Shown: piece after piece, positions 1-64,000 of the stretch | Layout of the letters: every line of letters starts with the position of its first letter | How positions within the stretch are numbered: position 1 is the first letter of the stretch | Assembly (NCBI GenBank): GCA_951406725.2 | Contig: OX597821.1 | Span: 15,438,001 to 15,502,000 of the forward strand | DNA: 64,000 nucleotides | Reading direction: 5' to 3' | Origin: Octopus vulgaris | Taxonomy: Eukaryota | The notes under the pieces: model-generated | Databases searched by the model: none | The model's input: the letters and a program-made list of their open reading frames with translations, nothing else | What the model was told of the DNA's origin: nothing | Position numbers and translations under genes: made by a program

Positions 1-140
1 ATGTGTCGTTTTGTCGTGGAAGGTTATAACCATAGTGTAACTCGAAAGATAACTATATCCAAGTGAAGAGACCAATTTTATAGTGATGCTGTATGATAAA
101 ATCTGCTGGTATTGTACGTATGGTAGCTGTGATTGATATA

Positions 141-543
141 TACTCTTTTACTTGTTTCAGTCATTTTTGACTGCGGCCATGCTGGAGCACCGCCTTTAGT
201 CGAGCAACCCGACCCCAGGACTTATTCTTTGTAAGCCTAGTACTTATTCTGTCGGTCTCTTTTGCCGAACCGCTAAGTGACGGGACTTAAACACACCAGC
301 ATCGGTTGTCAAGCAATTCTAGGGGGACAAACACAGACACACAAACACACACACACACAAATATATATATACATATATACGACAGGCTTCTTTCAGTTTC
401 CGTCTACCAAATCCACTCACAAGGCATTGGTCGGCCCGGGGCTATAGCAGAAGACAATTGCCCAAGATGCCACGCAGTGGGACCGAACCCAGAACCATGT
501 GGTTGGTAAGCAAGCTACTTACCACATAGCCACTCCTGCGCCT
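141..543 (-). mobile_element. tRNA-derived SINE, family A (tRNA head, internal (TG)/(TA) microsatellite, AAAAGAGT tail)
   Basis: Minus strand begins GGCGCAGGAGTGGCTATGTGGTAAG with a pol III A box and a B-box-like GGTTCGGTCCC. Near-identical copies lie at 19526, 28488 and 44003. Confidence 0.9.
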
Positions 544-769
544 ATGGTCACAGCCAGTGTACAAAACCTGTATTGTACAACAAATTTAATCCCGTATTCC
601 AATAGAGTAGCTATAATTTCTTTTGCAGTTACATACTAGGATATGAGCGCTCCACAACCATACAGACATGCAAGTACGCACGTTCATACACACACTCAAC
701 TAATATATACACATACATACACGTTTAATCTAACATGTATATATGCGAATGTATAGTAAGTCTCTCCAC

Positions 770-910
770 GATAGGCACATGGCCTGGAAATTTGGGGAAT
801 CGGGAAAGAAGAAAGGCGAAGTCAACCACAGCAGAATTTGATCTCTGAACGTTAAGTTATGCAAAATGTTGCTAAGCATTCTATCAGCTGTGCTAACGAT
901 CTGCCGGCTC
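770..910 (-). mobile_element. Degraded SINE, family C
   Basis: GCTAAGCATT..TGCTAACGATCTGCCGGCTC matches the reverse complement of the head of the copy at 23518. Confidence 0.55.
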
Positions 911-2014
911 TCAGCCTGTTGCGAATGTCTAATAACGTAAAACAGACAGAGGTTGCATTTACAAAATGCATATGTTTATATCCTAGGAAGTATTGCTTAG
1001 AAGTAAAATGTCGTAAGAACAAATGTGCGTAAGTTTCTCCACATATTTCAATAATCACCAACACTTTCTAAACTGCACGTCTCATATTAACCCAGCAGAA
1101 TACTCTATCTTGTATTGCCACGCTACAAATTCCATGTTAAATTCTTCTTCATATATTTACCAATATATTTGTTATTATGATCGACCTTCATCACATTAAT
1201 CAAAGCCGTTGCAATGCCACTATGCTATCAATGAATGCTTGTTGATTTTGTTTATGAACAAAATCAATATTAAATTACTCCGATGACAACATAACACACT
1301 AGACAAATGTTTATATTTGTATTTATATTTTCATTTCTAACTTAAATTTGTTAAATTTATTTGAGGGGGAAAATATTGATTTGGAAAATAGGCACAGCAT
1401 CTAACAAACAGTTGATTGAAGTCGGCAACCAGTTTAATGGTAATAATTAATTTATTCACTCCCAAAAGAGTGACCAGTAAAAGTTGACGTTTGGGAGATT
1501 GGAATTTAAAGCACATTGAGTGATTAACAAGTAATCTTTGCAGCCGCGTTTCTTCGAGTTCTGTACCAGTGCACGGTAGCTCGAGCAAGCGTCTTGTAGA
1601 ATACCTCCGGTACGATTTCAAGCTCAAATTTACGGCCTCCACATAAGACCGTTGTTGGTGGAAAGTACATGCAGAGGCCTTCTTCCTGTAGTGGTCTGAA
1701 CTTAAGCAATCCAATCCAATACACACTTATATACATACACAGACACACAGATAAATCTACTCCCCGCTCACACAACCTATATATATATAGGTATTTTACT
1801 TAGCATTAAATTTTACGGTAGTTGGTGTCGGGTGACGTCGAAGGATTCGAGTCACGTACCCGCCTTCTGACAACTTTTTTCCGTCTCATAAGGGTAAATA
1901 CGCAATTTTTCTCTGCCGATTTTACAGGTTTACTGCGCTTGTCTGCAAAATATATTTACGAGATTATAGCAAAGACTTCCTAGACTAATTATGTTTAATA
2001 AAATATATTTTATT

Positions 2015-2143
2015 TACCTAAGTTTTAACAACATCTCCTTCGAAATAGTAACGTTGCGCATCAATTCTCCGGCAACAGCCTTCGTGCCATTCTTGGAATC
2101 CGGACCGGAACTCCTTTTCAGTAAGCAAATCGAGGACGTCGTA
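2015..2143 (-). pseudogene. Mariner transposase C-terminal remnant
   Basis: Minus-strand translation DVLDLLTEKEFRSGFQEWHEGCCRRIDAQRYYFEGD resembles the mariner C-terminus F..W..R...CI...G.YFEGD. Confidence 0.65.
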
Positions 2144-2153
2144 TACCTATATA

Positions 2154-2194
<41 letters not shown>

Positions 2195-2221
2195 CGTGTG
2201 TGCGTGTGTGTGTGTGTGTGT

Positions 2222-2737
2222 GTGCCTGTGTACGTGAGCTTATCCAAGCCACTGCTTCACTACGCGTATTTGACATTTTACATACCCGTAACCTAGGGAT
2301 TCGGCAAACCTGAGGGATAGATTAAGCACAAGATTTAAAAAGAAGTAGTTGGGTCATTTTTTCGATAAAAGTTGCCAAGCCGATGCCCCAGCTTTGTCAC
2401 TCCCAAGTATCAGAATCAAGTAAATCAACGGTTACAGAAAAAAAGAAATAAACACCACATGACAATATGCACTGCGGTCCATTGATTCTGCCAAAGTAAC
2501 GACAATGATAGATATTTCTACCACTTTACAAGAATAGTAAGACACAAAAACCGAGATTTTTTCAGCAAGCAGATAAAGAATAGGTTTGAGTCATCACTTT
2601 TCATACTTCTACGATAGGTGCCAGCAACAGAATTGTGAAGCATTTTCACATTAGTCATTACTGAATTACAGATTTCGTTTACATACCTCCTGCATACATA
2701 AATACTTTACACAGACAAAACCACGCACATATCTATC

Positions 2738-2768
<31 letters not shown>

Positions 2769-2776
2769 ATATATAT

Positions 2777-2830
<54 letters not shown>

Positions 2831-3079
2831 ATATATATATATATACACACACACACACATATATATATATATATGTGTGTGCGTGTGTGCGTGTGTGTGT
2901 TGGTGTGTGTGTGCCTGTGTACGTGAGCTTATCCAAGCCACTGCTTCACTACGCGTATTTGACATTTTACATACCCGTAACCTAGGGATTCGGCAAACCT
3001 GAGTGATAGATTAAGCACAAGATTTAAAAAGAAGTAGTTGGGTCATTTTTTCGATAAAAGTTGCCAAGCCGATGCCCCA

Positions 3080-3081
<2 letters not shown>
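2222..3081 (+). repeat. Direct duplication of a ~171 bp diverged SINE-A 3' fragment (2222-2392 and 2911-3081)
   Basis: The two copies differ at one visible position (GGGATA vs GTGATA) and are offset by 689 bp. Confidence 0.85.
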
Positions 3082-3772
<691 letters not shown>

Positions 3773-3789
3773 CTATATACACGCACACA

Positions 3790-4158
3790 CAATGGGGCGA
3801 TGAATAGTTCCTGGCTTTCAGATCCACACAGTTGTTATAGCAGCGCTTCAGTTTTTCTAAGCTCTGTAGCAGTGCTTTTGAACCTTTTTGCTGGAGCGGA
3901 ACCCCAAGGAAACATTCCACTGTTTCGAGGAAACCCTGTGCAATAATTTAATAGTCTTATGCACACATATCTGCACAGGAGAATTAAAAATTACTGCCGA
4001 TTTTAGCATTTCTGTAACTTCTTGCGGAACCCCTGGACTGTACTGGCGGAACCCTGGTTGAAAACCACTGCTCTGTAGAAAGAACTCGGAAGGTTGGACC
4101 TCCAATAAGTCCTTTTGTGATACACTTAAAGCCAGTAACTTTACAGCAACCCGGTGTA
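3790..4158 (-). mobile_element. Mariner-derived non-autonomous element interrupted by a hAT MITE
   Basis: Imperfect TIRs (GGGGCGATGAATAGTTCCTGGCTTT vs reverse complement GGGTTGCTGTAAAGTTACTGGCTTT). The minus-strand peptide [16 protein letters not shown] resembles a mariner C-terminus. Confidence 0.6.
3870..4070. mobile_element. hAT-superfamily MITE, 201 bp
   Basis: TIRs CAGTGCTTTTGAACC / CAGTGGTTTTCAACC (13/15). Exact 8-bp TSD CTCTGTAG at 3862-3869 and 4071-4078. Confidence 0.9.
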
Positions 4159-4174
4159 TATATATATATGTATA

Positions 4175-4216
<42 letters not shown>

Positions 4217-4519
4217 TATGTGTACACATGTAAAAATACACGCACACACACACGTATATATATATATATATATTTGTATGTTTGAATGTGTAAATGCATA
4301 CCTGTACAGAACCATAATCATTTAAATATGCAGCTGCGTATGCGTGGGTGCGTGTGTGCATGTGTGTGTGCATATTTGTCGAAAACTTCCCCAACTCAGA
4401 TGCGTCACTATTTTTAGATTCGTCCTTTATAAAGCTGAACTTTTTCTCACAATGTTTTTATGTACATGTCTGTCACATTTCACCTTCGTTATTGAATGAG
4501 TTCTATTTACTAGAAAATT

Positions 4520-4580
<61 letters not shown>

Positions 4581-5392
4581 AATTTTCAGGTGTAATACAA
4601 TAATTTTCTGGTGTATCTTATCTCTATAATTATTAGCTAAATGTAATTAGTAAATAAATATAATTATTTGACACTGTGCTTAACCTCAAATCTACATTAA
4701 AAAAGATACGAATCTTAAACAAAGCAAAGGAGAAGGTTATTTTCAACGAAGGATACTAACGAATGCGTAAAAGAAGAAAAACGAAACCAATTACATGATT
4801 CAGACGATGAATTACAGAATAAATATTCACGACAGGATGTGAACGGGAAAAAGGTAACTAAAACTGCAAGAATGCCCAAAATTTATTCACAAGAGGATGG
4901 TTCATTTCTAACATAATCATGTCGAGTATTTTCTGGATAATTTCTTTAATACGTATTAGTTTCCCTCTCTCTTTCTCGCTCTCTCTATCTCTCTATCTAT
5001 CTATCTATCTATTCATCTATCTACCTTCTTTATGCCTGATAAGTTATTTCTAAATTATATTTCTTCGTTACCTGTGTCTCACAGTCCATTTTTTCTTTTT
5101 ACTTATTGCAAGATATATGTCACCTTCCTTCCAGATTGCTACTTACTTTATTCCGATCGCAAACATTCCTCTCGTGCTACAAACATGATGTTACACACAC
5201 AAGCATACACATATAGTTCACGTTTACTCCCGCTCTCCACCCACAGGCAGAGGCAGTACGTGTGTGTGTGTACACCCCCACACACACGCACACATAAGTG
5301 GTAAATAAGAGATAGAAGTTGGAAGATAAGAGAATTTTTATTAGTCACTACAATTATTTCGACACATCTAGCATACAAACACACACACACAC

Positions 5393-5453
<61 letters not shown>

Positions 5454-5454
5454 T

Positions 5455-6335
5455 CCCAGAAAGACAATGCATCTTCAGATCCCCAAACCACTGCCTTTCG
5501 AGAACGAACTCGGTTACAAGGACAAATCACGGACTCAACGGAATAGCAAAGGCGTATATCGGAATGACGGGCAACTACCTCAAGGAAAGGTATACACAAC
5601 TCTTGCGTCATTCAGAGACAAAACAAAATTAAAAAAAAAACATGCGACATCCCTATCAAATATGATATGGACATTGAAACAAGGGAAACAAGCAAATCCC
5701 TGATAGAATGGAAAATTATTGGTAAAGCCAAAATATTCAGAGGACGGGGCACCAAATGTGAAATCTGTATTACGGAAAATTAAACATTATACAATGAACG
5801 GTAACATTTTAAATATTAAGGTTGAAACCTTCTCTTTCTGCATACACATGCAATACTTTACACTCACATATTTCTAAGAAAAGCCTCTATAACGATGGTA
5901 ACCCTCCCAGGATTGCCCATTTCCTAAACCTGAACATACATATCACACAAACGTAACGCAAGGAAGAAATATGTCGGAATGACCAACTATCTCAACATAC
6001 AAATACAAGAACACCACGCCCAGGACAGAAACAAATAAAAAAATAATGTAAACAAATTAATCACAAAACATTTAACCACAAGACAAATCCAAGGGAGATA
6101 AACATCCAAAAGATGCCACTCAATACTAACGTCCCTTGTTTCATTGATTCATTGTTTTATATATGCACATTTACGAGAAATCCAGTGGTCAAAGCGAGAC
6201 TGCCTTCCAAAATGGAGACGAACACTTTTCTCCATGTGATCGGCTTGAAAAATTGCTAAGACACTAGGATATTTTCCTACTTTTCTTAACATGAAACCAA
6301 TGGTACCTTCAATTCACAAATAAAGAAACTATATA
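5455..6335 (+). pseudogene. Penelope-like element 3' remnant: GIY-YIG endonuclease C-terminus plus pLTR-like region
   Basis: Frameshifted peptide KAYIGMTGNYLKERY / SFRDKTK..HATSLSNMIWTLKQ / IEWKIIGKAKIF..TKCEICITE matches the PLE GIY-YIG pattern YIG.T...K.R...H..SF...T.LS..IW.LK...I.W.I..KA..Y....C.LC..EK. Confidence 0.8.
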
Positions 6336-6379
6336 TCCACCAATGCTATGTTGAGCACTCATTTCATCGTTCGACATTT

Positions 6380-6442
<63 letters not shown>

Positions 6443-7397
6443 CGTGTGTGTTTGCGCGTATATATGCACATACATATATAAACATACACATATACATATA
6501 TGTATATTCATATATACATACATATATATATATATATGTGTATGTATGTATGGATGGATGTATGTGTATGTATACATTTCTATATACTGAACAACCTATC
6601 TCCATATACCTGTATCTGTGATACGACGCAAATATACATAAACACACAGGCATACAATTAGCTTCTACATACTTTCTCTGACCCTCATTGCAATCGCAGG
6701 ACATCGATTAGCAATAGCCTATATTCGAGACCATTTGCTCAACGTGTTTTCTTTCAATTTTTTTTTGATTATAATGATTATTATGTTTCAACTGAATCTA
6801 TGCACAAAGTTCATGATAGGTTTTCAATCTCGATATTGTTTCTCGTAAGAATCTTTAAGACATTCATCCAGAGTAAATGGTTAATAGTTCGTCTATAGAA
6901 TTTGTTCCGCTTTGTAGTTTCCTACAGCAGATTAATCAATGGAGTCGGTAGGGACAACGAGTCTCCTAGCTAGTTTCCTCTTGTCATAGATACATGAGTG
7001 TGTTCTTTGGTGTGTGAGTGTCATTTTGGTGAGAGGCAACAGGGAGAAATCAAAGGAGGATTAGAGGTTTTATCCTTCCAACGAAGAGAGAGAATGAGAG
7101 AGAGAGAGAGAGTGAGAGAGAGACAGAGGCACACGCGAAGAGAAAGGAGATGGATATAATTACGGAGAGTGAGACAGAGAGAGACAGAGCAGAAATGAGC
7201 GAGGGAGGTTATGAATAAGCGAGAGATATGGTGAATAAGCGAAGGAGGGGAGAGAGAGCAAGAGAAAGTACGAACAAAAGAATGTGATTTTTGAATTAAC
7301 GATAGAGATAAAATGTGTAATTACATGTGTATCTGTTTATGGCAGATAAACAGTAGCGGCAATGAAAAAGTGTCTGTGCATATTTGGATAATACAGT

Positions 7398-7785
7398 GGT
7401 GGAAGCACTCCGTCGGTTATGACGATGAGGGTTCCGGTTGAGCCGAATCAACGGAACAGCCTGCTCGTGAAATTAACGTGTAAGTGGCTGAGCACTCCAC
7501 AGACACGTGCACCCTTTACGCAGTTCTCGGGGATATTCAGCGTGACACAGAGAGTGACAAGGCCGGCCCTTTGAAATACAGGTACAACAGAAACAGGAAG
7601 TAAGAGTGAGAGAAAGATGTGGTGAAAGAGTACAGCAGGGATCACCACCATCCCCTGCAGGACCCTCGTGGAGCTTTTAGGTGTTTTCGCTCAATAAACA
7701 CTCACAACGCCCGGTCTGGGAATCGAAACCGCGATCCTATGACCGCGAGTCCGCTGCCCTAACCACTGGGCCATTGCGCCTCCAC
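7398..7785 (-). mobile_element. tRNA-derived SINE, family B (resembles octopus OR-type SINEs), full length
   Basis: Head GGAGGCGCAATGGCCCAGTGG..GGTTTCGATTCCC with A and B boxes. 12-bp TSD GGATAATACAGT at 7386-7397 and 7786-7797. Confidence 0.92.
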
Positions 7786-7980
7786 GGATAATACAGTAAT
7801 GATATTATCATTAGTGATGCCTCTCATTGAACTTCCGGAACCTACGTAGAATTCAGTCATTGCGTTAATTAGAACTTTTTCAGTTAGAAGAGGCCCAGGC
7901 TAACAAGTGTTAAAATATATGTTCTTGTGTGTTCGCGCGTGTGTATAGTTCCAGATATGTAAGAGATATGTGTGTGTATT

Positions 7981-8031
<51 letters not shown>

Positions 8032-8389
8032 GCACTGACCACTTAAGTTGTTTGTTAGTGTGTAGGTTTTCTATTACAAAACTACTTATCGTTGATGAAA
8101 ACTTTGTGTGTATGTACTTTTATATATTAGTAAATTATTATTGATAAAAATACGAGTGTTCCGCTGTGTGTATACCTAATTCACATAAAATATTCGACTT
8201 GTACTCGTATCTATCTGTATTTGTATTTGGTAAGCGACAACGTGCATCCATGTATATACAGATGTGTGTGTGTGTGTATGTGTGTATGTGTATGTATGTA
8301 TGTATGTATGTATGTATGTATGTATGTATGTATGTATGCATGCATGTATGTATGTATGTATGTAGATAAGTGCGTATGTGTGAATCTTT

Positions 8390-8697
8390 CCTTTTTTTAC
8401 TTGTATTAGTTATTGGAATTTGACCATGCTCTGGTACTCACCTTAAAATGCTTAGTCGAACAAATCATCCTCACTCCTATTTTTTAGTCTTTTTCAAAGC
8501 CTTATACATACTTATTCTCAAGAACGATTTTATATATACTGCATATACTACAACATCTTCCAGTTTCGGCTTGCCAAATCCACTCACGATGCTTTGATCA
8601 CATAAGTAGAAGATACCTGCCCAACGTTCCACGTAGTGGGACTGAACCCAGAGACATATATTTATGAAGCTAGCTATTTAACAACCAGCTGTGTATT

Positions 8698-8744
<47 letters not shown>

Positions 8745-8870
8745 TCGATGAGTTTCTTCCAGTTTCCGCCCCACACTACAGTAGAAGTCACTCACCCAAG
8801 GTTCCATACTGTAGGACAGAACCCGGAACCATGTTGTTGGGAAGCAGGCTTCTTACCCCAGCGTTACTCG
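8390..8870 (-). mobile_element. Degraded SINE family A with duplicated head region
   Basis: Contains CCAAATCCACTCAC and GTGGGACTGAACCC, plus a second ACAGAACCCGGAACCATG. Confidence 0.65.
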
Positions 8871-8893
8871 TACGTTAATTTAACGTACAACCT

Positions 8894-8960
<67 letters not shown>

Positions 8961-8966
<6 letters not shown>

Positions 8967-9120
8967 AATGGGACAAGAATGCAAAACATCCAAGCAGTTA
9001 GATGATTCAATAAATGGACAACAAAACGTCCAGATTGACGATACAAAGAAAACAAGGACGGGTCTTTCAGAGTTTTCTTTCCTCAGTCGAGTTCCAGATT
9101 ATCTTTGCAATTTCGGATAC
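8961..9120 (-). mobile_element. Short (TA)n-abutting interspersed element, probable PLE terminus
   Basis: Unique sequence between microsatellites with the same T-rich end into (TA)n seen in the other PLE-like ends. The family assignment is inferred. Confidence 0.35.
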
Positions 9121-9325
9121 ACTCACACTCGCACACACACACACACACACATATATATAGATGGATGGATAAATATACATATATAGAAATATACATACAT
9201 ATATTTACATATACATAGAGATGTATACACACACACGCACACATATATATACATATATACATATATAAATATATAATATATATATATATATATATACAAA
9301 CGTGTATACATAAATATACATATAA

Positions 9326-9408
<83 letters not shown>

Positions 9409-9645
9409 TATATACACATACATATGTGTAAATTCCAAATAACAAATGTTATCAAATACGCAAGAGTAGGTTCGCCATAATATTCGACTATTAAATTAAT
9501 ATCTTCTGTCACCAGTCATTATGATATATCCTGTAATATAAATTTGATACAATGAGTTTCCCTCTAATATATATTAGAATTATTTACATTTTGCAATACG
9601 CACAAAATATAAATTACAAACTTTGAACGTATGTATCGTACAGCA

Positions 9646-10455
9646 TTTTAAAGGTTGTTATTCTATAAATTCAATAGAATCTACAGATATTCTATGGAAT
9701 CTACAGCTACTGATTTTTGCTACAGCGTTTCGTATCGATATGAAATTTTGTAGCAAAAGTCAATGCTGGCTCTAGTTTCTATAGGATATCTGCAGAAACA
9801 ACCTTAAAAATAACGTAACAAGCGCTACTGACGCAGTGGGACGTGAAACTGACGTATAAAACTTTTAGTATACTTCATAGTATATTGTATTTGCATATCG
9901 AAGTGCCACGTACCTATAAACCTTTAATGTTTACATAGCAGTACAAGGAATGCATCTAACGTAACAAGCGCTACTGACGCAGTGGGACGTGAAACTGACG
10001 TATAAAACTTTTAGTATACTTCATAGTATATTGTATTTGCATATCGAAGTGCCACGTACCTATAAACCTTTAATGTTTACATAGCAGTACAAGGAATGCA
10101 TCTAATATATAAACTGAACTTAACACCGCTGTATGCGGTGGCTATATAAGCAATGTGTTCAGAGATAGAAGTCGATTAGATGGGTGCCGATTAAATGGGT
10201 GCACTCATTACCCACTTTTATCTCCGATCTCATTGCTTGTATACAACTGACGTATCGATACGAAACGCTGTAGCAAAAATCAGCGCTACATTTTCTATAC
10301 AATATCTGTGGAAACAACCGTAAAAATAATGTAACAAGTACTGCTGACGCAGTGGGATGTGGTATTTACTTACAAAAACATTTAGTATAATTCATAGTAC
10401 ATTGTACTTGCATACTGAGGTGCCCCTTTTCGCACAAACCTTTAGTTTACGGAGC
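9646..10455. repeat. Composite fold-back element with an exact 146-bp tandem duplication
   Basis: Palindrome centred on TATCGATA (9733-9740). Identical units at 9811-9956 and 9957-10102, a second palindrome at ~10145-10243, and a diverged arm copy at 10251-10455. Confidence 0.8.
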
Positions 10456-10478
10456 ACTACTAACAGGCCGAGCGAGAC

Positions 10479-10518
<40 letters not shown>

Positions 10519-10686
10519 GTGTATCAAAGATGTAAAGAGTTAACTTCGTTCAGTGTTTATATTTCTCGCAGGAGTTCAACTTGTGACCTCTATCTACGAA
10601 CTACCAGTGAACTTTATTTTAGACGCGATAAAAAAATAATGTAATTAATAAATAGAATACATTCAAAAATATATATCTACTAACCT

Positions 10687-11062
10687 GGCACTCCGTCGGT
10701 TACGACGACGAGGGTTCCAGTTAATCTGATCAATGGAACAGCTTGCACGTGAAGTTAACATACAAGTGGCTGAGTACTCCACAGACACGCGTACTTTTAA
10801 TGTAGTTCCCGGGGAGGTTCAACGTGACCCATTGTGTGACAAGGTTGGCCCTTTGAAACACAGGTACAACAGAAACAGGAAGAAAGAGTGAGAGAAAGTT
10901 GTGGTGAAAGAGTACAGCACAGTTCGCCACCTTCCCCTGCCGGAGCCTCGTAAAATTTTAAGTGTTTTCGCTTAATAAACATTCACAACACTCGGTCTGG
11001 GAAAAGAAACCCTGATCCTACGACCGCGAGTCTGCCGCCCCAACGACTGGGCCATTGCCCTT

Positions 11063-11064
<2 letters not shown>
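10687..11064 (-). mobile_element. SINE family B, diverged
   Basis: Colinear with 7398-7785. Confidence 0.88.
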
Positions 11065-11143
<79 letters not shown>

Positions 11144-11786
11144 CGTATGTGCGTACATATAATATACATGCACGTACGTACATACGTACATGCGTAGATA
11201 CGTGCAATTTGGCTTGCTAAACAATAGGAAGCGATTTTCATTTTGTCGAATGAAGAAATTATTTCTGGAAGACAGAAGTTATTTAGTTCTACAATTTCAA
11301 TACATGTATCGAGTACAATGCAGATATGTTGTGAGATCGAAGAGTTTGGGTGAGGTTTGAATTTTGATTTATTCAGTCGCATTGAAATGCAAAAAATCTT
11401 GTTTTTTTTTATGAAACAATGTTGTCAACACAAAAGTTGTACTTTCAAATATACAAATCACATTGTGATCAATTCATGGTTTCTATTCAGAGACATGAGC
11501 GGGATTGACTAAAGAACCCCTACTGAAATTAGCATGACAAATTACTTCAACGCAGCAGGTCGGAAAATGTCTGTACGCTTGGCTGCAAACAAGTCAATAG
11601 ATGACATTTTAACGACTTCATGTATGTGTGAACTGATGCAATGAACTGGTACGTGAAGACGTTTAGACAGATAGCGATATGATGGATGTTCAGAAGTTAT
11701 CATAGATACGGTAAAAATATCTAGCTGATGGTAAGATGTATATGTATATATATTTATGTATCTATGTGTTTGTATACACACACACA

Positions 11787-11851
<65 letters not shown>

Positions 11852-12818
11852 AGCAAATGATCATTATAACAATTCTTTAAACAATAAGTGTCATAAAATA
11901 AATTGAACTGAAGCAGATTTTGATATGAATGATGGATTTTTCATTTATTCAATTATCCCAGACAGCTGATTCTGTCAAAAAGACCATGATATAATAAAGA
12001 CAAAAGCATATTATTATCATAAAATATCTTTTTTTACCCTTCGGTGGATTATAAGTAAATATTAAAAATTAACGCAATAAAACGTCTTGAATTATCATTG
12101 CATTAGTTCTTTACTCTCACGAAAAACAAATAAAAACTAAAACTCAAATACGCAACTATTACATTTCTAATTTGTCCAACATTTACTATTAACTCCCTCG
12201 GTACCATATCTAAATAGATATCTCCTTCGTTTAACCCTAACTTAGGGGTCAAAAAGGACATACATATATACATCCAGAGACACCAAATAAGGAGCTATAT
12301 CTTATTTCAAAGTCACATTTAAATTTTCCAATTGTCATCTATTATAACATACGTTTTAAAGTCATTTTTTAGTTTAAAAAAACACGGAATAAGAAAATAC
12401 TATAGTTTTTACAGTTTTTACATGTAATAAATTATTCACAATATTTTTATGAAACAACAATGTTTATCTTAAAATTTGGAGTTTGATAAAATTATTTCAA
12501 AGTATAAACAATATACATGCAAATATTAATATATATTTTATGTATCAATATTGATTCTAAGGGTATTATTACGGAATAGCATTTCACTTCGTTAATTTAC
12601 ACAAAACAAATATATGTATTTACGATTTCGTTATTCTACACACTTAAGTAAAATTTGATCATTTGCTTACATATATATTCATTCAGATATGATAAGAAAT
12701 TCGTAAATAACGTATGATAAAAAGCACTGGAAAACTAGGGAATAATTTCGCTAGCAGAGGAATTTTTATCCGAATAAATATAACACGCACACACACACAC
12801 ATGCACACACACACACAA

Positions 12819-12871
<53 letters not shown>

Positions 12872-13760
12872 CGACAGGCTTCTGTTTCCGTGTACCAAAT
12901 CCACTCACAAGGCTCTGGACTATTTTATGCGCAACTCCATTGTCTCCCGAGACAAAAAGGATGCCAACCAATATATATATATATATATATACATACAGTT
13001 GTAATAAAATACGGATAAGCATGTTTGGCATTCTATGATTTATATAACATGCACGCATCTTTGATGCATTAGATTTCAGCTTTGTGCCTGTTTATAACTG
13101 AATGTGTGAAGTGAGCACATTTAATTTTTCCGTCAATCTCTTTCCAATTAAAATAATTCATTAGTTTAGAGAGGCGCATGTGTTGATCAATGACATGACT
13201 CGTAAAATCCCCACCCACAGCACACTCCCAGAGCCAGAAGAAAGAAAAGAAAGGAAGAAATAAAAAAAAGAGCATTAGTAATAATACGTTGACTTTGAAG
13301 GATCCTTCGCTGACAGAAAGTTAATAACATAAGTCATTAATTTGTGTATGAGAAAATGTTAATGACGTCCGCTATCCAGAAGACAACAGACGTTTCTCTC
13401 TTTACTGAAAGACAGGCTATAAGACCTTCTATATCAGCTTTTTACGCCAGGGATTTGAGAACTAATTTTCTCTTCGGAGCTACACACTATGAAGCTGTGA
13501 ATATTAACATGACTCCAAAATTAGGTATATACATTTTTACCCAAGTTCGTACGTATATGTTGCTAGTATTCCGTACTGACCTATCACGTAGATTGATTTC
13601 TGGCGTCGTACCGCGTGGGATATCAGTTTGACGTGTCTGAGACATAGTGTGGGGTATGAACTTTTGTTGTGTGTCACACGTCAGAACGCACACGTCAGAA
13701 CGCACACAAACACAAACACGCACACACATACACACGAGCAAGCTCACACACATATGTATG

Positions 13761-14240
13761 TAATAATAATAAAAATAAAACATTGTGTACAGTGCTCAGG
13801 TGCACTACAACTCATCTAAAGTGTATGTATAATCAGGTGTAGTTTCGGCGGATTTCGGAAAGCATGAGGGCCTTAAAGGATGCAGTGTCATGGCAGTCAA
13901 CAACTGACGCAGGCAGTTTGTTCCATGCTTCAGCAACTCTGAGTGTGAAAAATGTTTCCGAAAGTCATGGGAGCTGTGCTGTTTTCTGACTTTGTAGGCA
14001 TGTCCACGTGTGTTGGACACATGGAGATCAAAAAGGTGTTCAGTGTTGTTGTTGATGAGGTGGTTGATAACTTTGTGGGTGTTTACCAAGTCCATCGCCA
14101 GACGCCGGAGCGTCAGTGAATCCATGCCCAGGGAAACAAGGCGCTCAGAGTATGGTAGGTGTCTGATGGAGGGTATGCGTTTGGTTGCACATCTCTGAAC
14201 AGATTCCAGGAGGTCAATGTTCTGAGCAAGATAGGGGTTC
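13761..14240 (-). pseudogene. 5'-truncated CR1/L2-group LINE 3' end
   Basis: ORF 13805-14242 contains IDLLESVQRCATKRI..LPYSERL..LGMDSLTLRR..NTRGHAYK, a typical CR1/L2 ORF2 C-terminus. It ends in a (TTA)n-like tail. Confidence 0.88.
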
Positions 14241-15093
14241 ATTCATATACACTCCTAAAAACTATGCATAAATTCATAAATATCTATATATATATACGCA
14301 GATAAATACCAACATATATTTAATGTTATTTGATACGAAATTTATAATTTTACTCCCTACATAAATGTGACCAACTTGAAACATTTCCAAACAGATGCCC
14401 ATCGTTAATTTCTTTATGTTCTGCCGTAACATTATTTTAAAACTGCCCCAGACAGTGAAAGTATCAATATATAAGTAGAATCTGCGTGTAACAGCTTTAG
14501 TAAACACGTTCGCGAGCGCTCACATACATAATGCTTCGTTAAATTACTTATTATTTACGTTTATATATGCTAGTCAATGATGTAGTTTCTCCTTCGCCGC
14601 TTTCGACTACATACTCTCCTTTTTCATACACTCCTTCTTACATACAGACCCACACACACACATATGTACACGTACACAGACGTACATATATATATATATG
14701 AGTACATACATGTATACCAGTGTGTATACTGACATATAGGTAAACGCGCGCACACACACACACATTCACACTAAACAAACACATTGGTTTCACTTCTCCC
14801 TTCTTGTTGTTCATACTATTTGTTTCTTTTATGTGTATACATTTTCTTCTGACATGGAAGAACGTCTGGTCCTGTATGATACCTCTATGTTTAAACACAC
14901 ACACAGGCATACAGACACAAACATATATATATATATATACGTATATATATATATTTAGAGACATCTACACTTATATTTATATCTCATGTATATATATATA
15001 CATGCACATATGTATACATATATATATGCATGTATATGTATATATATATAAGATACACAAATATAAGTGTGGATGTGTGTATGTATATATGAA

Positions 15094-15286
15094 AGGGAAC
15101 GGCGGTTTATGGGATTACTCTGGGTTTCCCATCCATAAAGGGTTTGTGTTTATGGCGTATCGTCAGACCACAAAATCTGTTGACTTAAGTCTTGGGTAAA
15201 CAGGTTTTGGGATCTGGTAATACGCTATAAAGTTAAATCGTTTATGGACGGGAAAACCAGGGTAATACCATAAACCGGCAATCCCC
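15094..15286. mobile_element. Whole-length fold-back MITE, ~190 bp
   Basis: Arms such as CGGTTTATGGGATTACTCTGG..CCATAAA and TTTATGG..CCAGGGTAATACCATAAACCG pair around a central GACTTAAGTC. Confidence 0.75.
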
Positions 15287-15287
15287 A

Positions 15288-15321
<34 letters not shown>

Positions 15322-15326
<5 letters not shown>

Positions 15327-15835
15327 AGTACGGAAAAGTTCAATGTAACAATTTTAAATTAAATTTCACAATATATAATATATGTATATTTTAGAGTAAA
15401 GATGTTATTCACACCATATAGAAAACATATTCTATAAACAATCTTATTCTAAATCAATAAAGTACAATAAATGGTAAATAGTAGGAGAAAACTACGCACG
15501 TTTCATGGTTATATTTTCAAATAGATAATAATAATATCAATTCTATTGAAAATTAAATCGAACTAATACTAATTCTACTTAAAAATATAGTCAATCATCA
15601 GGTTTAAGATGATAAATAATAAAAATAATAATAAAATAAATGTACTTATCTTAAGTTATACTAATTATCAAAATAATTAACTGACAAGCAAATAGATTTT
15701 ATTTTTGCTACTATTTACTATTTATTGTACTTTATTCATTTCAAATAAGGTCTTTTTATAGCATATGTTTTCTATATGGAGTGAATAATATCTTTCTTTA
15801 TTTAATTTTATTAATAGTGGTTTGTCTCTAAATTA
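15322..15835 (-). mobile_element. (TA)n-embedded PLE pLTR-like element with ~93 bp inverted arms
   Basis: Arms at 15398-15491 and 15703-15795 with a hammerhead motif in the spacer. A related copy lies at 37570-37815. Confidence 0.65.
15489..15605 (-). ncRNA. Type I hammerhead ribozyme motif with long stem II
   Basis: Minus strand reads AAAC-CTGATGA-ttgactatatttt..aaaatataaccat-GAAAC-GTGC-GTA-GTTT. Stem I is AAAC/GTTT, the core is canonical and the cleavage triplet is GUA; the base of stem II has mismatches. Confidence 0.65.
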
Positions 15836-15929
15836 TATACACACATATATATATATATGCATAAATAAATAAATACAGACATATATATAGACATACATAA
15901 ATAGATATATGCATGTATATATATATATA

Positions 15930-15992
15930 TACATATATATGCTTGTATTTAAATATATGTATATATATATATATATATTATATATATATAAA

Positions 15993-16023
<31 letters not shown>

Positions 16024-16036
16024 GCTTGTATTTAAA

Positions 16037-16073
<37 letters not shown>

Positions 16074-16212
16074 TTGTATTTAAATATATGTATATATATA
16101 TATATATATGCATATATATATATATATATACACATATATATGCTTGTATTTATATATATGTGTGTATATATATATATATATATGCATATATATGCTTGTA
16201 TTTATATATATA

Positions 16213-16274
<62 letters not shown>

Positions 16275-16290
16275 TATGCTTGTATTTATA
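15930..16290. repeat. Minisatellite: six ATGCTTGTATTT units separated by variable (TA)n
   Basis: GCTTGTATTT recurs at about 15941, 16024, 16072, 16142, 16193 and 16278. Confidence 0.85.
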
Positions 16291-16460
16291 TCATCATCAT
16301 CATCATCATCGTCGTTTAACGTCCGTTCTCCATGCTAGCATGGGTTGGACGGTTCGACCGGGGTTCTGGGAAGCCAGAAGGCTGCACCAGGCTCCAGTCT
16401 AATCTGGCAATGTTTCTACAGCTGGATGCCCTTCCTAACGCCAACCTCTCCGTGAGTGTA

Positions 16461-16461
<1 letters not shown>
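16291..16461 (-). mobile_element. RTE-type 3' end (LINE or RTE-mobilised SINE) with (ATG)n tail
   Basis: (CAT)n-CGTTTAACGTCCG start on the plus strand, and a GGATGCCCTTCCTAACGCCAACC motif typical of RTE-associated 3' ends. Confidence 0.6.
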
Positions 16462-16507
<46 letters not shown>

Positions 16508-17361
16508 AATAGATACATGCATTTATATATATGTATATATATACACACATTCAGGAATAGATATGTGCATGTATATATTTATATACACATATGCATTTAT
16601 ATACACAAATACAAACACACACACACACACATATATTCATATGTATTAGCCTAGTCATAGATTGAGTTCTTTATGATAGATCTTAATCGGACAAATACAT
16701 ATTCGTCATCTGAACAATATTGAAGTATGTATTGTTTACCCCAGATTAAATTTACTGCTCTGTGTTAACGCATAATCATCTCTTCAGTCTGCTTCTGAAA
16801 ATCTCTCCTTAATCAATGTCATTACATATATATATGTATGTATGTATGTAAGTATGTATGTATAGGTTTATGTTCATATGTGTATGTGGCCATGTGCATG
16901 TGCAGGTGTGAGTTTCCTATGCATAGTCACTGTGCAAATATAATCAATGCAAAATGAAAAAGTGAAAGATAATACAAGGCTCAAGAACGAATGATTATAT
17001 TTTATGTGTACGCACACACGTGAATTCTCTGTCGCACAAATCTACTCTATTTGCTTGTGCGCCTATGTGTGCGTGTGTGTGTGTGTTTGTTACTGTGTGT
17101 GTGTGTGACTGTGTTTGTATATTAATAAATATATATGGAGAAAAAGAAACAAAACATTTACTTTTCACTCAAGATATTCCACCAGTTTTAATCATTGTAA
17201 GACGATTTAAACATGCTGTAAGAGGTTGGGGAATATATTTTGATAAACAAAATGATATTAGTTCGGGAAAATGATAGTAGTTCGGGAACATCACATGTTT
17301 TGTTTGCTATTTACAATATTCACATGATGCTAGTGTCAAGATTCTTATGCTTGCTGGGTCA

Positions 17362-17363
<2 letters not shown>

Positions 17364-17406
<43 letters not shown>

Positions 17407-17939
17407 TATTACTACTATTATTACAATTATTATTATTATCATTAATATTATTATTATTACTACTATTATTACAATTATAATAATAATAATTATTATTTTA
17501 ACTATTATTACAATTATTATAATTATTATTATTATTATTATTATTACTATTATTACTACTATTATTACAATTATTATTATTATTATCATTAATATTATTA
17601 TTATTACTACTATTATTACAATTATAATAATAATAATTATTATTTTAACTATTATTACAATTATTATAATAATTATTATTATTATTATTATTACTATTAT
17701 TACTACAATTATTACAATTATTATTATTATTTATTATTACTATTATTACTACTATTATTACAATTATTATAATTATTATTATAATTATTATTACTATTAT
17801 TACTACTATTATTACAATTATTACAATTATTATAATTATTATTATTACTACTATTATTACAATTATTATTATTATTACTATTATTACTACTATTATTACA
17901 ATTATTATACTTATTATTATTATTATTATTATTATTATT
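17364..17939. repeat. Compound (ATT)n array with a ~147-bp higher-order repeat
   Basis: Marker variants ATCATTAAT (17438, 17585) and TTTTAACT (17496, 17643) are each 147 bp apart. Confidence 0.85.
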
Positions 17940-18495
17940 GAATGAGAGAGCAGTGCATGCCATCAAAGTGACACAGGCGTAAAATGTACGAAGCCCAATA
18001 TACCTATGAGGACAACCCGTCTGATAAGCGCACACCAGGCAATGCATCACAACCATATGTGCGTGACAGGGTGATTTGATATCAAAATAAACAGCGCATG
18101 ATATTACAGGTGGGGTCCAGTTAGAACTTTCTTCAGGTTGAGTAGTCCGTCCAACTCAAAATGTTGCTGAATAAGGTTTGTTTAAGGACGATGAACAATA
18201 TATCCATGTTTCCAGAAGTGAATTATTCAAACCTTAAAGAATTCCTCTACTCACATGGCTATAATTCTCCCCCACTACTTCTGCTCATGATCAGTGATGC
18301 ACATATCGTCAGCCATTAAGGGACATGCTCAATTGGTTAAGGTCAAGCATCTGACAAGCAAATCTGTGGTATTGAGCAGAATATTTGCTGTAGCCCATCT
18401 TTTATACCAAGACAAAACAAAGTACATGAAAACACTTCCAATCAGTTAAGATCAACAGCCATGCGAGCCAGTGGCTGGTACTGCATCAGGGCATT
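17940..18495 (-). mobile_element. Probable LINE 3' UTR or interspersed repeat with (TAA)n tail
   Basis: A GC-richer block bounded by trinucleotide arrays with no ORF; the class is inferred only. Confidence 0.35.
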
Positions 18496-18536
18496 TATTA
18501 TTAATATCATTATTGCTGCTGCTGTTGCTGCTGCTG

Positions 18537-18587
<51 letters not shown>

Positions 18588-18620
18588 TTATTATTATTAG
18601 TAGTAGTAGTAGTAGTGGTA
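18496..18620. repeat. Compound trinucleotide repeat (GCT)(ACT)(ATT)(AGT)
   Basis: Read directly. Confidence 0.95.
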
Positions 18621-18757
18621 ACAATTTTAACAGCGGCAGTATTCTTATACAGTGGTGTAAATGTTGTTATTAAGTAACTGTAGCTAATAGTAGTAGCAGT
18701 AGCAATGGCTGTAGCAGTAGAAGAGGTGGCTATATATACACACAAACACACATTCAG

Positions 18758-18818
<61 letters not shown>

Positions 18819-19525
18819 TATTTCATGTTTTCTAATCCAAAGGAAAGTGGAAGATGCTACCCAACACATGATGGAATTTATAACAATTTTTTTGCCCTCA
18901 ACGATCATACAACTGAAAACCTGCTGGGGGCGAAACACGTGTACTGATTAAAATTTGAATTTAAAGAGATATTTGTGCACACACGCGCACACACACACAT
19001 ATACATACAACGTATATGCGTACAGGAGCATATGTATATATATATATGAGTGTGTGTGTGTGTATGTATACATCTCCTAATATGTTGTTTTGAGAGGGAA
19101 AGCTTTTGGATGGTAGTAATCGTTTGTTCAGTAACGAGGTTATTTAGGTTTGATCTGTGATTAGGAATCACAATAGTGAACTTGTTCAAAGAGAATATTA
19201 TGCTTGTTGATTAGCTAAAGTTCAACTAGGATTCTATACACGAGTGCGCAAGGAGGTTCCATTTATATCTATCTCAACTTTTTCCACATATATTTTATTG
19301 ACGAGTATGTTTTTCAAAGCAATTTTATGACTTTCAAGAATATCATGATCCCGTTTTTAGCAGCTTATGTGACCTGGCACACAATCACTCACTGGTGCAA
19401 TATTTAAGAGATATCTGTGTAAACCAAACATAGGTAATGGCAATAGTATTAATTTTATTACTAACTTTAGTTTTACAATGTCTTCGAAAGAGAGTTCAAC
19501 TTAACATATATATATATATATATAT

Positions 19526-19918
19526 TACTCTTTACTCTTTTACTTGTTTCAGTCATTTGACTGCGGCCATGCTGGAGCACCGCCTTTAGTCGAGCAAATC
19601 GACCCCGGGACTTATTCTTTGTAAGCCCAGTACTTATTCTATCGGTCTGTTTTGCCGAACCGCTAAGTGACGGGGACGTAAACACACCAGTATCGGCTGT
19701 CAAGCAATGCTGGGGTGACAAACACAGACACACAAACATATACACACACACTTATATATATATACATATATACGACAGGCTTCTTTCCGTCAACCAAATC
19801 CACTCACAAGGCATTGGTCGGCCCGGGGCTATATTAGAAAACACTTGCCCAAGATTCCACGCAGTGGGACTGAACCCAGAACCATGTGGTTGGTTAGCAA
19901 GCGACTTACCACACAGCC
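19526..19918 (-). mobile_element. SINE family A
   Basis: Near-identical to 141-543. Confidence 0.92.
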
Positions 19919-20018
19919 AATATATAAAACAAATATGGCATAGAGCTTGAAAGTGAAACAGAGTGAGGAGGAAATATCTAGATTTAGTAAAACTGAGCAC
20001 AATCTGAAAATAAATGTG

Positions 20019-20186
20019 CAGTAATCCATCGACTATAGCGTGTGCTACGTTCCAAGACTACCCGTAACAGGAGAAAATCCGCGAAGTAAAAACGGTACTG
20101 TACTGAATATATATATATACATATACATATACATATAGACATATATACACACATATATATAGACATATATACACACACATATATAT

Positions 20187-20241
<55 letters not shown>

Positions 20242-20344
20242 CATACACATACATACATATACATATACATATACATATATATACATATACACATATATAC
20301 ATATATATACATATACATATATATACATATACATACATATACAT

Positions 20345-20378
<34 letters not shown>

Positions 20379-20512
20379 GTTCTTATAATTTGTATATATT
20401 TCTTTTATTATAAATGCAAAACAAAACCACAGAGGAATCGACGTAAGTTTAAATAATAAACCGTGATAGGTGAACCCTGATAGGTGAACCGCGATATGGT
20501 GAGTGATTATTG
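20019..20512. mobile_element. Pogo/Tigger-like MITE with internal microsatellite
   Basis: Imperfect TIRs CAGTAATCCATCGACTATAGCG / reverse complement CAATAATCACTCACCATATCGCG. The right end is followed by TA. Confidence 0.55.
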
Positions 20513-20989
20513 TACCACACTTATATCCTTTAAATATCACTTTATTGTAGCTTATAACTTCTGGATGAATCTTAATATCTTCTAAACGAATAGCAATACT
20601 TTAAATCAAATTTCATTAATACGTATAGGTGAAATCTATTTTCTAAGCAGTTATAAAAATGTTGAGGTTTGGCATCTTAAAATCATGTTTGTGTTTCTGT
20701 GTGTGCGCGCGCACGTGTTTCAAGATTTCCTCTTCTGAATGAACATACTATACGCTTTTTTTCATGCATCAACAGGATCTCAAAAATATTCAAAAATATT
20801 AACCCCATTAACTAAAATCACCTTGTATGTGTGAGTCTTTTGACACTTTATTATGTAACATTATTAAACTTGTATTTCCTTTTATTCGGAACAGGTTAAT
20901 TAAGAATATTAAAAGTCGTTTTTTATTCATATTCGAACCCTTCCCCAAAAAACATTATCGATTCACTGCCGTTGTCATCTTCATCCTGT

Positions 20990-21418
20990 GATTGCGTGGG
21001 AAGACGTTGCTTCCCAATCACATGGTCCCGGGTTCAGTCACATTACGTGGAGACTTAGGCAAGTGTCTTCTACTATAGCCGCGGGTCGGCCAAAGCCTTG
21101 TGATTGGATTTGGTAGACGGAAACTGAAAGAAGTTTATATGTATGTGTGTATATATATGTGTGTGTATATACATATATATGTATGTATATGTGTGTGTAT
21201 GCGTGTGTGTGTCTGTCGCCCACGACCGACTGACAATCGCTGCTGGCGTATTTACGTCGCTCTAACATTATTGTTTCGACATAAGCGACCGATAAAGTAA
21301 GTACCAGGTTTTAAAAAATAAGTTCTGAGGTCGATGCATTCGATTAGAATTTCAAGGTGGTGCCCTACCATACACGCAGTTAAATGGCTGAAACAAGTGA
21401 AAGATAATAGGAAAGAGA
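20990..21418 (+). mobile_element. SINE family A, diverged
   Basis: CATGGTCCCGGGTTCAGTC..GGCAAGTGTCTTCTACTATAGCC..GATTTGGTAGACGGAAACTGAAAG. Confidence 0.8.
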
Positions 21419-22078
21419 ATATATGTGTGTGTATGAGTGTACATATATATAGCAATGCAGCTTACATTATTACATAAATAATATATAATTATAGTTATTA
21501 TTAAAAAGGAACGTGTGTTGCTCTTCTCCGTAATTTACAGCCTTCGGGTTTATTTATAAATATATATATTTTCTAACAAGAAAATTTGATTAATTTTTTT
21601 TCAGTATAAATTACTTTTACTGCTCTTCATACGAGGGTCAACAGTTTTTGTCAAAAATTCCTTGAAAGTTTACATGCAGATTATAACTTGTTTTAGCATC
21701 TTAATTTCGTAATATCATAAAAGAAGTCTTATTTGCTCAATATTAGCTTGATAAAGTGTAACAAGATTTACTTTCTAATATAACTATCTAAACTTACACT
21801 TCATTATCTTTAAATAAGGTGAATCTCTTGGCTTCAGAGTTAGGCGTTTACCTATAAAAAAACTTTGTAGTTACGCCGTCTGTTTACTATCCAATAAACC
21901 ATGCTATATTAATTCGTTCTGACAGAATTGATTACGAATAATTTCAGTGCATGTTGTTGTCTGCGATAATAATTGAAATAGCATAACTAGATTTTGAAAT
22001 GATTGTTCATTTATTTATTAATGTACATCAATATTTTCATTTGACGTATGCACGCACATACATAAACATATATATATA

Positions 22079-22628
22079 CGAGCAAAACGCCCCTCGTCCA
22101 ATTGACGGTGCTGAATCATATCTGCTGAATAAAACGCAATCACTGTTTTCTTTTCACTAAAAAAATAATAAAGCATGCCTTTATTTCAATAAAATTTTTG
22201 GTTTTGTTAAACGAAGTTAAGGCACAAAAAAACTTCTTGAGAAACCAAATAGTCTTTCCTTCCTTCATGCTAAGTTTGAAGAAAATATCTCTTTTGCATC
22301 TTACTTTTTTGGTCTCTTAAATATACTGCATTTGTGGCATTAATTCAAGCCAGCCGGCTTTTTTTGCACAACCTGCATGTGCATTTTTCTCGCGGACGCA
22401 TAGTATCGATCGCAATAGCTGATGTACTTGCGTGTACAAATGGACGTTCCCACGGCTTTATCGATCGCATTCTCACCTGGAATCGATTTTTGTAATTGTT
22501 TTCAAGTCGTATACACGCCCTGATACCGTCGGTATCTACATATCAAATTTGAGTGCAATCGGATGGAGGATGCCCGAGACCCTAGAAGACACACACACAG
22601 ACAGACAGAACGAATTTTATATAATAGA
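22079..22628 (-). mobile_element. Non-autonomous Helitron-like element
   Basis: Minus strand starts A|TCTATTATATAAAA followed by (CTGT)n/(TG)n. It ends with a subterminal hairpin CGTC-AATTG-GACG and CTCG|T (CTAG-like). No TSD. Confidence 0.65.
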
Positions 22629-23192
22629 TATGTCGTTAACATACTTTCTCTAAATCTGTCCTTTACTCATTAACCACACTTTTCTTTAAATTTAAATCTT
22701 ATACTAAAATGACGGTCATGGGGACGATAATGATGATGATGAAGATGACGATGATTATGATGATGGTGGTGGTGATGATGATGATGGTAGAAGTTATAAG
22801 ACTTGTACATTATCTAAAATAATTCATTGTTTACCTACATGAACGCAGCTTGTACAACTAGTGTATTTTACCTGAACACTAACGTTAAGCATTATTATCT
22901 AGGCACTGGAAATGTTAGGAAATTATTAAATATAATCAGAAAAAAGTAACAATTAATGAGTTTCTATTGCATGTATTTGTATAAATGATCTTAGGTATTA
23001 TATACTGAATTGCATAAGCAAGATAAACACAATTCATTGAAACGGGATTTATATTTTGCAGAATAATGTTAACAAAAAAGTAACAATGAAATTCCGTGGT
23101 AAATTTTTAGAGACTTGCATGCCACAATAGAGATAATTTCAATATAATTAGGTGTGATGATTTACAACGTGTGCATACAAATACATGCTTAC

Positions 23193-23269
<77 letters not shown>

Positions 23270-23445
23270 TGTGTACACATACACACACAGACACTCAAAC
23301 ATATACATACGTTATTTTTATTATTTCCATAAAGATATTTGCAGGCACCATTCATCTTTGAAGCTGCAACTGTTCTTTTTATTCTCTACCCTGCATAAGA
23401 CAGTTCCTTATATTATTACTATTATTGCTGGTGGTGGTGGTGGTG

Positions 23446-23517
<72 letters not shown>

Positions 23518-23518
<1 letters not shown>

Positions 23519-23722
23519 GGTGATGCGCTGGCAGAATCGTCAGCACGCCGGAAAAAATACTTAGCGACATTTCATTCGTCTTAACTTCCGAGTTCACATT
23601 CCACCGACTGCAACTTCAACTTTCAACCTTTTGCGGTCGGTAAGATAAGTACCAGGTGAGTACTGGAGTCGATGCATTCCAAACCTCAAAATTGTTGGTA
23701 ATGTGCCTGAGTAAGAAACATT
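23518..23722 (+). mobile_element. SINE family C
   Basis: Head TGGCAGAATCGTCAGCACGCCGG..GAGTTCACATTCC and core GATAAGTACCAG. Related copies lie at 770, 31160 and 39140. Confidence 0.7.
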
Positions 23723-24156
23723 ATTATGATAGTAGCAGTAGTAGGAGGAGAAGGAATAGCAGTTGTAGTAGTGGTAGTAGTAGTTTGTGGGGTGTTATTA
23801 TAATGGCTTTATGATCATTGTGGTTATAATTACATATTTCCATCAACAAATTTTCTATTGCTGTCATCATGCTATTTTAATGTTCTTTATTTCTCTCTGT
23901 TATCGACCAAATTATTGCATTTTTAAAATAATTTTCATTGCTACCTTGGCAGTGATGGCTGAATCAGTTATGATATATATTTCGTACCTCACGTTCTTTA
24001 AACCAGATGAATTCCATTCGAAAGTCTTTTATATTCATAAAATTCGTGAATTAACTATCAGTAAAAATAATTTAGGAATAATCCTTCTATTCTTCATCAT
24101 CACTCGTGTTATTATACTAACAATATCTATCTGTCCGTCTCTCTCTCTTTCTCTCC

Positions 24157-24245
<89 letters not shown>

Positions 24246-24340
24246 CATACATACAGGTAGATAGACAGATAGATAGATAGTTAGAGAGATAAAACTTACT
24301 TGGAAGAGAACGCGTTGCGTTCAATCATATAATATTATAC

Positions 24341-24387
<47 letters not shown>

Positions 24388-24444
24388 ATGTATATATGTA
24401 TATACTTACATTTATACATACATATACACACACACATACACACA

Positions 24445-24685
24445 CAACACACACACACATAGGCATATGTGGGCACAGGACTTCACGAAACGTGTGCAAC
24501 AAAAATGTACGAGGTACGAGTACATGGAATATGAACTATTTTTTCGAACAATGAAAGACACAAGTAGAAAATAAGACAAACAGCACAAAAACGACCCTTC
24601 ATCGATTATTGGCTGTTTTTCGACTGCCGTATTTCGACACTTGCCTGCGACCATTGTGTGTCACCGATTTGAAAGATAATCGAAC
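24445..24685 (-). mobile_element. Short microsatellite-abutting element, probable PLE terminus
   Basis: Loosely similar to 26205-26300 and 63300-63445 (TA-ending, T-rich). The assignment is inferred. Confidence 0.35.
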
Positions 24686-24689
24686 AGAT

Positions 24690-24985
24690 AATATATCCTG
24701 GAATTTATATTCTTTTAAGCCTTGTATCTACTCTATCGATCTCTTTTGTTGAACGCGAACACACCAACGCCGTTCTTGGTGGTAGGGAGTACACTTAAAC
24801 GTATACATAAATATATACAATGGGCTTCTTTCTGTTTCCTTTCACCAAATCTACTGACAAGGATTTGGTCGGCCCTAGGCTATGTTAGAAGTGACTAGCA
24901 CAAAGTACTACGCAGTGGTGTTGAACGAAACCCAAAACCATGTGGTTGAGAATCCAACTTCTCACCACACAACCTTGCCTGCGCC
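24690..24985 (-). mobile_element. Degraded SINE family A
   Basis: CCAAATCTACTGACAAGG..GGTCGGCCC..ACCATGTGGTTG. Confidence 0.65.
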
Positions 24986-25074
24986 TGTACCACACAGCCA
25001 TGTGTGCTCTTAAATATATATGTATGTATGTATGTGTGTATGTATGTATTTATATTTTGTATGTGTGTGTTTTT

Positions 25075-25221
25075 TTCATTCTCTCTATTTATTTCATCTT
25101 CTTCCTTTCTGTAGAAGACCCTAGGCTCGAATCGTAAAAATACCATTTTTCCCGAGCGTCAAACTAATACAGTTGCTTGTTCTTCCAATACCTGTCTTTG
25201 TTTTTCTATAAATTTCAAATA
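25075..25221 (+). mobile_element. Degenerate hammerhead-bearing PLE-like terminus
   Basis: TTT-CTGTAGA-A-GACC-CTAG-GCTC-GAATC-GTA-AAA. The downstream CCCGAGCGTCAAACTAATAC is shared with 35371. Confidence 0.5.
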
Positions 25222-25771
25222 CTGGGTTTTTCAAAAACAATGAACCGATTTCCTTTCGCAATATTTTAATATGGAAAAACAATAGAAAACTCCAGTTAAG
25301 TCAAAGGTATTTACTCACAATCAACTTTTATTGCTTGTCTTACAAGTATTCAATGTGACCACTACCTGCAGCAAGGTCAACATCGATGTGATACGAGAAT
25401 TCCTCCCGGACACGTATCTGCTTGGCCTGCAGGATCCTAGACTTCACCGTGTTTGATCTTTTTCTTGTGGGTACATGTAAAAGGTCGCGTTTATATTCCA
25501 TTGTTACCCGCGAACCTCGATGACCTTAAATATAGAATAACAATAGCGATCATCTTAGTGGATAATGATATGCTGATACGCGTCTTGGATGAATACTCTT
25601 ATCGCATTGATGCTGCCCGTACTGCAGGTGGTGGCCACATTGAACACTCGTAAGACAGGAAATAAGAGTTGATTGTCAGTAAATACTTCTGACTTTGCTG
25701 GAGTTTTCTGTTGCTTATCCTTATTAGAATATTGCGTAATAAAATCGGTTCATTCTTTTCGAATAACCTTG
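25222..25771. mobile_element. Tc1/mariner-derived fold-back element built from two transposase 3' ends
   Basis: TA-flanked with long imperfect TIRs. Peptide FFLWVHVKGRVY..LDDLKYRI..GGGHIEH is preceded by a degenerate WP..SPD.TP region. Confidence 0.8.
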
Positions 25772-25802
25772 TATATACATCCATTCATACATACATGCAT
25801 AA

Positions 25803-25886
<84 letters not shown>

Positions 25887-26003
25887 ATATATATGTATAT
25901 GTATATATATATGTCTATATGTATATATATATGTCTATATGTACATATATCTATATATATATATATGTATATATATATGTATATGTATATATATGTCTAT
26001 ATG

Positions 26004-26038
<35 letters not shown>

Positions 26039-26117
26039 GTATATATATATGTATATATATGTATATATATATGTATATATATATGTATATGTATATATAT
26101 GTGTATATATGTATATA

Positions 26118-26160
<43 letters not shown>

Positions 26161-26204
26161 TTACATATATGTACATACCTACATACATGCATATACATGT
26201 ATAT

Positions 26205-26300
26205 ACGGGTACAGGATATCAAAAAACGTTGAACACAATGAGAAACGAGAACATAAAAACATAAACATGGAAACCTGAACTCCGATGCCTTTAGAAGGGA
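26205..26300 (-). mobile_element. (TA)n-abutting PLE-like terminus
   Basis: GTACAGGA..ACGTTGAACACAATGAGAAACGA is the reverse complement of 63398-63440. Confidence 0.5.
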
Positions 26301-26679
26301 TCCTTCCACAAAACAAAGAAAAGCTATAAGAGGGACGAAGTTGTGTGGGTATAGAGGCAACTGTGCAGATAAGCAGAGATACATCAAATATATCAATTAT
26401 ATTACATTATTTACATTATTTAGATTTGACGGATATTTGTCCTCATCTTTGTTGTTGACACAAATATATTAGTTTGTGTATGAAAAACACGAAGTGTATA
26501 TTTAATGTACGTAATATATTTAATATATTTGATGTATCTAATTTATTTAACCGCATAACTATATCTCTCTTTCTATATATATGTGTGTGTGTGCGTGTAT
26601 GTATGTGTGTGTGTGCTTGCGTGTATCTGTCTGTATATGTGCATCCATAAAACTGGAGAAGTACCCAACCGATTGGCAG

Positions 26680-26842
26680 GTTTCCCTCAGTTTCCGTCTA
26701 CCAAATCTATTTGCAAGGAATTGGTCGGCCCGACGCTACAGTAGAAACTGTCATGCATTGGGACCCAAGATGTCACGCAGTGGGACTGAACCTGGAGCCA
26801 TGTGTTTGAGAAGCAGACTCCGTATCACACGGCCACGCCACA
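26680..26842 (-). mobile_element. SINE family A head fragment
   Basis: CAGTTTCCGTCTACCAAATC..CACGCAGTGGGACTGAACC. Confidence 0.7.
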
Positions 26843-27060
26843 TGTACACATCTTATTCCTTACTCGTTTCAGTCATTATCCTTGGCCATGTTGGGGATAC
26901 ACAATAAGTCTTTAGACGAAGAAATAGTGCGCAGTGCTTGTTTTTAAACGTAGTAGTTACTGTATCGGTCACTTTATATGGAGTACGTAAAAAAACCACC
27001 ACCAATTATCGAGTGCCTGTGAGGGGCAAACTGAAACACACTCAAACACACTCCCCGTGA

Positions 27061-27264
27061 CCTCGTGAGTACCGCTGGCGATTTTGTTTCCTCTGTCTTC
27101 CCTTCTCGGGATCTTTCCTTCTCCTATGTTTCCGACGAAGAGCTCCGCTCGAAACGTTAAACCCTCCTTCTTCCCTTCTTTCCTGAGCGTCCAATAATAC
27201 TTTATTTGTTCCACGTCCTCGCGTTGTTGTGTTTTTTTGTTTTTTTGTGTTTTCTTGTTTGGAT

Positions 27265-27269
<5 letters not shown>
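27061..27269 (+). mobile_element. PLE pLTR-like element carrying a minimal hammerhead and ending in (TA)n
   Basis: Hammerhead motif at 27128-27162. The 3' end GGATTAAC(TA)n is shared with the truncated copy at 29641-29728. Confidence 0.65.
27128..27162 (+). ncRNA. Minimal type I hammerhead motif (dimer type)
   Basis: GTTT-CCGACGA-A-GAGC-TCC-GCTC-GAAAC-GTT-AAAC. Stem I is GTTT/AAAC, stem II has 4 bp, stem III is the palindrome ACGT, and the core is a U4C variant. Confidence 0.65.
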
Positions 27270-27317
<48 letters not shown>

Positions 27318-28487
27318 CGAGCTTCATTCCGTTTCTGTAAACCTAATCTACTCTTCAGGTTATATTACGGAGCTATAGGACAGGACACTAAACCAAGTTG
27401 CCTCGCAGACTCAAAGCCATATGGTTAGAAAGCAAAGTTCTTATCACACAGCCGTGCCTTACATCAGCCATTCAACTGTGGTCATACTGTGGCATCTGCT
27501 TGCAAACGTCGACCTCAGATCTATTTATTATTTACATAGGAAGAATTTCTGATCCATGATCTAAATTTCACTCACATTTCCCTACTCTACTCGGGGAAAC
27601 CATGGAGGAGACAAAACTGTCAAATATATTATGCCGTGAGTTCTAAACTTGAGTGATGCTATTCGGAAGCGAACGCCTTACCCCCAAGTTTCGTTGTCTT
27701 CTTTGTATGTGTATGTGTAAGCTGAGAATGGCAACATCGATGTCGGAGACGATGAGGAATTTCATCATGATGAGGATAATGGTAATTTTAATGACGATGA
27801 TGATAGGTTTGCTTGCTAATAGCTTTGAAGTAAGTTCAATTTAAAAAGCGTGCTGACACGTCTTTTAATGACAAATAAAATTAATCATTGGTAAATATCA
27901 GGTTCTTCATTTTAGAAATTATTCAATTTCTATCGAATTTTCTCAGTCTAAGATCTCAAGGAACAGTATGGGAAACTGATATAGAATTATCACCTAAACC
28001 TTTAGAAGAAATTATCGTGAAAATTACTTAGCGTATTTCAAGTTTTCCTTCAATGAAATGAAATGTGACGAAAATTAGGAAGTGACAATCAAATTAGAGA
28101 GACGAGCGTTGGCATGCTGAATGTTCTATGGGAAAAAGACAAAAAACTCTTTCAAATTCTTCTGTCATGATCAGTCGTAAACAGACATAGCTGCTTACGG
28201 TTACTCTCTGTAATTTAGATGTATTTTAAAGACTCATATATAAATAGATAGACAGATAGCTAGATACTTACATATATACATACATACATATGTGTATCTA
28301 TCGATCTATCTCTCAGCCTGTCTGTCTATCTCATGCGCATGTATGCCGTGTGGGCGAACGCCTAGCTAAGACTTAAAGACGTGCCATCGGTCATTTCGAA
28401 TCACATACATTTCCATGCGTCCGTTTCCCTTTCTCTCTCTCTCCCTCTCTCTCTCACTCCCCCTCTCTCTCTGTATATATATATATA

Positions 28488-28652
28488 GGCGCAGGAGTGG
28501 CTGTTTGGTAAGTAGCTTGACTACCAACCACATGGTTCCGGGTTCAGTCCCAATGAGTGACACCTTGGGCAAGTGTCGTCTACTATAGCCTCGGGCTGAC
28601 CAAAGCCTTGTGAGTGGATTTGGTCGACGGAAACTGAAAGAAGCCCGTCGTA

Positions 28653-28726
<74 letters not shown>

Positions 28727-28929
28727 TGTGTCTGTTTGTCCCCTAGCATTGCTTGACAATCGATGCTGGTGTGTTTATGTCCCCGTTACTTAGCGGTTCG
28801 GCAAAAGAGACCGATAGAATAAGTACTGGGCTTACAAAAGAATAAGTCGAGTTGCTCGATTAAAGGCAGTGCTCCAGCATGGCCGCAGTCAAATGACTGA
28901 AACAAGCAAAAGAGTAAAAGAGTAAAAGA
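28488..28929 (+). mobile_element. SINE family A, full length
   Basis: tRNA head, internal microsatellite and (AAAAGAGT)n tail. Confidence 0.92.
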
Positions 28930-29049
28930 ATATATACATATACACATGTATGCATATATCAGTGTGAGACTATAGGCAAAAATTGATGACAAACAAACTA
29001 AATACAGATGGAAGATCCAGTATACAATTTAGAAGAAAAATTTCCAGAT

Positions 29050-29430
29050 AAAAGCATCTGGTGAATTTGGTTATACGAAAATTTGCACCTTACATCAAAA
29101 GTTTCTTCTATTGTTGCAGAAATATTTTTTAAAGAATTACTTGTTCTACTAGCAATTTATGAATATCATCAGTTTGCGTGCGGGGACTATTGCATTAGCA
29201 CTTTGTCACATTCTCTATATTTTGATTGCATGCATTTCCTGCAATTTGAACGGGATCTTTCCGTGTATATCTCTGGTCGTATAATAGTGCAAATTGACAG
29301 AGTTCTGGGTATGAACGAGGTATCTAGATGTCTCCTTACTTTACTAAAATTAACAAACTTCCTAGTTTGGGAATATGCCCGTTAATGTTGTCCTGTAATA
29401 ATGTGTAGAAATCGCATATGGCATGGTCAC
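29050..29430 (-). pseudogene. Possible highly degraded PIF/Harbinger transposase remnant
   Basis: Minus-strand FVNFSKVRRHLDTSF loosely resembles the Harbinger motif FN..LSRARR..EN.F; weak. Confidence 0.25.
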
Positions 29431-29640
29431 AAATAGAGTGACAGACAAACTCTGAGATTTTGACAGAGAGAAAACTTCAAAGCAACTTGTGTTACAACAG
29501 TTTACATAGAAATACAATGAATATTATAGTTCTGCAAAAGTTAGAAAGGGTAAACATTTTTCAGCATAATTTTCATAAAAATGCTACCAATTAGCATTTC
29601 CCAAAACTTCCTATAAATCTTAAAACATAACATAACATTC

Positions 29641-29723
29641 CTTCTTTCCTGAGCGTCCAATAATACTATACCTGTTCCACGTCCTCACGTTGTTGTGTTT
29701 TCTTTGTGCTTTCTTGTTTGGAT

Positions 29724-29728
<5 letters not shown>
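29641..29728 (+). mobile_element. Truncated copy of the 27061 element
   Basis: CTTTCCTGAGCGTCCAATAATACT..GGATTAAC(TA)n. Confidence 0.8.
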
Positions 29729-29801
<73 letters not shown>

Positions 29802-30461
29802 CGATGAGTTTCGGTAAACGGTGTCGAATTTAAAAATCTGTAGATAATAATTATAATATTTTATAAGCTTAAAACTTATAAGCGATCACCGAGCATTGAC
29901 TGAAGTAAATAGCCTAATATTGAGGCGCGCATATATATATATATATATATATATTAAACAACAGATACACTGAAGTGTCTATCCGCTAGAAATAAAAGTT
30001 AGAACCCTCATTCGGACCACCAAAAATTACATTGGAAATAACAAATACAACATATATATATGTATGTATATGTATGTATATACGTATGTGTGTGTGTGTG
30101 TGTGTGTTTATACTCTTTTATTCCTTTTCATCTTTGAGTTATTTGACTGCAGCATTGCTGGAACACCAAATTTAGTCGCAGAAATCAACCCCAGGACTTA
30201 CTCTTTGTAAGCCTAGTACTTATTCTATAGGTCTCTTTTCCCGAAACGGTAAGTTTCAATGAAATGAACGTACCAACATCGGTTGTCAGGCGATGGTGGG
30301 TGGGAGAGGGGGACAAACACAGACAGGAAGACACACACATAACTTCATATATATATATATACCGGAGTAAACACATAAATGTGAAACAAGGTGGAAAAAA
30401 GAGTACTCAAATACCAGTGGTAGAGTAGCTTTATTTAAAGCAGCAGAAAATTCAACAAAAC

Positions 30462-30499
30462 CTGTTACTCCGAGTTTCACGTTCCCATTCGTCGGACAG
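30462..30499 (-). ncRNA. Minimal type I hammerhead motif
   Basis: Minus strand: CTGT-CCGACGA-ATG-GGAA-CGT-GAA-ACT-CGG-AGT-A-ACAG. Confidence 0.6.
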
Positions 30500-30522
30500 T
30501 TTTTGTTAGAATCTAGCAAAAG

Positions 30523-30560
30523 CTGTCCGACGAACGGGAACGTGAAACTCAGAGTAACAG
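30523..30560 (+). ncRNA. Minimal type I hammerhead motif
   Basis: CTGT-CCGACGA-ACG-GGAA-CGT-GAA-ACT-CAG-AGT-A-ACAG. Stems I-III can pair, loop II is GNRA, and the predicted cut is after 30556. Confidence 0.68.
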
Positions 30561-30593
30561 GTTTTGTTGAATTTTCTGCTGCTTTAAATAAAG

Positions 30594-30625
<32 letters not shown>

Positions 30626-31159
30626 CGACGGTTTTCGTTCAGTTTCCGTCTACGAAATCAACTCATAGTAGAAGGCACTTGCTTAAGTTGCCACGCAGTT
30701 GGACTGAACCCAATATTCTTACCACACAGCCACGCCTATATATATGTATTTATCTAAACTAATATTTTCTCACTTTGGAACAGTAAAAAAATCCGTGCGG
30801 AATTTCAGCTTTGTATATACAGAGATAGAACATAAATACAGAACACATTCAATGCATACTAAAAAATAACTTGAATAGCCTAAAGAAAAAAAGAAATTAA
30901 GAGATCAAAAATAACTGTGTGGTGATAAACTAGGAAAGTTTAGCATTTTTAGCACTTTTACTCATAAAACAGAAAAATCACTTACAACTTATATTAAACC
31001 AAATAAATTATCGTTATTTCCTTATTACCCAAATTTTTTATTAGCCGCGATTCTCTGGTTTGTCATTCAAGATAAATTAGAAAAAAGATTAAAAATGTAG
31101 ACAATTTAAGTTTCAGTCGTAATGACTGAGGGGTAATAGAGCAATCATAATATTCATAC

Positions 31160-31435
31160 TAATAGTTTCAAATTTTTGAGGAGAACCAGCAATTCTTTTT
31201 TTTTTCTTTTGTTTTTTTGGAGTGGATGATGAAGCCAATTACATCGACCAGTGTACTTGACAGGTTTATATTTTGACAAATTCATATATTATCGACTCCG
31301 ACAAACGATGAAAGGCAAATTCGACACCAGTGGAACGAATAAGAATCCACAAATAAGATAAGAACGAAGAGATGGACAAAATGCTACTAAGCATATTGCC
31401 TAGCATGCTAACGGTCCAGTCAGCTCACCACCTTA
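31160..31435 (-). mobile_element. SINE family C, degraded
   Basis: GATGAAAGGCAAATTCGAC..CTAAGCAT..GCATGCTAACG..CAGCTCACCACCTT. Confidence 0.6.
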
Positions 31436-34400
31436 TCAATAATGATAGTAATAATAATCTCTTAGTTGTTTACACTCAGTGTAGGCTTTGCAGAAATATA
31501 GTGGAAGTATTAGCTATAATCGTAGACAGTGTCAACTTAGCGTTTATCAAGTGGTATTTAATGCAGGAACAAACCGTTTTATAATACGTCTTAGAGGTAT
31601 TGCAAGTACGGAAATGTTACACATTGCATCTTTCCTCTTTTAAGAAAGTAACTGGTGTATTTAAGAGAGTTTTGGCAGTCATATTTTTACTGGAGGTGCA
31701 TCTATCTACAGTGATCCACATTGGATCCTGTCTTAATTTTGTTAAACTATAGAGTCTATAGATAAGTACGTGGCCTAAGAGTTATTTTGTGTATCGTGAA
31801 ACTGTTCGTCTCCTTTTTTCTACTTTTCTGTCGTGACTAAACTAATTTGCATTTTCAAACAGCAGCTTTCAAAGCCATATGGAATATATTAAAGTACTAA
31901 AATAAAAACAACAAATACAAACTGAATGATTTCAAAATTCCTTGTTGTCTTGTTTGTTTCCTTTCATTCTTTGCCTTTCATTTACCTTTTACTTGCCTTT
32001 CTATCTAATGTTAGTACATATTATTGCTTTTAGAACGAATTTTAAAACCTGGAAACCTCAATAACTTTCAATGCATTTACTTACTGTTGTTAAAGTAGGT
32101 TTTATAATTTTCCTTGATTTTTAGTTTTTGATTTGCTTGGAGTATTTTACAAATTATCGTACAATATTTTTACATTTTCAAAACAATTATAATTATGTTC
32201 ATATTTTTCTGATTACTATTTTGTTGAGACTGTCGTTCGTTGCACTTATTTAGATTACTGTATTTTATGATGATTGCAGTGTTCTATTTGAGAGTTGTTG
32301 TAATTATTATTGGTGATGCGTTATTTGTTGTTGATTTTATCACTAATTATGGCCAGGTTGTTCTTGGTATTGTAGCAGTTCATATTTCAATTATATTTGG
32401 TAATAATAAGCATCAGTAGTATTAGTAGAAGTAAAAGTAATGGTCGTGGAAGCTTTATTTGTTTTTCATCTTATTTTATTCTCTTCTGTGTATTGTTTTT
32501 CTTTCCAATAATCCGATTAAATTCAAACATTTCTCAGGTTTTCTTGTTGGTTTAAAACCTCTGTTTACTCAGCATTAACAAACCAATTGAGTGTCTGCTT
32601 AATAAAGACAAGGTCTTAATTTTCCTGAAATCCACAACTGTGAAAATTCAATAACATCTTCAGAATAAACAATATAAAAAAATAGTAACTTCTATTTTAC
32701 AGTTGCCATCTTTGTGTGTTTTTTTGTTCTTTTATTTGCTGTGGCTATTTTATTTGCATTTCTTGTTGCTCTACTACTTCTTTCCTTTTCTTTTATTTAT
32801 TTATAGATCTTCCACAGTTTTCAGTAATGAACAAATATGGATTTTTCAAAGATTTGCTTCGTCTAATTTAAGACCGTAATCTCTTGATCATCATCATGAC
32901 GGCTAACATGAGTGACACTACCAGCATCATCAGCAGCAACATCAGTGTATGTTGCCCAAGAAATAACGTGATTGCCCTGAGGTTAGGTACGTGTCACATC
33001 AGAATGGCAGAGCTGCGATATTCTTCTCACAAGAGCTATTGTTCTTTCCGACGAACATAGAATTTCCTGAGAGTTTCTTGTCTCCTTGATTTGTCCTAGC
33101 TGTTATTCTGTGAACAATAAGCTACTCTCTCAGGATTCATGAATATTAGTTTCTCACACACAACACATAAACTCTCACACATATGCATACACGCACATTT
33201 ATTCAATTATTGATAGAAAATTAGAAAAAAAGAAACAGAGTTGACATGTACGGCTGTAAAGAAATCCAAAATGAATGGATAAAAAGTATCACACTATTCT
33301 GCATAATTGATTCTTATTTTTAATATCGTTTTCTTCTATTGTCTCTGACGTCTTGATAAATCCAAATTTAATTTGGAATTAAGCACAGAAAATGACAGTC
33401 ATTTGAAACACATTCTTTGAAATTCTATATAGCTTCTTAAACCAATTGAGCCGGTCCAGATTTTATCATTAATTTTTTCTTTAAAGACAGTGTTAAATAA
33501 AACAAAAAATAACTTGCATTATGCTTTTTTGAAGTGGTTGACAAATTGAAATAATCAGTGCTTAACACCAGTTAAAATAAATTGTCATCATTTTACATCC
33601 ACATACCTAAATGGTCATCAAGTCTTAATTATTTAACTCCAGCTTCTGCCTTGATCGAGTTCCAACTGTCAGCATCACTCTATGAAACTGCTCCAACCGT
33701 TAGCATATCTAAGGAACATCATCCAGCATAAGGTGTGTTCTGGAGGAGATTTAGCCGGCATCTTTAACAGAGTACTAAGCCTTTAACATGTATGTTAGGT
33801 CCGTTTAAACTAGATCTGTTATTTTTTTTTTGCTGTGTTTATTATTTTAGGTTTTCCTCTTGGAAGACTCATAGAGAAGAATTCTTCTTTCGGGCTAGGA
33901 CAAAAACAAGATATTCCGTGATATACGGAGTGCCAAAATACAATGAAATACTTTTTGAGTCTGCCGACAGCTAATTTATTCTGACGCGCGCAGGGATGTT
34001 GAAAAATTTGCAATAACATATGGTTAGATGTTGGATTGGCAAACTCTTTAGTGTGACAATGTGTCAAGCGGTATTAAGTTACAACCCTTTACATACTGAG
34101 ATTAAATCCGGACAAGATCGAGTTTGTCTTTCATCTGTTTATTCATTATAATAACATACCAGTTCTGTACACTGATTTTGATATAAACAACTGTACTCAA
34201 CTGAAAATGTGACACATCGTACACAAGAAAGTAATATTCTAATGTATTACTATTATGATATTTTATGATGATTCTTAAGTAATTTTTTGACTCTAAATTT
34301 TTACTACCACATGGAAATATTTGTAAAGTTCTGTTAAGTAGTATATCCAATGAAAAATATTCCATTTTTTGCCTAAACTTTTTCTTCTTTAATTTGTCAT

Positions 34401-35254
34401 TTTAAAATATCATTTAAGCAAGTTCTTGCATATAAAACAGATTTAGGATTTCCTTGACAACGTGAATTATTGGTAGATAGATGGGAATATTTGGCGTAGG
34501 CTTTTTCTCATACAAGTAATACTTATAGAGTTATACGAAAAAATGTCAAAAGAGAATGTGATAACTTCTTGAAGATAAAATCGTCAATTTTCTATTCTGC
34601 TGAGTGTGACGGGAAACAATCTCTCGAGCTACCAGAAATAATTAAATGTCCTTCCAATTACAGCCTACGATCCCCAATAAGATGATACACATCGCATATC
34701 GTAAAAATACGGTGCACAGAAGAACGACAGTTGATCATGACAAATATTTTTGATGCTATGTTCATTCAGTGAAGAATTAACAAAACAAGAGAAAAAAGAG
34801 CAAAAGAAAAATAACATGATAATGTAAACTGTACTTTTCTTGAATTTTGATAAGTCTTCTTGATATTAAGAGTAGCGCTTTCTGAAACCGAATATCTTGA
34901 GTGAGAGCTGATGTTTCTCACGTAAATATGCTTAATAAATTGAGCAATTCATAATTTAGTATTTTTCCACATGATTATTAATCGAAATAAATGGCATATA
35001 TGTATGTGTATACCAGTGAACATATCAATAAAATATTGGTTTTATCGCTAGCATTCATGGGTTATAAAAGATATTTTACCATTTAGTCTTAATTTCCAGG
35101 CAGTTCTGGGTTTAATCTTAAATTTATAAAATAGAATATTTAATATTCACGGTATACCAGCAAGGTTTAGAAACACTGCAGTTCTATATGCCACATTAAT
35201 GAATGTGATACATATACACCCGCATACGGCCATTTCATTAATCCATACGCATTT

Positions 35255-35432
35255 TTCTCTCTCGTTTTTTTCCATTGTATCTCCGTTTTTCCCACCTTTC
35301 TCAATCCATTCTATCGAAGAGCGTAGGCTCGATACGGCAAAAACCTCTCCATTCTTCCCGAGTGTTAAACTAATATACCTGCTTGTTGTTCCTCACCAGT
35401 TTTCATCATTTGTTTTCTGTAAATTTGAAATA
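35255..35432 (+). mobile_element. Degenerate hammerhead-bearing PLE-like terminus
   Basis: CTATCGA-A-GAGC-GTAG-GCTC-GATAC-GGC with stem II intact and the core decayed. It ends AAATTTGAAA(TA)n and is homologous to 25075-25221. Confidence 0.5.
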
Positions 35433-37569
35433 TATATGTCTGGAAGTACATTTCTATGTTAATTTATTCTCCAAGTCACTGTGTAGAGTTTCAGATTCTC
35501 CTATTAGGTGCATCTATGCTTTTATTTTTCAAATAAAAAAATATTCAGTTTGTAAGCTTGAAGTGGCTGCCTGTTTTACAAATGATTCGGAACATTTACG
35601 AATTTGTGGTGTCCCTGAGAATAAGAAATAGACTAACACGATTAGATTTCAGAAATTTAATTAGCAATTATCATTATTCGTCCATTTAATGACTGTCAAT
35701 TGATTATTTAAAACATCGTTAACTTCAATTGAAACGTCTCTCTTTATAATTTGATATATTCGTTTTAGAGTCGGAACTGTTTAAAGTTTGAGAAATTATT
35801 CTATTGTACAAAGCGTTCACGAGAACATAATTAGATCTCCCTATGTACAAGTAAATAATCAACAGCTAGTATGAGATTTAGAGTTAGCTTTAGCAGAAAT
35901 CGTTTCTATTCAAAGGATATTTTCTGAGAAATCTTCCTAATCTTAATATATGATTGTGTTTCCTAATGTAAAATCTGCATTGATATCACACACATGCAAG
36001 CTGGGTTCCTATTTCTGAGTTAAGAATAGTTTCTGGATTTAAAACATAGGAGCACTTATGGAGATTATTTATTTGTATACTTCTCAGCTAAAGCTCAATA
36101 TCGTTCCGAAAATTCTGTAGATTTTTCCAGAAAGATGTCAGGAGTGGACAAATAAAAGAGGATTTATATTTTGCTTCTAGATGCCATGTTGCAGAAATAC
36201 ATGTGAATTCCTATCAACTGTGTTTTTGAATTAAGCCATAGGGATTATACATGTAACGACAATGCATATTTTATTAGGAACGGTCAAAAGTAAACGAAGC
36301 TCTCAGTGGAATGCCTTAATCCAGCATCTATTGAAGTAACTAATTTTAAATGGTTGTTTCCTGCTGCACACATCACGTAATATTAACAAATCTAGACTGC
36401 AGTTCTAGCTATATTTTCATAAATTTGAAATACGTGAATAATAGTAAGCTGTAGTGTTTAATTTTATCTAATTCAGCTTGCTTGTTCGTTACGCTTTTTA
36501 ATTGCATTTTGATAATTATATGATCACTTTTATGAAGATACATAGTTAATTCTGGTGATTGTTTTAAAGTTTTGGCTGCTGTTTCTTTACACAGGCATGT
36601 TAAATAAATAACCAAGAAACGCTTGAAATAATTCTTATAAAAGCTCAGAACTTTCCAGTTTTGAAAAGCATCCAAGCAGATGCAGTTACTGAAGTGAAAT
36701 TATAATCAATTAAAAAATATTTCAGAAATATATGCACCTTTAGCATTCACATACAGAATCAATTCATCATAATATTTCCTTTATATTCTTCGCAAAAGGA
36801 CAATATGGAATCAGTTTCATAAGGCGGCATGAAACAAAGAAAAATCAATAACTATTTTCAAATGCAATACATTTAGTTGACCGAATCGACTTCAGAATCT
36901 TATAGGTAAATGTAATATAAACCTAACTTTGTGAACCAATACAGGAACTATACAACATAAGTGATTTCTATGTAACAATAATGAACAAGGATGGTCTGTT
37001 TTTCAGAGTAAAGTAATTCAATTCTAAAGCGGGAGAAAAAAAACAAGGTGAAAAGGTTTGATTTCTGAAAGCACTACTCTTTCATATATTTATCTGCTCA
37101 ACCTGCGAAAGTCAAATTTTTTAAATAAGTGAATGATGCAACAGGTCTGGCTTTATTGAAAATTGATTACCAAACTCAGACTATCAACCATACCATTGCA
37201 TTCTCTTGATCCCATTTGTTATTAATCTTCAGTCCCTTTCATTGTTTCCTTGCTTGTGTTTTCCGAAATACGAATTCAAGTGTTCTGTGGCGATATATTT
37301 ATTCTAAGTGACATGGTAAATTTTCCAATTGTACAGGAAATAAACGTGCCATTCTATAAGACACCGAGCAATTCTGTTATAATCTCGAACACAAAACGGA
37401 AGTAAAAATGGCGTCAGACATATGAAACAAATATATCAATTCTACATGTCATTTCCTTACTCTATATTTCTTGCCTTTCCTTCCCTCACTTTATATATAT
37501 ATATATATATACAATTTGTATGTATGTATATATATATATATATATGACCCTAATAACCCTAATAATAGT

Positions 37570-37815
37570 AGGGAATATAATTCTAAAACTTACAGGGAAA
37601 AATTCAATTTAACAATTTTAAATCAAATTTTACATTATATAAATTTTACATTATATAACATATGTATATTATTTATACCACTATTAAACAACCTATAGAA
37701 AACATACTATATAATACTATATAAAAATCGTTTTTATATATAGTATATGTTTTCTATATGGTGTGAATAACGTATATCTTTATTGAATTTTTAATAGTGT
37801 TTTTTCACTAAATTA
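37570..37815. mobile_element. Internally deleted fold-back relative of the 15322-15835 element
   Basis: Shares AACAATTTTAAAT, TATAGAAAACATA and ATATGTTTTCTATATGG.GTGAATAA; the centre is palindromic. Confidence 0.7.
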
Positions 37816-39139
37816 TATATACATACATACATACATACATATATATTTAGTATTTTTTAAATTATCTTCCCTTCACTGGAAATCTTTTAATTCTTTAGTA
37901 CTGGAACCGGAAATAAACCGGTTGGGAAGCAAGATTTTTATCACACAGCCATGTACTATGTAGGTAAGAATGTTTATTTTTTGTCATTGTGTCCGTTGGC
38001 CTTTATACGCGCTCGGCTTTATGTCCCTTCAGCATTGCGTCCGTTCAGCTTCTTGGTTTCGGCTTCTTGTCCTTCGGTAAAAGTGCAGTTGGCATCCCGC
38101 TTGCGCCCGACACACACACACACATACGTCGTAGTTACACGGAATGTATTTGGAAATGCAAATATGATTCGCAGCATCTTGTCCATAAAATAAATTCTTT
38201 GTCGATAAGAATGCTTTTAACGCAGGGAAGAGAACACTCTTTCTGTTACAGCTTGGAGAACTGATGTACTTATTTGCAATTTCAATAGCTAATAATGTGC
38301 ATGCTTATATACGACAGAGATTCCTGTAAATGAAACTATTAGCAATCTGGTGAAATTGACCCAAAGGTGGTTTGTATTGAATGAAAACAATTCGAATTGT
38401 GAAAAAAGATGAAATATGAAATATTATTACATTAAACAGATAACGTCAAAAGAATTATCAACACTTACTAAACCATTTACTGCCTGCCATTTTAGAAATA
38501 GCTTGCAATAAGTGAAAGGAATCAGATATTTGTGAGACCTTCAATTAATTTCATTAAATAATTACTATTAGCTAATTGAGTTACATAACTATTTGTTTCA
38601 GTTAGTGCATAATCATGTATTTAGTTAAGAAATAATAATTCTTGATATAAATCATATGAAAATAAATTAATCACTGTACATTTATAGTTCTCTTTTACCT
38701 GAGGGATATTTTTTGTTTTATATGGTTCACCTCTACTGATAGGTTCGTATCATATCACAGCCATTATATTGAATCGATCACAAAAACATATAACTCTTTT
38801 ATTTAGTTTATTAAACAAATTAGTTAAATGCGATTCATGCGATAACTCAGGAAGCAGAAATGATTTTATTGCTAAGGGCAAGGTTAAATTTCAATAACAA
38901 TTAAGGAAATAAAGTAATTTGATATTTGTAACAAAACTGATTGTTCTAAAGATTGAACTTTATACTGACTCTTTTGCACACGCTCATACACCCACACACT
39001 AAATACATCCTACACAGAAATAGGAGTATTTCATAAAGACATAAACTCACAACAATCTGAAACCACTTTCATAACGTTTCATATATGTATAATAATATAT
39101 CTATACGTATTATATATATATGAAACAATATATACAATA

Positions 39140-39330
39140 GATATAAGGCCGGAAATTTTGAGGAAGGTTGCTGGTGGATTACGTCGACACCAGTGCTCAA
39201 CTGGTACTTATTTTACCGACTGTGGAGGCAGGAAAGATAAAGATGACTACAATGGAATTCGAGCTCAAAATGTAATGGAGTAGGTATTTTGTCAGCCGCT
39301 TTAACGATTCTGCCAGTTTGCTACCTTAAT
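39140..39330 (-). mobile_element. SINE family C, degraded
   Basis: CTGGTACTTATTTTACCGAC..TAACGATTCTGCCAG. Confidence 0.65.
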
Positions 39331-39369
39331 ACATCATATAATATTGTACTACGTCTGTAAATTGTTTAA

Positions 39370-40960
39370 CCTCGCCATCAAATGCCATTATTTCAAGAGA
39401 TCCATTGTAACCGAACGGTCTCTCTCACATAATATCCAAAGATTTCACATTGAACTGATCAAAATTTTGTCATATTAGTTAAGATTAATCAGCTGATACG
39501 ACTAACAACAATATTTTCTGTCGTTTTCTTTTAATATTAAACTCGCTCCATGGCCTGTATCTAATTGTTGATTTTCTCACATGTAGTGAGTTTCCCGCCC
39601 GTTTCTGTCTATTACTGAATATACAAAAATTTTCAAGATGATAAATTTAACTTACCAATATCTTTAGATGCTCCAGGGAATTATTTTTTCAGGAATTGCA
39701 TCGTATTTTGCTGTTGCAAGGTTATTGAATTAATTTATGCAATTTAAGCCAATCCATTTGAAGAGGCTGTCCCACAACCTTATAAGCAACGGTCAGTCAC
39801 TAAACACCCAGTGAATACGACCAATGAATTCTATTTCAAGTGTGACAATACACGCACCAAGAAAATGAAGCTAAGCTACAGGAAAAGACATTGGCTTCAC
39901 ATGTTTTGCTAAATATTTCAAGTTTTAATCCTCTGAATGCTTTAAATACCAATGTATTAATTAAATTTCATGTTGCTTCACAATCAATAGTGAGCATTAT
40001 TGTTTTTCCATAATTTCTCATTGACCTTAGTCTAAATCCATCGTGACTGTTTGATAGTACACTTCCTTGTAACTGAATGCTATTGCTCCTCACACGTTGG
40101 CGAAGACAGAACTGCTGCGTAAATTACGAAAGTGCGGTTTCCTTCGTTTGCATTCACTTACAACTTGCCCCATTTATTTTTGATAAACGATGCTTTTGTC
40201 CTTTGTTGGACGCATAGCATGAAGACAGTATGATATTTGAAACTATCTTCCTTTTACATCTAACATTCGTACGATATTTACTAATTATATTGATAGTATT
40301 TTTTATCACAAATATCATAAACAATATGTTTTCTTTCATGCTATTACTCACAGCTCAATTAGATGATGTGTCTGCAAAAATGCTATCAATTTATTAATTG
40401 TAGTGACCACATCAATTTCGTTCTCGTAGTACTATTTGCCATTTCACTGAATTGATCCCCGATAGCACGCTAGTATTATATCAAAACCGCATTTATAAAT
40501 TATACTTTGTATTTACTTTTACTTGGGTAATATATTACAAAATGCGAACTATTTATATTGGGATTAGATAAATATCAAACTGTTTCTGTCATTAATGCAT
40601 TGTTATGTGTGCCGAAATAGGGCAATAACAAGTCATTTCTTAGCTTTTTATATATGATGAAGTTCACAAAGTTCTTCCCTCTAAATATATAATAGAATCA
40701 ATCTTTCCAATGTTGTAGCTCTGTTGCAACCACTTCATCATATTGTAGTTTGCGAAAATGTAATGCTGAGTGTTGCATCTGGTGGATTATAATTGGACAC
40801 CATTGCAACATATTCCTGGTTCACTCTGATAATGAATATACTGACACCGAGAAGAGTTTATTCAAAACAAATCCTTAGACAGAAGATGCGTTTTGATTCT
40901 GGAAGCTGTCTTCAACTCCATAGCCTTACAACAAACGAAATAGTTACCAAATGAAACATC
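39370..40960 (-). pseudogene. Possible ancient Helitron RepHel N-terminal fossil
   Basis: Three short colinear minus-strand motifs: EPGICCNG, KYDAI and ETVRLQWIS*NN. Many stops and frameshifts. Confidence 0.3.
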
Positions 40961-41001
40961 ACCGGTCACCTAGTACCAGTCACCTGACAATGGGTTGATA
41001 T

Positions 41002-41325
41002 GGGATGGAAGCACTCCGTCGGTTACGACGACGAGGGTTCCAGTTGATCCAAATCAACGGAACAGCCTGCTCATGAAATTAACGTGTAAGTGGCTGAGCA
41101 CTCCACAGACACGCACACCCTTAATGTAGTTCTCGGGGATATTCAGCGTGACACCGAGAGTGACAAGGCCGGTCCTTTGAAATACAGGTACAACAGAAAC
41201 AGGGAGTAAGAGTGAGAGAAAGTTGTGGTGAAAGAGTACAGCAGGGATCACCACCATCCCCTGCCGGATCCTCGTGGAGCTTTAGGTGTTTTCGCTCAAT
41301 AAACATTCACAACGCCCGGTCTGGG
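41002..41325 (-). mobile_element. SINE family B, 5'-truncated
   Basis: 13-bp TSD AATGGGTTGATAT at 40989-41001 and 41326-41338. Confidence 0.92.
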
Positions 41326-43186
41326 AATGGGTTGATATAGTAAGCACGTAAATCGTGAAGCATGCATCGCTAGACTGTGAAAGCAATACTATGCTTTTTA
41401 TATCAGTATAGTAGTAGTACATTTGATGTTTAAACTGCATACATAGTATACATTTAGAATAATTTTTATATAAAAATACTTGTTTCTGATCGTCAAACTG
41501 TATTGATATGATTTTCATTATTCTACCTCATCGGGTTGAGTGTGTCTTTCAAACTTACAAATTTACCCCCAGAGCAATTCCATGAATGCTTCACCTCCTT
41601 TGAGGCAGTGCTATAGTCACTGTTTATCATATCTACTCAGGTTAGTCAGAGATATTTACATAATTCAAATTCTGGAGTTTACAGAGCCTTGGCAAACAAT
41701 GATACAAGCATTTTATCTTAAGGTTTGAGAATTTTCTTTCTGTCAGCCTGAATTGGTGTACAACGTAAATATAACAATTTTAATGAGTCTATAAATGATT
41801 CTATCTTATTAGACATATTCAATTCTTTTCTTGAAAATGCGCCCGATCTATTTATATATTTCTATATGAAAAATACACATTTCAGGAAAACCCTTTAGTA
41901 GTATAATATGTGTCGGATTGTAAGATATGTCAAGATTGTAAGGTTGGCTGATCGAGTGTTGATGATAAGAGCTGTTGTATTTATCTCAGAACATCTGCGT
42001 TACGATATATAAATTATGTACATATCGCAATTTTGTTAACAAGAAATTAAGCAAGATAATATTGGCAGAAACTGCAACTCACTACTGCAATCATACACAC
42101 CCACACACACGCGCGCGGGCGCGCACGCACGCACGCACAGCAACACAATAAATACAAGCATAATTAACTAATTCTGTATATAAACTTAATCCTCAAGACT
42201 GTTGACTGAATGCAAACTCAATTGTGAAGCAAAATAATTAACTATTACAATGGAATTTCCTTCTATTTTAAATCTATTTTCTAAGAAAAAGGTAAAAAAA
42301 ATATATCTCCATAAAAATAACAGGAAATAGAAACAAGAAGAAACTATCAGTATCTTGAATTATGTTCAACGCATTTCCATTTAAATGTATTAAACATTTC
42401 TACATAATTAATAAAGGATATATTTTGAATTTCTGTATTTAAAATCATCTCGAATTTTACTCTACATTTTTCGTTTTCTCTCTTTCTTTTTCTCCTTTGT
42501 AATAATGGAATATGCACTGTAATAAATATTTGAATTATCTATGAGGAAACATACGACTCAAACACGCACACAAACAAACACACACAAACACACATTTATA
42601 TATTCGTATAAGATTATAAATAATAAACCGAAGTCCGTTAATTTCGACGTCAGTTTTTCAGTTGATTTATCAAACAAACAGCTTTTTCACTAATATTTAG
42701 AACGAGAGATTATTGCACAGACACATTTACCAGTAAATAGATTCTAATGCATGAAAAAAACATACTAGGCGCACCAAGTTTGGCCTTCGGATTGCCAGTT
42801 CAATTCCGAATATGGGCTTCTACAATATCATTTTATCGTTACCCTCACAAGAATTCAGTAGAGCAGTCGTCATGGTCAGCGTCACTTACCGAAAATACTG
42901 AGCAGGTGGTGGGGATTAGACTCACGAACGCATGTCTACAAGTCTAACTTCTTATCAACTCTGACACACACACACAAACATATTTTGATGAAATTAGGAA
43001 TATAATACATGATACATCCTCTCTCTGATTCCCATTTAATCTTTAAAATAGAAATCTCTTAAAATTTGAGTAAAGATCGAGGAAGCCTTTTTTTTGTATA
43101 TGTATATATATGTATATGTTTGTGTGTGTGTGTGTTTGTGTGTGTGTATGCATGTACGTATGTACGTATGCACACTTATATGTAAG

Positions 43187-43237
<51 letters not shown>

Positions 43238-43966
43238 CTGTGTATCTATGTGTCTACGTGTGTTTGCGCGTGTACAGGTGTGCGCGCGTTTTTAACAATG
43301 GATTCTTGTTATCCTCTTTGATATTGAAAAAAAATGTTAAAAAACTACGCAACTTCTCTATTCACAGGCTGAAACCTGTTGATTAGAAACATGATTTTTC
43401 CATTCGATATAACATTTTTAAAAGGATAAATTAATATTCACATTTCTTTGTCATTAACCGCAAAATCCTTTCTATATAACTAATGATGGAATCAAATCTA
43501 TAATTAGCAAAGCCAGAAGTATTGAATCAAAGAGTTTGTTAAATCGTACTTCGAAAATTCTGCTACTAAAGATGACGTACAATTTCATAATTGCTAAACA
43601 AAAGCTATACGTGTTGTGTCAATTTTTTCAAAAGGTTTCTCTTCATTTCTTCTGTGTCCATGGGCTCCAGCCAGCCCTACCCACACCATTGAGTGGATAT
43701 ATGCACACATACACGCACACACATATGTATACTTACCCTCTCCATCTCTCTCCCGTTTCACTCTCTATTTCTCTCACTCACAAACGCATATATTTATAAA
43801 TATGTATCTATACCTATGTTTACATGCATGTATATAAATACCTACATATATATGGACTTGAGTTTAAAAGATTCCTTCCTAAGCGTCTACAATGTTTTAC
43901 GATGGCCTCGAGCCGACCAAATTCAAGCGTTGTCAGTGGTTTTGGCAGAGGGAAATCTAAAGAAGC

Positions 43967-44002
<36 letters not shown>

Positions 44003-44005
<3 letters not shown>

Positions 44006-44413
44006 TCTTTTACTATTTTACTTGTTTCAGTCATTTGACTGCGGCCATGCTGGAGCACCGCCTTTAGTTGAGCAACTCGATCCCGGGACTTATTCTTTGT
44101 AAGCCCAGTACTTATTCTATCGGTCTCTTTTGCCGAACCGCTATGTGACGTGGACGTAAGCACAGCAACATCGGTTGTCAAGCAATGCTAGGGGGACAAA
44201 CAAAGACACACAAACATATATACACACACATATATATATATACATATATACGACAGGCTTCTTTCAGTTTCCGTCTACCAAATCCACTCACAAGGTATTG
44301 GTCGGCCCGGGGCTATAGCAGAAGACACTTACCCAAGATGCCACGCAGTGGGACTGAACCCGGAACCATGTGGTTGGTTAGCAAGCTACTTACCACACAG
44401 CCACTCCTGCGCC
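44003..44413 (-). mobile_element. SINE family A, full length
   Basis: Near-identical to 141-543. Confidence 0.93.
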
Positions 44414-44937
44414 TATATATCTGTTTTTAAAAAATTTTCACGTTAAAATACATATATATTTAACAATACATACACATACCAAACAATATATAATATACAT
44501 ATATACACCAAACATTCTGACGTAGGTACATGGCTACATACATATAGAGACATATATAGGCAAAACATAAATATATACAAATGCATATATATGCATGCTG
44601 CCACACACACACACACACAGACACGCGCGCGCGCACAAAATCTCTTGGTATGTACTTATACAACTTAGTTGTAACAGGCAAAAGTAAGAAAAGGAAAAAA
44701 AAACAACAGCGAATAACAAGTGAGTGGGGAGAAAGAAAAGGGGGGGAGAAGAATAACAAATGAAAGAAAAAGAAACAGAAAATTAGAGAGGGAAAGGGAA
44801 AAATAGATAGATGTATAGAGAGTGAAATGATTGGCGTTCCTATAAGTATACAAATATACAAATAAATATGTGCGCAAATATATGCCCCCCCCCACATATA
44901 TATGTATACATATACATCATAACGTATATACACAAGC

Positions 44938-45081
<144 letters not shown>

Positions 45082-45163
45082 ATATATACGCAGATGTTGT
45101 GCGTGCCACAAACCACCAACATGATGTTGTCGAAAGGGCAGCTGCTGAGCAACAATCTTTTTT

Positions 45164-46690
45164 GTGCATGGCACAAAAGATTGTACAGCAGCTGACCTGG
45201 CTTCATCAAACCCAAGCCCGCAGGTGGGACTACCCACTATATACCAGACCACCACAACAGCAAACAGACCCAGGATGGACACCACCGGTAACAACGTACG
45301 CCTCACCTCGATGCTCCTACTGAACATCAGAGGACTGCAAACACTCAGTAACAGGACAAAAATCCCGTTCCTGAGAGATTTTGTTGCATGCAATCAAGTC
45401 TTATGCATAGCACTAACGGAAACGCACCTGAAACCGGATATAGCAGATGCGGAGTTACACATACCACAGTATGCTGTACTACGGACCGACAGGAAAGAAA
45501 GGAGTCATGGAGGTGTTGCTATGTACATCCGTGAGGACCTCACACCCCAGGTCCTCTTGTCATACTCAAACTCGGTGTGTGACACACTAATTGTACATAT
45601 TAGGCAACTTGATGTAGTTGTGTGTGCTACATATCGCCCTCCAGATACCCCAAGCCATGTGGGCAAGTTTGAAGACTGCCTTATAAAAATAGAAGAAGTT
45701 CTAACCTCATTAGAACAACACATAAGTGTACTTCTTATGGGAGGCTTCAATCTGCCAAATGTCAGATGGCCCGAGGGCCTTTCTCTCCCAGGAATGACAA
45801 GATGTGAACGAGGACAGGCGAGGTCCCTCCTGAACCTCATCAACACCCTGTACATGGAGCAGGTAATACTCCAACCAACCAGGGCAGGTAACACACTGGA
45901 TCTCTGCTTCACAAATGACATGGGTCTCATCCATAATGTGAAAGTGACACCGACACTACTCTCGGATCACAACATGATAGAGCTGACCATGTACGGGCCA
46001 AAAGAGAGCACGGACATGCAGCCTACAAGAAACCCTCAGAATCTTTCCAGCTTGAACTACCATAAGGCAAACTGGAAACAAATTGAGAAAGAGATCCTCA
46101 AACAAAACTGGCCTAAATGTCTCTCCTCGCCAGACATCGACGTGAAACTTCAACAATTCATGTCTGTAATGCAAGCCATATGCTACAAATGTGTCCCAGA
46201 GAGAAAGGCCACCGTACACAAGAACAAAATTCCCAGAGAGAGGAAAATTCTAATGAGACGGCGTACAAAATTTTCAAATCGCCTAAACAAACAGATTGAA
46301 AGCAGTGAAAAGTCCCGCCTAAAAATAAAACTGTTGGAAATCGAAAAATGTCTGCAACTCTCCCATGAAAAGGAAAGAGCAGACAAAGAAGCCTCGGCTA
46401 TAGACAACATAAAATCTAACCCCAGAGCTTTCTACAGGTATGCCAAAGAAACAGCTACGGTGCACTGTAGAATAGGGCCACTCCTCGAAAAGGATGGCAC
46501 ACTTACAGGAAAACCAATGAGGGTAAGTGAAATACTGAATGAGCAATTCAAGAGTGTTTTCACTCCACCCCTTGGGCATCTCCAAATCACCAATCCAACT
46601 GACTTTTTTACCACTGCAGATATAAAATCAGAGGCGGCGACGATAGATTACATCGATATAGGAAGACGATGTAATCAAGGCTATAGATGA
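45164..46690 (+). pseudogene. LINE ORF2 N-terminal part: apurinic-like endonuclease
   Basis: Motifs NIRGL, IALTETHL, GGVAMYI, YRPP, GGFN (GDFN mutated), PTR..NTLDL and SDH. A frameshift occurs near 46660. Confidence 0.92.
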
Positions 46691-46691
46691 A

Positions 46692-48254
46692 ATGAAAACA
46701 GACTCAGCTACTGGCCCCGATGGATTCCCGGCAATCCTCCTAAAAGCATGTAAGAGAGTCCTAGCAAGACCACTGCAGTTCCTCTTTCAGAGCTTCCTTG
46801 CAGCTGGCAAACTTCCAAGAAAACTGAAGGAAGGTAAAATATGCCCCATTCATAAAGGAGGTAGCAGAGCGGAAGCCAAGAACTATAGACCTATCTCTCT
46901 GACCTCACACATCAGCAAGGTCATGGAACGAATAGTCAGAAGGAAGCTGATCACCTTCCTTGAAGAAAATGACTTGCTGCCCGACACCCAACATGGTTTC
47001 CGACCAGGGAGAAGCTGTTTAACTCAGCTCCTACAACACTATGACTGGGTGCTGAAACGGCTGCTCAACCACTCAAATGTGGAAGTCATATATCTCGACT
47101 TTGCAAAGGCCTTTGATAAAGTCGATCATGGAATGATATGTCACAAACTGCGTGATCTCAACATAGTTGGAAAACTGGGAGAATGGCTTCATGACTTTCT
47201 GAAAGATAGAAGTCAGGTGGTAGTGGCCATTTACACGCAAATAGTGAGCGGTGTTCCACAGGGCACTGTTCTGGGACCACTACTGTTCATAATGGCCCTC
47301 TCAATCATGCCCTCAGCCACGCAGAGAGCCACGATCACAAGTTATGCAGATGATACAAAAGATTCACAGGCAATACAGAACCCTGAGGACACCAAACACC
47401 TGCAATGTGAGCTAGACAAAATATACAAGTGGGCCGAAAAGAATAGCATGCAGTTCAATGCTGAAAAGTTTCAAGCTCTATACTATCAGCATGCAAAACT
47501 AAATGCAATACCCAATGAATACACTGGACCCGGAGGAATAGCAATCCCAGAGGCACAATCAGTGCGTGACCTAGGTATTTACATGAGTGATGACGCGACC
47601 TTTCATGTACATGTTGCTAAATTGGCAATGAAATGTAGACGACTGGCCGGATGGATCCTCAGAACCTTTAGAACAAAAGAACAAGAAACTATGATGGTCC
47701 TCTGGAGGACACTTGTCCTAAGCCACTTTGACTACTGCTCTCAGTTATGGTCACCATCCAGGGTCAAGTTGATCACAGAGCTCGAGGCGATCCAACGTAG
47801 CTACACGAAGAAGATAGCCTCTATGCAGAATGTAAGCTACTGGGAAAGACTCAAGAGATTAAAATTATATTCCCTGGAGCGTAGGCGGGAAAGATATGCC
47901 ATAATATACATCTGGATGATCCTGGAGGGAAGTGTCCTGAACTTTGGCATCGAGAGTTACGCAAATGCCAGAACTGGGCGCCACTGCGTGGTGCCTAGGA
48001 CTCCGAACTTGCCATCAAGATGTAGGACAAGATTCTGTGATAGCCTGGGCTTCCGAGGCCCACAGCTCTTCAATATCCTCCCGAAGAACCTAAGAGACCT
48101 GCATGGGGTGGATACAGATATCTTTAAAATGAAGCTGGATCTCTTCCTGTCAGGTGTCCCAGATGAACCAACTTCACGGCAGGAGGGGCAGATGAGGGCA
48201 GCTGCATCGAACTCTCTCATGCACCAAATAGCAGTTGCTAGAAAGCCTTCATGA
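46692..48254 (+). CDS. LINE ORF2 C-terminal part: reverse transcriptase (frameshifted from the APE part)
   Basis: Motifs GPDG, NYRPISLTS, QHGFR, YLDFAKAFDKV, GVPQGTVLGP, YADD, RDLG and YWERLK.LKLYSLERRRERY. Confidence 0.93.
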   Translation: MKTDSATGPDGFPAILLKACKRVLARPLQFLFQSFLAAGKLPRKLKEGKICPIHKGGSRAEAKNYRPISLTSHISKVMERIVRRKLITFLEENDLLPDTQHGFRPGRSCLTQLLQHYDWVLKRLLNHSNVEVIYLDFAKAFDKVDHGMICHKLRDLNIVGKLGEWLHDFLKDRSQVVVAIYTQIVSGVPQGTVLGPLLFIMALSIMPSATQRATITSYADDTKDSQAIQNPEDTKHLQCELDKIYKWAEKNSMQFNAEKFQALYYQHAKLNAIPNEYTGPGGIAIPEAQSVRDLGIYMSDDATFHVHVAKLAMKCRRLAGWILRTFRTKEQETMMVLWRTLVLSHFDYCSQLWSPSRVKLITELEAIQRSYTKKIASMQNVSYWERLKRLKLYSLERRRERYAIIYIWMILEGSVLNFGIESYANARTGRHCVVPRTPNLPSRCRTRFCDSLGFRGPQLFNILPKNLRDLHGVDTDIFKMKLDLFLSGVPDEPTSRQEGQMRAAASNSLMHQIAVARKPS

Positions 48255-48345
48255 AGTGAAACCAAGTAGCAACACCAAATGGCGGTGCCCCAGCATGGCC
48301 ACAGCTCATAAGCTGAAGCTAGAATCAATCAATCAATCAATCAAT

Positions 48346-48420
<75 letters not shown>

Positions 48421-48452
48421 TTTATTTTAAGCAGCAGAAAATTCAACAAAAT

Positions 48453-48490
48453 CTGTTACTCTGAGTTTCTCGTTGCCGTTCATCAGACAG
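48453..48490 (-). ncRNA. Minimal type I hammerhead motif
   Basis: Exact reverse complement of 48505-48542. Confidence 0.65.
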
Positions 48491-48504
48491 TTTTCTAGCA
48501 AAAA

Positions 48505-48542
48505 CTGTCTGATGAACGGCAACGAGAAACTCAGAGTAACAG
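48505..48542 (+). ncRNA. Minimal type I hammerhead motif
   Basis: CTGT-CTGATGA-A-CG-GCAA-CG-A-GAA-ACT-CAG-AGT-A-ACAG. The CUGAUGA/GAAA core is canonical with a GUA triplet and a predicted cut after 48538, but stem II has only 2 bp. Confidence 0.68.
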
Positions 48543-48644
48543 ATTTTGTTGAATTTTCTGCTGCTTAAAATAAAGCATATTACTCTACCACTGGTATTTG
48601 AGTACTCTTTTTTCCACCTTGTTTCACATTTATGTGTTTACCCC

Positions 48645-48733
<89 letters not shown>

Positions 48734-48844
48734 ATGTGTATATATATATATATATATATATATGGATGTGTATCTATATATATATATATTTATATGTGTG
48801 TGCGTGAGCGTATATGTATGTGTATATATATATATGTGTGTTAG

Positions 48845-49050
48845 TCTTCGCGTCTGTCTTTGTCCCTACCACTGCATGTAAACCAGTGTTGGTTTGTTTA
48901 CGTTCCTTTAATCTAGTGGTTCAGAAAAATGTAATGACAGAATAAGTACCAGTCTTATAAACTAAGTTATGTGACCGATTATTTCGGCTAGATTTCTTCA
49001 ATGTGATGCCTCACAATGGCCGCAGTGTAAAAACTGAATCAAGTAAAAGA
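48845..49050 (+). mobile_element. SINE family A 3' half, degraded
   Basis: AGAATAAGTACCAG..ATGGCCGCAGT..ACTGAATCAAGTAAAAGA. Confidence 0.65.
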
Positions 49051-49063
49051 TGAAAATTAACGC

Positions 49064-49107
<44 letters not shown>

Positions 49108-50196
49108 GTTTGCAAGGCGGTACCCCAATACTGCTGTACATTAAGTACCGAGAAAGATCATCATTGGTCAATAAGGCTATTGTGTACGGAAACATATTTA
49201 TACTTTACACTTGTGGCTACGCTAGTGACTAATGAGTCCAGCTCTTCATAAATGGATACGCCCGCCGATATTTGTCACATACACATATCCGTGCGCGTAC
49301 ATACACATGCGCACAAACATACACACGCCCACAGACACACATACATACAGATGTATGTGCAATCAAGTGTCTTACATTTTAAAAGATTTGTTTTATTTGA
49401 TATCGGAATTTCTGTAAGCATCTAAAACCTTCTCGCACATGACTCTACATATATTTGACTGAAGTTTTCTGCTTAATACTTTCGTTGTGTTTTCATACAA
49501 GTGTTCAAGATGAAAACTCTTGAAAAGATATATCAAAATATACCAAATAATGGTAAGATATGTTTCAAATAGCCTTCGTGGTATTTAGTAAAAATACGTG
49601 TTTAACAAGGAGAACGAAAATGGAACTGGCCAGTCATTTTGATGATGCCTAAGCATATTTATATTTTCAGTTGAAATGGGCTCATTGATATTACTTTCGA
49701 GAATATAATATCAATGATGATAAGATATAAAGTTGAAAACGAATTAACACATCTAGATAATTTAGGTTGCCGATTGGCTTATGAGATGTGGAAACGAAGA
49801 GTTGGAAAATCAGACTTGACATGACTTGAAATTAGTTCCATCATCAATTACTGTTAAATTAAGTTTTGCAATAAATATCAGCGTTTCTGTACTAAGCTGT
49901 CTTTCTATTTCACAGCTTAGTAGGAATAGTATATAGATTTTTTTGTTGCTGGTACGTGTATTTTGAAATTGGTTGTAGAATAAAGAACACTGGAATATGG
50001 GACTTAGCGACTATGATAGAATTTATTATAATTATAGAATAGGTAACACTATTATAGAGACAAATATTTTTAATGATACATTTGTAGTTGTTTTGAAAAG
50101 TAAATGGCAATAGTAGAATGCTTGCAACCTTAATATTTCATTATAAATAAAATAAGATGATGAGAATGAAACAAGAGTAAGGAGTTTGGTAATGTA

Positions 50197-51211
50197 CAGG
50201 GGTTGGACAAAATAACGGAAACACCTAGCATCATAGCATCATAATTTTGAAATATCTATAAAACCGTCAAAAGCTTGTTTATTTTTATGTTTTTTTTAAT
50301 TTATTATTAGTGTAGCTTCATATGTTTTGCTAAAATCGCCGTTTTGTTTTTCAGATATTATCAGAAAATGGTAAATAAATTCATTAAAATGACTGTCAAA
50401 GAGATCAAGTTGTTGCTGCTCGTATGGCAGGCGCTAGCGTAACGAAAACAGCCGAAATGTTTGGTACTGTCTCGAAAGTAATGACGGACTTTGAGAAAGA
50501 GGGAAAAACCTCATCGAAACAAAACTCCGGAAGAAAACCAAAACATTCAGATAGGGACCGTCGGACTCTTACGCATATTGTTAGAAAGGATCACAAAAGT
50601 ACAGATCCAAAAATTACTGCAGAACTTAGCGACCACCTCGAGAACCTAGTTTCCACAAAACCTCTTCGCTGGGAGCTGCACAAATCCGGATTTCACGGGA
50701 GGGCAGCAATCAGAAAACAACTACTTTCAAAAGCAAACGTGTGGAGACAACCAAAAGAAGCATTTGACCCAGACTGCCTCCTTCCAACTGCTAAACATGA
50801 AGGAGGATATGTGATAATCTGGGGGAGGGGTCAATATCTTCGAAATCCAATGATTTCCCTTCATGGCAGAATTAATAGTCAAGATTATTTCAGCATTTTA
50901 TCTCATCAAATTCATCCTATGGTTGCGGAACTGTTTCCGGAGAGAAAGCCAATCTTTCAGGATGAGAATGCACCAATTCACACAGCTAAAGTTGTTCCTG
51001 AATGGCTTGAGGAACATTCTAGTGAAGTTGAACATCTTACGTGGCCACCACAGTCCCCAGATCTCAATATTATTGAACATTTATGGTGCATTTTAGAAAA
51101 GCAAGTGAGGATTCGATATCCTCCACCATTATCACTACAAGTACTGGAGACTGTTTTAAAATAAATTTGTTTGAAATTTTAAGGTGTTTCCATTATTTAG
51201 TCCAACCATTG
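50197..51211 (+). mobile_element. Tc1-family DNA transposon, internally deleted
   Basis: TA|CAGGGGTTGGACAAAATAACGGAAACACC and reverse complement TA|CAATGGTTGGACTAAATAATGGAAACACC; TA TSDs on both sides. Confidence 0.92.
50424..51164 (+). pseudogene. Tc1 transposase, defective
   Basis: SGRKPK motif, HTH region, FQDENAPIHTAK and WPPQSPDLNIIEHLW. The segment carrying the first catalytic Asp (FSDE) is missing between KANV and WRQP. Confidence 0.88.
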
Positions 51212-51825
51212 TAGTTGTGACAAAGATAATTTTTTCTTTTGAATGACACTTATTTTAAAAGTAAATGAATATGTTAAAATCTGAAGTGGTGAGTATAATC
51301 AGCGATACGGATTAATATACAAAAGCTGATGGCTAGAATGATTAGTAATTTTTGGCTACCATGTTCACCACAATAATTGCGTTGTTGTCATCGAGATAGA
51401 AAGGAAATAATTTATCCTTTCATTTTCTCACTTATGTTCCAGACATGACAGTTAAATAAACGAAATATATTTCCTATATTTCCATCAGCTAGTGAAAACA
51501 CAGCAGAGGAAAATTATTGCAAATATTATCGGCACACAGACTGCCTGTTTTTGAGGTAAACCATTGAATAAACATTTAGCGAAATGTAAACATTATCCAG
51601 ACAATCGAGGAATTTGTCTTACTAATCTTTTGGAAGACAGTAAAAACTATATATCTATGTTGATGTGTATCCAGAAGTATTCTTTTATTTTGCTACTGTT
51701 TCATGTAATTTGACAACTATCATGGCGGGGCACTGCCTTCGAGGGTCAGACATTAGCCATTCACATTGGCCTCAGTTTTTACATTAATTCAGTATTTATT
51801 TTCTAGTTTCCCTAATTTATTCTTC

Positions 51826-52266
51826 AACTCTTTTACTCGTGTCAATCGTTTGACTGCGGCCATGCTGGAGCACTTTCATAAAGGGTTGTTTTTAGTCGAC
51901 GAAATCTACACTAGGATTTATTTTTTTGTAAGCCTAGTACTTATTCAATCGGCTTCTTTTTGCCGAACCGTCAAGTTACGAGGAGGTAAACGCACCAACA
52001 ACCGCTATCAAACGATGGTGGTGGTGGTGGTGCTGGGGGTGGTTGACAAACACAAACAAGACCCTCCCCACCCACACACACATATATGTGTGTGTGTGTG
52101 TTTGTGTGTTTTTGTGTGTGAGACGAGCCTCTTTCGGCTTCCGTCTACCAAATTCCCTCACAAGGTTCTGGGTGGGCCGAGACTATAGTAGAAGACACTT
52201 GCCCAAGGACTGAACCCGGAACCATATGGTTGGGAAACAAGATAATTACCATACAGCCACTCCTGT
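51826..52266 (-). mobile_element. SINE family A, diverged
   Basis: TTGACTGCGGCCATGCTGGAGCAC..CCGTCTACCAAAT..ACAGCCACTCCTG. Confidence 0.85.
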
Positions 52267-52594
52267 AGCTTTACACACGAAACTATATTTCATAGAGTTG
52301 TGAACACACACACACACACATATGTGTACGTATGTGTTGTGTGTGTGCGTGCATGTATGTGTGTATATGTGTTTGCATATCAGTGTGAATGTGTGACCGT
52401 GAGTGTAAATGTGTGTGCGTGATTGTAAATGTATGTGTGAAGTTTATACGTATGATGACCAGAATGCATTTGTGCTAGGTGTTGAATAGAATACTCCAAA
52501 TGTCTGAAGATGACAACCATTGCGCCATGTTGTCATGCATGCACTTGTGTGCACGCACTCACATTCACAAATACACATAAACACACACCCATAC

Positions 52595-52872
52595 CAGAAA
52601 GAGCCCCTCCTTCGGTCATGAATGACCATGGGATTGCACCTAGAAAGATCCCCTCCGAGACACAAGTCTGGGCAAGGTTATTTATGGAAGACCAGCAATC
52701 TCCCATTCCCTTCACCAACGATTTTATTCAAGAGAAAGTCAAAGACGAGAACAGATTGTCACCAGTGACGTCGCAATTAATTTCTATAGCGGAGTGAACA
52801 GAAGCAACGTGAAATAACGACTTGCTCAAGAACACAACATAAAGTCAGGTTCGTGAATCGAATCCACTACAT
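52595..52872 (-). mobile_element. Degraded SINE, family D
   Basis: Minus strand has a B-box-like GGATTCGATTCAC and CTTGAGCAAG followed by a GC-rich 3' tail. Confidence 0.5.
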
Positions 52873-53238
52873 CCACATTAGATTGTTATCTTTCTATACA
52901 AGTTATTAGCATTGTCTTTGACTTTCTATCTCGGAAGCTGTAGATGTCCACTCGCATCATTTAGTTCCCTTATTGCTAGTACATTTATGTATCAAACTTT
53001 CTATTCATGTATTCTATTTATCGTCATTATTCATGAATAGCCTCCCGCAATATATGTCTAAGGACACTCTTCGGTATATCAATATTTAAGGATGCTCTGC
53101 TGTGTAAAACTAATACTAAAATTGGGAGACATTACGTAGCTGTCGTATCAGTCTCTCTCTCTCTCTCTCTCTTGCTCTCTCTATCTTTCTCTCTCTTCCT
53201 CTTGCTCTTTCATTTCTCTTTTTATTCGGTGTTCTTGT

Positions 53239-53310
<72 letters not shown>

Positions 53311-53657
53311 TAACTTTTACGCATGTTTTGTGTTGGTGAGTATGTGTGTGTGTGTGCGTGTGTATCTGTTCAGGTTTATATTTAGAAATGTTTTATTAAT
53401 TCTATGCACTTTTCTCTTTCTTATCCATGCTTCACCATAAATGCATACAAAATACTATTGTTTCTACATGTTTAATAGTTAATAAGGTGTTTTCACCTGT
53501 ATTTGTGAGCAAAATCCAGAATATTCGCCATTTTAAATTTATATATTAAGAAGCTGATATCGGTTTAGCATACTGTAGATGTCCACATTTCAAGCAATAA
53601 TTATAAAATGAAGGTTCAATAAAAAAAAATATGAAGGAAATATACGCCTGACTGTAT

Positions 53658-54040
53658 GGATGGAAGCACTCCATCGGTTACGACGACGAGGGTTCCGGTT
53701 GATCCGAACCAACGGAACAGCCTGCTCCTGAAATTAACGTGTAAGTGGCTGAGCACTCCACAAACACGTGTACCCTTAACGTAGTTCTCGGGGATATTCA
53801 GCGTGACACAGAGAGTGACAAGGCCGGCCCTTTGAAGTACAGGTACAACAGAAACAGGAAGTAAAAGTGAGAAAGTTGTGGTGAAAGAGTACAGCAGGGA
53901 TCACCACCATCCCCTGCCGGAGCCGTGTGGAGCTTTAGGTGTTTTCGCTCAATAAACACTCACAACGCCCGGTCTGGAATCGAAACCGCGATCGTATGAC
54001 CGCGAGTCCGCTGCCCTAACCACTGGGCCATTGCGCCTCC
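53658..54040 (-). mobile_element. SINE family B, full length
   Basis: TSD GCCTGACTGTAT at 53646-53657 and 54043-54054. Confidence 0.92.
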
Positions 54041-54794
54041 ATGCCTGACTGTATAACGTAAATGTGGATGATTCCTCACCCCCATTGTTTGAAAGTATGA
54101 TGGATAACCCGCTGCTACATTCATGGGTGGTTCAAGTTGATTATCAAATATTCTATACATCTATATATAAGTGTAGTCTAAGTGTTTGCCTGTGTTTGTT
54201 TATATCTCTTTCCTCTTTACTCTCACCATTACAATACAACTATATAAAATTGCAAGTTGACATTTCACTGCTTGATAACATAGATTCAGAAATAGGAATC
54301 TATCGGCTCCGACACAAAATATTTGGCTTAGATATTTCAGAACTGTCATGTGATTTTTCAGACAAACATCACCGTTATCTGCAATTTCAAAAGGAAAAAA
54401 ATTGTTCTTTCCTGCGCACGCACTCTAAGAGACACACGAGCGTGTGTCACATAAGTACATATTCCGATGCTGGAAGATGAGAATTATGTCTATAGATTGG
54501 TGCTAATCTTAGGCTCTTATGCATCCATACACATTCAATCTCTTTTTCCCTCTCTCTCACACACACGCACACACACAAACACACACACGCATATATATGA
54601 GTATGTATATACAAGGTGTCGAAATTATAAGTTTATCTGATTGGCAGCTGATGAAAGAAAATTCCTGATAATGAAAAATGCACGTTTTCTTCCCTCGCTG
54701 TGATGTATCAGAAAATATAAATCCCCGGTACACACAATATCTTCAATCTACATCACAATATAAGGATATTTTGCGACGTCTTATATAATTACGA

Positions 54795-54819
54795 TATTAT
54801 TATTATTATTATTATTATC

Positions 54820-54860
<41 letters not shown>

Positions 54861-54985
54861 CATTATTATTGTCATTATCATTATTATTATTATTATTATC
54901 ATTATTACTATTATCATTATCATTATTATTATCATTATTATTATCATTATTATCATTATTATTATTATTATCATTATTATTATTA

Positions 54986-55018
<33 letters not shown>
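54795..55018. repeat. (ATT/ATC)n trinucleotide array
   Basis: Read directly. Confidence 0.95.
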
Positions 55019-55020
<2 letters not shown>

Positions 55021-56200
55021 CAATTGTTGTGCCTATTATGTTCCCTGTTTTGTCAATATCCTTTATATATTTATGCTTAAATTTGTTTATCTTCTTGTCG
55101 TTGTGTATATCATATTAAACATTTCGGTACGTCTTTAAGTTTTTTTTATTGTAAACGGTGTTTGAAGCCTAGCACTCGAAATTATCATTATTTTGTTTTT
55201 GTTTCATAGATCAGTTTGTTTAAATCAAAACATTTAAATTTGTTAAAGAGTTGAACATTATAGAGCAATGATATGATTCCTTTTATGGTCACAGAGATCC
55301 AAAGCTAAATCAAAATATTCACATAAAACACGGAAAACAATAGACAAATTTAACTGAAAGGCTGAGATCAACAAGAAATACAGACAGATTGATAAATAAG
55401 TTATCACACACACAAAAAAAAAAATGATTGCTGAATTGAACAAAAGAATAACAAGAGAAGGCTCCTCAAATATAAGTAGGAGCACTTGCATGAGGTATCT
55501 CGAGGTAGCTCGCATAAAATTCACACAGGTTTGACTCGCCGAATACAATGCTTTCTATCATTTGTATTAATTATTTGCAGATGGGTGGAAACTAAAACAT
55601 GCATAACGATTTCATTTCAATTAATAAGAAACTTATATATTTGAACTTTAATATACTGCACTAGATATTGTGTTTTGTTATATATGATTATTAATCGATA
55701 CCAGTCAGTATCTAGTAATTTATTTCATCTCACAAACTACAAAAACTAAAACGAAAACAAAAAAAGTTGAACGAATTAAGGAATTAATACGGCTCGACCG
55801 CGTATTAGCGCTGTCAACGACTCAAATCTACTGGGATTCTTGCTCTCATGCTTAGGATTTAAAATGTCACAAGATGAATAAACAGAGTTCTACTATCCTT
55901 CAACGAAGTTAACGTTTCAGAGACAATATGTATCCGATATTCCTTTGACACTTCGAATCCAATCACTTCAGAAAGGTCACAACTTCAACTTGTCAAGCAT
56001 TAATGGAAATATTAGAATATACACAGGTTTTTTGTAGAGTATACGTGAGTATATATATGTATGTTCATAAAGATGTGTTTGTACTACGTACATAAGTGAC
56101 TATGTATGTATGTGGGGGCGTGTACATGATTGTATATGTGCTTATGTATTGGTGTGAATGTATATCATACGTGTATATATAATGTATAATATATATATAT

Positions 56201-56437
56201 AGTTGAAACACTCCTGTCACAACCTGGGACATTGAAAACTGGCTTTAATGCAAGAAAGTATACTAGCCCCTTAATATTTTATATTCAATATTTCATCTGT
56301 TCAATAAGACAATCAATATTAATGTAGAATATAGAATATATAGTATAAATATAGTAAAATGAAATGAAGTATTGATTGTCTTATTGAACAGATGAAATAT
56401 TGAATATAAAATATTAAGGGGCTAGTATACTTTCTTG
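56201..56437. mobile_element. (TA)n-abutting fold-back element with perfect 68-bp arms and a hammerhead 3' half
   Basis: Arms at 56251-56318 and 56370-56437. GAA-ACA-CTCC-TGT-C at 56205-56218. Confidence 0.7.
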
Positions 56438-56558
56438 AACTCGATCTGATATATTTTTATCCGAGTCAACTTCACCCAATCTTATGACGGAGAAGAGAGA
56501 AAAAGCGACAGAACACGAACAGTTACGAAACGTTAGCATCTGATAACACAAAGACGTC

Positions 56559-56613
<55 letters not shown>

Positions 56614-56617
<4 letters not shown>

Positions 56618-56908
56618 TGATCACGTGACCGACCAGACCATCAGATGTTGTTACGCATCGCTGGTCACAATTCACTTCGCATTGTTTTAGCCTTCGAATG
56701 ACGCCACCCCGCTGGCTAAGCGAGCAGGCCGACAGAAGAAAGAGTGGGAGAAAGAGTGGTGAAAGAGTACAGCAGGGATCACCACCCCCTGCCGGAGCCT
56801 CGTGGAGCTTTTAGGTGTTTTCGCTCAATAAACACTCACAACGCCCGGTCTGGGAATCGAAACCGCGATCCTGCGACCGCGAGTCCGCTGCGCTAACCAC
56901 TAGGCCAT
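56614..56908 (-). mobile_element. SINE with a family B head and a different 3' half
   Basis: 56740-56908 matches family B; 56614-56735 is unrelated to the tails of the other B copies. Confidence 0.8.
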
Positions 56909-57117
56909 TATATATATATATGTCTGTGTGTGCGTGCGTGTGCGTATGTATATCTACCTGTGTGCGAATGCGTACGTCTACGTCTTCGTGTGTGGGCTTG
57001 TCTATGGTCGCGAGATGTCTGTGTATATCCGTAGTATCTGTTCATCTTCACAATATTACGTATCGATGGGATCAATGCAGACGTTTGTTTATAGTTTGTA
57101 TTTGTACATGTCTTAAT

Positions 57118-57118
<1 letters not shown>

Positions 57119-57203
<85 letters not shown>
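57119..57203. repeat. (TG)n, ~42 units
   Basis: Read directly. Confidence 0.97.
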
Positions 57204-57205
<2 letters not shown>

Positions 57206-57633
57206 CAGGTTCATAACGTATGAAAATATGTTAATATAGATCATCGTGTAGATAAATGACAACAATTAAACACACACATACACACATGAACTAGTGCACA
57301 TGAGTGTGAAACGGTGAGTGAATTCATGAAGGAAGACCTCCGAAGGATTTTAGTATTAAACTATATCAGAATACTCCCATGAAAGAACGAAGTCTGGAAG
57401 TGCAAGATACAAGAGACGAGATGGAAATTATACAGATATTCAGAATGAAAGATTGCCGGATATAGAACTAATAGAGAACTTAGACACCCCACTACGCCTA
57501 ATCATTGTATGTTTATTCCAGAAATATTTGAACTAATTTCTTCTTGGCCGATAGTGTAGCAGATGAATAATACAATAGAATGGAACACGTACGTACAATA
57601 CACATACACGCATACATACGATATATATATATG

Positions 57634-57687
<54 letters not shown>

Positions 57688-57740
57688 AAGGATAATAGGA
57701 ATTCCAACTCTGTTTTTTATGTTTTATTTATATTCTTTAT

Positions 57741-57759
57741 AATATTAATGTAGGATATA

Positions 57760-57821
<62 letters not shown>

Positions 57822-57956
57822 AAATGAAATGAAGTATTGATTGTCTTATTGAATAAATGAAATATTGAATATCTAATTTTAAAGGACTAGTATACTTTCT
57901 TGTATTAAAGCCAGTCTTCAAGTTCCCAGTTTGTGACAGGAGTGTTTCAACTGTGC
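57741..57956 (-). mobile_element. Second copy of the 56201 element with a (TA)n expansion in the spacer
   Basis: AGTAAAATGAAATGAAGTATTGATTGTC..GTGACAGGAGTGTTTCAACT. Confidence 0.75.
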
Positions 57957-58107
<151 letters not shown>

Positions 58108-58370
58108 TTCGTTGCAGCACATGATCTCAGATCAAGTCAATTGCTATACAAGTACATCTTGTAGTAATAATAATAAATTAAACTGATTAGCACTACCAGT
58201 GAAGTCATTCTTTTTGTTTTTCAAATATACCTAATTGTACCAAGGACCTGAAGCAATACGTTAGATCACTGCTTTCTTTCCAAATTGAAGTTATATACAC
58301 ACTCACAGACAGAGACCCATGTGTGTCAACGTGTACACACACACACATATACATACACACTCACACACAT

Positions 58371-58438
<68 letters not shown>

Positions 58439-58443
<5 letters not shown>

Positions 58444-58530
58444 TCTGGTGTTAAACAAGGCAGTGTATTATGTCCCCCACCCATTTATGTCATAGTTGAA
58501 TTTGTACTCACAGAGCTCTTGGAGTGGTGA
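58439..58530 (+). pseudogene. Tiny non-LTR RT remnant
   Basis: TSGVKQGSVLCP matches the RT motif GV.QG..L.P. Confidence 0.45.
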
Positions 58531-59178
58531 GTGGAAAATCCAGTATTTGGGACAGTGTGCTTTTTTTAATGGACAAGGTTGAAATTAAAGAGATACAGCA
58601 CAGTTTCATATCATATAGCTAGAGTGTCTGGTTACAAATAATATGGAAGGCAGGACCACTGGAATTTCATATGTGGATGGAAAATAGTAGGAGACAGAAA
58701 GTGGGTAAGAAAGGTAGAAAAAAATCACATGCCTCCCAGTTCTTCAGAGAGAGACACTTAAGGATATTGTACCAGTCTAATTACAAAGCCGCTAAATTGC
58801 ACCACACCCAGTCATGCTTCCCGTTTCATATGTATATTTCGGTCTGCATTCATCCAAAATATATATATCAATATTTCATATCAAAATAGAATCGTTATTT
58901 CAGCTTGCAATATTTGGTTTGTGTATTGTTGCTAACATTTCATAATTCCTCAACACATGTTCATGAATATGTATTTTTCAATATCAGTCTCAGATTTAAT
59001 TCTCTGGATACTGAATAAACAAACCGATTACACTTCACTTCTCTCAATTTCCCTTATATTATCGGTTTGTATTACTTTTAATAGAAATTATTTCCCCAAA
59101 CACAAAAATACATTAAATTGAAAACTACTTATACATCTCTCTCTCTCTCTTGCTTGTTCCGTGTGTGTATATATATAC

Positions 59179-59211
<33 letters not shown>

Positions 59212-60711
59212 ATATTCACAAGCGCTCTTCCGAACATTAACACACATCACACATGTACACATATACAACTACTCACACACAAATGTATATTCTTACTTAG
59301 AAATTGTTCTACCATGAGTTCTACAGTTACAAATCGACAACTCATGCACCTATTGAAATAGATACATGGATTAATCGTATATTCATATTCACATCTCTCG
59401 CTGTCTTAGTTATATAAAATTTTATACCTCTTAGTGTGTAACGAGCTCTGATTATTACAATATAAATCTAAATCATTGCGTGAGTGCATATGTGCGTGTG
59501 TTTATACATAAACATATTGCATTGATTTCTCTCTCTCTCTTTTATAATATTGGTGGCATACCTGTGAACCAAATTAGAATGAAGCTCATGTGGAGGGAGG
59601 AAATCTTACACACCTTTTGATGCATGCGCTCATCGTTATTAGCCGCTCACACCCTTTTTTCTATATTTCTAGCAGTAACTTACAAAAATATAAAGGCTTG
59701 AAGAAAGCAGGATAAAATGTAAGCTGATAAATATAGAAAACAACTGACATGTAAGAAAATTATTTAGAGGACGGGTTTGGAGAATTAAATACATAGGTGA
59801 TTGAGGAAAGTTGCTTTGTTATTTCAGTTGATGCAAAAATGATTTCTCTTTGAAAGCCAATAGCAACTAACAGAGATGCAATGGCTGCAGAGAATAAGCA
59901 TCAGATTCGCAAGTAAAAATAGCCTCTAGCAGAGGCCTAGAATAAGAATAGAAAATGCTTCCTGAATGAATACGAAGATAAACTCGAGAAAGTTCATAGA
60001 TATATGATTAATGCAAAATAACAAAGAAGTAATTAAATAAATAATAAACAAATAAACAAATAGAATGTAACAAATAGCATGACATGCATACCAGTTAACA
60101 TGTGTGGCCATAAGAGGGCACGTTTTTCGGGTGTTTTAGAATGATACGTTGATACACAAAGCTGCTTCCATTTTTGATGTTTAAAAGAAAAAGAAGCGTC
60201 GCCTAAACAAAGAAAGGTGTTCTTGCGCAGTTTCATCCAAAGTTAAGATATATTAGAACCGAGCAGTATTGTTGGAAAATTATTAATCCAGTCGTCCTGG
60301 TGAGCTGTTAAATAGACCTGCATTATCAGGACGGCTTTTAACGCTCTTTGGACTGAGCTTGTTGGAAACCGAATTGGACAAATAAAGACACAGCTGAAAC
60401 GGAAGGGGATATTACCGGTCACTTACAACTCAATCAATATATTTAATGAATTCGTGCGGATTAAGAAAAATAAGTTGGTAATTTTGAGCTGCAAAACATT
60501 GAGGAAAGGTCTACCATTAAAGAAGTATATAATAACAATTCAGGGAATACCATAAGGGAAAGGCTTTTATGAGGTAATTACAAAAATTTGACATTATTGA
60601 TACCTCTTGACGTTACCGAGGACGATGCATTGACTGAAAAATATATAAACAGCACAGATCGAATTGTAGAGAATTTAAATTATGTAGAGAATGTAATATT
60701 GATACGAGCAG

Positions 60712-61095
60712 AGGAGGCGCAATGGCCCAGTCGTTAGGGCAGCGAACTCGCGGTCGTAGGATCGCGGTTTCGATTCCCAGACAGGGCGTTGTGAATGTTT
60801 ATTGAGCGAAAACACCTAAAGCTCCACACGGCTCCGGCAGGGGATGGTGGTGATCCCTGCGGTACTCTTTCACCACAACTTTCTCTCACTCTTACTTCCT
60901 GTTTCTGTTGTACCTGTATTTCAAAGGGCCGGCCTTGTCACTCTCTGTGTCACGTTGAATATCCCCGAGAACTACGTTAAGGGTACACGTGTCTGTGGAG
61001 TGCTCAGCCACTTACACGTTAATTTCACGAGCAGGCTGTTCCGTTGATCGGATCAACCGGAACCCTCATCGTCGTAACCGACGGAGTGCTTCCAC
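60712..61095 (+). mobile_element. SINE family B, full length
   Basis: 14-bp TSD ATTGATACGAGCAG at 60698-60711 and 61096-61109. Confidence 0.93.
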
Positions 61096-62054
61096 ATTGA
61101 TACGAGCAGTAAAAATATGTATCCAAGGTTGGTGATGGTGCTTTACCTGGTTCTGAGAATAAGGATTTCCTGGGTTTTGCAATTGATAAACTATATATCT
61201 ATTACACATTTTTATCACTTCTACTGCATTACGCTGCAACCTAACTATCTTATGCTATTCACTGAAGCATCAGTTTCTATTAGAATTCACTTAATTTTTA
61301 CCCGTCATGCCTGCTGTATTCTAATATTAATAAAATATTTGCTTACATTGTCTGCATGTACAGGAATTCATTCGGTTTTATTTTTATTGCACATTGTCGC
61401 TTGCTTTGTATTACATTTTTACGGCCATATTTTCTTTGTCTGCATATACTAGTATTCACAGAAACCAACGTTCGCTATTTCTTTCATCTACAGTAAATTT
61501 AATTTATTTTCTTTTCATAATCAGGATAGTGTTATATATGATTTCATAGATGTAAGTACGTGCACAAAATCATGTTTAATTTTTTTTTACCTTGCAGATC
61601 ATCAGTATTACTTCATGGTCACGGAACGCACACAATGCTTCACATGGAAATTATATTTGTAAGTTAGGGGTGCATCTTATACGGAATTATATCATATACG
61701 CGTGTTTATAATATCCATATATAACCATGCACATACAGGGAGTCATCGAATCAAAAATTACAACTGATGCGCACAATAAAATTTTGACACTGCTAAAATT
61801 ATTTTTTGAACGGGTCTGCTTTCAGCCCTAACTTCCCTTGTCTCAAAAGCTGCAGTTATGAAAGGTTAGAATGTGGTTTGTAGAAAACATTATATTCATA
61901 TGTATATAGTTGTCCTGCACCATGGAGTGTTTTCACTACACACCGCAGCGATTTTTCGAAAGAAAGCCTACGTACTTACATGTTAGGTTTTCCCAACCTT
62001 TTGGAACGGAGTGATTTTCACTAAAATATTGACTACATAATTAAGCCAAATTCG

Positions 62055-62119
<65 letters not shown>

Positions 62120-62229
62120 GTATATTTGGCGGTATAAACAAGATAAAAAGTACACAGTAACAGTGGTAGTTTAATCGGCAGAAGCTAATGATTAACCCCA
62201 GTCGCTACTGGAAAGATGTATAATGAAGA

Positions 62230-62720
62230 ACGTCGTTTAATCTAAATTTCATTTGTTGGCAGCGACCTGGTGAAGCTTTGCTGTTTGTGGTACCGCTTGG
62301 ATGTCATAACTCCCTTCACCTGGCGGCCTCGGCTGATGTAAACAGTTATAGACGGTTCTCCGTGTCCGAACCTGAATACCGTCCAAACCTCATGAATTGA
62401 GGGATCTCCAGTTCAATAATTCCTCTTCCCTCACACAACACTATTTACTGTATCTAATTTTTCACCATCATCATTGTTAATATGGAGACTGCTTCGCACA
62501 CACCTTGTCCCAACATCTACCAATATTTGAGTCAGTTGTTACTTTGAATAGAAGTATAACAAAATTATTGTTGTGAAGAATGCAACAATGTCTTCTTCTT
62601 CTTTTCAACAATATTGTCCTCGATTGAGGACCACTGTATTCGGTGCATTGGACACCGACATCTTCACAGAGTACACCAAAGTCTTCCGCGTGAAATGTAA
62701 TATAAATTCGGGAAGCTCGA
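62230..62720 (-). pseudogene. Possible degraded non-LTR (R4/Dong-like) RT remnant
   Basis: Minus-strand NWRSLNS*GLDGIQ..VYNCLHQ resembles NWK.PG.DGIQ....K....LH; weak. Confidence 0.28.
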
Positions 62721-63104
62721 TGGTGTGGGCGTCTATGTGTACGTCTGTATGTACATATGTGTGTTTATGCACACACACACACACACCTACATATATACAT
62801 ATGTGTCTGTATGTATGTGTGTATATTTAGTTAGATAGATTGATTAATCAGACAAACAGAGAGTGCGTGTGTGCGCGTGCGCTCTCTCTCCCACCTCACC
62901 GGGAAATGGAAAAACAATGCTTAAAATAAAAAAATAAAAAAAGTTATAATATTCTGTTCCACTATCTTAGGTCGCTTTATATGTAATACGATTTTAACTT
63001 TCATATTATTTACGTAAAAAATGATATTGATATCAGGGATGGATACAACCAGACAACATGTTTCAGACTTCTTACCAGCATGGTTATAATTCCTAACAGA
63101 CTAC

Positions 63105-63154
<50 letters not shown>

Positions 63155-63233
63155 TAGATAAATAAATAGACAGACAAAGATACAGACAGATAGATAGATA
63201 TACAAATATATATATATACATACATCTATATAA

Positions 63234-63284
<51 letters not shown>

Positions 63285-63299
63285 CATCTATATACATAC

Positions 63300-63445
63300 G
63301 ACTGAAGAAGGGGTTTTTTCGTTTTGTTAATTGTCCTGTACTCTATTTTTTGCTGTTTTTAATAAGTGTCCAGTTCCTTTGGTTTGTGTCTATGTTTTCG
63401 TTTCTCTTTGTGTTCGACGTCCCTTTGGTGTCCTGTACTCATATA
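63300..63445 (+). mobile_element. (TA)n-abutting PLE-like terminus
   Basis: Homologous (as reverse complement) to 26205-26300. Confidence 0.5.
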
Positions 63446-63514
63446 TGCGTGTATATGTACATGTAGAGGTAGGTACGTACATATATGTTTATATATATGC
63501 ATATGTTTTATTTC

Positions 63515-63552
<38 letters not shown>

Positions 63553-63596
63553 TTATATATATACATACATCTATATACATACATACATATATATAT

Positions 63597-63642
<46 letters not shown>

Positions 63643-63649
<7 letters not shown>

Positions 63650-63959
63650 GATAAGAGTAAATAATTTCTATAAAGGCTTTTAAAAAAACCCCAATTATTT
63701 ACTGGTAGAATTCGGTATGTAAATATAGCCGATTACCGAAAAAATAGAAATAGCATTCTTGACTGCTATTTCTATTTTTTTCGGTATGCGGTCAAGCAAC
63801 CTGTTTTGCCTGTCCCTTTTACTTATATACAATATATATACTGAACTTTACAGAAGTTCCTGCCGGTAATCGGCTATATTTACATACCGAATTCTACCAG
63901 TAAATAATTGGGTTTTTTTTAAAAGCCTTTATAGAAATTATTTACTCTTATCATTATAT
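63643..63959. repeat. (TA)n-abutting fold-back element with 96-bp inverted arms and a nested hairpin
   Basis: Arms at 63643-63738 and 63864-63959 with one visible mismatch. An inner hairpin of ~22 bp spans 63734-63786. Confidence 0.88.
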
Positions 63960-64000
63960 TACTATTTGGGTTTTTCACTCCCTTTGACAACCTAACTGTA

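Follow-up and report, generated by a model that had tools for sequence, protein, structure and literature searches.

It is likely that both palindromes in the window, as we call the whole 64,000-nucleotide stretch analysed here, are stubs left on insertion by a Penelope-like retrotransposon (PLE), probably of the Hydra clade; within each, a single source RNA most likely served as the template for both mirror arms as integration took place. The architecture and the idea of snap-back are already in print, and a further PLE family of this kind will not surprise a specialist. The new lead is a hairpin in the tail that is shared with some Hydra-clade elements, and a set of asymmetric joints in sequencing runs is also worth following.

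Architecture of the Two Palindromes

Each copy is ordered as tail, arm, centre and inverted arm, with the 5' ends meeting centrally and the 3' ends facing (TA)n, so that a head-to-head, inverted and 5'-truncated arrangement is found in both. In copy 1, a (TA)n tract (30347..30361) is followed by the tail (30361..30428, reverse strand), the tailed arm (30429..30509, reverse strand), an AAT spacer at the centre (30510..30512), the tailless arm (30513..30593, forward strand) and a second (TA)n tract (30594..30622). The tailed arm carries a type I hammerhead motif (core 30495-30466, predicted cut after 30466) and the tailless arm another (core 30527-30556), both with the U4C change. Copy 2 comprises a tailless arm (48420..48494, reverse strand; hammerhead core 48486-48457), a tailed arm (48495..48575, forward strand; core 48509-48538, canonical CUGAUGA) and a tail (48576..48647, forward strand), after which (TA)n begins. 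The copy 1 tail lacks four nucleotides that are present in copy 2 and in many contigs of the family; family contigs show an insertion and loose ends at 30427.

The palindromes lie where the initial annotation had placed them, and all the letters it listed are as described. Three features go beyond it: the hammerheads of each palindrome sit on opposite strands, a tail of 68-72 nt is present on one side only in both copies, and the arms of copy 1 are not identical, differing by four transitions. The tailless arm ends 37 nt beyond the predicted cut in both copies alike, and the tailed arm 108 nt beyond it (measured in copy 2), both end positions being common to the two copies. The fold-back point, which had been called nearly the same, is indeed close but not fixed, since the centres are offset by 9 nt.

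The term "double hammerhead" holds in so far as each arm contains one motif. However, the motifs lie on opposite strands, and an RNA running across a centre is predicted to form a hairpin of 75-79 bp (about -127 to -131 kcal/mol); the name is therefore a misnomer, and neither copy is, on the predicted fold, a working double ribozyme.

The Insertion Site

Copy 1 splits a dispersed SINE-like repeat at its central TA tract, with the left half at 30131..30345 and the right half at 30623..30760, both on the forward strand. The site is empty in four paralogues within the window, in which the two halves are joined by a short CA/TA tract only. The right flank of copy 2 matches the same repeat family. 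Members of this family were observed at 166-560, 19547-19880, 21030-21335, 28540-28902 and 44025-44430, and their central CA/TA tract is the landing site, both palindromes being located in such a tract. Target duplications are unreadable because the insertion took place inside (TA)n. The window as a whole is AT-rich, animal-like DNA with abundant (TA)n and (CA)n runs.

Hammerhead Motifs and Predicted Activity

With a hammerhead descriptor, each of the four arms yields one motif and the rest of the 64 kb none; shuffled windows yield a mean of 0.07 (30 shuffles). Rfam models gave no match at the gathering score over the whole 64 kb; among 34 weak matches around copy 1, the top ones were miRNA-precursor models fitting the hairpin, and none was a hammerhead. 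Folding of single arms was no better than that of shuffled sequences (z -1.0 to 1.4). The monomer hammerhead fold, with the outer helix excluded, reached -0.4 and -2.4 kcal/mol, compared with minima of -12.2 and -12.8 kcal/mol.

The core of copy 2 is intact (CUGANGA / GAAA / NUH), whereas that of copy 1 carries U4C, a natural variant whose activity is described as considerably lowered in vitro (PMC3088659). The earlier proposal that the changes between copies spare the ribozyme fold is correct as to the letters; however, U4C, in contrast to the N7 change, affects the catalytic core. The hammerhead is predicted to be inactive in both copies, and a ribozyme function of these copies is disfavoured because the motif would be buried in a long hairpin and copy 1 has U4C. 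Selection on the fold, which the initial annotation had also suggested, can thus plausibly be assumed in the source elements, though not in the two copies. The cleavage site is uncleaved in all four arms.

Variation in the family is in keeping with this distinction. Within the palindromic stem III, the central position is freely variable (about 60/22/18% in run X1) while neighbouring positions show no variant row, as expected of a dimer-type hammerhead (PMC4209133). Stem II consists of 2 bp plus flanking N-N, and the bases flanking stem II also vary among Hydra elements, so the A-A found there in copy 2 need not be damage. Variation at loop positions supports constraint in the source elements, not a function of these stubs.

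Probable Relationship to Penelope-Like Elements

Known PLE traits include inverted 5'-truncated copies, a one-sided tail, a hammerhead in the terminal repeat, and (TA)n or microsatellite targets (PMC8557442). The traits of EN+ PLEs found here are the inverted truncated copy (2/2), the one-sided tail (2/2) and, by descriptor, a type I hammerhead near the 3' end (4/4 arms). Insertion into (TA)n and the hammerhead layout match the Hydra clade, for which 26 of 27 families are given as (TA)n inserters in the table of PMC8557442; they are characteristic of that clade without being confined to it. At the protein level, the clade is marked by the motifs RWK and DKT, by the lack of CCHH and by its place in RT phylogeny. 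No reading frame of a parent element, be it the telomerase-like reverse transcriptase (RT) or the GIY-YIG endonuclease that EN+ PLEs encode, was present among the complex open reading frames of at least 75 aa in the 64-kb window (56/56 scanned), which yielded only a LINE-type EN/RT and a Tc1-type transposase. With no parent protein found, membership in the PLEs rests on RNA-level traits.

The closest likeness is to Hydra-clade elements such as Hydra-2_Amil, Hydra-2_Ajap and Penelope-3_HM (Craig et al. 2021, PMC8557442), with which the stubs share a type I hammerhead with short stem I, a stem III that is palindromic (ACTC-N-GAGT), a stem II with one additional base on either side, and (TA)n targets; Penelope-13_HM also has a noted inverted 5'-truncated copy. 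In contrast to these elements, the stubs comprise only the terminal 150 nt, with no open reading frame, and their two-base-pair stem II compares with 3-7 bp in the Hydra table. Hydra-1_Obim, the one octopus family listed there, has a different hammerhead, so the stubs belong to another family.

The insertions of Penelope and Poseidon with inverted pLTRs and a tail (PMC3846280; Frangieh et al. 2024, PMC11167929) are described with the same head-to-head terminal repeats, one-sided tail, AT-rich target and uncleaved hammerhead. They differ in that the stub tail is 68-72 nt long, compared with the usual 30-40 bp, and in that the stubs consist of only the two ends, with their 5' ends close together. 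The dimeric minimal hammerheads of PLEs (Cervera and De la Pena 2014, PMC4209133) share the palindromic helix III that implies activity as a dimer, and dual motifs on opposite strands, 100-700 bp apart, were already noted there in Schistosoma; unlike them, the stubs do not have the G10.1-C11.1 pair beside the core, and have a very short helix II and, in copy 1, U4C. Octopus PLE families are reported as numerous in PMC13282606, the main text of which does not mention ribozymes. A literature search, with most subscription papers outside its reach, returned no paper on this stub family or on twin priming in PLEs.

The Family in Sequencing Runs

A query of one arm plus the tail was compared with four of 24 sequencing runs (X1, X4, X6 and X21). 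It matched 6737 contigs in X1, 1988 in X4 and 4145 in X6; depth is not equal to copy number in these counts, and the family is clearly large across three organism labels. Viral and prokaryote collections scanned with the element gave no matches. A single metagenome match (locus L001), 23 nt long and on an unrelated gene-dense contig, was judged to be due to chance.

Two of the six diagnostic sites that distinguish the copies were readable in the runs. At 30461, the letter of copy 2 accounts for 17%, 27% and 29% of the depth in three runs, and both letters are common alleles of the family. At 30479, the letter of copy 1 is in the majority and a third letter reaches 7-11%, while that of copy 2 is absent among letters at 2% or more; it appears to be rare in the family, yet it stands on both arms of copy 2. 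The remaining sites (30437, 30484, 30491 and 30494) gave no row, a silence that is uninformative since the private site 30487 is silent as well.

In X4, 13 contigs have the tailless end at 30429 directly next to (TA)n, as do 22 contigs in X6. On the 5' side, loose ends fall at 30501 and 30503 with low agreement (0.47-0.52, among the loose ends listed), suggesting that the 5' ends cluster while their junctions vary. Among the 15 joints listed, three connect opposite strands (30410>30484, 30415>30493 and 30426>30501), each seen in one contig per run at 80% likeness. In every case the inverted piece spans sequence that is missing from the tail-side piece, and one of the joints stops at 30426, beside the tailless start. 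These asymmetric joints have the pattern of twin priming, although a later deletion of one arm could look alike. No symmetric fold-back joint is present among the joints listed, which we put down, without proof, to short-read assembly.

The raw-read run, X21, gave eight reads in 1934 million letters, all on the tail and none on the arm, and bears on neither the palindrome nor copy number. The reads span 30355-30426, and five of the eight run into (TA)n right after 30425, which suggests that a solo tail without any arm exists. Joints at 30400>30462, seen in X1 and X4 under two organism labels, mark a variant in which the spacer separating the tail from the hammerhead is different and shorter, probably another subfamily.

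Arms Group by Locus

In a four-arm alignment with 75 gap-free columns, six informative columns join the arms by locus and none joins them by tailed or tailless side, with three singletons. Each arm is thus nearer to its own partner, as the initial annotation had held, within the compass of four arms and two loci; the left-versus-right clustering that it had named as refuting has no column among the four arms. The arms of copy 1 differ from each other at 3/72 positions (4/81 over the full arms, all four transitions) and those of copy 2 at 0/72, compared with 7-8 of 72 between copies. At 30506, an outer position of helix I, one arm of copy 1 has A and the other G, both of which pair with U; the A form is also seen in family loose ends behind 30503, and may be a family allele and not a private change, which would hint at two templates.

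Had the palindrome been mobile as a unit, as a MITE, a fold-back DNA element or a retrozyme-like unit, the arms should group by side. Six parallel changes would be required instead, with a probability of 1e-7, 3e-4 or 0.016 at 5, 10 or 15% divergence per arm. The short, non-coding structure, the terminal inverted repeats, the TA targets and the high copy number would all suit such a unit, but the centres differ and one end is asymmetric. Animal non-LTR retrozymes resemble the stubs as short non-coding repeats with type I hammerheads and a link to PLE terminal repeats, yet they are described as head-to-tail tandems with ribozymes on one strand (10.64898/2026.07.22.740005), whereas the arms here are inverted head-to-head in both copies. 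We regard mobility as a unit as very unlikely.

The initial annotation had also offered gene conversion within the hairpin, or within a cruciform, as a means of homogenising the arms after insertion. Near-perfect hairpins of 75-79 bp would make this possible, and the arms do differ between copies more than the tails: the shared arm differences amount to 6/72 and the tail differences to 1/68, an excess that is unexplained (Fisher p 0.12). Four of the six diagnostic sites being unreadable, and the copy 2 letter at 30479 appearing rare, leave conversion some room. Against it, copy 1 has kept four mismatches in 81 positions unrepaired, at a pace that agrees with the tail, where the copies differ by one substitution and a 4-nt indel and 1.7 substitutions are expected from arm divergence; and conversion is unneeded at 30461, where both alleles are widespread. 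Conversion after insertion is consequently improbable, and this part of the earlier proposal is not sustained. As the 30461 letter is a family-wide polymorphism and the 4/81 differences of copy 1 are in line with ageing, most likely the arms started out identical rather than being homogenised afterwards. Paired ends that were copied at insertion and then drifted would show this pattern of within-copy divergence, and there is no sign of conversion in it.

A fold-back artefact of assembly or library preparation would equally produce matching arms. No raw read crosses a centre, no symmetric fold-back joint is among those listed, and the arms of copy 2 are identical, all of which speak for an artefact. 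It would not explain the four differences between the arms of copy 1 or the two exact 3' ends common to both copies; moreover, copy 1 interrupts its site cleanly, paralogues have that site empty, and the layout is as described for PLEs. An artefact is the least probable of the explanations weighed here.

Proposed Priming from Both Target Strands

The 6:0 split by locus and the differing centres support one template per insertion. How two arms were written from it can be read in two ways, which a by-locus tree cannot separate because two cDNAs from nicked strands give the same tree as snap-back. The origin of the inverted ends and of the one-sided tail is described as open in PMC8557442 and PMC11167929. 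According to the latter, a PLE protein in purified form cleaves DNA rich in AT, makes nicks in both strands and extends them; it begins reverse transcription at two internal positions that lie apart by the length of the genomic tail, with no need for hammerhead cleavage.

We lean towards two-ended priming of the stubs from both nicked target strands. The GIY-YIG nuclease of the element would introduce nicks in both strands within a stretch of (TA)n, and each 3' end set free in this way would serve as the primer for reverse transcription from one of the two internal start sites that lie on either side of the tail. Both cDNAs would extend to the 5' end of the RNA, just upstream of helix I of the hammerhead, and would be joined through 1-4 nt of microhomology. 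The newborn arms would be identical and later drift apart as LTRs do, with the hammerhead as terminal-repeat cargo that is copied uncleaved; such a course of events agrees with the cleavage site being uncleaved in every one of the four arms.

Several observations weigh against this reading of the stubs as PLE insertions primed from both strands. Only two full copies are available, no parent reading frame was found, and the sole raw-read run has no arm reads. A 2-nt snap-back suits the centre of copy 2 no less well, the tail is longer than usual, stem II is shorter than in the Hydra table, and the excess of arm over tail differences is not accounted for.

Snap-back templating, the mechanism put forward by the initial annotation, is a possible route but not the sole one. 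A cDNA started at the tail end would fold back near the 5' end of the RNA and prime the second arm on itself, after which a nuclease would trim the second arm at a fixed site and leave the tail on one side. Self-priming of PLEs was proposed in 2013 from head-to-head junctions (Arkhipova et al. 2013, PMC3846280). A 2-nt fold-back accounts for the centre of copy 2, and both arms of that copy carry the 30479 letter that is not listed at 2% or more in the runs. However, snap-back requires a second precise cut at an identical place in each copy, and in vitro this end is a start site of reverse transcription (PMC11167929). The asymmetric joints favour two-strand priming because snap-back alone cannot make them; they would require a later deletion. 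We favour priming from both strands at two start sites, with no sharp separation from snap-back, which we hold to be the less probable of the two.

As the stubs, at 160-230 nt and in high copy, each record one centre and two ends, the formation of PLE ends could be tested by counting. Divergence between the arms dates each insertion, as it does for paired LTRs.

A Hairpin in the Tail

The tail opens with a predicted bulged hairpin, located at 30402..30426 on the reverse strand in copy 1 and at 48582-48606 on the forward strand in copy 2, which begins 44 nt beyond the predicted cut. Its loop base (30418) is variable among family contigs. Compared by eye, the supplement of PMC8557442 shows a similar bulged hairpin (RCTC-stem-loop-GAGY-ACT) in the 3' ends of three of its six new Hydra consensus sequences, starting about 44 nt beyond the cut in Hydra-2_Amil, 39 in Hydra-2_Ajap and 48 in Hydra-1_Crog (with one mismatch), a range of about 39-48 nt that brackets the 44 of the stubs. 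Hydra-1_Ajap has one at its 5' start, which brings the number to four of the six consensus sequences; none was seen by eye in the consensus of Hydra-1_Amil or Hydra-1_Obim. The words "hairpin" and "stem-loop" are absent from the main text of PMC8557442, and no later description turned up in the literature search. At 55461 in the window the bare motif matches a third time; this match has no hammerhead upstream and was taken as chance.

The tail hairpin may be a candidate signal for the start of reverse transcription. Tentatively, we suggest that an undescribed Hydra-clade hairpin about 40-48 nt past the cut positions two flanking start sites for reverse transcription, and that two-strand priming on one short RNA end writes mirror stubs of fixed length in large numbers. 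If this is true, the family would be a natural data set with which to settle twin priming versus snap-back as the source of PLE inverted repeats.

Other Elements in the Window

The LINE-type EN/RT lies at 45149-48254. It is part of an element (45149-48345) with an AP endonuclease and an RT split by one frameshift near 46670, and the (CAAT)n end of this element adjoins the TA run carrying copy 2. The LINE was rejected as a partner of the palindromes, copy 1 having no such neighbour. A remnant of a Tc1/mariner-type transposase occupies 50388-51164, and a near-exact direct tandem duplication with a 146-nt period is found at about 9810-10100.

Follow-up and report, generated by a model that had tools for sequence, protein, structure and literature searches.

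Positions 48420 to 48646 of the window (the whole 64,000-nucleotide stretch of Octopus vulgaris DNA that was analysed) hold a palindrome with a hammerhead ribozyme (HHR) motif on each strand, which is confirmed here as a real element with thousands of kindred Penelope-like element (PLE) fragments. The element consists of head-to-head pLTR pieces of an autonomous PLE, probably left by one abortive insertion and not copied from a palindromic master. Within this explanation, a parent element, fixed outer ends, a variable inner junction and a 'wall' at which the 5′ ends of the arms halt are all observed directly.

Positions are given in parent-pLTR numbering, counted from the C that opens the HHR core (window 48509), which is 0. 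We propose that the PLE protein would nick both strands of a (TA)n target, with reverse transcription primed by one nick at site 1 (+66) and by the second at site 2 (+137/+139), 71 nt downstream. Ordinary PLE mRNA would start about 17 nt ahead of the HHR core, so that the HHR, site 1 and site 2 would all fall within its leader, and the two cDNAs would run off the capped 5′ end of the mRNA after about 80 and 150 nt, to be joined by microhomology (TT in the copy described here, CTAG in the commonest type). From read-through or circular RNA templates would come the long and tandem copies, their outer ends at the same two sites. Having neither the upstream promoter-like (CCAAT) region nor the ORF, the short product would be dead on arrival. 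We advance more tentatively, as a serious possibility, that both target strands are primed by one RT-endonuclease dimer, which would use two different fixed sites of a single RNA, with capped mRNA yielding a double strong-stop palindrome and full copies arising only from read-through or circular RNA. Two primings fit the in vitro behaviour of a Poseidon PLE as presented in the accessible text of PMC11167929, in which both strands are cut and reverse transcription starts from two sites bounding the tail; the start sites in that account, which concerns another clade, show no strand difference, and this counts against the proposal.

Layout of the element and its hammerhead motifs

The inverted arm (48420-48494, minus strand) corresponds to -8 to +66 of the parent pLTR and ends at site 1 on the left (TA)n target (48348-48419). 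The palindromic part of the direct arm (48501-48575, plus strand) also extends to +66 and is followed by a 71-bp tail (48576-48646, plus strand), which continues the parent sequence from site 1 to site 2 toward the ORF and abuts the right (TA)n target (48647-48731). The two arms are perfectly complementary over 75 bp around the spacer CTAGCA. The palindrome, the HHR motif on each strand and the tail of about 70 bp in (TA)n described in the earlier note all stand. At the inner junction (48493-48500, plus strand), a TT microhomology of 2 nt precedes CTAGCA and the direct arm begins at parent position -16, adjoining the 5′ wall at -17. A foldback DNA transposon or MITE was rejected as the identity of the element, given that the 71-bp tail sits outside the inverted repeat and the ends match a retroelement.

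Each arm contains a minimal type I HHR motif, at 48453-48490 on the minus strand and at 48505-48542 on the plus strand with a palindromic stem III, for which our descriptor predicts cuts after 48457 and after 48538 respectively. The core boxes, stems I to III and the NUH triplet are all present, although stem II has just 2 bp, flanked by unpaired A/A. Searching both strands of the 64 kb with the descriptor gave four matches, every one inside the two palindromic copies of the window. Among the best 150 of 331 Rfam rows the hammerhead family is absent and the palindrome locus draws only sub-threshold miRNA-like hairpin rows, while a general repeat search of the window was dominated by microsatellites. 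Across 48 arms that span the motif the stems are nearly invariant, without covarying changes; the variable points are core positions 4 (C in older subfamilies) and 7, loop II and the base preceding GAAA.

The second copy that had been placed near 30361-30593 is present, at 30362-30593 (minus strand, tail on the left), and has the same layout with another inner junction; its core, however, is CCGACGA in both arms and not CUGAUGA, and it belongs to an older subfamily. It is 87% identical to the copy at 48420-48646, with four mismatches between its own arms.

The parent Penelope-like element

A 27-nt motif from the tail has 5,018 exact matches in the genome assembly (2.8 Gb in 227 contigs) and a reversed control has none, so repeats related to the palindrome are not a product of chance. 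Pairs of tail motifs spaced 3.35 kb apart led to two full units, L041 and L042. The parent unit is 3,352 bp long and comprises, in order, a pLTR, an ORF, a long AT-rich 3′ region and a second pLTR; the frame is open in L041 (727 aa) and frameshifted in L042. Compared with the parent pLTR (L041), with which they run colinear, the direct arm plus tail at 48501-48646 shows 98-99% identity and the inverted arm 97.5-98.8%. The link to PLEs made in the earlier note is thus borne out by an open-frame parent with which arms and tail are colinear at 97-99%.

The parent protein has RWK at residue 53, DKT at residue 129 and a YRDDG motif; the CxCX5C linker is intact in L042, and in L041 the second C is replaced by F. 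Its putative endonuclease region has a GVVY..YTG box at 596-616 with no Cys between, CxxC at 683 and CxH at 711. The L041 protein matched no Pfam family and found no relative below E 0.17 in PDB, and a homolog (P0002, 43%) matches GIY-YIG. Among 8,000 scored candidates there were 1,766 homologs, the nearest named one being a Solemya velum protein with a GIY-YIG match. These motifs, together with (TA)n targeting, are among the marks of the Hydra clade according to the accessible text of PMC8557442, and the parent, which shows both an HHR in its pLTR and a (TA)n target, is by its motifs best placed as a Hydra-clade PLE. Its 3,352 bp exceed the 'generally under 3 kb' given there for the clade. 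The parent also has AATAAA at +59 to +65 (window 48568-48573), right at site 1. We presume that this could serve as the PLE polyadenylation signal in the downstream pLTR.

Other elements of the window

A tblastn search of the 64-kb window with the parent protein returned nothing, and the LINE adjoining the palindrome was accordingly rejected as the parent. This LINE (45149-48254, plus strand) comprises an endonuclease-like frame (45149-46690) and a reverse transcriptase frame (46662-48254; RVT_1, E 6e-29), terminates in (ATCA)n directly before the (TA)n of the palindrome and is unrelated to the parent PLE. A stretch at 20177-20306 (minus strand) has 69% identity over 131 bp to the parent 3′ region and is possibly an old relic of a related element. 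At 50388-51164 (plus strand) there is a 258-aa frame that we take to resemble a Tc1/mariner transposase fragment.

Another short HHR-bearing repeat ending in (TA)n lies at 27067-27270 (plus strand, core at 27132), and a 19-nt motif from it has 10,276 matches. About half of 30 inspected loci begin at one 5′ point 65-70 nt ahead of the HHR and none has an inverted arm; they may have come from single cDNAs of another PLE family that ran off their template, or may represent a SINE-like unit. In the right flanks of two loci of the palindrome family (L011, L029), beside the same (TA)n tracts, lie HHR-like motifs that belong to further families, which suggests that several PLE families share these targets.

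A 5′ wall and a candidate transcript start

Counts of end types and of palindromes come from samples. The main one comprises 80 of the 5,018 tail matches (the first 78 listed on contig C1 and two in L044), covers the first 63 Mb of one contig and is biased to young copies. In it the 5′ ends of the arms cluster at a wall 17 nt ahead of the HHR core. Tailed arms end within -18 in 64 of 80 cases; among the 37 that reach -11, 21 end by -18, and the remaining 16 divide into three that end within 82 nt and 13 that pass -100. Of the short inverted arms, 25 extend as far as -11 and every one of them has ended by -18, long inverted arms being outside the reach of the script used. Genome-wide, 2,161 of 5,090 arms that match to -14 also match to -23, a drop that mutation explains in part.

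In the parent, the wall falls on CCATTCT with A at -17, a sequence that we take to be initiator-like, and CCAAT at -92 agrees with what we take to be the CCAAT-box consensus. The non-parental base directly before the arm is enriched for G: the G:A ratio is 283:216 at -17 (where the A set counts perfect palindromes twice) and 50:18 at -19 (hand count of 68), against 20:62 at an internal control site (hand count of 82; Fisher p 5e-8 and 2e-9 respectively). At -16 the ratio of G to C is 74:19 (hand count of 93, without a matched control). According to the available text of PMC9341517, a cap that is reverse-transcribed can leave an untemplated G as its mark. When 30 G cases at -17 were inspected, 15 were explained by the CTAG of the other arm, about seven more may be, and eight were not. 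The wall at -17 is likely to be the start of the PLE mRNA.

The wall also coincides with the end of a predicted extended stem I and with the CTAG palindrome, and so the double priming could be kept and the wall explained structurally: the cDNA would fold back on finishing the extended stem I (-16 to +44), or microhomology at CTAG/TT would favour a junction at that point, and no transcript end would be involved. The predicted extended stem begins at about -17, CTAG is the commonest junction type (6 of 49) and two loci (L077, L085) are joined through stem I complementarity. Partnerless copies, however, also halt at or before -17 (for example L058, L086, L116 and L132), the exceptions being long copies or L146 (about -38); no confound of this kind is apparent for the excess of G at -19; and a structural stop would not give the pairing of long arms with long arms reported below. 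We regard this explanation as unlikely, and prefer to read the wall as a transcript start.

Outer ends and the pairing of arms

The outer ends fall at two sites that differ between the arms. Site 2 (+137 or +139) is the end of 74 of the 80 tailed arms, and site 1 (+66) is the exact end of 39 of 49 short inverted arms, five more ending within a few bases of it. Genome-wide there are 4,765 site-1 ends against TA, a number near the tail count. The first 30 site-1 loci include 18 with a short inverted partner, all of them tailed and none ending at site 1; the remainder are six long loci and six without a partner. Tail sequence on both arms was found in three exceptions in the tail sample (L044, L045, L068). 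Long loci, chosen as long pairs, have one site-1 and one site-2 outer end in 10 of 12 cases.

Either arm can be the longer. In 45 palindromes the inverted arm reaches farther 5′ in 22 (by more than 5 nt in 15 of these), the tailed arm in 16, and the two are equal in seven; the tendency of the site-1 arm to outreach the tailed one does not attain significance (p 0.42 and 0.31). Within a copy, the arms agree at subfamily sites in 202 of 205 comparisons, against a background mismatch of 41/2,300, a concordance that fits one RNA or two RNAs of one source alike. Arm lengths are likewise paired, with ten long/long, two mixed (one of each kind) and 42 short/short copies (p 5e-9) in a tally made by hand from which partnerless rows and six odd or borderline rows (L044 twice, L045, L068, L071, L104) were dropped; each event would thus seem to have drawn on one template, or on one class of template.

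Self-priming, in which a single cDNA or antisense template folds back and copies itself, has been proposed (PMC3846280, in its accessible text), and the short palindromes at the junctions and the matching arms of a copy are as it would have them. A cDNA folding back from site 2 cannot, however, outreach itself to yield an inverted arm that extends farther 5′, as is seen in the 22 palindromes above, and a cDNA begun at site 1 cannot furnish the tail; from these two points we infer that two primings are needed, and we consider self-priming highly improbable.

One end of a continuum of insertions

The earlier note had favoured a non-autonomous, retrozyme-like unit, and this reading finds no support in the copies viewed in genomic order. 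The 49 palindromes in the 80-copy sample have 37 distinct pairs of inner ends, and only 20 of the 49 have a whole HHR on both arms. The inner junction of the copy at 48420-48646 occurs 41 times genome-wide against some 5,000 copies. Of 30 such copies inspected, 11 have a tailed long arm, 12 a tailed short arm and seven are unclassified, and the 30 span several subfamily variants. A few of the 41 are non-independent, L008/L013 and L161/L162 being likely segmental duplicates with similar flanks or shared private changes. The best 30 BLAST matches to the palindrome do appear uniform, but their ranking follows similarity to the query, and copies taken in order of position showed otherwise.

Insertions of the long kind end at the same two outer sites, their junctions lying kilobases upstream, and some of these insertions exceed one unit in length. 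Fixed outer ends, with junctions that range from short to kilobase scale, put the 227-bp element among the shortest members of a continuous series of PLE insertions. Heterogeneous boundaries had been expected if there were no discrete family, and this held for the inner junction; the outer ends, by contrast, are fixed. The fallback reading of a 5′-truncated, inverted PLE end gains its parent, with colinear arms, fixed 3′ ends, variable 5′ ends and a one-sided tail, but loses its random truncation, since the 5′ ends halt at a sharp wall. Two large nested loci were also noted: L251 (G000:C1:64212500-64222400) has two inverted halves that both exceed one full unit, and L252 (63047500-63055000) has a unit and a partial tandem with a 2-kb inverted half.

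A non-LTR retrozyme was rejected: monomers of 150-450 bp in head-to-tail tandem were not seen at the 80 tail copies among the matches listed, the 49 palindromes have 37 types of junction, and the junction described here occurs 41 times among about 5,000 copies. Contigs of four of 24 listed sequencing runs, which we guess to be RNA, cover the parent, with summed depth far higher over the arm and tail; contigs being uninformative on starts, strand, level and editing, we give this pattern no weight as evidence. That a palindromic RNA was itself reverse-transcribed by PLE protein acting in trans retains very little probability. In its favour are the fixed outer ends, the abundance of related sequence in the contigs just mentioned and seven near-identical 227-bp copies (99% or more) among the matches listed. 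Against it, the junction recurs in few copies, either arm can bear the tail, the subfamilies concerned also include long copies, junctions run continuously from a few bp to more than one unit, the CCAAT region and the start of the ORF are absent from the palindrome, and no short head-to-tail arrays occur at the 80 sampled tail copies among the matches listed.

Predicted folding of the transcript

The earlier note also proposed that the element could be processed from a transcript of either polarity, or act as a conformational switch. Whichever strand is transcribed, the antisense arm emerges before the sense arm, and a read-through RNA is predicted to form a hairpin of -134.8 kcal/mol, compared with -56.0 kcal/mol when the HHR is forced, so that the hairpin is predicted to bury both ribozymes; processing from either polarity is accordingly unlikely. 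The hairpin may, as the note suggested, be a dsRNA substrate of ADAR or Dicer. Metazoan minimal HHRs are described as inactive as monomers and weak as dimers in the accessible part of PMC4209133 and, taken with the predicted hairpin, this makes double-strand cleavage or switching unlikely.

Discussion

The element itself is ordinary PLE debris, and its value is as a natural data set. Twin priming of L1 elements produces inversions in a comparable way, with two primings on one target joined by microhomology; L1 arms copy different parts of the RNA, whereas the octopus arms copy the same part from two fixed sites. The retroviral strong-stop product is likewise a short cDNA that runs off the 5′ end of its RNA, the difference here being that the run-off product is itself integrated.

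Several features are already in print, in the accessible portions of the works cited: PMC8557442 describes inverted 5′-truncated PLE copies that bear a tail on one side, PMC4209133 reports pairs of HHRs on opposite strands close to truncated PLEs, and PMC9977147 gives PLE insertions that are very short, with a median of 128 bp. As described in PMC8557442, Hydra-clade PLEs share with the octopus element a single ORF with a C-terminal GIY-YIG-type region (putative in the octopus), the RWK, DKT, CxCX5C, CxxC and CxH motifs, a pLTR HHR, a (TA)n target, partial tandems, an adjacent inverted 5′-truncated copy and a tail at one end. They differ in unit length (generally <3 kb, against 3.35 kb) and in the tail, which is given as 30-40 bp for PLEs and measures 71 bp in the octopus, where, moreover, most sampled insertions are tiny. 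In Cercyon PLEs of Schistosoma mansoni (PMC4209133, as far as available), two neighbouring minimal type I HHRs likewise occupy opposite strands, scattered motifs are ascribed to truncated PLEs and a palindromic helix III needs dimers; there, the HHRs lie 100-700 bp apart and the available text gives no mechanism, whereas the octopus cores are about 20 bp apart and their ends have been located at single-base resolution.

Poseidon PAc of Anolis, in the accessible text of PMC11167929, agrees in having two RT starts that bound the tail, both target strands cut and extended, an AT-rich target and an HHR upstream of the RT start sites. PAc belongs to another clade, however, and its sites lie inside the ORF whereas those of the octopus element precede it; nor does that text describe a site-1/site-2 asymmetry or a 5′ run-off wall such as we find. 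Metazoan non-LTR retrozymes (PMC7229834; bioRxiv 10.64898/2026.07.22.740005; both in part) are also short, non-coding, PLE-related and equipped with a type I HHR; they form head-to-tail tandems that give rise to circular RNA, in contrast to the single head-to-head pairs, colinear with an autonomous parent, of the octopus. A search of the open literature (Repbase/Dfam, subscription papers and supplements being outside its scope) did not find the asymmetry of sites 1 and 2, either arm being the longer, a wall at an initiator-like site or the G excess.

The origin of the tandem and inverted structures of PLEs is still called undefined in the accessible text of PMC8557442. Thousands of young copies and an open-frame parent provide base-level rules that are testable in vitro: the asymmetry of the two sites, the freedom of either arm to be longer, the 5′ wall with its extra G and the paired arm lengths, which argue against a simple fold-back. 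They also provide a caution, in that matches ranked by similarity can make PLE debris pass for a discrete ribozyme family. If correct, double priming by a dimer would jointly explain the inverted ends of PLEs, the one-sided tail and the need for tandems, and about 3,000 short perfect hairpins (extrapolated from 49 in 80 of 5,018) would have been seeded in the octopus genome.
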